This document shows positions 1 to 64,000 of a DNA stretch of 64,000 bases, piece by piece. The notes below the pieces were generated by a model, which saw only the letters and a program-made list of their open reading frames with translations, was not told the origin of the DNA and did no database searches. The position numbers were made by a program, and so were the translations under genes. This stretch comes from Octopus vulgaris (lineage: Eukaryota), in the NCBI GenBank assembly GCA_951406725.2, contig OX597814.1, positions 37,510,001-37,574,000 on the forward strand. The letters are read 5' to 3'. Position 1 is the first letter of the stretch. Every line of letters begins with the position of its first letter.

Positions 1-44
<44 letters not shown>

Positions 45-98
45 CATATATGTGCATGTATGTGTACATACATGTGTATATGTATGAGCATATATGCA

Positions 99-136
<38 letters not shown>

Positions 137-719
137 AATATGTATGTATATATATGTATACATACACTTACATAAACACAATCACGCACACAGAGACGCT
201 CATATATGTGGAGTAGCGGTTCGGCAAAATAGAACATCAAATGCAATGGATGCAACGAAAATTACATTGGAGAAACCCAACTCATCTTAATAAAACTAAA
301 AATCATCGATAAAATATACAAGAGCTGTAGAATAGACAAATTCCACTCATTGAACATTTGGACATGCTTACACTAGCAATATGACTCTTAGAGTTAAATT
401 GTTGGCGTGGCCATGTTGTTCCACTGACTTCATAAGCTAGATGTCTCTATGTGCATTAACGTATGCATATGCAGTTATATTCTATAACGTTAGCATGCAG
501 AATAATCAAAAAATTATGCATAATTAGATAAGAAAACCCTGAAATGGCGTAATCCTATAGGAGTTTCAATAAGAAATATAAACGTACATATCTCAATCTT
601 CATATATATATATATATATATATATTCTTGACATCCTTTTTGTCTCGGGAAACAATGGAGTTGCGCATAAAATAATCTAGTTCGGCCTTTACATTTCATG
701 TCCTAATACATCACCTGCT

Positions 720-1180
720 GTGGCTGCGTAATCCTATCCTGGACATACGCTCCCTCTGGCTGGTACTGCAAAAGCGAAGACATTTCCTGGCTGGTTGTAA
801 TGTCATATATTCTTGTTGACGTCTTTTCTTGTTTTTCCATTTCTCGTCTCTCCCTCTGTTACTTCTTTATGCTCCCTCTGTTACGGTACGTCGCCAATCT
901 CCACGGTTGCTGGCAACTGCTTTCCATTTGCTAATATTGATGTCATAGGCCTTCATGTCCCTTATGCAAACATCCTTGTATCATAAGAACGGTCTTTCCT
1001 AAGACCTAGTGCACCCAGCAAGTTCACCATGGGGATTGCGCCATCGTCCGTATGGCTATCATGTCCAAGCCATCTCATACGTCTTTGTGTGAGGAGTGCA
1101 AACATGCTTGGTATTCCTGCTTGCTTGAGGAAATATTTTTGCAACAAAAAAATTGGGATTTGATTCGAATCGGAGGCGGT
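720..1180 (-). mobile_element. RTE-clade LINE 3' fragment, degenerate
   Basis: QAGIPSMFALLTQRRMRWLGH..DDG.IP, followed by frameshifted YKDVC.RDMKA-like coding. Confidence 0.8.
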
Positions 1181-1329
1181 CATATCGAATAAATGCTGTA
1201 GTGTCATAATTGAGTTTTCTTTAACATTACATTATGATGATCGGATCCGAAATATAAATCAGCAGAATTAGAAAAACGTTATATATATATGTGTGTATGT
1301 GTATGACCATTGTCATTCATGTCGCCACC

Positions 1330-1760
1330 ATCATGAGGCACTGAGCATATCAGTAGAGAAATATTCCCCAAAAAAGAATCCATAATATTTGCAATGCTTC
1401 CATTGAGGCAAAATCTAAACAAAGGTCAATACCATTCTCTTGATCTTATTCTTATTTGATAATGTCCGTTCAATTTGTCAAATAGATCGACACTAACCAT
1501 TTGTATGATATATAGCTTCACATTATTGGGTAGAAGTACATAAACAGTATTTCACTCAGATTTTTCTATCGCTTACGGCTGCCAATATTTAAAACATTCT
1601 CGTCTTCCGAATTGGCTACAAGATTTACTTGGTTGATATCATGCCATCTTAGTAATTCCGTTCTCCTTATCCTCAACTTCACAGCAAGTGCGTCGCGCAT
1701 ATTTGCTTATATCTTGTAGCGGTGCTTTTTCTGATCAATCATTTCGAATAGTCCCAACAC
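1330..1760 (-). mobile_element. Highly decayed RLE-type (R4/Dong-like) non-LTR relic
   Basis: Disrupted minus-strand coding with Y.RWHD, WQP and R.DI-like remnants. Confidence 0.35.
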
Positions 1761-2133
1761 AAAAGAGACCATTTTTCATAAGGCATCTATCAAAGGTGGA
1801 GAAGAGAAACAGTTGTTTATATTAATGCATGATCCTATAAATAACGAAGGAACTAAGTGTTGTATCAGTAATTTTGTCGCCTGCCCCTGTGTAAAGGTAG
1901 AATTTCACTAAAGTCCATTTGGTCTGGCCATGCACCAAAGCTAAAAACTAAAATAAGGCACCATTGCTTCATCAAGAGGGAACTTGTTACAAACTGACAG
2001 AATTTACCACTTAGGTAGTTTAAAAGAGGCCTAGCCTTAAAGACTTTTGCATAAGAAGCGAGTATGCTGTTGTCGTCGAAATGAAGATATTCATGTATTT
2101 TCTCTCCCCGTACATTCTTTATATATATTTATT

Positions 2134-2202
<69 letters not shown>

Positions 2203-2742
2203 GGACGTCAAAATTTAAGCACATTTATTTTTTGTTAGTAATAGATATCAACGTACAATAAAACATTAAAATCACTTGCATTTTTTAGCAATAAAGACAT
2301 GATATATTGATTTATGTTTTGAGTGTATTATAACAAATTAAAGTTTGAACATATATTAAAGAATTCATATTTATAACAATGAGAGAGTGCAACAAAGAAT
2401 TATCAAAAATTATTTACAAATGAGAATCAAACACATAAGACAGTAAGACAGACACAATGAGAACGTAATTCTTTTAGATTCTTCACAAAGACGCGTATTT
2501 GAAGGATTCAAATGAAATCAAAATCTTCTAAAATAAAACGGTGAAACAATACTTCTATTGTTTCAACAAGTGAGCCTGAGGTAAAATGAGATGCTAAGTA
2601 AGAAAGAGAGCGATGTAGCGTGGAAATAAGCTACATAGATGCACACACATATTTAAACATATAAACGAACATGAATGTGTTAAATGAAAACACACGCACA
2701 GATAAACTGACGTATACATATATACATACACACACACCCACC

Positions 2743-2792
<50 letters not shown>

Positions 2793-3594
2793 TGTATATA
2801 TATAAATATATACATGTATATACACGCATACATTTATACATTCATGCATTTATATCTATTTTCCTATATATAAATACAGATTTATATATATATATATATT
2901 TATATATATATAGAGAGAGACACATATGTACATATATACATATATATATGTGTGTCTGTGTGTAAGTGTGTGTGTATACACATATGTATACACATTTTAT
3001 TAGCTCAGAGAGTAATGGGCGCGTTAAAGAATTGAATTTTTTATACTGCAATTTAAAAAAGAGGAACAAAATTCTTAGAAAACGAATATGGAAAGTCTGA
3101 ATTGTGAATATTATTACTAGTAATACCATACTTTGATCTTACTGGAAAACTGAGAAAGTATTTGTATTAGTGTGAATATTGCTCTAAATATTTGTTTCAT
3201 GAGCTATGTTACACAAGGTAGTAATGAAAAAGTAGTGGGATATGAAACGGTTATATATATATCTTATTCGTAACTTAATTTTTCTTTTAGTTTTCAACAA
3301 ACGGCTAGGTTATTTTACTGCCGTTTTGAAAATCAATGCTTTGAAAATATATCAATTTAGGGAAAAAAAAATTTACGCGAGATGGAACTCAAAATGAATG
3401 TGGAAATATCGAAGTTGCCTCCATTTTTGAGTGTAGACATTCGTAAATTATGATCTACTGGGAATGAAAGCAAGCAATGACAATTTTTAATATTAATATT
3501 TGCACACTCACAAGTGCATTTTGATCAGATTAATCTCTAAAAAGCAGAGCCAGCTGTTTCTAATATGAAATACAACACATGCGGACACGTACAA

Positions 3595-3651
<57 letters not shown>

Positions 3652-3810
3652 CAGAGCGATTGGACGAAACATCTTGTACTTAATAAAAGTCTAATACACA
3701 TTCCATATCCAACATTATTAATAATATTACATTGTATATACATACATATAAACATACATATACATGTATATAAACATACATGTACATACATATATAAGTT
3801 CATATATATA

Positions 3811-3931
<121 letters not shown>

Positions 3932-4674
3932 TTATATATATATATATACATATGTTTATATATACATACATACGTACGTACATACATGCATACATACATA
4001 CATACATATAGCTGCGTTTTTGTGGAGCAGAAGTTTTTAGGCCATGCGTTTGGCATTGTGGGAATACAGCATCTGGACTTTATTATTCTTAAATTCCCGA
4101 CAGATCTCCGTGACGAAGTCCGGTAGACTATAGGTGAATTCCTTGCTAGAGTAATCTACTATACATTTAAAACTCTGGTTGGCTGGAATTAGCTATTTGC
4201 TGGATGTTCTCCATAATGCTAGCTTCTAGTTCTTAGACACTACCTCGTGGGATTGCTTCAATCATTATGCTTATGTTATCCACAGAGCAGGTGTACATGT
4301 TTAGGGTTATGGAGGTCACTGCTAATCTTTCTCTGAGTTACCTCTCTCACCCTACTATAAATATGTTCCACATAAACCTAATGAGATACCTGCCCACACG
4401 AATATACTGGGTGGAGAGGTGTTTGTGTGTGGGTATGTGCATTATTCCAATGTTTACAAGTGAATAATGAAGTTTGGGCCCTTATTTCCAACGCAAGTAG
4501 GAACTGATATCTCGAAAGACAAAAGATATACTTAGCGGTGCTGGGAATAAAGATGAAGATTGGGACATTGAGATGTGCTAATGCTGAGTGCCTGCCTGGA
4601 CAAAGCAAAATGTCTACCGCTTTGGAGAAACATAAGAGATTATAATTTGCTATATTGTGGAGTAGGCTTATATG

Positions 4675-4723
<49 letters not shown>

Positions 4724-4838
4724 TTAAATAATGAGGGAGATAAATTGAATATTAATTTAATTAATATCAATTTAAAACCAGTAGACTAGCATAAAAATAT
4801 CTGAAAAATCAGAGAAAATTCTAATACATGTGTATATT

Positions 4839-5201
4839 TTAAGGGCTAAAAACCACTATGTGGACAGCCATATGCTAGAAATAGATCACCTACGATCAAA
4901 CTACAAAGAAAGAATGTTCTCTAGGGAAAATTCAGCGGACACCTGTCTTGGCCGACTATTGCTCTGGTGTCCGCTGAATTTACTGAATGACCGGCTATGG
5001 GTTAATAATATCCGTTTTTACTATCGGTATCATCTACCTATGCTATCCTTGGGCATAGGTAAGCAAGCACACTATGCCCATAGGGTACATATAGCAACAG
5101 AAAAAACAAATTTTCTCTAGAGAACATTCTTTCTTTGTAGTTTGATCGTAGGTGATCTATTTCTAGCATATGGCTGTCCACATAGTGGTTTTAACCCTTA
5201 A
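4839..5201. mobile_element. Non-coding fold-back element with ~93 bp inverted arms
   Basis: 4839-4932 is the reverse complement of 5109-5201 with few differences; inner 16-bp hairpin 4928-4981; abuts (TA)n. Confidence 0.85.
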
Positions 5202-5262
5202 TATATATATATATATATATATATGAAAAAAGGTTTGAAAATGCAATTTAAACGATGTTTAT

Positions 5263-5308
5263 TTACTTAACCGGTTTCACTCTTTGTTAAAAAGATTGTC
5301 AAAAGTAA
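5263..5308 (-). ncRNA. Minimal type I hammerhead ribozyme motif (U3-A8 variant), PLE left arm
   Basis: Minus strand TTACTT-TTGACAA-TCTTT(TTAAC)AAAGA-GT-GAAACCGGTT-AAGTAA; stem I TTACTT/AAGTAA, stem II TCTTT/AAAGA, palindromic stem III ACCGGT. Confidence 0.65.
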
Positions 5309-5859
5309 CAATTATGGGTTCAAAAAGTTTTTTACATAATTGTCACATTGAATATTATGAATTCAAAAATGTTTTTTTATACATAATTGTCACATTACAT
5401 GTATAAATATAGTATAAAAAAGTTCAATAGTGTGATGAGAATATTTGGAAAAATTGGCAGAAAAGAATAAAACAAATATATTATTGGAAATTTGGTTGCG
5501 TTAATTATTGGTTGTCGCAAATTGTCACATTACATGTATATATATACAGTCTTTGGTAGAAATGACATGTTAAAGACATAAGGAAGTGTAATAGTTTGGT
5601 GAGAAAGCTTGTAATATTGACAGAGAAAATTAAAATGGATATTTTAGACATCTCAGAATATTTTGAATCGAAGGCGAGAATTTGTTTTTTACTGACCTGT
5701 TTGTTTTAGCAGAAAAGTTGAATTGAGAGAAAAAAAGATATGTACCCAATTTGGTTTATACTTCCCCTTCAAGCATCAGTGACTTTGGGGTTATTGGGAG
5801 GTGAGTATGCGGGTGTGAATAGATGTGTCCGTGTGCCTGCTGGTCAGACAGCGTCTGTT

Positions 5860-6064
5860 TGTCACACACATATATACACACACACACACAACAACAATAC
5901 ACACACACACATAGTATACACACACACACCACATACACACAACACACACACACACAGAACACACACACACACAACGCACCCACATATATAATATATACAC
6001 ACAGCACACAAATATAACATGTATTTATATATAATATACACACATATATAAAACATACACACAC

Positions 6065-6099
<35 letters not shown>

Positions 6100-6884
6100 C
6101 ACACGCACACATATATACATAATATAAATATCACACAAATACACCTAGCATATATATACACATACAATACACATACACAGCATGTATATAATACACATAC
6201 ACAATATATGCATGCAATATACATACGCAATACATACATATAATATATATATATATAGACAATGCATATACATATATACATATATACATATAAATAGTGT
6301 TTACATACACATACATAGATATACCACATATACACACAATATACATACATACAATGCATACACATACACGTACGCATACATATAAAATATATAGACACAC
6401 ACACACATAACATACATACACAATGCATACATATATATACACGCAACGTATATACATGTATTCATGTATATATAGCACACTTACAATATACATATATACA
6501 ATGCACACATACACACATATATACACTTAATTGTACACATACATATACAATACACATACATACAATATACATATACACAATGCGCATGCAAATAATGCAC
6601 ATGTTTATACACCCATATACATGAAAATATATATACACACACACACATACACACACACATATATATATATACACATATATATATATATATACACATATAC
6701 ATACATACATACATGCACATACATATATTTTTTCACACACATACACACACATATATATATAAAATTCACACACACACCCACACACACAAAATACAAACCT
6801 ATAGTGTACACACTCAAATATATCTCTACATACCGCACACACACACAAACAATGTACTCACATATACACACATACCATGCATAT

Positions 6885-6925
<41 letters not shown>

Positions 6926-7210
6926 AACAAATACACATGTAAATACATACACTCGTACACAATGCTCACACACACACACATACACACACACACGCACACA
7001 GTGCACACACACACACATATATACACACGTGCACACACACACACAACGCGCGCACACACACACACATACACACACGCACACAGTGCACACACACACACAC
7101 ACATAAACACACGCGCACACACACACACACAACGTGCACACTCACACACACACACACAACACTCACACACATACATAACCTACATATATATAATGCATGC
7201 GTGTGCGTGC
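5860..7210. repeat. Compound degenerate (CA)/(TA) microsatellite in the PLE 3' region, left arm
   Basis: Mirror image of 12350-13700, including interruptions. Confidence 0.9.
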
Positions 7211-7345
7211 CACGTATGTGTGCGGTCAATGCCCGCTAGTGTGTCCTATGCGTGCCGATGCGCGCATGTGCCCACCACGCACGATATGCTGTGAGTGTGC
7301 GCGTGCCCCTGTGTGCCTGCTCTGGATGTGTGCCCAGGGGGTATG

Positions 7346-9622
7346 TTAGAGTATGTTTAGTTGTGGTCTGTATTTTTGAATAAGATTACTTTCCTTATTT
7401 ATTCGTGTTTGGTCTGTGGTGTTGTCCGAGCATTGGTATAGTGGGAAGACTAAGAATTTGGGGGACTTATTGTGTGCACAAAGGTCTAAGTGTCCACTTA
7501 GTGGTATCTGTCTTGTGGAGGGGTCCCTCAGTTGTTGTCGGTGAACTGTCATTCTTTCTCTGAGGGTAAGGCTCGTTTGCCCTATGTAGTCTTCGTGGCA
7601 TCCTTCACACCTTATGACGTAGAGTAAATTTTTTGATGCGCACGTGAAATTATTTTTTATGATGAATGTGTGTCCCGAGTGGAACTTGTACGACGATCCC
7701 TCAATGAGGTGGATGCAGGTCTTGCAATTGGGGCGACCACATTTTTTGATGGTGGGCGGTGGGTTTGTGTTGTGTAATTTTGCGTTGGTGAGGAGGTTTT
7801 TTAGGGATTTAGGTTGTCTCTTACTTTTTATTATTTTATGAGCTGCCAGTATTTTTTTCAGGCGTGGGTCTTGATTTAGTTGTGGAATGTTGTTGTATAT
7901 AATAGTGTAAGCTTCTGCATTCCTTGGGTTGTGTGTTGAGAGATAGGGGAGGCTATTTACTGAACTGTGGATGTGTTTGGGTTTTCGTAGGTCTTGAATG
8001 TTGATTGATTTGGCCCGTTCTATTCCGTTGTCTACTAGTGATGCCGGGTAATGTCTTTCGAGAAGAATTGCCCTTAGTTCCCGGAGTCTTCTATTTCGTG
8101 TTGTGTCATTTGAGACAATAGTGCAGATTCTTCTCGCTAGGTTGAAGGGGATATTTGTCTTTGTGTGTTTTGGGTGATTGGAGGTGAATAGAAGGTATTG
8201 TTTAGAGTCAGTGGGTTTGTAATGGATGTCAGTTTCAATGTTGACGCCTTTTTTAATGATTAGGATGTCAAGAAAAGGGAGTTGGTCCTGACTATATTCC
8301 ATTGTGAATTGAATGTTGTTATTAACACTGTTGATAAGGTTTTTGAAGTCTTTAAGTTGGTCGAGTGTGTGGGACCATAGGATGAGGCAATCATCTAAGT
8401 AGCGTTTCCAGTTCTCCAACAGGTATTTGTGGAAAGACTGGCCGTACTTATATTTGGATTTTTCATAGATATGTGATTCCAGGTAGGCCATCACCAGGTT
8501 TGCATAGGTAGGTGCAACTTTCGTACCCATTGCAGTTCCTGAGACCTGTCTGTAAGTGTTGTTGTGGAAATACATGAAGTTGTTTTGCAGAATAAATTTG
8601 AGGCCCTCAATTATGAATTCTTTTTTAATTCTTTCCGGGATCTCATTGGGATATTTATCCAGCCAGAATTTAATGGCTTCCAGTCCATATTCATGTGGGA
8701 TTGTGGTGTAAAGATTAATAACATCAAAAGAAACGATTAAGGTGTCTTTATCGGCATGTTTGGGGAGATGATTTAATAGGTCCAGGTCATCTCTTACAAT
8801 ACTTGGAATGTGTTTCAGTATTGGCTTTAAGATGATATCTATAAAGTTGCTAAGTCTGTGTGTTTCACAACTTGGGCCTGCCACTATTGGTCTCAGTTTG
8901 AGATCAGTGGGATGTGGTATAGTGATGCAGGTTGAAGTGGACTTTTTGCAAGCTTCTGTGATAATTTGACTCTTGTGTATTTTTGGAAGCCCATAGAGTG
9001 TGCTGGTTTTGCAATTAAATTTAGTAATGTAGTCGCATTCCTTTGCTGTCAAGTCATTCCGGTGTTGGTAAATGAGTGCCTTCAGTTTGGTCATTGTTTT
9101 GGATTGCTGGTAGTCGACTACTCTCTCATAGTATGTGGTATCCTCTAAAAGGAGAGATACAGAGTTTTTATATTGCTCAGTATTCATAACAACGACCGTA
9201 CTACCCTTATCAGCTTCCTTTATTGTGACGTTATGATTGTCTCGTAGCGTATGTATGATTTCCCATTCTCTTTTACTGGTGTTGGGTTTGAGTTTAGGTT
9301 GTGGGAGTTCACCATAAGGGAAGTTTGAGATGTAATCGCAAAATTTGTCTAAGGTTTTGTTTTTGCCTTTTATGGGATTATAGTTGCTTTTGTTACGGAC
9401 CATTGATTCGTCGTTATTATTAGTTTTCCTGTCAAAGAATTCCTCTGTGAGGCGTAATTTTCTGCAAAAGTGTGAGATGTCATCCTGTATTTCCCTCAGG
9501 TTAGGGTATTGCGGAGTTGGGGTGAATTTTAGTCCTCTTGAAAGGATTTTTATTTGTGGTGTCGACAGGTTTAGGTTAGAGAGATTCACTATTTTTGGTT
9601 TTTCGGGGTTGGTATCTACCAT
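7346..9622 (-). CDS. Penelope-like retroelement polyprotein: reverse transcriptase + C-terminal GIY-YIG endonuclease (Neptune-like), intact 758 aa
   Basis: PLE N-terminal motifs LSRGLKFTPTP, IKEADKGSTVVVM, YGLPKIHK, LRPIV; RT motifs SFDVINLYTTIP, GTAMGTKVAPTYANL, RYLDD, LPFLDI; Cys linker KCGRPNCKTC; GIY-YIG NLLYVIRCEGCHEDYIGQT...RERMTVH...GHL...KE...QLN. Confidence 0.96.
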   Translation of the reverse strand: MVDTNPEKPKIVNLSNLNLSTPQIKILSRGLKFTPTPQYPNLREIQDDISHFCRKLRLTEEFFDRKTNNNDESMVRNKSNYNPIKGKNKTLDKFCDYISNFPYGELPQPKLKPNTSKREWEIIHTLRDNHNVTIKEADKGSTVVVMNTEQYKNSVSLLLEDTTYYERVVDYQQSKTMTKLKALIYQHRNDLTAKECDYITKFNCKTSTLYGLPKIHKSQIITEACKKSTSTCITIPHPTDLKLRPIVAGPSCETHRLSNFIDIILKPILKHIPSIVRDDLDLLNHLPKHADKDTLIVSFDVINLYTTIPHEYGLEAIKFWLDKYPNEIPERIKKEFIIEGLKFILQNNFMYFHNNTYRQVSGTAMGTKVAPTYANLVMAYLESHIYEKSKYKYGQSFHKYLLENWKRYLDDCLILWSHTLDQLKDFKNLINSVNNNIQFTMEYSQDQLPFLDILIIKKGVNIETDIHYKPTDSKQYLLFTSNHPKHTKTNIPFNLARRICTIVSNDTTRNRRLRELRAILLERHYPASLVDNGIERAKSINIQDLRKPKHIHSSVNSLPYLSTHNPRNAEAYTIIYNNIPQLNQDPRLKKILAAHKIIKSKRQPKSLKNLLTNAKLHNTNPPPTIKKCGRPNCKTCIHLIEGSSYKFHSGHTFIIKNNFTCASKNLLYVIRCEGCHEDYIGQTSLTLRERMTVHRQQLRDPSTRQIPLSGHLDLCAHNKSPKFLVFPLYQCSDNTTDQTRINKESNLIQKYRPQLNIL

Positions 9623-9650
9623 CTGGTGTCGTGGAAACTGATGCCCTTGC

Positions 9651-10571
9651 CTAAAAAGGAATCCTGGGGGTTCTTCTATCTGCGGTATTTTGCTGTATGT
9701 GATTCTGTCCCCCGTTGATATGTTGTCTGTTGAAGAGGTTTTGGTTGTTGTGATTCTGTCCCCCGTTGATATGTTGTCTGTTGAAGAGGTTTTGGTTGTT
9801 CCAGGGTCTGGGTTGTTGGTGTGGCCTCCTGGAAGAGTTTTGGTTATTCCAGGGTCTGGGTTGTTTGTCCTGGGTGTAATGTTGGTTCCTTAGAGTGGGT
9901 TGGAAATTACATTCATGGTTTAGAAGTGAATTCCTATATGTTGGGGGAGAACTCTGAGTTAGGAGCGGTTTGGGTTGGAATCTACAATCATAGTTCAGAG
10001 ATGGGTTTCTAAGTGATGGGTAGGATCTCCGAATCTGGAACGGTTCTTGTGTGGGTTGGGGTCTACGTTGTCTGGTAAAGTTTTGTCTTGTGATGATGGG
10101 TGTCTCGGTTCTTTTGATGGGATTGTAGTGCTGTCTGTAAGTTCTGTTGTTGTTGTTGTCGATGTTAGGGGTGGTGTGTGTTCGGTGTTTTGTGGTTGGT
10201 TTTCTTTGTTTTTGGCGAGGGGTGTGAGTTGAGGTAGATATTTTAAAATATGGGTTGCTTGAAAGGTGTTCCTTTGTGAACTCTGTTTCATAATTGGCGA
10301 ACCAGCTGTTTTTTTCCATTCGCTGGAGGGATGTTAGTTCTTCATCCTCGCAGTTTTTTCTCCAGAGTTTGGTGGTTTCATCAAGGAGTGCTCCTTCACA
10401 GTGTTTTGAGATTTCAATCTGCATTTCATTGTCAAGGGTCTTGAATTTTTCTTCACTGGCGTTGGCTCTGAGCCGCAAGAGTTCTACTTCCGTTTTGAAT
10501 TTTTCAAAAGCTAGTTTCTCCCTGAGGTTTTTTTGGTTTTCTGGTTCATTTTGGATGGGTTTTATTTGGAT
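9651..10571 (-). CDS. Upstream ORF of the PLE (5'-truncated at the inversion junction): helical/charged N-part, Q/N/P/R/T-rich low-complexity C-part
   Basis: >300 open codons on the same strand and with the same A/C-rich composition as the RT ORF; internal 51- and 48-bp repeats preserve frame; no ATG at the truncated start. Confidence 0.7.
   Translation of the reverse strand: MQIKPIQNEPENQKNLREKLAFEKFKTEVELLRLRANASEEKFKTLDNEMQIEISKHCEGALLDETTKLWRKNCEDEELTSLQRMEKNSWFANYETEFTKEHLSSNPYFKISTSTHTPRQKQRKPTTKHRTHTTPNIDNNNNRTYRQHYNPIKRTETPIITRQNFTRQRRPQPTQEPFQIRRSYPSLRNPSLNYDCRFQPKPLLTQSSPPTYRNSLLNHECNFQPTLRNQHYTQDKQPRPWNNQNSSRRPHQQPRPWNNQNLFNRQHINGGQNHNNQNLFNRQHINGGQNHIQQNTADRRTPRIPF
9698..9865 (-). 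repeat. In-frame tandem repeats in the PLE upstream ORF (2 x 51 bp; partial 2 x 48 bp)
   Basis: TGTGATTCTGTCCCCCG... at 9698 and 9749 (NNQNLFNRQHINGGQNH x2); CCAGGGTCTGGGTTGTT at 9801 and 9849 (QPRPWNNQN x2). Confidence 0.92.
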
Positions 10572-10573
10572 GG

Positions 10574-12217
10574 CTTCCAAAAATACACAAGAGTCAAATT
10601 ATCACAGAAGCTTGCAAAAAGTCCACTTCAACCTGCATCACTATACCACATCCCACTGATCTCAAACTGAGACCAATAGTGGCAGGCCCAAGTTGTGAAA
10701 CACACAGACTTAGCAACTTTATAGATATCATCTTAAAGCCAATACTGAAACACATTCCAAGTATTGTAAGAGATGACCTGGACCTATTAAATCATCTCCC
10801 CAAACATGCCGATAAAGACACCTTAATCGTTTCTTTTGATGTTATTAATCTTTACACCACAATCCCACATGAATATGGACTGGAAGCCATTAAATTCTGG
10901 CTGGATAAATATCCCAATGAGATCCCGGAAAGAATTAAAAAAGAATTCATAATTGAGGGCCTCAAATTTATTCTGCAAAACAACTTCATGTATTTCCACA
11001 ACAACACTTACAGACAGGTCTCAGGAACTGCAATGGGTACGAAAGTTGCACCTACCTATGCAAACCTGGTGATGGCCTACCTGGAATCACATATCTATGA
11101 AAAATCCAAATATAAGTACGGCCAGTCTTTCCACAAATACCTGTTGGAGAACTGGAAACGCTACTTAGATGATTGCCTCATCCTATGGTCCCACACACTC
11201 GACCAACTTAAAGACTTCAAAAACCTTATCAACAGTGTTAATAACAACATTCAATTCACAATGGAATATAGTCAGGACCAACTCCCTTTTCTTGACATCC
11301 TAATCATTAAAAAAGGCGTCAACATTGAAACTGACATCCATTACAAACCCACTGACTCTAAACAATACCTTCTATTCACCTCCAATCACCCAAAACACAC
11401 AAAGACAAATATCCCCTTCAACCTAGCGAGAAGAATCTGCACTATTGTCTCAAATGACACAACACGAAATAGAAGACTCCGGGAACTAAGGGCAATTCTT
11501 CTCGAAAGACATTACCCGGCATCACTAGTAGACAACGGAATAGAACGGGCCAAATCAATCAACATTCAAGACCTACGAAAACCCAAACACATCCACAGTT
11601 CAGTAAATAGCCTCCCCTATCTCTCAACACACAACCCAAGGAATGCAGAAGCTTACACTATTATATACAACAACATTCCACAACTAAATCAAGACCCACG
11701 CCTGAAAAAAATACTGGCAGCTCATAAAATAATAAAAAGTAAGAGACAACCTAAATCCCTAAAAAACCTCCTCACCAACGCAAAATTACACAACACAAAC
11801 CCACCGCCCACCATCAAAAAATGTGGTCGCCCCAATTGCAAGACCTGCATCCACCTCATTGAGGGATCGTCGTACAAGTTCCACTCGGGACACACATTCA
11901 TCATAAAAAATAATTTCACGTGCGCATCAAAAAATTTACTCTACGTCATAAGGTGTGAAGGATGCCACGAAGACTACATAGGGCAAACGAGCCTTACCCT
12001 CAGAGAAAGAATGACAGTTCACCGACAACAACTGAGGGACCCCTCCACAAGACAGATACCACTAAGTGGACACTTAGACCTTTGTGCACACAATAAGTCC
12101 CCCAAATTCTTAGTCTTCCCACTATACCAATGCTCGGACAACACCACAGACCAAACACGAATAAATAAGGAAAGTAATCTTATTCAAAAATACAGACCAC
12201 AACTAAACATACTCTAA
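10574..12217 (+). pseudogene. 5'-truncated inverted copy of the PLE RT/GIY-YIG ORF, starting at LPKIHK
   Basis: Translation of ORF 10679..12217 matches the C-terminal 511 aa of 7346..9622; reverse-complement match starts at ~10572. Confidence 0.95.
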
Positions 12218-12349
12218 CATACCCCCTGGGCACACATCCAGAGCAGGCACACAGGGGCACGCGCACACTCACAGCATATCGTGCGGGTGGGCACATGCGC
12301 GCATCGGCACGCATAGGACACACTAGCGGGCATTGACCGCACACATACG

Positions 12350-13463
12350 TGGCACGCACACGCATGCATTATATATATGTAGGTTATGTATGTGTGTGAG
12401 TGTTGTGTGTGTGTGTGTGAGTGTGCACGTTGTGTGTGTGTGTGTGCGCGTGTGTTTATGTGTGTGTGTGTGTGTGCACTGTGTGCGTGTGTGTATGTGT
12501 GTGTGTGTGCGCGCGTTGTGTGTGTGTGTGCACGTGTGTATATATGTGTGTGTGTGTGCACTGTGTGCGTGTGTGTGTGTATGTGTGTGTGTGTGAGCAT
12601 TGTGTACGAGTGTATGTATTTACATGTGTATTTGTTTATATATATATATATATATATGTGTGTGTGCTGTGTGTGTATATGCATGGTATGTGTGTATATG
12701 TGAGTACATTGTTTGTGTGTGTGTGCGGTATGTAGAGATATATTTGAGTGTGTACACTATAGGTTTGTATTTTGTGTGTGTGGGTGTGTGTGTGAATTTT
12801 ATATATATATGTGTGTGTATGTGTGTGAAAAAATATATGTATGTGCATGTATGTATGTATGTATATGTGTATATATATATATATATATGTGTATATATAT
12901 ATATGTGTGTGTGTATGTGTGTGTGTGTATATATATTTTCATGTATATGGGTGTATAAACATGTGCATTATTTGCATGCGCATTGTGTATATGTATATTG
13001 TATGTATGTGTATTGTATATGTATGTGTACAATTAAGTGTATATATGTGTGTATGTGTGCATTGTATATATGTATATTGTAAGTGTGCTATATATACATG
13101 AATACATGTATATACGTTGCGTGTATATATATGTATGCATTGTGTATGTATGTTATGTGTGTGTGTGTCTATATATTTTATATGTATGCGTACGTGTATG
13201 TGTATGCATTGTATGTATGTATATTGTGTGTATATGTGGTATATCTATGTATGTGTATGTAAACACTATTTATATGTATATATGTATATATGTATATGCA
13301 TTGTCTATATATATATATATTATATGTATGTATTGCGTATGTATATTGCATGCATATATTGTGTATGTGTATTATATACATGCTGTGTATGTGTATTGTA
13401 TGTGTATATATATGCTAGGTGTATTTGTGTGATATTTATATTATGTATATATGTGTGCGTGTG

Positions 13464-13496
<33 letters not shown>

Positions 13497-13700
13497 GTGT
13501 GTGTATGTTTTATATATGTGTGTATATTATATATAAATACATGTTATATTTGTGTGCTGTGTGTATATATTATATATGTGGGTGCGTTGTGTGTGTGTGT
13601 GTTCTGTGTGTGTGTGTGTTGTGTGTATGTGGTGTGTGTGTGTATACTATGTGTGTGTGTGTATTGTTGTTGTGTGTGTGTGTGTATATATGTGTGTGAC
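12350..13700. repeat. Compound degenerate (TG)/(TA) microsatellite in the PLE 3' region, right arm
   Basis: Mirror image of 5860-7210. Confidence 0.9.
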
Positions 13701-14260
13701 AAACAGACGCTGTCTGACCAGCAGGCACACGGACACATCTATTCACACCCGCATACTCACCTCCCAATAACCCCAAAGTCACTGATGCTTGAAGGGGAAG
13801 TATAAACCAAATTGGGTACATATCTTTTTTTCTCTCAATTCAACTTTTCTGCTAAAACAAACAGGTCAGTAAAAAACAAATTCTCGCCTTCGATTCAAAA
13901 TATTCTGAGATGTCTAAAATATCCATTTTAATTTTCTCTGTCAATATTACAAGCTTTCTCACCAAACTATTACACTTCCTTATGTCTTTAACATGTCATT
14001 TCTACCAAAGACTGTATATATATACATGTAATGTGACAATTTGCGACAACCAATAATTAACGCAACCAAATTTCCAATAATATATTTGTTTTATTCTTTT
14101 CTGCCAATTTTTCCAAATATTCTCATCACACTATTGAACTTTTTTATACTATATTTATACATGTAATGTGACAATTATGTATAAAAAAACATTTTTGAAT
14201 TCATAATATTCAATGTGACAATTATGTAAAAAACTTTTTTTGAACCCATAATATTCAATG

Positions 14261-14306
14261 TTACTTTTGACAATCTTTTTAACAAAGAGTGAAACCGGTT
14301 AAGTAA
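14261..14306 (+). ncRNA. Minimal type I hammerhead ribozyme motif (U3-A8 variant), PLE right arm
   Basis: Same motif as 5263-5308, on the plus strand, ~45 nt before the arm end. Confidence 0.65.
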
Positions 14307-14381
14307 ATAAACATCGTTTAAATTGCATTTTCAAACCTTTTTTCATATATAATCCCACTCGTGCGATACCCCACAACTCAA

Positions 14382-14425
<44 letters not shown>

Positions 14426-14488
14426 TATATATAGTCATAATACTAATAATAATCCTATAAAATATAAATATCTATATGTGTATAGTAC

Positions 14489-14778
14489 TAATCGTTGGAT
14501 TGAACTTCTAAATAATTCAATGCATTGCTACGCGCGTTTCCACAAATCACATGTTTCTTAAGATCATAATCCGTATTCCTGAGATTATTACAGTGCAATT
14601 AGTAGTATTCATGGTCATTGACTAGATCAAGTTAATGCATTCATGTTCATGATCTACACGATAGTCATGGATACTACGGAATCACCCCAAGAATACGGTC
14701 TAATATCTTAAGAAATACGTTATTCATTGAACGCGCATAGCGATGCATTGAGATATGTATAAATTCCACCCAATGATT
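14489..14778. mobile_element. Old diverged fold-back element with a hammerhead-like 3' half
   Basis: 14489-14629 vs 14650-14778 inverted similarity (TCAATGCATTGCTACGCGCGTT vs AACGCGCATAGCGATGCATTGA; TTTCTTAAGAT vs ATCTTAAGAAA); minus-strand GAAACGCGCGTA at 14529-14540. Confidence 0.7.
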
Positions 14779-14823
14779 ATTATCATCATCATCATCATCG
14801 CCACCCTCCTCCTCCTCCTGCGC

Positions 14824-14852
14824 ATTATCATTATCATTATTATTATTATTAA

Positions 14853-14920
<68 letters not shown>
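14824..14920. repeat. (ATT)n microsatellite
   Basis: Direct inspection. Confidence 0.97.
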
Positions 14921-14922
<2 letters not shown>

Positions 14923-15020
14923 TTTATCATCATCATCCTACATTTTATCGGCTCGGTGCGAACCAAAATAAACTTGCTATCGGCAGTTGGCATTAAAATG
15001 TTGTAGAGGAATTACACACA

Positions 15021-15071
<51 letters not shown>

Positions 15072-15110
15072 ACACACACACATACACACACACACATATA
15101 TATATATATA

Positions 15111-16000
15111 GGTATGGAAAATTAAAGGTTGGGATAACCGGCTAAGTGTTAATAATATCCGTTTTAACTATCGGTATCATTAACCTATGCTATCCCTGGG
15201 CATGGGTAAGCAAGGAAACTCTACTCCTAGGGTACAGATAGCAACAGAATAAACAAATGTTTATCAGAAATCAAATTTAAATAAGCAGAAAATACAGAAA
15301 TCGTTTCATGAACAAATTGACTATCAAATTGACTATCAAATACAAAATAGGGCATAACATTTCATACGGCCGTTTCTGCTGGCAATATCAGTCGGTGTTT
15401 ACGAAAGAAATTCCGAAAATAATATTCGCCATCTTCATAGCACAAGAATGAACAGGGCCTTGAGATGAGGCCAGAAGGCTCAATATATAAGAATAATACA
15501 ATCTTGCAGCTTGGAACTTGAAGCCGATAGACAAGAGAGCGAACTAGCAGTGATGTAGGAAAATGTTTATGGGCTATCTCTTTATAAAGGGGAACCAGAG
15601 TATGTAAATAGTAGTGAAATAAAACTAGTAGTAAAGTACTGCTAGTTCACTATTTTGACCATCGGCTTCAAGCTCCACGTTGCAAGATGGTATGATTATA
15701 GTATATTGAACATTCTGTCCTCATCTCGAGGTCCTATTCTTTCCTTTTCTCTCTTCCCTTCGTTTATTTTATTTTATGCATTTATATTCACTCTGATCAG
15801 CTCCGTGTATGAAATAGAATGAGCTATGAATATGGCGAATATTATTTTCGGAATTCCTTTCGTAAGCACCAACTGACATTGTCAGCGGAAACGGCTGTAA
15901 GAAAAGATATGTCATGTTTTGTATTAAAAAGTACTCAACCGATAGAGTTCAATTAGTTTGTTGATCAAAATTTTCTCTATTTCCTGTTTATTGAAATTTA
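15111..16000. mobile_element. Diverged fold-back element with a one-sided tail and hammerhead-like 3' halves
   Basis: ~15270-15552 inverted-similar to ~15638-16000; GAAACGGCCGTA (minus, 15365-15376) and GAAACGGCTGTA (plus, 15888-15899); 15135-15258 similar to 4988-5110. Confidence 0.75.
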
Positions 16001-16199
16001 TCAGCACACCCACAGACATATATACATAAATACATGCATACATATGTATATGCATACACACACGAACATGAACGTGCGCACAAAATCACACGCGCGCACA
16101 CATTGACGACTTAACACAAAATATGTGTAAGTAAATTTGTAACAATACATTATCTATTTACCTAGAAAGCATATCTTGATGCATTTCAAGACGGGCAAC

Positions 16200-16850
16200 A
16201 AACAAATGCTTCTTTGGTCTTGACTGATATATTTAACCTAGACAATATATTCAAACCCTCCTGTTATCAACAATATAAACTCATCTATCAAGCAATTTGA
16301 TTATCGCTCAAGCTCAAAATTCCTCAGATTTCGAAGGAAAGAATCACTGGATATCATTTTCTGTCACTTCACACTTAAGTAGCTCTTTTTCCTTTGAATA
16401 AAGTTGCAATGACCTGAAAAGATGAGAGTCAGAGGAGCAAGATGATGATACGTTGGGAGATGAGGCAAAATGTCCATATTTAGTGCCCTCAGTGACTTAC
16501 ACAATATGTGGTCTTGTGTTATCATGTAAGAGCAGCACATCTTCACGATACAGCCATGACGAGCGTTTTTTTGTTCGACAATTGCCATGATTTCTATTGG
16601 CCAATGCTACTCCGCATTAACAGTTTCATTTGGTTTAATAGCTCATAACAGTCGAAACCACAAATCAACAAAATTTTTCGGGTGTTGTCTTGTTTTGTGA
16701 ATGGGCACACATGTTTCATTAGGCACTAACCGTTTTCGATTCCGTTTCAATTGCATATGATGATGCAGAAGCGACCCATCATCACTTATGATGATTGTAC
16801 CAAGGCAATGTTTGGTTGCAAGTTTGCACTTCAATTATGAGGAGAGAGCT
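16200..16850 (-). mobile_element. Mariner-type transposase relic
   Basis: LPHLPTYHHLAP resembles LPHPPYSPDLAP; IIISDD resembles IVTGDE; multiple frameshifts. Confidence 0.65.
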
Positions 16851-18687
16851 ATTCTTTGATTAGGCTGAGGAGTAAAATAAACCCCACCGCGCGGACTGAT
16901 TTAAACACACTTCCTAGTTCAACATGTTTTATTATCAAAGTGTGACTTGAATTAGCACACGCACACAGATACACACACACACACACATACACACACACAA
17001 CACACACATATACGTTGATAGATAGATAGTTATACATGTATCTATATGTAAAATACTTACAGAAATAGAGCTCACGTTGTTAGAAAATAAATATAACTAC
17101 CAACATCCAATGCTACTACTAATCATATATTTACAACGAAACATTCTGATTCCACCAAGTTATTTCTTTTGGATGTTATTTTTCGTACTACATGCATATT
17201 TATAGAATGTGAAACAATGTTAAAACACCCAAATACTGCCATAGATTCTTTTGTCTATACCTTCCCCGGAAGTAATCGCAATCTTCAAATGACAATCTGT
17301 CATTAAATTTCACGTAACATCCTCCATAATCTAACACCATACATCAACTAATTCAGTGTGATTAATCATGATATATAATGCTGGTAATTTTCCTAAATTA
17401 TTGCGTGAGTGACAGGAAAGTATTTATTACCCGAAATATTATTTTATGCTAGAAAACTTAAATAAGGTTGCGAGAAGCTACGGAATCATTTGCTTTGCCC
17501 TGATCTTTTGATGAATCCAATACGCTTCATACAACACTATCTTACCTGACATACAATACAGAATTAAAATGATAGTAATAATTATCTTTTGCACTTTGAA
17601 TGAATTATTAATTTCTTCGAACATTTAGAATTGCTTGAAAGTGTTCATCAGCTAGCAGAACAACATATATAGAAATGGTTAATTTTATCATAAGCAGTAT
17701 TAAATATTGCTTACTAATATTGCATTTTATATCATGGTAACAATTTAAACTATGCTACTGAAGAACACAGATGTGGTTTGGCCTTTAGATATATGCAAAC
17801 ATTGGAGATGTGTGCACAAATGTGTATTTGAAGAATTCTCGTGTGTTATTATTCAAATATTCGAATGCCGATCTCAACAAATTTGAATTACATTTTGAAT
17901 AAATATAGTCCTTATGAATTCTAGAAATATCTATTACGCAGTAGATCACTGCCTTTGAATCCGCGTATGTGTAGCGGTGTTTGTTTTATTAAATTCGTGA
18001 TCTGTCATTACATTTCTCTTTGAAAATGATTAAAATATTCATAATTTAGTTAATATTCCTTAATGACATGAGTTTATTTATATGAGCAAAATGTCATTGC
18101 TTCGAATAAAGGAAAATCACTTCCTAGAACAAATATTATATGTTACTGGTACAGGTTTCATGATTTATGCTTCAAATGATAAATGGTAAAACCGATAATT
18201 AAACAACAAACATTAGGCATAGCATGAAATGCTCTAACGCATTTCATTCATTTTCACATGTTGCGTCGATAATATCTTACTGAATTTATGTGTCCCGCTG
18301 TTTATTCTACAATATTGCGTTTTGCATTTTCATCAAAATAGCAAAATTAGATTAAAATAAATCTTAAACATTATTACAATGAATGCTTGTAAACTTTAAG
18401 GCTTTCTAAATCTCAATATAATTGTTTATAAGCGAACAATCATTTTAATATCAATATCTCTGTTTCAAATCGACTTAAAATGTTTCATTCGGGAGTTGAG
18501 AAACTTTAGTATCCTCATGATCAGCATGAGTAGTACAGCGACCACCTCGCGCTTATCACCACTATCTTGATTTTGTCTTTTATTTATCATTCATCTTTTT
18601 ATTTTACTTTTTAGTTTTATCGACATCATTTGTTAAATTTTACCGACATTGAAATCTGCACACATCTTACTAACACTACTTCCTAAT

Positions 18688-19170
18688 CTGTGGAGTTAAC
18701 GGTTCCTCATGAAGATAATATGGACGCGGCTCGGGTTCGAAAATTTAACCGTTATGTAAACCTCCTCGAGGAATGTGAAGACGCAGGCTGGAAAGCGGAA
18801 CATTTTCCAACCGAAGTCGGATCTAGAGGGTTCGTTGGGCACAGTGTGAGACGACTGTTGTTATCGCTAGGCCTAACTCATCGTAAAGTCAATACCACCA
18901 TGACTGATATCCAATCTACAGTGGAGAAGGCTAGCCACTGGATTTGGTTAAAAAGAGACGATGAACGATGGCTAGAAAGATATTGAGCTTGATTTGATAA
19001 CCAGCTGATCTAGCAAGCGGGGCCTTATATCAGTGAGGGGGCCGGTGCGCATTGATGCTGTCGAGAGGTAGGCCTCGAAACGGCGCGCATTCTCTCCTGA
19101 TGACCCCATAATCTTGCTGGCTTCCGGTAGCACTGGCGTGTGCAAGTTGTTTGCAAGACATCGTATGTTA
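18688..19170 (+). mobile_element. HERO-like RLE-endonuclease non-LTR retrotransposon, 3' fragment with GC-rich 3'UTR
   Basis: ELTVPHE...RK..RY..L.EEC..AGW....P.EVGSRGF....EKASHWIWLKR matches the C-terminal restriction-like endonuclease of HERO elements. Confidence 0.85.
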
Positions 19171-20436
19171 ATAGTGTCTCATTTACTCTAAGTATTGTTC
19201 CATAATAGGGGTGTGTTCCTTTCCTTCGTTCAGCCCTTGTTAGACTACAGCAATTATTTAACTAGTATATTTTATTATATTCCAATATTAAATTATTTGT
19301 ATTATGAAGAAAAGTGAGTATGTTCTGTGGCGCCATAAATGCATAAATAATCTGAAAATATGTTACCTAGCTTTCGCAACTTATACTATAAATATACGGA
19401 AAAAAATCGTGTATACATCTTCAGTAATATAGTGACACTGTAAAAATATAAATAAAAATGATGTTGAGTTATTGTCCCATTGTCAACTAAAAGGTAACGA
19501 AAATACAAAACACAGAGTGAACTAGCGTTTAAAGACCTCATTTATTCAAATACGTATTCCAATAAAAGAATATACAATACTTGAGCATGAAATGTCTTAA
19601 ATATTCTTTAATATTTAAATTCCATTTGATATAAGGAAACATAATTTATTTAAATACCGTTGAATCGTTTGATGCAAGTTATTTTATTTTTACACAATGA
19701 AATCTGCAGCTGCCCTTGTAATTACTAAATTTTTACGTAAAACAGCTTAGTAGTTTTCAACTATACTCAGTTGAGTTTTATTTTTTATCTTTTGTATGAT
19801 AAGTCATGCTTAGGATATTTTTCAATCAATAAATTTCTAATCAATAAAATCTAACAAAATGTAACTTACTACAGCAAAAAGCAAACAAAACAAGCTTGCA
19901 TTAATTTCAAGTGGAAGCCGTAAGTAAAATGATATTGAACAAAGAAGCTTATCAGTTAACTTGGTTCAGTGGGGCAATATAATTACTTGTAACAAATATG
20001 TAACATATGTGACAATAAAAAAGTGACAAGATTGGATAGAATCTCCAATGGAGAGGAAAAAGAAAAATATCCGAAATTGTTGTACTTAAGATAAACTGAA
20101 AATGTTATCTCATGATTATTTCGGTGCAAAAATTATGGTCTAAAACTTCCTAATTTAAACCCGAGTTAACAAATGTTGCCATTAATCAAACGTTATCTCA
20201 TATTTCACTACTATTCTCTTTGGAAATAGATTTCGCTTATCAAAAAGAGCCAGTTAGATACAAGAAAATAAGCACTTAGATACACACACATTCTTTCTAT
20301 ATGACTTCATGTAAGTGCGTAAGACATTTTCATACTGAGAGTCCTATCATGGTGTTGCGTTTAGGAATATGTATATACATGTACATACATATTAGTGAAA
20401 CCCAAAATACTTGCAGAAATAGTCCGGATATATGTA

Positions 20437-20493
<57 letters not shown>

Positions 20494-20649
20494 CCATCAC
20501 TCCCCTGCTTATATTTCTCCTTACTCTCCAAATACATTCTACAGATTCTTCGATGTCGTTAGTTCTCTCTATTACGTGCACTTTCTTATATCCAGTGCTA
20601 AGACAAAAAAATGAGGTTTTTCATATTAAATTTCCATACAAACATCTTT

Positions 20650-21350
20650 AACACGCTAGCTTTTTATCTTCTCACAATTTTGTCCGTGTAACGAGCGCGC
20701 ACATGAGAACTGGCGGTATACCACATTAGTATACATTTAGCATGCTAAGTTTGAAATTATTTGATTCATCACTCGTGAATTAATATCACTTTGGATCACC
20801 CATCTATATAAATCACTGTCCCTCGGTGTCACTCTCTCCTACTCTCTCCGTCTCTCTCTTCCACTTTCTCTCCTCTCTTTCTCTCTCCCCACTCTATCTT
20901 TTATACTCTTCTCTTTCTTCCTCTACCGATGAAAGCAAACGTCACAATTTGTGCTGCTAGCCATTGAGTTCCCATCCCTCATGTGTCGCTCCCACTGCCA
21001 GACGTATCATTTGTTGCTTACTAACAGGAAGAAGGCATCTTTCACCATTGCCTTCACCATTACACTCTGTCGCAGTCTGTCTGCAGTTTGCTTGTCTCTA
21101 ACATTATCTGTACCATTCATGTTTTATCCATTACCTCATTTTAACACACCCCTACAAAGAATTTCGCTTCCTTCAGCTTCTAAGACCTTACCAAGAGAAT
21201 TCACCCAGTATTCACCCTCAAGTGGCATGCTAGCAGTCAAAACGAAATGAATTCATGACACATTATCATTTCTGAGAAATTCACGTCACATTCGCTGTTG
21301 CTGTCTTTGTAGGTGCAGCGGATGCACTACACTCTATAATAGTTAAGGAA
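20650..21350. mobile_element. Possible non-autonomous repeat (Helentron/DINE-like) with internal CT-rich tract
   Basis: Distinct composition, ATGCTAAGTTTGAA segment and internal (CT)-rich run; family assignment is a guess. Confidence 0.25.
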
Positions 21351-21491
21351 ATTCTGACTACATCTCCTATTGACGATGATATGATGTGTGAACGTAAATG
21401 TATATGTACATTCATAAAAGAATATATCTATATGTATGTGATTATAGATGTATTAAATAATAGGTATAAGTATATACATGCATATATATAT

Positions 21492-21576
<85 letters not shown>

Positions 21577-21740
21577 GTAGGTACAGGCGTAGCAGTGTGG
21601 TAAGTAGCTTGCTCACCAATCACATGTTTCCGGGTTCAGTCCCACTGCGTGGCACCGTGGTTGAGTGTCTTCTACTATAGCCTCGGGCCGACCGCAGCTT
21701 TGTAAGTGGATTTGGTAGACGTATATATCTATATATATAA

Positions 21741-22237
21741 ACATAGTAAATTGGGTAATAAAATATATTATTATTACCAATGACCTAGCACAAAAGACGA
21801 ATTAGTCATTAGACTATACGTTATTCATATATAAATACATTAAAAGGCTTCCAAATAAAGAAGCGAGTGCTAGATACACAAAAAGGGGATAAATTCATGA
21901 AATGGAATGAAAATCAAAAACATTTACCAACTTTGCTAATCTTGTACTGCAGTTTCATCTTTTTTCGCAAATGAATAGAATTTATCTGCCAAGGCCAGAA
22001 TCGTCAGCAGGAAGCCTTTGTTATCCGAGCTGCACATACCGTTAGAAGCACGTGCAAATCTAACGATCTGTATACCCTAACTTTTCAGACCAGTGCGCAG
22101 ATGCAAATCATACCGGCGACAGAGAGGATGCCGGTAAAAATTTACGAGCAAATTTATCGAGCAATATTTAAACATCCCCTTTTTGTGTACCTAGCACTCG
22201 CTTCTTTATTTGGAAGCCTTTTAATTTATTTATATAT
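21741..22237. mobile_element. Fold-back element with hammerhead motif, nested in the (TA)n of a SINE
   Basis: 64-bp arms 21827-21890 / 22174-22237 with 2 mismatches; left-only extension 21741-21826. Confidence 0.85.
21941..22011 (-). ncRNA. Type I hammerhead ribozyme motif
   Basis: Minus strand cctg-CTGACGA-[ttct..gcagataaat/attcatttgc..aagat]-GAAAC-TGCA-GTA-caag; one mismatch in stem I. Confidence 0.65.
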
Positions 22238-23158
22238 ATATACATACATATATGATTTGGTGCCTGTTTTTGTGCATCCCCCCAACTTCGTTTGACAACA
22301 GATGCTGGAGTGTTTATGTTCCCGTAAATAAGCGGTTCGGCAAAAGAAACCGATAGAATAAGTACTAGTCTTACAAAGAATAAGTCCTGGGGTCGATCAG
22401 TTCGACTAAAGGCAGTAGTCCACCATGGCACTATCAAATGACTGAAACGGAGAATAAAATATATATATGAAAGTATTGCTCTCTGGGAGATATCTTATGG
22501 TAGTAGAATAGTATTTTAACTGCTACTTCTAACTTTCGGTATGTAGTGAAGCAAATTTTGTTGAACCCAAATTATAATTATGCTTACAATTATAAATTTT
22601 TTTATAAGTTTACTGAAAATGGTTCTTTTAATATACCGAACTACTTGGTAAAATTATTAATTATTAAATGATTAATTATTTGTACCCTGTATTATTATTC
22701 ATTTATATATATATATATATATAGGTATGTATATAGGTATGTATGTATATATGCATATATGCATATGGCTTTAAGGATATCACGAGAGGCCTGTCTGGAG
22801 GACCAACTTCCGAGTTCTTTTACAAGGCTTAGAAAATTCTGAAGCGCCGTAACAGTAACTGTGTGACTCTGAGAGAGTAATTTGTGGAATGCGATAATAA
22901 TTAACTAATGCTCCTATATATATTTTTTACTCAAAGCCAGGAAGTTTTCAGCACAGCGATGTATGTGGAAAAACATGATGTTATCGATATAACATGGAAC
23001 CAATGACGCCGGAGCTCATTTCTACAGATGAATAAATTAAAGTATCTTGTTCAAGAATACGACACACACCCTGGTCCGGGGTTCGAAGTATCTACCTCAT
23101 GATTGTGAACTCGACACTCTAATCACTGAGATATGCACTTCATATATATACACAAACA

Positions 23159-23189
<31 letters not shown>

Positions 23190-23211
23190 ATGTATATATA
23201 TATATATATTC

Positions 23212-25312
23212 CACCCAGTCAAGTTTCGTTGCTGCTACAGCAACAACAAGAACAACACTCTGCTACTGCTACTACAGCCAGAATAGAAAAAACCACTACT
23301 TCACCCATATCAAACACCCTGCCGTTACTATTCTCAAGGCAACTGTAGATTTGGCCCCAGCGGCTCCAACAACAAGGGACGCTGTGCCTTTTTCCATCCT
23401 ACCTTATGTCGTAGACTTGTTAAGGGCACCTGTCCATATGGTATAACGGGAAAAAAACTGCCCTCACCTCCACCCCAAACACTGTCCTAAATACAGAATC
23501 CATGGTCCTGATCCCAAATATGGATGCACACAAGGCAATGGATGCACCTTCTTCCATCCTAAACTATGCCACTCTTGTGTGTCACTAAGGATATGCCTGA
23601 ACCCAGAAGTCTACCATTACCATCTGAAGGGCACAAAACGATCGCAAAATAAATATACACAGCAACAGAGGAGATCTACGACAACAACAGCAACAAAAAC
23701 AAAGTACAACCACGTTTCCCCTTCTACAATCAAACGACGAAGACGGAACCATGAAAAAGCCATAACACTAAATAGCATAAACATGAAATATGTATCCTCT
23801 GACCAAGTGGTAAACCAAAGAGGTAACTCTTTTTTACTGACTTACCTAGAATATATGAAGGCCGACTTAACCAGGAGATCCAACGAGCTATCAGCAACCC
23901 CCTATGCAAATCACAAGGACCACACACCCACTACCAACAAGAAAATCATACACACACAGCTCCATACAAAAACTACCCACATTGTTACCACTGAACAACA
24001 TAAAACATAACTTAGAACAATGCAAACATCAAACTTCTCTTACCTCGACATTCCTGTTAAACGTACGTGGCATCAACCCATCAATCATTGCCCAAAAATG
24101 GAAGATCCCATATATAGAGAGTTGGCTTGCCGAAATGGCACATTGATTCCCTTTCTTTATCCTTGCCGAGACTCACCTGAACAACACCCATATGGACGCC
24201 GAGGTGAAAATAAAACATTTCACCATTGTTCGTGCGGATCGCACAAAACGAAATAAGGGAGGGACAGCCATCTTTATCCATGACTCCTTTTCACTTCATG
24301 CCAAGGACATATTTTCTGTATCACTCTTCAGCAAGGCCAAGGACATAATACTTGTTGGTCTTTACAGGCCTCCCCAAGCACCTCTAAAGTGCTTTGAAGA
24401 GTGCCTTAGCAAAGTCAAGTCCTTCCTTCGGAAGTACAACTCTGGATGCATACTAGTGATGGGTGATTTTAACCTCCCTCATGTTAACTGGCCCACAAAT
24501 ACTCTGAAGTTAGGCCAATGCTCTACATCAGATTTCCTGTGCTCTACATCAAGTATTTCCTGGCGAATAGAACACAACATGTAGTTGATGGAGTCCACTC
24601 AAGCCCAGCAAAAGTTACCAGCGGTGTCCCCCCAGGGGACTGTCTTGGGTCCGCTACTCTTTACAATTTACATAAACGACCTTTCCAGTGTCGTACATTA
24701 CTGCAGAGTGAAAATATTTGATGATGGCACTAAGCTCCAACAAATCGTCAATGAAGAAGCAGACCGAACTCAACTCCAGTCCGATCTATATGTTGTGAGT
24801 CAATGGGCAGATAGAAACAAAATGCAACTGAACGAGGAAAAATTTGAGCTCATGCATTTTGGAAGATATTCCTCACTAAAACAGCCATACTCTCTTCCTT
24901 CAGGGGAACCGATCACAGCCTCTAACAATATCAGAGACTTGGTTGTAATTGTTGATGCCGATCTCAGTTGGAGTGCACACATCAATAATAAGGTCGATAT
25001 AGCTCGTAGGATGAGTTGCTGGATCTTAAGAACTTTCCGGTCCAGAGAACAAGGTGTCAACATACCACTTTTCTCCTCCTTTGTACGGCCACACCTCGAA
25101 TACTGCTGCCCACTGTGGTCTCCCCATACAAGACAAAACATCTCGAGGATTGAATCACCCCAGAGGGCACTCACTAAACGAATTGAAGGCATGGCTGCTC
25201 TCGATTATTGGGATCGCCTTAAAGTCTTGAAACTCTACCCTCTCCAGCGTCGCCGTGAGCGGTACATCATTTGTACGATGTGGAGAATATACCGCCAACT
25301 TTGCCCAAACTT
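23212..25312 (+). mobile_element. CR1-clade LINE with internal deletion: CCCH zinc-finger ORF1, APE endonuclease, C-terminal RT
   Basis: ORF1 CRYYSQGNC..CAFFHP, CPKY..C..CTFFHP; APE LNVRG, LAETHL, RADR..KGGTAIFI, YRPP, GDFNLP; RT PQGTVLGPLLF..IND, VRPHLEYC..WSPH; frameshifts present. Confidence 0.92.
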
Positions 25313-26403
25313 TTCCCAAAGATTACATCAAAAAGTTAAAAAGTACACGTTGTATTACCCATTATAATAGGTTTATTATATCTCCTTGAAAATGTATATT
25401 TGTATAATTGTATAAATGTATAAATGTATAAAGATTCATTGGATTTCAAAAATCTGCCCATACTCTACCGACATTCAGCATAGAGTGAATGTTAAATTGA
25501 TTGGATTGAGTTTATACTTAATTAGCTTGTATAAGATACAAAAAAATAAGATAGTAAGAAAAGAAAATATGAAGTAAAAAATAAAAAAAATAAAAGTAAT
25601 AGAAGCAAAATACAAGAATATTAAAAGCAAAAATTATAGAAGTAAAAAATAAGGATAATAAAGTTAGATACACATATATATATAAAATTTAGCAAAATAA
25701 AGCAACAAAAAAAGATAAAAACATAAAGTAGAGTTAGAAATAAAGAGATAAGATACTAAAGAGCTGAGAATAGGAATTTGGCTTTGATGAGATGGTAGTG
25801 GTCATAAATAATTTTTTATTTTGACCGCTCGTTGAAATATAGATTAAGGTTGTAATATGATATCTTCGTGATGAATGGTTAGTTTACTCAAACTCACCAA
25901 ACATTACTAGCTTTATAAATTTATAGTATATGTATATACGCATACATACATATGTATATTAAACTATAGATTTTTTCTGTAGTATTTTTACTTGACGACA
26001 CTCGTGGAGGGGCAGTGGAAGGTGATGAACGTCATTTGTATATTTTGAATTCAGCAGTACTGGACGTTCAATGTGATCTGTCTGATACTGTTAGTTGGAG
26101 AGGTATATTTGATTCCTCCAGTGCCTCCAGATTTAATATTGTGAAGTCCCATGCTGAAGGAAAAAATGTTTGGGTATAGTATAAATTCTATATTCTTTAT
26201 ACCAATCTAATCCCGAAACGCGTACATGGGTAATCAAATATCGATTGATTTTCGTTAATTTTCCTCTCTGCCTGCGTGGATTATTTTCGAGTATTTTGTT
26301 TCTGTCCGGGAGCTTTTTTTTAATGTAGAGGAAATAGCTAGGTTTTTGACTGCTATTTCTAAACTTCGATACGTGGTAAAGCAAATCTTTGCTGAACCCT
26401 AAT

Positions 26404-26478
<75 letters not shown>

Positions 26479-26622
26479 GCTCGAGCATATACAAGTATGC
26501 CTCATTATGCACAGCTTTAAATGCATGGGTCTACACATACATATCCACACACATCTAGAGTTACACCCTAGTAAACATATACATACACTACCATATCCAC
26601 ATATACTTAAGCACATATACAG

Positions 26623-26670
<48 letters not shown>

Positions 26671-26999
26671 GCAAATACACGGACACACGCACACACACAC
26701 ATATATACATGTATAGATATATGTATATGCATATGTGTGTACAAACAACTATGCATCTATGAATGTTATAGGCCCTTAGATATCTTTCCATTTGTCTCCA
26801 AAATATAACTGGATGCCACCAATTAGTTATTAAAAAATAAACCCGCAGATATAACAACGTTTTGATTTTTTAGTAGTTGCTATTTCGTAGAAGACCAATA
26901 CATATCTAAATAACACTTCCAAATGGTGGCATATACAAAATAGAATGAAACGCACCTTCTGTATATCATCTTCTCGTACAAGAAGGGTGTTTTCAAAAT

Positions 27000-27480
27000 C
27001 GCAAAATGAGATACATTCATTAATAATCAAGAAAGGGTTGGGTTACAATGATATGAGAAAGGATTGGTATAACTTACATTGGTGAGGGGGAAGAGAAAAT
27101 ATTTTAATGGACTAATGAAATTGTAAGGGTTTCAGAATTGGACAGCAACGCGTACAAGCATCTAGGATACAGTGGAAATCACTGATATTAAATATAGAAA
27201 AAATAAAGGAATATGGGTAGAGTATGTATTTGAATAGTTCATCATTTGTATCAAAGACTGAATTTAATACATAAACTATATAACTTGTGAGGAAAAGCTG
27301 TGCATACCATCATACATAACGTTGCTGTAATGACTAAGTCATCGTAAAATGGAATCGAAACACCAGAAGGAAATATAGAAATGGAACAATACATAGTGTA
27401 TTTCATGTGAAGGCAAATGTAAATCGTTTATTCATAAACGGAAGACTTGTGGTCTTTGAAACTAGCCTTTCAGACTACTC
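27000..27480 (+). mobile_element. Decayed R4/Dong-like RT relic
   Basis: YKHLG, KTEFN and HVKANVNRLF remnants resemble YKYLG, K.ELN and HPKADVDRLY. Confidence 0.5.
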
Positions 27481-28617
27481 TGGAGCGGAAAATTAAAAGA
27501 AGAAACGTAGTTGCTTACGATCCCGCTCTAAATGTTAATCAGGATCACTCTTATACCGCTTATCACACAAATGTTACCTAAAATATCGTAGACTAGAAAT
27601 CTTGATAATATTTGGGCAACTTTCAATATTCCATGTCAGAAAGCATAAAAACATTGTAAAGATGTTTTGACCCACTTTTCATTGGTCATTTCCCAAAATA
27701 TATGTATATAGCACTTGATAAATGTGGTACAATGGTGTATCAGAAAAACTCTAAATGGTAAGCTAGCAATTTTGATACAGTCAGGCATCAAAATTGTACA
27801 CTCGTTAACAAATAGTATAATATATGTCAGAATTATGAATATGAATACTGCAATGAAAAGAGGTCATATTTGCTTCATTAAGAGATATTGGGTATAAAAA
27901 AAGTTTAAAAAACAGTTTCTGAAATATACTGAATTAAAAACTATCAAAGATGCGGAAACGGCCATGAAAACCTTACATTTATGTGAGAAATGAAGGCATT
28001 ATTATTACGTCATTTTTTTATGTGATTTACATGGAGCCGTTCGGCAAAACACTTAAGTATGTGCCTACAATTTTTTTTATCATCGGAGCAGTTTATATCT
28101 TAAGAAAGGCATTTCTGTCCAAGGTATTGTAAATTAAAAGAGTATCTATAAGAAACATTGAAATACATGCAAATTTTAGGAATTCCAAGCAAAACTCTGA
28201 GGAAAAAATACTACACATTGAGTTCTACTAGCGTCTTCCGCAATGAGATCAAAGCTAATCAAATAAATTTTATTGTCATGGTCCACAAGGTAACAAACAC
28301 TCGGTTGAGTGATGTGTAAGTTCCGGTATATAATCACTAATAATGGAAAAAAGGAGAAAGCATCCAAGATAAACCGAACGTGACGAATAAAACAGGAATA
28401 GGGCCTGAAACAAAACTAAACATATATGTCTGTGCAGATCTACACGGTTACGGATATACAAATACAAACAGCAAACAGAAAAGAATAATACAAGCTGCCG
28501 CACACATCACGGGACAAATTTGTATATAATACATATGACAAAAAGAGTCATTAAAATATGTACTATATCAGTCACACAAATCTGCATATGGTAGTGCTTT
28601 AAAATGCGTAATAAAAA

Positions 28618-28654
<37 letters not shown>

Positions 28655-28655
28655 T

Positions 28656-28743
<88 letters not shown>
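28618..28743. repeat. (TAG)n microsatellite
   Basis: Direct inspection. Confidence 0.98.
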
Positions 28744-28749
28744 GTGGAA

Positions 28750-29320
28750 GAGGTGGAGGGAGAATGAGATAATTTTATTGTCAGCATTACATCGATTAGC
28801 GTATCGAGATGGAGAAGTATGTACATATGGTTTCCTAAGCGAGTGTTGACAGTAACTACAGTATAAAAAGCGGCAATATATTGCACTGGGTTATCAGCCA
28901 ACGCATGCAAATGCGAAATGTTGGAGGTAAGGTATGAATACGGTTCAAGATCTTTTATGGCGGAGCATAATTGTAGGGTTTTACGGTGTTTCTCTTTAGA
29001 GACAAATTATTCTATTAAACAAGTCTGTGAAAGGCAGAATGGCTATCAAGAAAGTTGAGTACAATGTTAAGTATCTGTATCTAACCAGAGAGTTGAAAAG
29101 AATGTGTACAACACAAAAATGAAAATTGTCGCTCTGTTAAACGGATCATTTGGCACAACACGCAAGCTTGTACCGAAGATGCTGAAAGATAAAGGATGTA
29201 ACACGCACTTTCAGCAAATACTAATTAGTATTCTGCAAATCTTCTAACATAAATTTCTGTCATTTTAAAAGAGCTGAAGCCTTGAGTCTTTAAGAGGACA
29301 TACTTGCTATTGAAATTAGC
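28750..29320 (+). mobile_element. Decayed R4/Dong-like endonuclease relic
   Basis: KYLYLTRELKRMC and GSFG remnants resemble KY.DL..E..RMW and GALG. Confidence 0.45.
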
Positions 29321-29627
29321 ATGAAAATCTCGAATAATAATTTGTGTCATTGTTTGAAAAACAGATTTGACCCATTTAACTGATTTCACATATTCAGTAG
29401 TTAATCCATACCATATTTTATCGAACCTGGAGGGTTACCATAATGGGTGCTGAACTTCAAAACCAAATTCCCGGAAGACATGTGCAAAGCGTTATTTATT
29501 TTTGCCAACGCTGTAACATTTCTCTCCGCGAAACCCTTTCGTAATCACATATGCAAAATTGATAAGAATGATAATGCTGATATTTATGACGTTGGTTAAA
29601 TCACGATAAAATTAATTGTTCTAAATG

Positions 29628-29830
29628 GGCGGCAATCTGGCAGAATTGATAGCATGTCGGGAAAAATGTTTAGCGTCTTCCGCCCGATTTTACTTTCTTA
29701 GTTCGAATTCCACCGTGGCCGTCTTTGCCTTTCAATCTTTCGGTGTCCATAAAATATATACAAATGTGAGCAGAGGGATTGATATAATCCGTTATTTCCA
29801 CGAAACTGCTTGCATTGTGCCAAAATTTGA
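29628..29830 (+). mobile_element. tRNA-derived SINE
   Basis: GGCGGCAATCTGGCAGAAT head, AGTTCGAATTCC B-box; related to 45681-45885. Confidence 0.7.
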
Positions 29831-29869
29831 AGCCAATAGAAATGGATTCTAATCTTATTGACTAGCGAT

Positions 29870-30056
29870 TCTGAAGTAGGTTGGGTTAGATGATTGCATC
29901 GACATCCGTGTTCAACTGCTCTTTACTTTATTCGTAGGAAAGGATGAAATGCAAAGTCAAACTCAGCAGAATATTAACTCAAAATGTAAAGAATCGAAAC
30001 AAACGCCGACAAAGAATTTTGCCTAACGTGTAAACTATTCCATCAGCTAACCGCCA
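29870..30056 (-). mobile_element. tRNA-derived SINE (same superfamily, opposite strand)
   Basis: Reverse complement begins GGCGGTTAGCTG.. with GAGTTAATATTCTGCTGAG; similar to 56290-56485. Confidence 0.6.
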
Positions 30057-31317
30057 TTAGAACAATCATGATATTATTAGGAATATCAATATTTGTAATA
30101 ACTTCACTACAAACACATGCCGTGGAAGTGTGAGAAATACAAGAAAAAATAATTGGGTTTCTTATCGAATAACTGTTATAAGTTTTAAACTGAAACATTT
30201 AAAATACAAAATGTACATAAAGATCAGTAAAGAAATAAGAAAATGTTATATATATACGTAAACATTATTAAAGGTAATCGATTAATATAAATCATACATG
30301 ACATGAAGAAGGGTTAATTGTATCCGTAAAAATGTGTTTATATACGATCGTTGATACTAATGATTTGTTGAAGTGCGAATCTAGATTTGGGTTATAAATA
30401 TTACTTGTTCAACAACATTTAAAATATAATCGCTATGGTGTAATTCTAGGTGAGAATGAGGTAAATCAGCCTCCCTCTAATTTTTGAAGCAAGAATTTTA
30501 AAACCCAATGTAATGTATCATTAGAAAGGAAATTTATGGTAACGTGTACAGAAACAATGGGAGTAATCAAAACGATAACATAAAATTAATATAAGATCAC
30601 AGCATATCAAGCAGTATAAGCAATATAAAGAGAACTGATGTTTAGGAGACAACGAAATCCAATAATGCCAACGATTGATCTAGATCAATTATTATCACTA
30701 CAATCATTGTTGTGAGAGAAGCAAAGAAATCAAAGGAACAACAATCATTAAGACCGAAATGCTATAACAGGTGGCAAATAAACAAAATCGAGTGAGGTGT
30801 GTACGCAAGACAATTAATATTGATATATATGTGTGAGTGTGTGTGAATGTGTGTATACGGGTACACGTGCATGCGTATGTGTGCGTGCATTTCTGTGTGT
30901 GTGTATATATATGCTGTTGTGTATGTACGAGTGTGTGTGTGGGCGTCTATTTATGTAAGGAAAATATATGAAGAATCTGAAAATTTGCGACCTGAGATGC
31001 CTGTAGTCATACATATACAATAAATATTTCGGTAAATGGAAAATTCCTCACGTGAATTCTACTATCGCTGCGTTAACATTTCTACTTCATTTGGTAATCA
31101 CTTTAGCACCTTTAGTTTTAGAGTCGCATATATCAACTAATTAATTATATTTAGAGCTTAGCACAAAGGTTGCGTTATTAATACCTGATATTTCGCTCCC
31201 TCAATCGACGTACTTCTATTTTGTACCGCGCCGAATTTTTTTCCTGACATCAGTTTTCTAAAAGTGCATATACATTAAAACATTCATACATACATACATG
31301 CATACATACATGCATTA

Positions 31318-32280
31318 TGGCTGCCCCCTCATTATCGAGCATGGCATTGCACGAAGCTTAACTGTTACTGGTGCTGTGATCGATGGTGACTTTATTCCAG
31401 CTAAAGATCTACAATATCTTGTACAGAATTGGCAACTAAAACCTTTACCGGTAATAGCCGGCTGTAGTTGTAACTGGGCTTCATGTACCTTTGCATTTCA
31501 TTTAAGTCCTCCTGCCGAATTACACTCTCTTCCACATGCCCTACAGATATGATTAGAATGGTTTGTTACCCCACCACCAGTGGCCAGGTTGTCACTCATC
31601 TGTCTCGGTCTATGACTACGAAGATGACTCTTGAGTCCAGCATTACTGAGACAGTGTCTTGCACAGACATTGCATGTCAGCATAAAAGGAAGACCCTTCC
31701 CATCTGGAAGTGTAACAGCGATGCCATTTCTGACATCCCTCCTTACTTCCTCATGTGTAACTCGAGATTTCTCAAAAGTGGCTGTCCCCTCGTGGACAGT
31801 CCTTCTCCACCTACTACGATCAATAGCTATGCCTTCCCATGTGTCAGGAGAGATGCAAGCAGCTCTGAAGGAAGCCTTCAGCAAGTCCTTATACTTCTTT
31901 TTTGGTTTATGTGGAGGTCATTTTCCTTTAGCTAACTCTCCATAAAAATTGTTTTGGCATCCTTCATCTAGACCGGATGACTACTCCATCTGAGCCTTTG
32001 CTTTAACACGAGAGCTTCTATACTTTCACACCGAGAGCCTTCCAATATTTCAAGATCACTGATGCGGTCCTTCCACTTAATGTGATAAATCCGTCTGAGG
32101 CACATTTGATGGAAACGTTTCAGTTGTTTAAGGCATAGAGAAAACAAGGGAGCACACCTTGTACACCTTTATCTTTGTCTTTCAGCATATATCTCGCCGA
32201 CTCCAGAGGCGCTTTTTTAGCCTTCCGAAAGCGACATTTGCTTTCCTAATGCTATATGGAATTCCATCATCCAAATTGCT
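31318..32280 (-). mobile_element. RTE-clade LINE 3' fragment with C2H2 zinc-finger tail, flanked by (TACA)n
   Basis: IRKANVAFGRLKKRLW; TWEGIAIDRSRWR; CNVCARHCLSNAGLKSHLRSH; CRACGRECNSAGGL. Confidence 0.88.
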
Positions 32281-32299
32281 ACATACATACATACATACA

Positions 32300-32333
<34 letters not shown>

Positions 32334-32759
32334 CATACAGGCATGCATTCATACATACATAAAGCATACATACATATATACACATGCATACATACACCTA
32401 TGTTTGTCTGATTGTCTGTCTGCATGTATGAGTGTATTAATGTAAAATTGTGGTCTTGAAAGGGTAGAAAATAGGAATATTTACCATTCAGCATTGAACC
32501 CGACCTGCTTACACGCTTGATTCTCAGGAACCATCAAAATTCTGTTGGTGTAAAAATATCCAGATATTACACAAGGAAATGTAATGTATGACTCTAGCAA
32601 AGAGTAAAATATAATCAAAATAAAAGTGCAAAACGGTTTGCACATATTTAGTTGCTAGTTACAATTGTTTATGCAGTAACCGTTGTTTTTAATGCCATTG
32701 CATGCAAGACATCTATGTAAATAGTAATATTCACGATTTTATAGATTAGAAAGGCCAGT

Positions 32760-33710
32760 CACAAAATGTGACAGTTCAGCATATTAAGCTTGACATTGTC
32801 AAGATGTACAAGTGCCTCTTTTGATACAAATCTGACAAAGTGACAGTGTAATGTATAAAACCGCAGTTGCTTATGGTATAACTCACTTTTCGGACTGCAA
32901 ATATCATCGGAGATAGATAAAACATTTTTTGCAGTGTTAGATAGGCGATTTCCTAAAACACATAAATACCATCGTATCTTCAACAAGAACACAATGAAAG
33001 TATCGTATGCCACATCGATCAACGACCACAGACAAGAAGAAAACAGATCAAAGCAACACTGAGTATAGGATCAATAACAAAATAAGCACAAGGATCACGA
33101 AAACATGGAAAACGACCCCAACAGTTATAAGAGGATCCAAATAAAAACTCAAAACAAGAATCATCGAAACAGGCAATCACACGAACAACACTTCCGTCAC
33201 GGCTAATCAACAGGAACATCATAAAAACAAAAGATAACGGTCACCAAATGACTACAATAACAATAATAATGCAAAGAATTGCAGTCGTCGCAAGAAATCA
33301 CCATGTCAGGTCAGGAGCCAATGCATGCAAAAATCATGATACACAAATACACAATCACCACACTACGAAATAAATACACATACATAGGAGCCTCCGAAAA
33401 CCAATTTAAGGTCCGTTATCGCAACCATATCTGCTCTTTCCGAAAGATAAGCCGGTCACACGCAACATCGCTAGCGAGTATAATATGGAGTTTAAAAGAA
33501 GGAAAAAATAAAATATGAAATAGAACGGCTAATAATAAAAAAAAATGCACAACCATATAATATATTATCTGGTATATGTGAGTGGTACGTTGAGGAAGCA
33601 TTGTGCATTTTGTTAAGTAACGAAAACTTGATAAACAAGCATGTTGATAAAATCCCAGGATGAATTTCCGCGACAAATTTACATTTTCTAGATACACATT
33701 GTGATACAAT
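32760..33710 (+). mobile_element. Degenerate Penelope-like element of a different clade (Nematis-like), thumb-linker-GIY-YIG region
   Basis: LDRRFPKTHKYHRIFNKNTMKVSY; YIGASENQFKVRYRNHICSFR..ATSLASIIWSLK; PYNILSGICEWYVEE..LINK. Confidence 0.78.
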
Positions 33711-33838
33711 AATGATAGAATAATGTGAACTCTCTCCCTCTCCCTTTCCCCACCATCCATGTGTGCGTGTGTATTACTGTATGTCTATATACAAGTATGC
33801 GTGCCTGACCGCGTGTTTAGTATGCATAGATGCATGTA

Positions 33839-33883
<45 letters not shown>

Positions 33884-35619
33884 GAACGTTCCTTCGGTAG
33901 CAACACACCTTGAAAAACTTTGTTGCTACTTACATAATCAGGCCACGACACACAGAGAGGATGTTCTTGAAGCTGTGATTTTGAACTTGTGGAGACCATA
34001 TTTACATATCGCCTGATGAAACACAGGTAGATCTCATAATCTAGGGAAACGGTAACATAATTACGTACCTGCACGTGTGGAGAACTACGTTGCGTGGAAA
34101 CAATTGTAATGGTTGAAAAAGAAATGTCCAACCTTCTTGTTGATTCCAAATTTTTCAAATTATACATACACGCACACACATACACACACATATGAATTTA
34201 TGTTAGTTAAAGTATGTTTGTAAAATATTTCAACTTCTAAAGTCAAATTCACTGTAGTTACCATGAAGCTAAAATTCTCCCTTATGGTAAAAAGTGTACC
34301 AAAAAATGCATATCCGCCCAATGTTGCCGCCTATCAGATTTCTTACCTGACGCCTCAGTATACGCTGAAATTATTTTCCTTGATATTACAGGATCTAGAC
34401 ATTCACTTCAACAAAATTTATAGAGGGTAAGCTCTATTGCGGGGTAGGGGTTATATACAGAGGCGATGCTCTTTTCATAATAGATAATTATACTAAAGTA
34501 GAAACAGAGAGATACCGAAAAAAATCTATATAAATTATTTAAAAACGTCGGCCTATCTATAACCATATTCTTCATTACTTTCGACCCTTATTTTCTATGT
34601 CTCCTTGTACTTATCGAATTTACGGTAAATAGGTTTGCTTTATCGTGTATGTGTGTGTTTGTGTCTGAGCGAATGTATAGTTAATAAAACAGATAGCTAA
34701 GAAAAATAGATACTTTTGTCTTCTGCATTAATCAGCATTTGAAGGTAATTACTCTTTCAGTAATATTTTTAAAATTGCATGTATATGTAAGTGCGTATCT
34801 GTATTACGTGTGTATGAGTGTGTTGTTGTTGTGTGTGCGCGTATGCGTGTTGCACGTTGTGCACTTCTATATATCTCTGTAAGTATATATACGTATGCTT
34901 ATATTTAATTTCATACACGTATATAAATATTCATCGATGTATGTGTACATAAATACATATATATTCCGATTTTCATTTAGCCTCGCAGGATGTTTTGAAT
35001 TTTTTAGTATATAACTACTTTGATATTATGCTAAGCTCAAGAATTAAAAATTTACAAAGGTGTTTGTTAATATCGTTTTTAATTGAAGTGAATCAGTTCA
35101 GGGGAAGTAGAATTTGAGTGATGGAATAAATTATTTGAGTGAAATGATACGAGATAAACTTGAGCTAATTATGTTCTAAATAAAAATACAACTCATTGTA
35201 TAAATGTATCAGTATAATACTAAAAATGCAAAAAGCAATGTAAGGAGAACCAAATAGCAAAATAATTTCATCTATAGAATTGTGTGTCTGTGTGTGGGTA
35301 TGTGGTGTACTTGTGTGTGTGTGTCTGTGTGCATGCATGCGTGATGGTGTAAAGGAGTAGACTTGTGTAAGTATCATAAGTGTTGTTTATGTGTTTGTCA
35401 ATATTTTAAGGGTCCAATAGAATCGCGTTATTTTAAAAGCAAACGCAAAAACGTTGAGTCAAGGAGAGCATGCCCGAGTATCAGCAGTGTACACAGACAT
35501 GACAGAATTAAATAGGCACACCATAAATCATTGTGTTATGATTATTCTAACTTCTAACGTTTTATATATTTTATCAATTGTCATTTTTATGTTTCAGGTT
35601 CTATATTTGATCTTTTAAT

Positions 35620-35955
35620 CATGCCATGTACAAAAGAAGCATCGGGAATGTTTGAATTTCAAAGAGGCCGCACTGGGGGTCATTTTAAAAGTGAACATAG
35701 CGTAGAATCTCAGAGAACCTTGGAATCATGTTTCCTAGAGATAATTGAGTGATTGCGCAGTTCACCAGAGAGAGAGGAAGGAATGCACATCATCTCGCTC
35801 AGATTATCCAGGACCCTCTGACAAGACTCATCTCTTAATCTTTGTTGCAAGACTTTTGATATAGCTGCACAAGTTGATGTCAGTTCCATAACAGCTGATA
35901 TGTATGTCCACAAACTTGGTTGCTATGGCAGAGCAGCAAGAAAGAAACAATTAAC
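35620..35955 (+). mobile_element. Tc1-like transposase N-terminal relic
   Basis: KLGCYGRAARKKQL resembles the Tc1 G..GR.A.KKPL motif; abrupt return to AT-rich DNA afterwards. Confidence 0.55.
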
Positions 35956-36315
35956 CTTCTCATCTACCCTCCCCATTCATTCTAATACGGAGATTCAACC
36001 TCGAAAATGCATCTATGGATTTATATGTTGATAATTTTTTATGTATTTATAAATTTGTGTACGTTTATGAATTTTATATATTTAGAAATCTTATATTTAC
36101 CTATAATTTATTATGAATTTTTACCATGTCTATGAAATGTTTATGTATCTATGAATATTGTGGAGAATTTCGACTATTTGAAATGGATTGAATGAATATG
36201 AATATCGACCTTTAAAATTTGTTTAACTCTTTCTTAATTTTATTTTCTTGAAGATCTATTACAACACTAATTATTTGTGTTGTATAAAGTGGATAACTAT
36301 ATCATTTACTTCTTC

Positions 36316-36358
<43 letters not shown>

Positions 36359-38819
36359 TGAAACTTACCAGAATAGAATTCTTGCTTCACTGCACCAATT
36401 TGCTATATGAATCAACGTCTCGGCAGGAAGTAAATAGGGGGTGGTCGTCTTAAACACTTTTATACACAAAATGAGCCAACAATCAAGAAAAGCGCATGCA
36501 CAAATGCAGATATGGGATATCTTCATGTAGAAGAAAGTCATCATATGGGAGCTTTAGCAAAAGTAAAATGTCGTGGTTGTACTCCAGCATTCCCGCCGTT
36601 ACATGGCCGAAACAAAAAAAAACTAAAACATTATATACATGTATGTATATATTCATTTGTGTGTTTGGTGTGTATGTGTGTGTGCATACATATACTAACA
36701 CACACAAACATCAGTACACTTTGCATGACGCAAAATGTATTCTACATGTAAAACATTTTTTAGATATAGGCCATGGTACTAATAGCATGAACCAATGAGT
36801 CGGGTGAAAAAAACGGCAATGAAATGAAAATACAAGCATATATATAATAAAAACAAAATAATGATAGAACGATAGGGTTTGGTAGAAAGTGGAAAAGCTT
36901 CATATTTGGAAGCAGCTGAAGCAGGAAAGTATCAGCAAGTTATATCAAGGACAGGTATGCAAGCATTCGTTAATATACGAGCAGTCTAATATAGTACGTA
37001 AAGGAAATTCCATTTGCCTCATTCGATAACGCAGATTTTTTATAGTTCGTAGATAAGATAGTATATATTAGCGTAAGCATACCAGAAAGCGGCTAAATGT
37101 CAATTGGCCCTGGCACATGAGATATAGATATAATTATTAGACTGATGAGAGTGAATAGTCGAGGCCCTTACCTCGAAGAATTCATGTTTTCTTACTGGAA
37201 TTTTACATAATTTTCTAAAGTATCCAGATGTGACAATTACTTAAAAATAATCGTTTTGCAGTCTACCAATGTCCGTGCACATATTTTAATTGTTAATACC
37301 AATGAACGAAATATAGATTTTCTCCCTCAAATTTAAATTTCTCACGTGAAAATGTATATTTGTTTCACTGTATATGATTGTATGTATGTATGTATGTATA
37401 TATGTATGTATATATGTATGTATGTATTATGTATGGATGTGTGTATGTATGTATGTATATATGTATTATATCTGTCAATAATTGCAGATAAAATGCACTT
37501 CGCAAGAGTTTAATCTGTAGCTGTTGTAGAGATTCATAACTGAAATATGGTAATTCAATAGTGTTACTAGCTGCAGAGATGACATATGATTGCTTAATGG
37601 CTACATGCTTAATGTGTTATTGGCGCATATTGCCGTGAAATTAATCAAGTAATTGACCATATATAGATACGTCATAGAAAGTTCAGGTGTTGTATTCCAG
37701 AAATCCACTGATGTTTTAAAATGATATATTTCAATATATTTCCTGTATTTGTTTATTTTTTCTGTTTTTCTTTTGATATATTGGCATAGTTTGGCACCAT
37801 TTGTAAGCGATTTGCTTCTCGACTGGACTTTTTATTGAATAGTGTCCCCGCGAGGCTACACCGAAGATCATACGCTGAGATAAATGTCGATCACAGCCTG
37901 AGTGATATAGAAACGAAACCCGTTAACAGATTATTGGCATTATTTCGACATTTGTTCGTTGTTTGCGTAGGTGGAAAATATGATATTCTGTGTTTACTTC
38001 GGGTGTTTACCTGATGCTATAAGAGTGTTTGTCGATACACGAATACACATCTTTATTTTTACGTACTATGCGTAGCTGAAAGCAGTTTGGCGTAGTAGGA
38101 GAATCATCTATATGCTATTTTCAATACTAGTAAATTTATATTGCTTGATTAAGCCTTACTAATACGTTTTCTCGACTTGAGGAAACATTCACGTTAGCTG
38201 GCTACTCAGTGATATTTCTGGTCAATGTCTGTTTACAGTAATGAATGTAATATCGAAAATGTCTCTGGAAAACAATAATATTAATATACTTGGTTTTGTG
38301 ACAACCACCTGTTCTTGCGAACAGATGTGGAATAAACGCCTGTTAGGCAATAGGTAAACACTGCCTCCTTGTTTACTATACAGTAGATATACTACTTACT
38401 TCTCCTAATATTTAATGCAATATCTAAGTCTTGTATATTTAAATTACAGCTTTTCCTTAATAGTGTTATGTTTAAAACAAATATATCAGAAGTCATTGTA
38501 TCATAAGTCAAATTAATGAAACTCGCAAATAAAGAACTTGAACTATATCAGAATGTTTATAATAATCCGGTTTTGTCTAATGTGTATGAGTAGGCTAAGA
38601 ACAAACATAAACAAAATAACCGCATGAATCAAAGAAACGATACGTCAAGCTTCGGGTAACTAACGCTATGTTGTACTATATATGTGTATATATAATTTTG
38701 TATGTATATACGTATGTGCATATATATACATACACACTCACACACAAGCACACACGCACACACAAACACACACACACACACATATATATGTATATATACA
38801 GACACAAATATGTGTATGA

Positions 38820-39135
38820 GGCGCAATGACCCAGTGGCTAGGGGGCAGGGGACTCGCGGTCGGAGGATCGCGGTTTCGATTCCCAGACCAGGCGTTGTGT
38901 GTGTTTAATGAGCGAAAATACCTAACGCTCCACAAGGCTCTGGCAGTTGGGTGGTGGCGACCCCTGTTGTACTCTTTCGCCCCAATTTTCGCTGACTCTT
39001 TCTTCCTGTTTCTTGAGTAACGCTGCGTTGGACTAGCGTCCCATCCAGCTGGGGAGATCTCATACGCCGTAGAAACCGGAAAACCGGATTCAAGAGCCTG
39101 GGTAGGCTGGAAAAGGGCGCATAAATAAAATAAAA
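38820..39135 (+). mobile_element. tRNA-derived SINE
   Basis: GGCGCAATGACCCAGTGG head, GGTTTCGATTCCC B-box, (TAAAA)n tail. Confidence 0.85.
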
Positions 39136-39149
39136 TATGTGTATATATA

Positions 39150-39271
<122 letters not shown>

Positions 39272-39439
39272 CACACGTGTGTGTGTATGCGTATGTAGAA
39301 GCCACAATAGAGTATTAAAAGAACCGTTTGAGTTTATTTATACAATAAATTTACGTCATGCTTCGAGCATCCGCTTGATGACATACTCTAATATTCAAAG
39401 TAAACATACGCTCACAAAAACACATACATATAAAATAAC

Positions 39440-39503
<64 letters not shown>

Positions 39504-39510
39504 TATATAT

Positions 39511-41345
39511 AAACTTAGATAAACTTAGATATGTTTCGACCAATGATTGGTCCAGACCATCTCTAACTTAATAACACCACCTGATAGGAATATTTGAATC
39601 CTGTTTAAGTCAAGTTTTGTTTATAGTCCTCTCAATTAGTGATTTTTTGTTGGGTGAGTTGTATCCAATTATGGGTGGCTTATCTGGTATTCCTTGAAGG
39701 AATCTATCCACACTCCTTTTAAAATTGATGGGATCCTGTTCCTTTTTGATCTCTTTCGGGACAATGTTAAATAGGGCAGGGCCTGTTGAGGAAAAGAAAT
39801 TATGTTGTAGTGTACATGTATGCTGTGATCTTAAATTGGGCAGGGGACGTATGGCCCGTGGTCCCAGTCTTGGATGAACCTTGAAGCTAATGTTTAGGTC
39901 GTTTGGGCAATGTTGGCAGTATATTCTCCACATCGTACAAATGATGTACCGCTCACGGCGACGCTGGAGAGAGTAGAGTTTCAAGGCTTTAAGGCGATCC
40001 CAATAATCGAGAGCAGCCATGCCTTCAATTCGTTTAGTGTGTGCTCTTTGGGATGATTCAGTCCTCGAGATGTTTTGTCTTGTATGGGGAGACCACAGTG
40101 GGCAGCAGTATTCGAGGTGTGGCCGTACAAAGGAAGAGAAAAGTGGTAAGATGACACCTTGTTCTCTGGACCGGAAAGTTCTTAAAATCCAGGAACTCAT
40201 CCTACGAGCTATATCGACCTTATTATTGATGTGTGCACTCCAACTGAGATCACCATCAACAGTTACACCCAGGTCTGTGATATTGTTAAAGGCTGTGATC
40301 GGTTTCCCTGAAGGAAGAGTGTATGGCTGTTCTAGTGAGGAATTTCTTCCAAAATGCATCAGCTCAAATTTTCCCTCGTTCAGTTACATTTTGTTTCTGT
40401 CTGCTCATTGACTCAGCATAAAGATCAGACTGGAGTTGAGTTCGGTCTGCTTCTTCATTGACGATTTGCTGGAGTTTAGTGTCATCAGCAAATATTTTCA
40501 ATTTGCAGTAAAGTACGACACTGGAAAGGTCGTTTATGTAGATTATGAAGAGTAGCGGACCCCAAACAATCCCCTGGGGGACACCACTGGTGACTTTTAC
40601 TGGGCTTGAGTGGACTCCATCAACTACAACATGCTGTGTTCTATTCGCCAGGCAATACTTTATCCAGTGTTGAACCTTTCCAAGGATTCCAACATTTGCC
40701 AATTTTGAGAGTAGGATATTATGGTCTACCCTGTCGAACGCTTTACTGAAGTCAAGATATATGACATCAGAGTTCGAACCTGTTCCCAAGGCTTTGAGTA
40801 CATCTTCAATGTGGTGTAAGAGCTGTGTTAGACAGTCCCTGCCACAGCTAAAGCCATGCTGATTTGATTTAGGAGTGTGTGGGTCTCCAGGAAGTCAGCT
40901 ATCCTTGATCTTAACAATCTTTTAAACACTTTGATGATGTGGGAGGTGAGTAAGATTGGGCGATAGTTGAGTGCGAGGGATCTGTTTCCCTGTTTGAAAA
41001 CCGGGATGATTGACTGGGATAGAAACTGTTTCGGTATATAACCTGCGTCTAACGAATTTCTCCAGAGGTTGGTCAGAGGGACTGCAAGTTGGTGTCTACA
41101 TTCCTTCAGGAGACTAGCGGGGAATCTATCAGGGCCCACAGCAGAGTAGTATTTGACCCCATTTATTGCTGCTGTGATGTCAGTGGCAGTGAAAGTTATG
41201 TCTGAGATTTTATGTTGAGAGTCAACTTCGTTCGCTTCTCTTGCGTCAATATCAGTGGGAACATTAAATATAGAGCAGTATTTTTTCTGCAGTATTTCTG
41301 CCATTTCTTTAGCATCGGGTTGGGGAATGCCGTTATCATCAATCA

Positions 41346-41346
<1 letters not shown>
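39511..41346 (-). mobile_element. CR1-clade LINE, 5'-truncated, same family as 23212-25312, flanked by (TA)n
   Basis: GPDRFP, NYRPI.LTS, YLDFSKAFDRV, GVPQG..GPLLF, FADDTK, VRPHLEYC; 3' end has a 10-bp repeat AAACTTAGAT x2. Confidence 0.95.
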
Positions 41347-41413
<67 letters not shown>

Positions 41414-41973
41414 AGTTATACCGTGGTGTGCAGACAGAATGACATTAGACGGTATGAAGAAACAATAACAGAAATAGCAAGAGAAATGAAAGAAGGACAT
41501 AATTGATACGTATTATCGCAAACATATTTCAGAATATAAAATCAAGGAATCAAGGATATATGATTTCAAAGACAAATGCATAACGTAAATAAAGACAATT
41601 TTCTTCTCGAAAATGCAAAAATAAACTCTTCATATATATTGCTGCAAATACAAAAGTAATCCAATCAAAATAATTGTGGTTCAGAGCAGAAAGATAATAA
41701 TCATTGCGCACATGACATGAAAGTCTTATGAATGTGAAGTACGCAAAAAATTATCGATTTATTGATTGCTTCTATGTGGCTATCATACAAAAATTATCAT
41801 AGATTTGCTTTTCCCTTTTGTTCTGCAAGTGTAGATAAGATTTCTTTTTGGTAGTCTTTCCATATATGAAGGGTCATAATTCGCGATATTTAATAGATGC
41901 ACAACTAGAGAAAATTACGCTAAAGTGTATTTTGTGTAAGGGAGAGGGGAGATATATATATATATACAGTGTG

Positions 41974-42032
<59 letters not shown>

Positions 42033-42098
42033 ATGTGTGTGTATGTGTGTGTGTGTGTGTGTATACATATATATAGATACATACACATACACACAAAC

Positions 42099-42159
<61 letters not shown>

Positions 42160-45100
42160 CATACATACTTACATACAAATGCACATGCATATTCGGTTAT
42201 ATCATTCCTTATATGTCTTATTGCTGTTTGCTTCATTCGTCGTGAGTATTGTTGTTCTAATCGTCTAATCTTCATGTGCTTGGTTTTATGGTAGGTTGAA
42301 TGGAATGTACACTTGTGCCAGGATTATGACAATAACAGTAAATATCAATAGTGGATGTCTGTAGTGCATTATTTACATAATGATTTAAGTGATTTTCTAT
42401 GTTTCGACTACTTTGAGTTTTTTTATACGCGTATATCGTAAATGTTCTATTTTTATATCATTCTATAAATTTTGACTGTGTTTTTCACTTCTGTAACAAG
42501 TGTAAGATGCTGTCTGTGCATATCTATATTGGAAAAAATGTCTTAGACCACACCTCCTCACTTGACGATATCCACCGATATAAGTACTTACTCGGGCTGA
42601 AATCGAAATTTCATTTCATTAAACTTCTCATTTCTCAGTTTGACTTGAGCAAATTACAATTATAAGAAAACTACTTATACTATTATTGCAACTAACAGTA
42701 TTTGAAACATGTTTAGATCTTCATTGGGTGAAGTGGACCTACTTTTCATATATATTTATTTCATTTATTTTTGTTTTGTCCTTTTCTTTTTCAATTCATG
42801 TTTTAGACTTCGGAGGGACACACAATGTATTTGTATCTATAAATCCTTGGTCTTTTTATTAGTTATTAGTTAATAAATTAATGAAAAATGTAATACGAAT
42901 GTTCCGTTAGGCAAATATTGTTGTGTGTTAAACAGCAACTTTCGTAGAAATATTTACAATTGTAAACATAAATAAAAGTTTCGCCATGACTGCAAACTGA
43001 TTAAACAAATAAATAGATAAATGAATTAAAATAAAATAATTAATTTGGTTTTGGAAATATGAAATTGCCTTATCATTGGCAAAACATATCTGGATCAAAG
43101 CTGAGGCGGAAAACCTTGCTGTTCCATCTTAGTTTCGTATCCTACACAACACACACCGCTAATGGGATACAATGCTGCAGAATGCATTGAATGCACATAA
43201 CTATCCAAATCTAAATCAGGGATAATCTAGTTATAGGTATCTGAGATTTTTAGCATTCCTACACAGTAAATTATGTCATCAAATGTGAGTATGTAGAACA
43301 TCATAATGGGCCGCAGGAAGCTAAATAGCGACTATACGCCTGGCTATGCTAATCTACAAAAACTTTATTCAACACCATTGAAACGGTTATTGTAAAATCG
43401 GCCCACTCAAAGTAATGTTATAAATTATTAGTCCCAGCTTATTATTCTCTATGTCTAGCACAGTATACATATCTGGAGATGGAAATCAGCAGATCACTTG
43501 ATCTAAGTTTAGAGACATCCGATATAATGATTTTTTTATGGTCACAGGATACCAAGATAATTAAGAAAATATAAACGGCCCAAATGAAACCAGTAATAAG
43601 ATAATAGACTCAAAAGTGATGTTTACAGAAATCAAAACATAACATCAATAAATATATAACATAAAATAGAGTATATAACATAAAAATCCCACCAAATATT
43701 TCAAAGATTTATATATTGTCGTCAACGTCGTCGTCTTAACCGTCGCATGATTCTAATATTTCTGTATGTGTCAGCGTCTCAGACTGTGACGAAGCATTTC
43801 CGTCCGACCCTAGGAAAGGTATATTGAGACCATAACGTAGTGTGCTGGCAGAATATATTGTTCCTGACCTCTCCCTTCTATTAGGGAACAAAAGCCAGGT
43901 GATCCAATCTGGTAAGATGATCCTTCGCAAATGACATACTGATGGGGTTATACATCATCAAGGCAATATATGTATTAAATACTTCCGCCCGAGACAGGCT
44001 TCCACTCAGTTTCCTCCTGAGTGAGTAAGACTGACCACACTGCTTGCAAGCTCTTCTTATTTTCTATGCATGTTTAGGTTTCTCCAGAACCAGACTGCGA
44101 GCATATAAATCGGTGACAGAAATCACTTGACCAACTTGAGCTTGCATTTCGATATGTTTTGTAGCACCTAATTATTGATCTGAATATTTCCATTACTTCC
44201 CTTTTGTTTGGGTTCTTCATTCTCAATTTCAATGACAGTCTCATATTTCTTTTAATTTCCTTTCCGATGGTCGCAGAATATCATTGCAGTAGTGCTCAAT
44301 ACCACTGCCTCAAGGCCACTCTGAAGCTCTATTCTCATTTGTTGTGAATCGGAGAAAAGACATTTTCTAAGGTCTATCTTAACTCAAATTTTAGCTTTGT
44401 AGCAATGACGTGTCTACACCTTTAATGTTTATCGAAGGTTTTGTAATACCCTCTCGTCTCAGATTGCGTTTCCCAGACAACGTAATCACTGTGTCTCACG
44501 CCAAAGAATTGGCTGACAGCTTCACTTTCTAGTATCATGACTTTCAGGGAACTCTTCTATTAGGCTTTTCTAAGGCGTGACTCGTCTCTCTTCTACTTGC
44601 TGTTCCCTGCAGAAGTTTCTCTTTTTTTTCCTTTTTTTATCACAAATTCGTGCTATTAGTAGCCAGCTGTAACTATCTGTGGACAAATTAAACTAAATAT
44701 ATGTACTAGTCTGAAAAAACTATTTGAATATTAAACGAACACCCCACTACACTTTGACCATGCGAACAATAGTGAACTAGGAAAAGCGAGGTCAAACATT
44801 TCAGACAATCAGAAATGCCTGAGACATTATGCAAGGATTTTGCACATCGATGTCCTATCTCCCACTTAATCTCCTTCGCCGATTAACAATGAAAAATACG
44901 ATGGTCTTAAGAATTCTTCTGGCATTTAATGACATCCTGAAGCTTGTTCCTGTCGGAGTATCGACGAGTGCTGGTCTGAAGGCTCTACTGTCGTTTCAAT
45001 GCGGCCCACGTCCCTGAGGGCCAGATTACCTGCTGGGTGTAAGGAAACTGTGTTCAGCTTACATCTGGACTGACTAAAGAGCATTTACACCTTGAAGTTG

Positions 45101-45680
45101 TACGCTTACTTGTCTATCAAGAAACCTATATAGTTTTCACATATTAGGCAGACAACAATAAAGAATGAATTTAGTACAAAAGGAAATATACACATACACA
45201 CATAATTAATTCTGCATTTGTGAAATGCACACGGACGTTTGCTGAGCTATGCAATTTAAGCAGACAACTGAAACGAAAAGGACGAATTCTTAATAATGAG
45301 CTGAAGAACATATGTGGAACATGTTTTTTCCAGGGAATAGATCAATGCATGTCACATAACAAACAAAAACAAAATAGAAAATAATAGAATCGACAATACA
45401 AACCTAAATGAATTTAATCAGAGGTAACTTAGAAACACAGAAGTATATGCTTAATATATTCAACAGCTTATGTATCTGAAATATATTCGGTGCATGCAAT
45501 GGTACACGCTGCTAAAGACTTAATAATAATCATGCGTATGAGAGTCTTGGTAGTCCGAAACTTTGATTATGGAACCAAGACTGGAGTCCTCTTGTCTTGT
45601 ATTCGTCCATATCTTTGTTCAAGTCAACATTGATGAGACTGCCATATCATTAAATGCATTTTAATATTAACAAACATTAA

Positions 45681-45885
45681 GGCGGCGAAGTGGTAGAATC
45701 GTTGACACTCGGAAAATGGCTAGCAGTATTTCGTCCGTCATTAGATCTGAGTTCAAACTTCACCGAGGCTGATGTGTTTCATCCTTCCCTGGTCGCTAAA
45801 GAAGTACCAGTTAAACAATGAAACCAATGAATTCCACTAAATAAGTCTCCCAAAAATACTGACCTTGTCCCAACGTTTGAAACGA
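45681..45885 (+). mobile_element. tRNA-derived SINE
   Basis: GGCGGCGAAGTGGTAGAAT head, GAGTTCAAA B-box. Confidence 0.7.
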
Positions 45886-46759
45886 ATATTAAAGAACCTT
45901 ATGTTCTCTTTAGTATACTGTTATTTCAGTAAACAATCTTCACACAAACATAATTTTGGGAAGGTACACCGTGGGTTGCGATAGATTTATTTTAAGATAT
46001 TTCTCGCTATTTTTGACTCTTCATTAGAAAACACAATATGCAGTAGTTTGCTTAAATTGATAAATATAGTTGCAGGAATATCAATGAAAATCATCGGTCT
46101 TCTCATTAATTTCACAGAACCAAGTGTTTATGGACACCCCACCAAGGTTTTGATGTTATCGTATACAAGAATTACAACGAACCATCAGATGATCGTGTAG
46201 AACACACATGTAGCAAATTACATTATCGCACAGTGGGGCACTAGCGAAGAAAATTACAAAGAGAAATAGAGAGAAAATATTTTAGTGTAAATATGCGTCG
46301 ATAGGTTTAGGGTGATAGTGACAAGGACAAAGAAAGGGAAATGAAATATTCCATGTAGATGACACAGAAATCAAATACAATAAAAAAAAATGTTTATATT
46401 GTTCCTAAGGAATCTGCTACTTCTTAATTTAGTGGTCCTACTGCCACCACTGCTTCTGTTGTTATTGCTGCCGATAATGTCAGTGGTGGTTGTAGTGGTA
46501 GTGGTGGTGGAAAAGGGTGATATCACCGACGACGATGATAATGGTGTTGATGATGATGATTACGACGACGACGACAACGAAGTCGATGCAAAGTTAAGAT
46601 ACAAAGATTGGGCAATAGTTTAAAATCAGTATAAGAAAAATGAAAAGAAAATCATACAAAAATCTAGTACACAGTAAATGGCTCATACCTTCCGTAATTT
46701 TCTTCTTAATTTGCTCATATTATGCGATTTATCACATTCCTTATATGTATACATACATC

Positions 46760-46862
<103 letters not shown>

Positions 46863-47470
46863 CTCTCTCTATATATATATACATATATATATATATATTT
46901 ATATATATGTATATATATGTATATACACGGACACCTTGTAGTTACCTACGTTTGTATGCGATTATATGTGTGTGCATGTATATATCTATATCTATCAATC
47001 TCTCTCTCTCCCTCTCTCTCTTTCTCTCTCTCTCTCTATATATATATATATACATATATATGTGTGTGTGTGTGTGTATGTATATATGCACCTATGCATG
47101 TACGCATTCTGTCATCAAATAAATTATATCTTTTTTATGTAGTTTTTATATTTATGTATTCATTTGTATGATTGTTCATTTATTTGTAATCCTACTGGTA
47201 TATTTTCTGCTACAGTAATGCAGTAATAGGAAATCAGTATTCAACTCTATAGAGAATATTGCAGCTATTGTAATATAGCACAGATGATATGAATGCTTTT
47301 TCTCGTTTTCATTCAGATTTGCATTCAACACTCTAACAACAATGAGTAAAACGTTCACTTTGCATGAATACGATTCTAAAGGAAAATCTCAATGATAGAG
47401 AAAATGAAGTGACTTCATGCACGATAGAAAAATGCAGCGAGCGAGGCAATACATACACAAAATGCGGAGA

Positions 47471-47497
47471 CAGATAGACAGACAGATAGATAGATAA

Positions 47498-47590
<93 letters not shown>
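47471..47590. repeat. (GATA)n microsatellite
   Basis: Direct inspection. Confidence 0.98.
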
Positions 47591-49189
47591 AAACTGATTG
47601 ATTGAATCGTAGGGAAATAGGCTAGGTAGTATTATACCTAACGTAATGCCTTAAAAGAAGATATGTTGGGAGACGCGTATAAAGAAGTGCACGTAAAAAA
47701 CAGATAATATTGAGAAGCAATAGAAAATTGTAAATATTTGAATAGGAATATAGAGAAAAGTAATATGGAAGTCATAAGCGAATGTCTGCCAACACTATAG
47801 GTTGAGGTAACATTGAAAATGTATACGGAGTATGAATCATAAATTATTCAAACGAGAATATACATACACAATGGCAAAACACAAACACACATACACATAC
47901 ATACATTCACTCACGCAAACATACGTATACACATAGATATATACACGCAGAAACGTTTATAGATGATACGTTTGGAACTGCGTGATATTGTTGGCGTCTG
48001 GACGTGTGTTGATTTGTATTATATGTGTTATATATGAATCTGTGCTGGGGGGAAAGAGAGACTATGCAAGACAATGGTGAGAGAAGAAAATGAATAGGAC
48101 AAATATCAATTGAAATATTCCCTTATATTTACACAGAAATATTTTCACGTTTCAATATAGCAAACCTATTGGAAATAATAATGGTATAAATCATCTATTT
48201 GTATTGCTTGAAGATAAAAGTAAACTGCATTGTAAGAGATACATGTAGTAAATATCTGTTAAATGATAGAGCAAAGAAACGATCTTCTTTATTGCTAAGA
48301 GGAAGAAGTAATAGTCATAAACCATTAGACTCCAAGATCTTCCTTGTGGCTGCACAATAAAATGACTGAATAATTTTACATGAATTTGGTGGAATTAACG
48401 GTGCTGGTTTTCTGAAAGACGACACGCTTTTTGATCTTTCAGAGCAAATTAGAATGAATAACATTCTAGGAGATTTCTTGTGTGCAACTTATAATATTTG
48501 CAATAAAATTCCACATGTTGCTGCATACATTTGTTTGAATTTAATAAGTTTGTCTAATACGGCACGCGTATTTGTAAATTATTTCCATATATACCAAAGG
48601 AATTTTAAGAACTTGTCATTTGTTTAGGTTTTCTACATGAACAAGTGTACAAGGTACCAAGGCATAAGCTGTTGCAAGTCTTATTGACGTTATTATCTCA
48701 TAAATGAATTTCAAACTAAATTCATAGCCAATTTATTTTAATACATGCTTGTATTTCAGAGTATCAACTGAATGGTGAAGTGGCGAGTAGAATATCGTTG
48801 AGAATCTCTTCCTCTATCTATATGTATCGAATTACATGTGTATTTATTTATTTATTTATTTATTCATTCATTCATTATGGATGTTTGTATTCTGATTACT
48901 TATATCATTTTAACTGAAACTAGCATTTTCCCTAAAACAGTTGAAATAAAATAGGAAAAAACACATTCGCGTCGATTTTTGTTAAAATGGTGTCGTGCAG
49001 ATTTCGATGGAGTTCTAATACATCATTAAAAATATTTATTTTACGAAGGATTTGAAATGAATTTGTTTGCTAAATTAGAGAACGATAGAGATTCTTAATA
49101 CCTACTCTGTATCAACGAACCCATGTGGAGAGCAATGTATTTCTCGGGCTGCGTATCTTTTGTCTTCAGTTTCTTTGAGTCATTAGCCC

Positions 49190-49510
49190 ATGCTGGGTCA
49201 CGGCCTTGAAGAATTTTAGTTGAACAAATTGGTTCCAATATCTAATATATTTTTTTTTCAATTTGGTACTTGCTCTATTACTCTGTTTTGCAGAACCGCT
49301 AAATTACAAGGATGTAAAAGCAACCAGCACCGGTTGTTAAGCGGTCGTGGTGGCCTAATACAGTAGTGCGCACACGCTCACACACGCACACACGCACGCA
49401 CGCACGCACAAACACACACAGGCACACACATGTACCACAGGCTTGTTTCGGTCTCCGTATACCAAATCCACTCACAAGGCTTTGTTCCACCCAAGGCTAT
49501 TGTAGAAAAC
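49190..49510 (-). mobile_element. SINE fragment related to the 21580/59875 family
   Basis: Reverse complement has GTGGATTTGGTATACGGA and CGCTTAACAACCGGTGCTGG, shared with 59990-60200. Confidence 0.7.
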
Positions 49511-51514
49511 ACCATGCAGCTATGCCAATATATACAGCTAGCATTTGAGGTGTAAAATTCTCCATAAGAATCCTAATTAATTTGATGTTATAGCAATGAT
49601 ATTGCAGAATTAGGCATCGAGGTTGTGTTTCAGTATCGACATTACGTGACACGACATGTTCATACGTTGGCACGTGTTGCAGTGACTGATAGTACCTTGA
49701 TTTATTTTCATCGTTACCTTGACAGTATCACCAAGTTCTAAGAACACAGGATCTAATTAGAACTTTCAGAAAACTGTGACAATAAATTCTGCTCCCAGGT
49801 GATTTCTGAGTTAGCATACTCCAAAAGGACTATTTCTTAAAGTGCCAGTGCTCTAAGATGCCTTTTCCACCGTTTCTTTGATTTTATTGGCCTTAAAAAT
49901 GACATGCGGAAAACACATCATTAATTATAATGCAAAGTAGCCGAAGGGTGAGCAACTGATGTAACGCTTAATTATTTAACACCAAATTATTACTTATCAG
50001 AAATATGCTTCCTGTGAATCGCAGCGAGGACTGACAAAACTATATAAGTTATTGGTTCCGGCAGGCGTTCTTAACGCTGTGTGCATTCTGCTTTGATTCC
50101 TACGTACTTTGCTACCAATCTATGCCATCATCTCGAAATATATTGGAATATGACAGTTTATAACTACAAATATATAAGGTCTATTTTTGAGTCGTTCATT
50201 GCAAATTATACAAACTTATTTAGTAAGCATCAATGAATTGCTCTATCAATTATTTAGAGGTATATTGTGTCATAAATTCTCCAAACAGTATTGGGATTCA
50301 GTATTAATAACACGAAGATACAATCATATTTCCATTTGAGTTGAGCTAAAAATTAACTGAGAAATATTATTATCTGGCGATACCGTCGTTCTATGGATTA
50401 AGAATTGATCCCTTTCGCAACAATTGCAAGACAAGATTCGTATATCAAGAGTTTCTCGAAAACTATATTTCATTATAACAAGAAGCGTATTATAAAAAAT
50501 GACTTAACAATGCAAAAACAAATATTTGTTTCTTATTAACAACTAGTAGAAGACAATAATAGCACTTAAAGTGCATCGATTAATATTATGAAAAATACAC
50601 TTGGCGCACGGCGTACAGAGTGAAACTAAGAATATATTAAAAAAATACTTTAAGCAATTATTATCACTACATCAACATGGTTGTTCAATGTTACTAACAT
50701 TTTAACCCTAGGCAGATCTTCCGCTAGCTGGTTATAGGTGTCACCTGAATCCTGTATCTATTACAAGCAGAGGATATAAACCCTACTATCATCTAGCAGA
50801 CGGAATCACTGCTATCTCAAAGCAATCTTTCAAATTCTGTTTATGCGTTATTTATAATTTTAAAAATCAAGGACCCAGGAGAGTAAGAAAAAAAATGGAA
50901 CAAAACGTAAAAAGCAGAGATAAAAGAACGAAATCAAGAACTGTGATTCTCGTACCAGCTGATTGCAGATATCTCATTAAATAAAGCTCATTTAGAACGA
51001 AATAGCAGAAAATATGTCAATATCTGCGAGCCAGCAGCTCAATTTTGTGCCAGTGGTGCTCTTCATTTCGATAAATGAATACTGTACATGTGACTACACC
51101 TGCTAAAATAATACAGATCTCGAATTAAGCAGTGTTTTGGAATTGCTACTTGGAGGAAGGATATGAGAAGTTTCTTCTACGCATAAGTTGTATTTCTTAA
51201 ATCCATTAACGTATCACCTGGACTTCTCCACTGATCTCCACTTAGTTGTATGTGTTGTAGAGCTGCTCTTCCTAAACCATACGAGGCTAGCCAACTAAGT
51301 TAATTTAAGCCTTTTATGACAGAGTTTAATGAACAAGCTTCAGGGACTCGACATTTATAACTCGGTGTTGTCGCTTGATCATTTTTTTATTTATAATATT
51401 TTTCATATTGGAGAGCAGCAGCTGTATTGTACTTTTTTGAGAGTGCATTAAAAAATTTCATATTTATGTGTGTGTATTTATTTATGCATGTATGTATATG
51501 CATGTATATATATA

Positions 51515-51579
<65 letters not shown>

Positions 51580-51580
<1 letters not shown>

Positions 51581-51788
51581 GTGGTTAGGGCAGCGGACTT
51601 GCGGTCGGAGGATCGCGGTTTCGATTCCCAGACCGGGCGTTGTGTGTGTTTATTGACCGAAAACACCTAAAAGCTCCACGAGGCTCCGGCAGGGGATGGT
51701 GGTGATCCCTGCTGTACTCTTTCACCACTCTAAAGGCGGTGCTCCAGCATGGCCGCAGTCAAATGACTGAAACAAGTACAAAACAAAA
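51580..51788 (+). mobile_element. tRNA-derived SINE, apparently chimeric
   Basis: Head matches 38833-38978; tail CTAAAGGCGGTGCTCCAGCATGGCC.CAGTCAAATGACTGAAACAAGTA matches 60272-60320. Confidence 0.85.
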
Positions 51789-54644
51789 TATACATATATA
51801 AGAAGGTGAATGAATTATCCTAGTATGGATAATTTGGTTAACCGATACCTGGGTTGCAAATTCACTTCAGAAAACACGGTTGAAGCTATATGCCAAGGGC
51901 AGGGATCCCGTGTTCTCGTGTGTAAATTTGTGTGTTTATATATATATACCTGCATATATTTATATATACATATGTATATATTTATATATACATACACATG
52001 GGCATATATATGTCTATATAAACATGCATACATGCATACACATAAAAATATGTACATTTTCAGAAATGTGCGCTACCACACTCTTCGTCCACACATATAA
52101 ATAAGTAAAAAGAAATAAACATATATACATGGGCGCAGGCTTTACTTTGTGTTTCGAATTTTGCCTCTCAACCACATAGCTTTGAATGGGCCGAGTTTAG
52201 GAATGCCCTTGTTACTTGATATACATCAAGGTTTCCATAGTATCCGTCAATAATGGGTGAAGATAGAAAATGGAATAAAGAAAATATCGCTCAATTCGCA
52301 ACAAAAGTTTAGCTATATCTCACAGCTGAATTTGACACAAGATTAACTTAAGAAAACAATTCACGTATATTTTTGTGAATTAGCCCTCAAAATTACTGTA
52401 ACCTGTAACCTCTCTAAATTCCATTTCATAGATACTTCCCTAGATATAAAATTGTGCTCCTGTAAGCCCTATAACACACCTAATAAAAATCCCACATACA
52501 TATCGAAACAGTTTTCTCACCACCTTTAATTTTCTGATTGCCCATTCCGACTACTTATTTTATCTCATTCTCGTCATTCCACGTTGTTTCTTAAAGACCT
52601 GTGTCCTTTGTTGTTTCTCTGTTCTCAATTACTAGCCATGTTATATATGTGTCTGAAACGTTGTTTGGAAAGGCATTATACAAACTTGTCCGATATTCTA
52701 TTTTCACAGAGTGAAACTAATAACACATCGAATTTAAATCTAGTGTATATTAAAATATTATATATGTATGTGTGTATTTGTGTTTGTGTGCGTGTGTTTG
52801 TGTGTGGTTGTGCTTGTCTGCGTACATATATTTCTATGTATGTATACATATTTGTACGCATTATATATCTGAAGGACACTATTTTCTTTCGCAAACGTTC
52901 CCATTATAAATAATAAAGAAATTATATCGGTATATATGAAAGCGGTGAAAAATTATATTTTCTTATATGAAAATACTAAGTCGTTGTCATTTCTCATTTG
53001 TAAAACAACTACGAAGGCGAGTATATAGAGTCTCTTGCAAAAATTAAACTCTAAATGGAAAAAATCTGCACAATATAACAAAACACTGATTAGTGTCAGT
53101 CATTCAAACAGGCAAGTACATCAACAAACAGATGAAAATATCAGAAATACAGTTGAATAAATTTATTACATAATATCCCTATTATTATTTAAGTGTATTA
53201 TATAGGTAAAAAACGTGCCATGTTGGTAAGTGACGTATCCATATTTAAAAAAGATCACAGATCAAAATTTGTGTCTTACAGTAATCCATAAGATTATTCA
53301 GTAATATATTTACATGAATAATAAAATAGAAACAACTTCCATCTTACTTACACGTAGCGAACATCTGAACTTGCGACAAATTATAGATTCAATACTGTCA
53401 CGTGCTTCACAATTCTTTCGGTTAGATTAGCCAGGAAAGTATAACAGTTAATCATAGGCACATCGTGCACGTAAAAGAAAAAAAAACAGGAATAGCAACA
53501 CATTGCACTGCAAATGAAACAGCAGGAGAACAAAATGGAAACAGAAAATAGGTCTCTTTTATAGAATTTCCTACAGAATTGAATGCTTATTACAGAAGTA
53601 ATACTAAGACTGCAAAATGTTCAGTATTTAACATTTCATATACAGTATATATATTTTACATCTGGAAATCTAGGAACGTAGAAGCCTAATGCACTAAGAG
53701 TAAATTATGGAGGGAAAGCTACACGAAGAGTTCATTCTAAAAATCTAATGCCCAAAAGCAAAAGGCTACCCACATCATAAAGATGATACGGCGATAAGCT
53801 GCAAACTTCTGATGAATTAAATGTATTTAATTTTCGAAACGAAATATAAAGGCCTGATGCACGAATGCCGCCGTTAATGAAATAATCAACTTACGACATT
53901 GGCGGATTTTATTCAATACATGATATTTAAAATATAATTTTTTTGCCATATCCGTAAATAATAAGTAGTTAAGATTTTTATTTCACAAACACCAGGTTTT
54001 GGTTTATAGCCCACTTCATAATAGCTTGGTTGAATATTGTTTACAATAATCTTGTATTGGCAAAGATGTAGTGAATGAAATAGGATTAACAAACCCATAA
54101 AAAAGAACATCAGTGATTTGTACCACTAACTCAAATACCCAAGATCGTTAAATATTTTGTCCTGCTAGTTTTAGTGGAGCATATTCATACATGAGGACTT
54201 CAGAAATAGTTGACAAATTAGTTGATCTAGCCGGTAGGTTATTGATGACAGCTAAATGCTCATGGTCCAAACTGAATGAGAATTACTTTACATATGTACT
54301 TCTGTGGGCGTTGGGGAGTTCGATCATCCGCCGGGTTGAATATTTGCCAACGTCTGGGACCGTAAGAGATTCTATTTCCCCAGGGGGAGCGTGAGGACAA
54401 CAGTAATTAAGAGGTGATTCCACGCTCCTCACAGCATATGATCTCCCGGTCAGAAGCATGCTGTTGTTCATCGTCAGGCAGTTTAGTGCAAGAAGTGGAC
54501 TTATTAGGCATCAAAACGTCCATCGTCCTCCACCACACATATAACTCACCCCTCCACTCCATATTGAAATTTACTAAATACTCGAAAAGGAGATTTTGCT
54601 AACGAAACTGGTACATAAATAAATGAGTATACATACATATATAC

Positions 54645-54725
<81 letters not shown>

Positions 54726-55681
54726 TGATTCTGTTTGTAAGTATATGAGCGTGTATACTTGTATGTTTGTGTGAAAAAAATCGTGAATGTGTGAGTGTAC
54801 GCGCTTTGCAACTTAACTGCGCATCCCCTATCACTCTCAATTTCTCGTGAGCAGTATTATAATAAAAGTGATAATAAATTAATTCTAGTACCGTTAAATG
54901 GAATCTCGAGGGGCAGAAACATTCTGTGATAAACAGAAGATTACGCACATACAATATTCTGTGTCGGTTCCAAAGAAAACGGCCGCATACTAGTCAAAAA
55001 CAAATTCACATTTATTTGTTTCAGGCTTTTAAGAAATTACATTCTGAGAAAGTTAACAAACAGATAAAAAGAATTTTGAAAATAAAATAAAATAAAATAA
55101 TTTATTGATTAATTGGAATTATTTCTTTATTATTATGGAGCAGTTTTTCTTTATTTTTTTTATCTTTTTCAAATATAGCTTGATTGAACACTGTTGAGTA
55201 CCTAAATGTGTAATGCAAATTGTTTCTAGTTTTATTCCCAATAGGATAATTGGCTTCATCAAAGAATCTCTTTTTTTCACTGAATTAAAAACCTGAACTG
55301 AATTTGAAAGTTTAAAATTTTAGCTACAGATTTTTCTCCCTGTCTTTTTTTCGTTAATAAACTTGACATGAATTACTATCATCTTTAGTGAAAGATATAC
55401 TAGAGTGATCACTTTCATTAAAATCTGACACCTCAAGAGAATTTCGTCTCTACTAAGTGATAAATATTGCACCTTTTATCTGGCAGGTATTATTCGAGAG
55501 ACCACCTGAATAACAATTGCCATTTAGTTTAACTAATGCCAAAACTTTCGTATGTAGCTAGGTGTGTGCGCATGCGTGTGGTGTAAGAGCGCGTATGTAT
55601 CTGTCCGTCTGCTTATTTCCACCGATCTATTTATGGCTAAGCTCTTATAATAGTATCTTCAGTAACGTGTAGTTGCTAAAT

Positions 55682-55767
<86 letters not shown>

Positions 55768-56289
55768 TGTATATACATATTACATATAATATATATATAT
55801 ATATATGCACGTACATATACTCACATAAATACACGCAAGCAAAACAAGCACACCCACAAAACACACACGGACACGCACACATATATGCACTATAATCAGA
55901 GTAATGAGTTTTATTCTACAGACGTTTGCCAGACAATGTAAAGTATGTTTGATATGTTTTAGGTATGTAGTTATGTAGGCGGGTATGTATCTATGTATCA
56001 AAGCAGATCTATTTATATTGAGTCGATATAATATTCAAAGCTCTATTAGCTTAATACGCGCTTCGCTATTTCGTAGGCAAAATACCGGCAAAGTTTTCAA
56101 TGTAATCCAGAAGTTATGGAAAAAAATGGATTTAAATTTTAATGAAAAGCTAATGCATTACGTAGAAAAGGATTTCATTGCTAACATAGAAATATATTGT
56201 CATACTCAAATCATAACTGTTCATTAAATGAACGGGAAACATATAGAAATACAAGCAATAACACATACATTCGTATTTAATTTCAGTTG

Positions 56290-56485
56290 TTGGCACAAAT
56301 CTTGAAAATTGTCGGAGAGGGATTAAGCCGATTACATTGTTCCAGTACTCAATTGGTACTTATTTTATCGATTCCAAGATGATAAAACGCAAAGTCAACC
56401 ACAGGGGCATTTGGACTATCTACGTAGAGACGGAAGAAATGTTGCTACGTGTTTTGGCCTGCACGCTAGTGATTCTGTCAAATCG
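56290..56485 (-). mobile_element. Degenerate tRNA-derived SINE
   Basis: ATTGGTACTTATTTTATCGA and AAAGTCAACC segments, similar to 29870-30056. Confidence 0.6.
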
Positions 56486-56613
56486 CGACCTTAGATATGT
56501 ATATAATAATAGTGCTACCTGATGTAGGAGTCAATCTTAGTTTTGGTTGAAAACAATTTTCTAACCCCTTCTATTTACTCTACTAATAATATAATGGATA
56601 TACTATACTTTTA

Positions 56614-56664
<51 letters not shown>

Positions 56665-56964
56665 ATGGTTATCACGATTACAATGTTGTTCTGTTTTGCA
56701 GATTCCTTGTTTCCTGCATGTACATCCACTTACTGTATTTGGTATGGAGAACCCGTCTCGCCGTTGATCAAAGGTGTAAATACACCGACTTAGTTCTCAG
56801 CATCTCTTCCCCATACGGTTGCATGTGTGCATTTCAGAATGGTTGTATCCTGTCAGCAACAAAAACCGAAAAGGTAGACACTAGGAACTGACACGAGAGA
56901 CAGGCCGCTCTTCTGAGAAAACATTTATGTCCAAGTGATCTTGTATATTTATATATATATATAT

Positions 56965-57359
56965 AGTGAATGGAATAAATGGAGTTGAACGGAGATTGTA
57001 CAGAATTCCTTTTATTACATTCTACACGTGTTTCAAAGGCCACAAATTTCCAAATTCTGATTAAATAAGGGTACCATATTGCGGCTTTCTCTTCAGGAAA
57101 AAAGTCAGAATTTGGAAATTTGTGGCCTTTGAAACATGTGTAGAATGTAATAAAAGGAATTCTGTACAATCTTCGTTCAACTCCATTTATTCCATTCACT
57201 AATAATATTAAACTTCAATTATCCGCTCCAACGCACGGTTGCAACACCAAATGGTCTTATCTCCAACCGTGCTGTTTTCCGCTGTGATTTTTGCTACCCA
57301 GGTATCGGTTAAACCTTTGAATAATCTGTTACAAGAAAATTCATCTTTCTATTTCAACA

Positions 57360-57362
<3 letters not shown>
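56965..57362. mobile_element. Young fold-back element with hammerhead motif and right-only tail, between (TA)n tracts
   Basis: 96-bp arms 56965-57060 / 57105-57200 with 2 mismatches; 44-nt spacer; tail 57201-57362. Confidence 0.9.
57020..57099 (-). ncRNA. Type I hammerhead ribozyme motif (canonical core)
   Basis: Minus strand ttc-CTGAAGA-gaaagccgc...gtggccttt-GAAAC-ACGT-GTA-gaa. Confidence 0.72.
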
Positions 57363-57410
<48 letters not shown>

Positions 57411-58632
57411 TATAGGTGTGTACACACATATGTGCATTTATACACTCATACACATACAGGCACACATATATGAGCGTCTGCTCATGCATTTGTGTGTGTG
57501 TGTGTGTGCATATAATTGTATTTGCATGTGTGTGTATGCGTAAGTGTGTATGTGTGCATATACTTGTATTTGCATATGTGTGCGTAAGCGTATGTGTGTG
57601 TTTGAGTGCACGTGTGTTTGTATTACCTATAAGTAAAATTAAGAACATACTGCCTACGTTTTTCGTGAATAAATATCGTAGGTAATCTAAAGAATGACTT
57701 CTTGGGATTTTTATATATTTACGTCAACTGCAAATGGACAGACTGCAGAAATTCTTACCTGAGTTATAATCAATAGTTATATACCAGAATTATGATCAGC
57801 TACTTCTATCATTTAACAAATATATGTACAATGTGTGTCTTTGTTAATATCAAAACGTATGTTATGATTTTCTAAGGAGTTATTCTAAATGCTAACATTT
57901 TTATTCGTTCAAAATTCTGATTTTCTTTAAAATATTACTTGCTATTTGGGAGAATTTCGACACTGAAATTCTGTGTCATCTTAAATATCCTCTTATTATT
58001 AATTATACAACTTAGTATTTCCAAAGGTGACACAATTATCGTGATGACGACTGATTGAAAGATATATAATAGAAATTTATATGAATTTACCTACGCCAGA
58101 TAATAATACATAAATTTAGAAATCGTACAAGTCAATGAATGTTATAACATTTTCTTATTCATCTGAATCCTGGGATTTTCCACAAGGTGATAATCTTCTG
58201 ATCCTTTAAAAAATGTTTCACAAGTACAGTGTCACTGAGTGTTTCAGAAACATTATATAATATCATGAAACGTAAAGTGTATATAATTTCCACATCTATC
58301 TAATAAAAGTGATATCTTATTTAATTAAGGATTTCTAACCATTTATATGGATTGTTGTTATTTATATGAATTGTTAGATTGGTGCTTCTGCAAATCGATT
58401 AGAAAAAGTTGTACTGATAGTAATCAGAAGAATTCGAATTTTGTAATTGGCTCTTAACCAAATAAATGCTGTTACTCACAAATTCAAGCTTGAAACAAAA
58501 AAGGCAGTCTTGGTGGAAGAATAATATATTTGTGTAAATATAGAAACAATATATAATGATATTAGATTGCATGGATTGGAAACATATTAGAAATTCAAAA
58601 TATTCATTTAATAGCTTCCTTTAAAGATATAT

Positions 58633-58963
58633 GTGACCCCCTTTTGTCAGACACTGACCATGGGTTTGCAACTAGAGAGTTACCCTCTGAGGCACAAGTC
58701 TGGGCAAGGTTGTTTTATGGAAGACCAGCAGTTGCCCATGCATACCGGCCTCCCCTCTCCACATCACCGATGTTGTCCAAGGGAAAGGCAAGGGCCGATA
58801 CCGCTTGGTACCTGTAACGTCGCAACTCATTTCTACAGCTGAGTGGACTGGAGCAACGTGAAATAAAGTGTCTTGCTCAAGAATACAACACGCAGCTCGG
58901 TCCGGGATTCGAGCTCACAACCTCACGATCGTAAACTCGACGCTCTAACCACTGAGCCACGCA
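58633..58963 (-). mobile_element. tRNA-derived SINE with 15-bp target-site duplication
   Basis: Head TGGCTCAGTGGTTAGAGC (A box) and GCTCGAATCCC (B box); CCTTTAAAGATATAT at 58618-58632 and 58964-58978. Confidence 0.9.
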
Positions 58964-59034
58964 CCTTTAAAGATATATAACATGTAAATCACAGAAATAC
59001 CCCACTAAACACTAATCACGTCATATTTGAATTT

Positions 59035-59870
59035 CAGTGTGGTTTCCATTCTGGTAATGTAACAGTGGATATGAGTTTCGTTGCAAGACAGACGCTGGAG
59101 AATTGCTACGAGCAGAATATGGATCTTGGTTAGAATTTCCTTTATTTAACTGAAGCCTTGATAATATGTATAGGGTGTTACTGTGGAAATTACACGGAAA
59201 AATTGATTGCCCCGGTCACATATTTGTGCTTAAATACTTTCATAATGCGATGGAGGCATTCATTAATGTTGACAGCGTTGGTAAGACTCATTACTCTATA
59301 GAATGTTGTCAGGTCAGATGTCAGCCTTGCCCCAGCTCCTTTCCCATTGTATTTTCCTCTTATTTTTACTAATGCGTTTGCTGTAGATTGCTCTTCTGGT
59401 ATATATGTGAGGTACCGAACATCTGGACGCCTCTTTTACGTTGTTTTCCTGAAAATTCGAATGATTTTCCGTCTTTTAAACTTGACTTCCCTTATGCGGA
59501 TGATTGTGATTTAGTTACTCATACAACTGGAGCATCGTATTTCTGCATCTTCCAATTGATTTGGACAGGCATTACATTAGATAAGACTGTTGTAATGTTC
59601 CATCCTGCGGCAGGAAACCCATTTATGAAACCATCAATGTTGAGGAAACCGTATTGAAAATTATAGATAAGTTAGACCAAATGTACAGAAAAATCAGACA
59701 CCCTTACTCAGTGGATAATGAATAATTTCCAAGGATTCCAAAGGCTACTGATTGCATCTCTTGAGACTCATCCCTGGTATAGACATAGCAACAAAAGGCG
59801 AACAATATTTGCTGTGTACCGTGCGCGCGTAATGACGTTCGTTCTTTACTAGTGTGAGATATGGATTCTG
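59035..59870 (+). mobile_element. Decayed RTE-clade RT fragment
   Basis: TVDMSFVARQTLENCYEQNMDL, RVLLWKL, PYADDCDLV. Confidence 0.75.
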
Positions 59871-59874
59871 AACA

Positions 59875-60036
59875 GGCGTAGGAGTGGCTGTGTGGTAAGT
59901 AGCTTGCTTAGGAATCAAATGGTTTCCGGTTGAGTCCCACGGCGTAGCAATTTGGACAAGTATCTTCTACTGCAGTTTCGAGACGACCAAAGTGGATTTG
60001 GTAGACGGAAACTGAAAGAAGCCCATCTTATATATG

Positions 60037-60126
<90 letters not shown>

Positions 60127-60340
60127 TGTATATGTTTGTGTGTCTCTGTTTGTCCCACCAACATCGCTTGACAACCGATGCTGGCGTGTTTACCTCACCG
60201 GTTCGGCAAAAGAGACCGATAGAATAAGTACTAGGCTTACAAAGAATAAGTCCTGCGGTCGATTTGCCCGACTAAAGGCGGTGCTCCAGCATGGCCACAG
60301 TCAAATGACTGAAACAAGTAAAATAGTAAAAGAGTAAAAG
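59875..60340 (+). mobile_element. tRNA-derived SINE with internal (TA)n
   Basis: GGCGTAGGAGTGGCTGTGTGGTAAG head, GGTTGAGTCCC B-box; body aligns with 21580-22460. Confidence 0.88.
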
Positions 60341-60518
60341 AGGCATTACGTGACAGTTCCTGAACGCTACTATCAGAGATATCTGAAATACATCTTGAAT
60401 ATTAGCTCCTACTTTCGAAGTCCAGGCATTTCCACACACACATATACACACAGACACACACATTCACATACACTCTTACACACATACACAAATGCGTGCA
60501 TGTATGTATGTGAATATG

Positions 60519-60571
<53 letters not shown>

Positions 60572-61349
60572 TTCGAAATCTAAATGTTTTTTTTTATTCT
60601 TTAAATTTAATATGATTTTAATCCTTGCGCATAAATTGGAAGTATTATGAACCAAAGAATATTGACATAAATCTACATCAGTATTTTCATATTCGCTGTA
60701 GTTTTCATGACAATTGAAAGGCAGTATAGATCAAAATAAGTAGAAATATTAGAATGTGCTTCCAATAAAGATAAATATGCTGTAATTTTGTATGTAGATA
60801 TATTCATAACCTGCCCACAAACAAAAATGCATTTTTCTGAAATTCAGTCTAATGTTTCTTTTTCCAGTTCAGATAACAAAATAACAGAAAATGATACTAT
60901 TTCTATTTTCAATGAGGATAAAATCTTCGTGATGTTTGATGTATTATACCTCAGTGTCAAGAAACGTATTTAATGTTTTTCAGCAAATTTAGTAAAAGCA
61001 TGTTAATTAAAAACTTCAGTGAGAGTAATAAGCCTATGTTAATAAAGCATCAATGAATATTCTATTTACAAAATGCACATCTTTATTGCTTGTAACCGGA
61101 ATTTTGAATTGCTAAAAGAGAATATGTTGAATTTAGTGGTGTTTAACATCCACTATCATCAGTATATTGACACAGAAATGTTTTCATTTTCTACACTTGT
61201 ATAATTTGGGGACTGGGCAGAGTTGCTTTTCTACAAATTGTCAGACAATATTTTGCAAATATATTTGTAAGGTGACATTTTATCTTTTAAATTTTCGGTG
61301 CATCTCGAACAGATATTATGAATTTTGAAATTAAATATTTCTTTATAAT

Positions 61350-64000
61350 GGGATTTCATGCAGTATATTCCTTCGCAACCCATTGCACGTATTGTTGCTC
61401 TGATAATGCACCCCATGTGTTGGGCTTCGATATGCTGTTTCAATTCGAGTTTCTTCACTCTCACCTGGTTAGCATTGCCAGTCCTCATGGCTTCCTCTAA
61501 GTTCTTAACTACACCCTTTACTTTCTTCCTTTCCTTCTTCAATAGACCTAGGCTATATCTAATAAACTCATATTTTATGGCTCGTTTTAGGGCGTACCAC
61601 CATTTGTTATTAATAGTGTACCTGTTGTTAAAGCTCTCTGAATTATCTGCTTAATCCGCTTTCTGTACCCCTCAATCGCTATAAGTTACGTATTGATTTT
61701 CCAGTAGCCAGATCGCTGTCGATGTACATTATCTAGGTTCAGCGTACATGTAACCATCTTGTGGTCACTGGAGCTGACTGAATAAAACTGTGGAGAATTA
61801 ACTATACATGTATCTCCTTTTCTAATAAATATCCTGTCTATATATGTTCGCTATTTGACCACGTCCATAATGGAGCGTCTGGGTGTTCCAGCCCATATGG
61901 CTCTGCTAGCTGAAACTGTTTTAGCAGATCCCGGAATCCAGGGTTACATGTTCTATCCGTTCCTGAGCCAACACAATGCTCACGCGCATCACAGATTGTG
62001 TTAAAGTCTCCTAAAAGAACTAAAGAATGTGACCTGGCTAGACATTTCCCTAGGTCACGGAAATATTCCCTTCCCTTTTTTTACCAGAATGATTGCATGC
62101 ATAAGTTGCAACCAGCCTGATCGTCTTGCTACAACTCAAAGTGAAATCCCAAATGACTAGCCTACCCTCTAGATCAGAAAAATCAACTTTTGCTCGGAAA
62201 CCCGGTTTCTTTTAAGAGAACCAACACCCCACCCCCACCTTTAGCCCGACGCGGAGAAACGTATTTCTCGTAACCGTTCAGCAGGGGGAGCAGATCTCTT
62301 GGTCCTTTCAACCAGGCTTCAGCAGCAACAATTACATCCAAATACCGCGACCTGATGTCATTTAGGAAGTGCCCTTACTTCCAGCTTGACATCAGGCTAC
62401 TTATATTTCAATAACCAATGTGAATAGCCATAGGCATCTTACCTTAAACTATTCTGCACTATCAGGTGGAAGGGAGTCTCGACCTCATCATTATTTTCCT
62501 CTCACGGGATCGGGACAGGTAATCCTTGGAAGATGGAATAATGGAAGTCCATAATCATTGTACTAACAATCTTCCTCAATTTATTCTCAAGGATTCTGTG
62601 GTGGGTTTTCAGTGACTTCGAAAATTTCGTAGTTCTTAAACTTGTCTGACATTTCGTCAATGCGTATCGGTGTATTGCTAAGTTTCAATTCCCTCATTAA
62701 TTCTGCGTCATCCGTATTAACCATTATCTCTTTCGTCTTTTTCCCTTTTCGCTGTTTTCTTGGGTCTCGAATCCGATGTCACCGCTTTGGGTTGTGTAAT
62801 AGGCTGCATCTTTCTTTAGTTCTCCTTCTTTTCCCCTTCTACTTTCTCCTCCTCCTCTTCCATTCCCTCTTTACATTCATTACGAATATGGCCTAACTCG
62901 CCACATTGGAAACATCTGCGTTTTTGTCCCTCAAAAAAAAAAAAATATGAAGGCCTCCTCCTCATTTCAATTTTTTTGGCGATTTCGTCTAGAATTTTGG
63001 CTTTGCTTGTATCATCATATTGATGTTATGACCAGACTAATTTATTTTTTCTCTGACTGAATCCTGCAGCAGTGTAATTTTCTCCGCCTGGTTCATTATA
63101 GCAACCACCACTAGCCACATGTGATCTATGTCTGGAGGGATTATTTCAGTCGTTAATAGTGTCATCCCCATGTAAATGGGGATGACACCATCAACGACTG
63201 AAATAATCCCTCCATGGGGATGAATGCCACATCTGTTTTCAGTGTTTCCACCGAGTGGTATTTCGCTCTTCCTTCATTTTTCATCCTTACTTCTATTGTT
63301 CCGAATTTTTTCCCTCTTGTTATATAATCGAAGTCACACCAAACAGCTTTTAAACATTTTTATATTTTCTCTACTGACATCCGGCTTTTTAAGTTATATG
63401 TCTTGTAGATTATCATTTCTTTCCCTCTCCTCTTGTTATAGTTTCTCTGGTGGTTGTACTTTCACCACATTTCCGTTTTTTATGTAATTTTTTATTTCCT
63501 TTTTACTCCTCGAGATTTGCCGGATTGTACCCCCGGATGCTGACGCGAAACTTTTCTTTTTTTCTTCACTTTCCTTCTCTTTTTGCACACTAGGTGTATC
63601 AACTAATCTTTTAGATTCTAAGCTTTTCTTTTATTTTCAAGTCCCATGCGGAACGCCTCTTGTGTTTTCATACGTGATCCTTCAGTTGAACTTGACATGC
63701 CTTCAAACATGTTTTCCATGGTTCCGTTGGCTTATCGCCACACCACATTTTTTATTCAAAACAATAATTGTAATTATTCTCCCCAGCGGGGGAATGATTA
63801 AGGAATGCTTTCAACAAGCAATGTACAGTTTTTGGTGATAATTTAACAACAAACAACAATGTATCAACAATGAATTCAGGATGAACCACAATTCACCACA
63901 AGTGAAAACACGCACCGGTGAAACCTTTTTCGAAAAGGTTATACTTTTAATGAAAAGCTCATATAATTTAAAAGAAAACCCATCAGCGAACCAGTCCAAG
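61350..64000 (-). mobile_element. Decayed L1/Tx1-like LINE (ORF1 remnant + APE endonuclease region)
   Basis: Minus-strand LVLLGDFNT, SSDHKMV, GYWKIN and GCIIRA remnants; purine-rich ORF1-like region upstream. Confidence 0.7.
63133..63214. repeat. 39-bp inverted repeat with 4-nt loop
   Basis: 63133-63171 vs 63176-63214, 2 mismatches. Confidence 0.92.

Follow-up and report, generated by a model that had tools for sequence, protein, structure and literature searches.

How did two nearly identical copies of one retroelement come to lie head to head between tracts of TA dinucleotides, and were they delivered by one event or by several? The question is raised by a locus in the 64,000-nucleotide stretch of Octopus vulgaris DNA analysed here (the window), where a sequence-only reading had described a palindromic Penelope insertion. 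That reading was right about the near-identical arms of 3.77 kb: in a BLAST self-comparison, the left arm (5218-8991, minus strand) aligned with the right arm (10572-14351, aligned as 14351-10572) at 99.58% identity over 3784 columns (E 0.0), positions 7278-8991 and 10572-12285 are fully complementary (100%) across 1714 nt, and exact alignment found no substitution at all. The term palindromic, however, does not apply, because a unique spacer of 1.58 kb (1580 nt; 8992-10571, minus strand), consisting of left-copy sequence that reaches further 5' and three filler bases, makes the structure a spaced inverted repeat. As delimited by BLAST and exact alignment, the left, long copy (5218-10568, minus strand) is 5'-truncated within an upstream reading frame (ORF1), has no tail, and bears the entire RT-endonuclease frame (ORF2) plus the 3' portion of ORF1, and the right, short copy (10572-14388, plus strand) is 5'-truncated within the YGLPKIHK motif and carries a tail. 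Both copies are thus incomplete, with truncation points 1.58 kb apart and 3' ends that point outward. Two things account for the length of the arms: neither copy is short, and the 3' UTR includes TG/TA-rich simple sequence totalling about 1.3 kb (5863-7175, minus strand, in the left copy; 12387-13698, plus strand, in the right).

The identity of the element could be established from ORF2, which by translation, Pfam and alignment is open for 758 aa from its Met (7346-9622, minus strand) and encodes a reverse transcriptase (RT) and a GIY-YIG nuclease. Its truncated remnant in the right copy (10572-12217, plus strand) is identical to the left copy, so that the claim of a protein shared between the arms stands, although the shared part measures 547 C-terminal residues (aa 212-758) and not 511. 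Besides YGLPKIHK, the protein contains GLKF30, DKG138, GTAMG362 and YLDD408, among them the GxKF and DKG motifs of Penelope RTs, these four being invariant in a 40-sequence alignment, and its RT domain matches RVT_1 above the Pfam cut-off (E 1.5e-07). At the C-terminus lies a GIY-YIG domain with CCHH (LLYVIRCEGC...YIGQT..R), whose C672, C675, H694 and H711 are invariant in 40/40 sequences; GIY-YIG was absent from the Pfam matches of the window protein, and homologs of ORF2 carry PF01541. A zinc-finger linker, C628-C633-C636, is followed by 24 aa to C661. The nearest named protein, 83% identical, is from Octopus bimaculoides. Naiad/Chlamys elements need an N-terminal nuclease and DKA, whereas here the nuclease is C-terminal and the motif is DKG; Hydra elements need DKT without CCHH, whereas both DKG and CCHH are found here; and Penelope/Poseidon elements have no zinc-finger linker, which exists here. 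The Penelope identity proposed earlier is therefore upheld by the RT motifs, RVT_1 and the CCHH GIY-YIG domain, and by its motifs and linker the element is placed as a Neptune-type Penelope-like element, within a clade that is itself paraphyletic.

Both ends of the insertion abut (TA)n, at 5201-5224 on the left and 14388-14433 on the right, in agreement with the proposal that both arms finish at a common terminus in TA. Since 5218-5224 is common to the TA tract and the element's short end, a target-site duplication is unreadable. The tail, confined to the right arm as had been noted, measures 37 nt and not about 38 (14352-14388, plus strand); it is A/C-rich, ends in T6, and, when agreement of at least 24 in 36 letters was required, matched only itself within the window. 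It starts after +51 and ends at +88 relative to the predicted cut of a hammerhead-like motif, and no ATG is present from this motif to the end of the tail. A pattern scan placed the motif, of minimal type I with a U3-A8 core, at 5263-5308 (minus strand) in the left copy and at 14261-14306 (plus strand) in the right copy, with a predicted cut after 14300. The right-copy motif has a stem I of 6 bp, a stem II of 5 bp with two extra nt, GAAA and a palindromic stem III; its core, stems I-III and position agree with those of relatives, and stem III is identical in two of them (L049 and L057). The Rfam search gave no hammerhead match over the motif of either copy and otherwise returned only low-score microRNA matches on simple repeats, a scan of the arms for canonical CTGANGA found none, and the hammerhead-like fold differs from the lowest-energy fold of the same sequence. 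The minimal hammerheads found in Penelope pLTRs (PMC4209133; Cervera & de la Pena 2014) share the type I form, the 6-bp stem I and the short palindromic stem III, and their U3-A8 variant has C3-G8 replaced as here, but the present motif is set apart by two extra bases ahead of GAAA and by a stem II that is weak and all-A/U-rich, and it may be inactive.

The differences between the arms bear directly on whether the copies arose together. Exact alignment found seven indels (scored by BLAST as two mismatches and six gaps), all of them outside the ORF, as earlier reported for the small indels and microsatellite lengths. Three alter the length of a dinucleotide run by 2 nt (6925/12637, 6691/12870 and 6098/13465), one is a 1-nt change within a TG run (6893/12667), one is a homopolymer difference (T5/T7 at 5326/14235), and one is a 6-nt indel (5310/14253) within a 45-bp tandem repeat; the last, of 1 nt at 7277/12286, is the sole indel outside a repeat and was counted against the single-event reading. 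Substitution divergence is 0 in about 3.77 kb, with a 95% upper bound of about 0.08% pairwise. Furthermore, both arms share letters at 11211, 11239 and 11600 that are unlike most of the contig depth in 4/4 other runs (at 11600, the depth differing from both arms was 100, 100, 97 and 100%), which points to one template lineage, even though these runs bear three organism labels and the departure from the contig majority may be one of species or population. In the spacer, differences from the contigs are synonymous at 6/7 listed ORF2 sites, as expected of a real source lineage rather than of decay or sequencing noise. With ends, tail and TA target that match a published insertion unit, these data support the earlier proposal of a very recent single integration, and one recent event is likely.

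As to how one event could yield two copies, the reading that we favour, at a probability of roughly 0.6, is that two 5'-truncated Neptune-type copies were set head to head in (TA)n by one recent integration, with reverse transcription primed from both of the cut strands. The GIY-YIG domain would cut both strands of a TA tract, and each 3'-OH would prime a cDNA templated by element RNA; the two cDNAs would begin at different start sites, 51 and 88 nt beyond the hammerhead-like motif, leaving a tail on one side. Both cDNAs would run for more than 3.7 kb, through the 2.1-kb 3' UTR, hence the long arms; both would stop early, and their free ends would be joined by templated microhomology-mediated end joining. 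In the available portion of a biochemical study of a Poseidon element of the anole, PAc (Frangieh et al. 2024, PMC11167929), both strands are cut and extended, a dimer is predicted, and two RT start sites bound the tail. One PAc start lies 111-118 nt into the ORF, which, with the hammerhead cut at +26, is 85-92 nt past the cut and compares with +88 here, although that portion does not specify which of the two sites it is. Because it is the short copy that carries the tail in the assembled order, neither copy could have templated all of the other, an argument that presumes the orientation of the spacer and that a flip by arm recombination or assembly would remove.

The inversion junction itself (10550-10581; exact alignment and contigs) is where the best-surviving alternative finds its footing. 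Here the three filler bases (10569-10571) are accompanied by a 9-nt direct repeat (10550-10558 and 10565-10573) and by a 6-bp hairpin across the join; the junction folds no better than shuffles. A single cDNA could have been made, folded back at the hairpin or microhomology of the junction and copied upon itself, with the endonuclease resolving the hairpin and leaving a one-sided tail. The hairpin that spans the join and the arms free of substitutions are in line with this, palindromes at inverted junctions have been read as signs of self-priming (PMC3846280), and the tail has been attributed to endonuclease resolution (PMC8557442). We nonetheless regard it as unlikely, given that, in the order assembled, the tail is missing from the long copy and the spacer from the short one, which would need extra trimming or a later flip of the spacer, that seven indels separate the arms, and that in vitro, in the available part of PMC11167929, both strands were extended from two start sites.

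That the structure is a library fold-back or an assembly artefact, through a chimeric read or the false joining of two members of a high-copy family, seems to us improbable. The family is multi-copy in all four runs, such units are reported to trouble assemblies (PMC8557442), and among the contigs listed from these runs none supports the junction by spanning 10568-10572 with both sides, contigs being prone to drop rare alleles; contigs of two runs (X5 and X13) extend beyond 10568 with further element sequence. The strongest contig joint of the 'opposite strands' kind, 8992/10572, corresponds to an uninterrupted element compared with a cut reference, not to the inversion junction. As had been argued from the distinct flanks and one-sided tail, however, the symmetry stops at the element termini, beyond which the flanks are unique and share only a 128-bp repeat at 87%, and the left end lacks the 37 nt present at the right; moreover, homology at the join is at most 9 nt, which would be too short for an overlap misjoin, and the unit agrees with published biology. 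Similarly low is the probability of two separate insertions, or of an older pair homogenised by gene conversion, to which near-identical inverted arms can be subject. The seven indels are in line with such a history, but the copies meet 5' to 5', separated by three bases and by no TA target, the right flank holds no remainder of an interrupted copy, and the open ORF2 and mostly synonymous spacer differences are unlike an old copy.

The spacer led to a further finding, which in our view matters more than the inverted structure originally flagged. The 3' part of ORF1 (9651-10568, minus strand) encodes a helical conserved block followed by a Q/N/R-rich tail, and the site where ORF1 and ORF2 overlap, defined by contig depth and relatives, lies at 9652-9657 (minus strand). 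The window copy has five T on the element strand at 9653-9657, so that ORF1 stops there and a heptamer falls one T short; one more T is present in nearly all of the contig depth of 4/4 runs (114.8/114.8, 425.9/425.9, 6317/6337 and 2203/2260), which restores U UUU UUA with ORF2 in the -1 frame. This sequence is of the type that directs -1 programmed ribosomal frameshifting between retroviral gag and pol. Among the closest loci (ORF2 start identical at 36% or more), 6/7 have an ORF1 that runs into the RT gene, itself in the -1 frame, at U UUU UU(A/G), and when all loci with upstream sequence are counted a slippery heptamer is in register in 20/56, 12 of which come from one assembly, as 3/6 of the closest come from one sample. 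The heptamer lies in exact register close to the ORF1 end, ORF2 usually has no Met ahead of its conserved N-terminal motif, and a distant group of loci has G GGU UUU instead of U UUU UUA. In a control on 16 loci, chosen after the heptamer counts were known, 7/7 and 8/9 loci had the heptamer against 1.7 and 0.95 expected. Over the 75 nt folded downstream of the overlap, single-sequence folds are weak and mutually unlike (-6.5 to -17 kcal/mol), with no conserved hairpin or pseudoknot evident. ORF1, about 400 aa in relatives and 28-29% identical to that of L049 and L057, matched no Pfam family above cut-off and none that is gag-like; its best Atlas score was 0.77, which gave no lead, and a word search, itself weak, returned no longer fused relative. 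Scanning genome and viral contigs for loci with one protein gave no matches, and loci were recovered by alignment-based scans.

The conserved overlap suggests frameshifting akin to that of gag-pol, with which it shares an X XXY YYZ heptamer and an enzyme frame in -1, and from which it differs in having no evident downstream structure and no gag-like Pfam match in ORF1. The frameshifted ORF1 in Figure 1 of Craig et al. reportedly concerns the endonuclease-less Athena group. The legend of that figure (PMC8557442) attributes such an ORF1 to some Penelope-like elements, with the clade unspecified in the legend, and a killifish Neptune is described with two non-overlapping ORFs and, in the accessible part of the paper, no mention of a frameshift (PMC12602865). 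Our literature search, whose scope did not extend to Arkhipova 2017 (Terminon) or Repbase and which does not establish absence from print, found no frameshift described for endonuclease-bearing Penelope elements. If Neptune-type elements do include ORF1 and a -1 frameshift, their proteins are mis-annotated as beginning at internal Met codons, in vitro studies of these enzymes may miss an N-terminal partner, and ORF1 represents an uncharacterised family of retroelement proteins. Taken as a whole, and at slightly better than even odds, Neptune-type elements of this lineage would make an abundant ORF1 product of about 400 aa that belongs to no known family and, via a conserved -1 frameshift, an RT-nuclease, the locus would record a two-ended integration from two RT starts, and with each such event an octopus-like genome would gain simple-sequence DNA amounting to 2.6 kb, together with a potential dsRNA stem of 3.8 kb.

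Double-stranded RNA from the arms, and any ADAR editing or small RNAs derived from it, would require a 9-kb read-through transcript. In L049, which shows a 3.7-kb tandem unit, the sequence that ends each arm lies directly upstream of ORF1, so that an element promoter located there would point outward; a scan of 30 ORFs of the window revealed no host exon. Were the locus transcribed through, it would be a strong predicted ADAR substrate in a group noted for heavy editing of repeats (PMC5625713). The instability earlier ascribed to a DNA palindrome was overstated, since in the part of PMC10164571 available to us rearrangement of inverted Alus in yeast was 31-fold lower with a 1.5-kb than with a 12-bp spacer, even though it was not reduced to background, the protection was absent in long single-stranded DNA, and the arms measured 320 bp against 3.77 kb here. 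The value of the locus lies in its being a young and long case with both termini and the junction on record, and it is a sign that a Penelope-like family was recently active in an octopus-like genome; for O. vulgaris, 336 Penelope-like insertions of recent activity have already been reported (PMC13282606).

When compared with described systems, the architecture of the locus is the published footprint of Penelope-like elements, and ordinary for them. The insertion unit of Craig et al. 2021 (PMC8557442), like Pen2a_Av in Arkhipova et al. 2013 (PMC3846280), shares with it the 5' truncation, an adjacent inverted 5'-truncated copy that creates flanking inverted repeats, a tail of 30-40 bp at one end, a (TA)n target without readable target-site duplication, and a small junction palindrome. 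It differs in its arms, 181-212 bp in the rotifer examples against 3.77 kb here, and no direct pLTR is found here because both copies stop short of the 5' end of the element. Among 121 loci, most of them short contigs or tandem arrays that are uninformative on the frequency of long arms, an inverted repeat of at least 80 nt at 90% or more was present in three (L026, L029 and L120). As far as the available portion of PMC11167929 describes it, PAc, of Anolis carolinensis, shares the AT-rich target and an A/C-rich, two-ended tail, but belongs to a different clade, and its hammerhead and tail overlap the ORF start, while the stretch from motif to tail end has no ATG here. Canonical Penelope-like elements are described as having a single ORF (PMC8557442), in contrast to the conserved ORF1 found upstream here, and the 3' UTR of about 2.1 kb compares with about 120 nt from the ORF2 end to the hammerhead in L049. 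With Neptune, finally, the element shares the C-terminal GIY-YIG with CCHH, the DKG motif, the (TA)n target, the hammerhead-like motif near the 3' end and, as in the Neptune rows of Fig. S2 of Craig et al., a CX2-5CxxC linker with a long spacer, which in the Nematis rows is short.

The insertion is a real and young Neptune-type Penelope-like element with the known head-to-head, one-tailed footprint. In a self-comparison of the window, 5218–8991 aligned with 14351–10572 at 99.58% over 3784 columns, and 1714 nt of perfect complementarity flank the 1580-nt spacer. Exact alignment of the arms yielded no substitution and seven indels, none inside the ORF, as the sequence-only reading had claimed in describing near-identical arms that differ by small indels outside the ORF; six of the seven are in repeated sequence (dinucleotide runs, one homopolymer, one 45-bp tandem repeat), and the one at 7277/12286 is not. 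The 511 amino acids that the arms were said to share should instead be 547 identical residues. Over about 3770 substitution-free sites, pairwise arm divergence has an upper bound (95%) of about 0.08%. (TA)n adjoins both insertion ends, and the right end is longer than the left by 37 nt (14352–14388), a tail with a single occurrence in the window, whose one-sidedness had been seen correctly and whose length had been put at about 38 nt. In the protein database search, 1666 proteins matched at E 1e-20 or better, and the top-ranked named one, an Octopus bimaculoides protein, covers 55% of the query at 83% identity; together with the richness of the window in microsatellites, this would suggest an octopus-like host. 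The Neptune-type call is based on motifs, and the long spacer of the linker is as in the Neptune rows of the Craig et al. 2021 supplement, unlike the Nematis rows. Assignment to Naiad, Hydra or Penelope/Poseidon was also considered and rejected, as the window element lacks their features.

The left copy runs on the minus strand from 10568 to 5218 and ends by 5' truncation, because element sequence goes on beyond 10568 in contigs from two other runs. The right copy (plus strand, 10572 to 14388) starts inside YGLPKIHK. The 3' ends of both point outward, and the spacer is an additional 5' part of the left copy. Three filler bases at the join complete a 9-nt direct repeat of 10550–10558 and also a 6-bp hairpin, either of which would be compatible, from general knowledge of such repair, with templated microhomology joining. 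Each arm has a 3' UTR of 2.1 kb, including TG/TA-rich simple sequence (5863–7175 and 12387–13698) of about 1.3 kb, whereas in the related locus L049 only about 120 nt separate ORF2 from the hammerhead; this simple sequence may be captured host DNA, such as that described for Pen1_Av spacers (PMC3846280). On its 3' side, each arm carries one hammerhead-like motif (14261–14306; 5308–5263) with a U3-A8 core, a described Penelope hammerhead variant (PMC4209133), and a palindromic stem III identical to that of relatives L049 and L057. Activity of this motif is doubtful, because two extra bases precede GAAA, Rfam gave no hammerhead call over it, and its fold is not the lowest-energy one. The insertion termini lie 51 and 88 nt beyond the predicted cut. 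Among the relatives, L099–L120 have Penelope units of 4 kb arrayed in tandem, and C3-G8 and U3-A8 hammerheads both occur within that one assembly.

The simplest reading of this arrangement, to which we would assign a probability of roughly 0.6, is that both target strands were cut, that both target ends primed, giving two cDNAs, one per start site, and that both cDNAs were truncated and their free ends then joined. According to Frangieh et al. 2024 (PMC11167929), the anole Poseidon protein, a predicted dimer, cleaves both strands of AT-rich DNA and extends them, and reverse transcription begins at two sites bounding the tail, one of them 85–92 nt beyond the hammerhead cut; the tail end in the window is close, at +88. 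Copy-back from one cDNA would agree with the junction hairpin but, in the locus as assembled, would require trimming of the tail off the long copy or a later flip of the spacer, which the near-identity of the arms would permit in vivo or in assembly, and we regard it as unlikely. Contigs from four runs, under three organism labels, were compared over 8992–12330 only, and reveal a multi-copy family with depth climbing toward the 3' end. At 11211, 11239 and 11600 the two arms share letters unlike most contig depth in all four runs, a sign of a single template lineage and a reason to doubt polishing toward the family majority, though the runs bear three organism labels. Among the ORF2 differences listed between spacer and contigs, six of seven are synonymous, as a live lineage copied faithfully would show. 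The proposed single recent integration is favored by these shared letters and by the lack of arm substitutions, and is weakened in that none of the contigs listed over 8992–12330 spans the junction. That gap would also suit a library fold-back or assembly artefact, which is very improbable given that the symmetry stops at the element ends and the flanks differ, as had been argued, a pattern that library fold-back would not yield.

The 3' portion of a second ORF also lies in the spacer; it shares homology with ORF1 in L049 and L057 (28–29% identity, with a shared helical block). This ORF has 11 homologs in the database and matches no Pfam family; its tail contains a perfect 51-bp tandem duplication (9698–9800). 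A -1 frameshift from ORF1 to ORF2 is a likely candidate. Nearly all contig depth in the four runs has one extra A at 9652 relative to the window, and in that form ORF1 passes through U UUU UUA (window 9652–9657, minus strand) and stops 13 codons on, with ORF2 in the -1 frame; the five-base run in the window would be either an error in the homopolymer or a change private to this copy. U UUU UU(A/G) occurs in exact register, 10–64 nt ahead of the ORF1 stop, in six of the seven loci that have upstream sequence and whose ORF2 start is at least 36% identical (L002, L048, L049, L052, L054 and L057, three of them from one sample; L026 lacks it), and these six have no Met ahead of the aligned ORF2 start. 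The same heptamer is listed for L062. When all 56 loci with upstream sequence are taken together, a heptamer in register lies no more than 70 nt from the ORF1 stop in 20; in 12 of these it is G GGU UU(U/C), all from one assembly (the distant group L099–L120). In a control on 16 loci, chosen afterwards, the other two registers held one heptamer in total. Furthermore, 39 of 120 homologous proteins are annotated as beginning at a Met within or downstream of the conserved N-terminal motif, which is what the absence of a conserved upstream AUG would produce. A point against a frameshift is that the window family does possess a Met of its own ahead of that motif. No common stimulatory structure was evident in the folds, and more distant loci have other layouts. 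For endonuclease-bearing Penelope elements, a literature search, with the Terminon paper outside its scope, returned only the Fig. 1 legend of Craig et al. 2021 (PMC8557442), where a frameshift plus pseudoknot may divide off ORF1, clade unspecified, and a killifish Neptune, described with two non-overlapping ORFs (PMC12602865); a Neptune ORF1 frameshift may be partly known already.

A MITE-like element of roughly 370 bp (4824–5216), whose 109-bp terminal inverted repeats agree at 93.6%, adjoins the left side of the insertion's TA tract, and 128 bp of its interior match 15134–15261 at 86.7%. Broken LINE-type fragments with AP endonuclease and RT Pfam matches lie at 23871–25364 (plus) and 39613–41415 (minus); they are inverted relative to each other, 14.6 kb apart, and match at 92% over 766 nt. 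Two fragments resembling non-LTR C-termini, at 31501–31917 (minus) and 18687–18983 (plus), show respectively a C2H2 finger (weak Pfam match) and a motif, with no Pfam match, that we take to resemble a restriction-like endonuclease. A scan of 30 window ORFs found retroelement domains only, plus one weak C2H2 match. Penelope-type elements also stand under bacterial genome or symbiont names (loci L001–L047; proteins P0016, P0033, P0046, P0072, P0103, P0110 and P0115) and are probably host DNA in bins.

If the locus were read through, its RNA would form a duplex of about 3.8 kb; heavy editing of repeats is known in octopus, and Penelope is heavily edited in lizard (PMC5625713). Because the L049 hammerhead region lies upstream of ORF1, by about 135 nt, a promoter of the element located at the ends of the arms would probably fire outward. 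The predicted instability of the DNA palindrome should be tempered, as in yeast a 1.5-kb spacer cut inverted-Alu rearrangements 31-fold compared to 12 bp, long single-stranded DNA excepted (PMC10164571), though some instability is plausible at arms of such length. The same one-tailed unit of inverted copies appears in Craig et al. 2021 (PMC8557442), and Arkhipova et al. 2013 (PMC3846280) described it as well, with head-to-head as the commonest arrangement, and noted junction palindromes; inverted pLTRs and short 3' extensions are among the features listed in the curation guide of Goubert et al. 2022. Since this inverted, one-tailed unit is already in print, the structure in the window is the standard Penelope footprint, and, compared to the published examples in these sources, with arms of 181–212 bp, it exceeds them solely in arm length.
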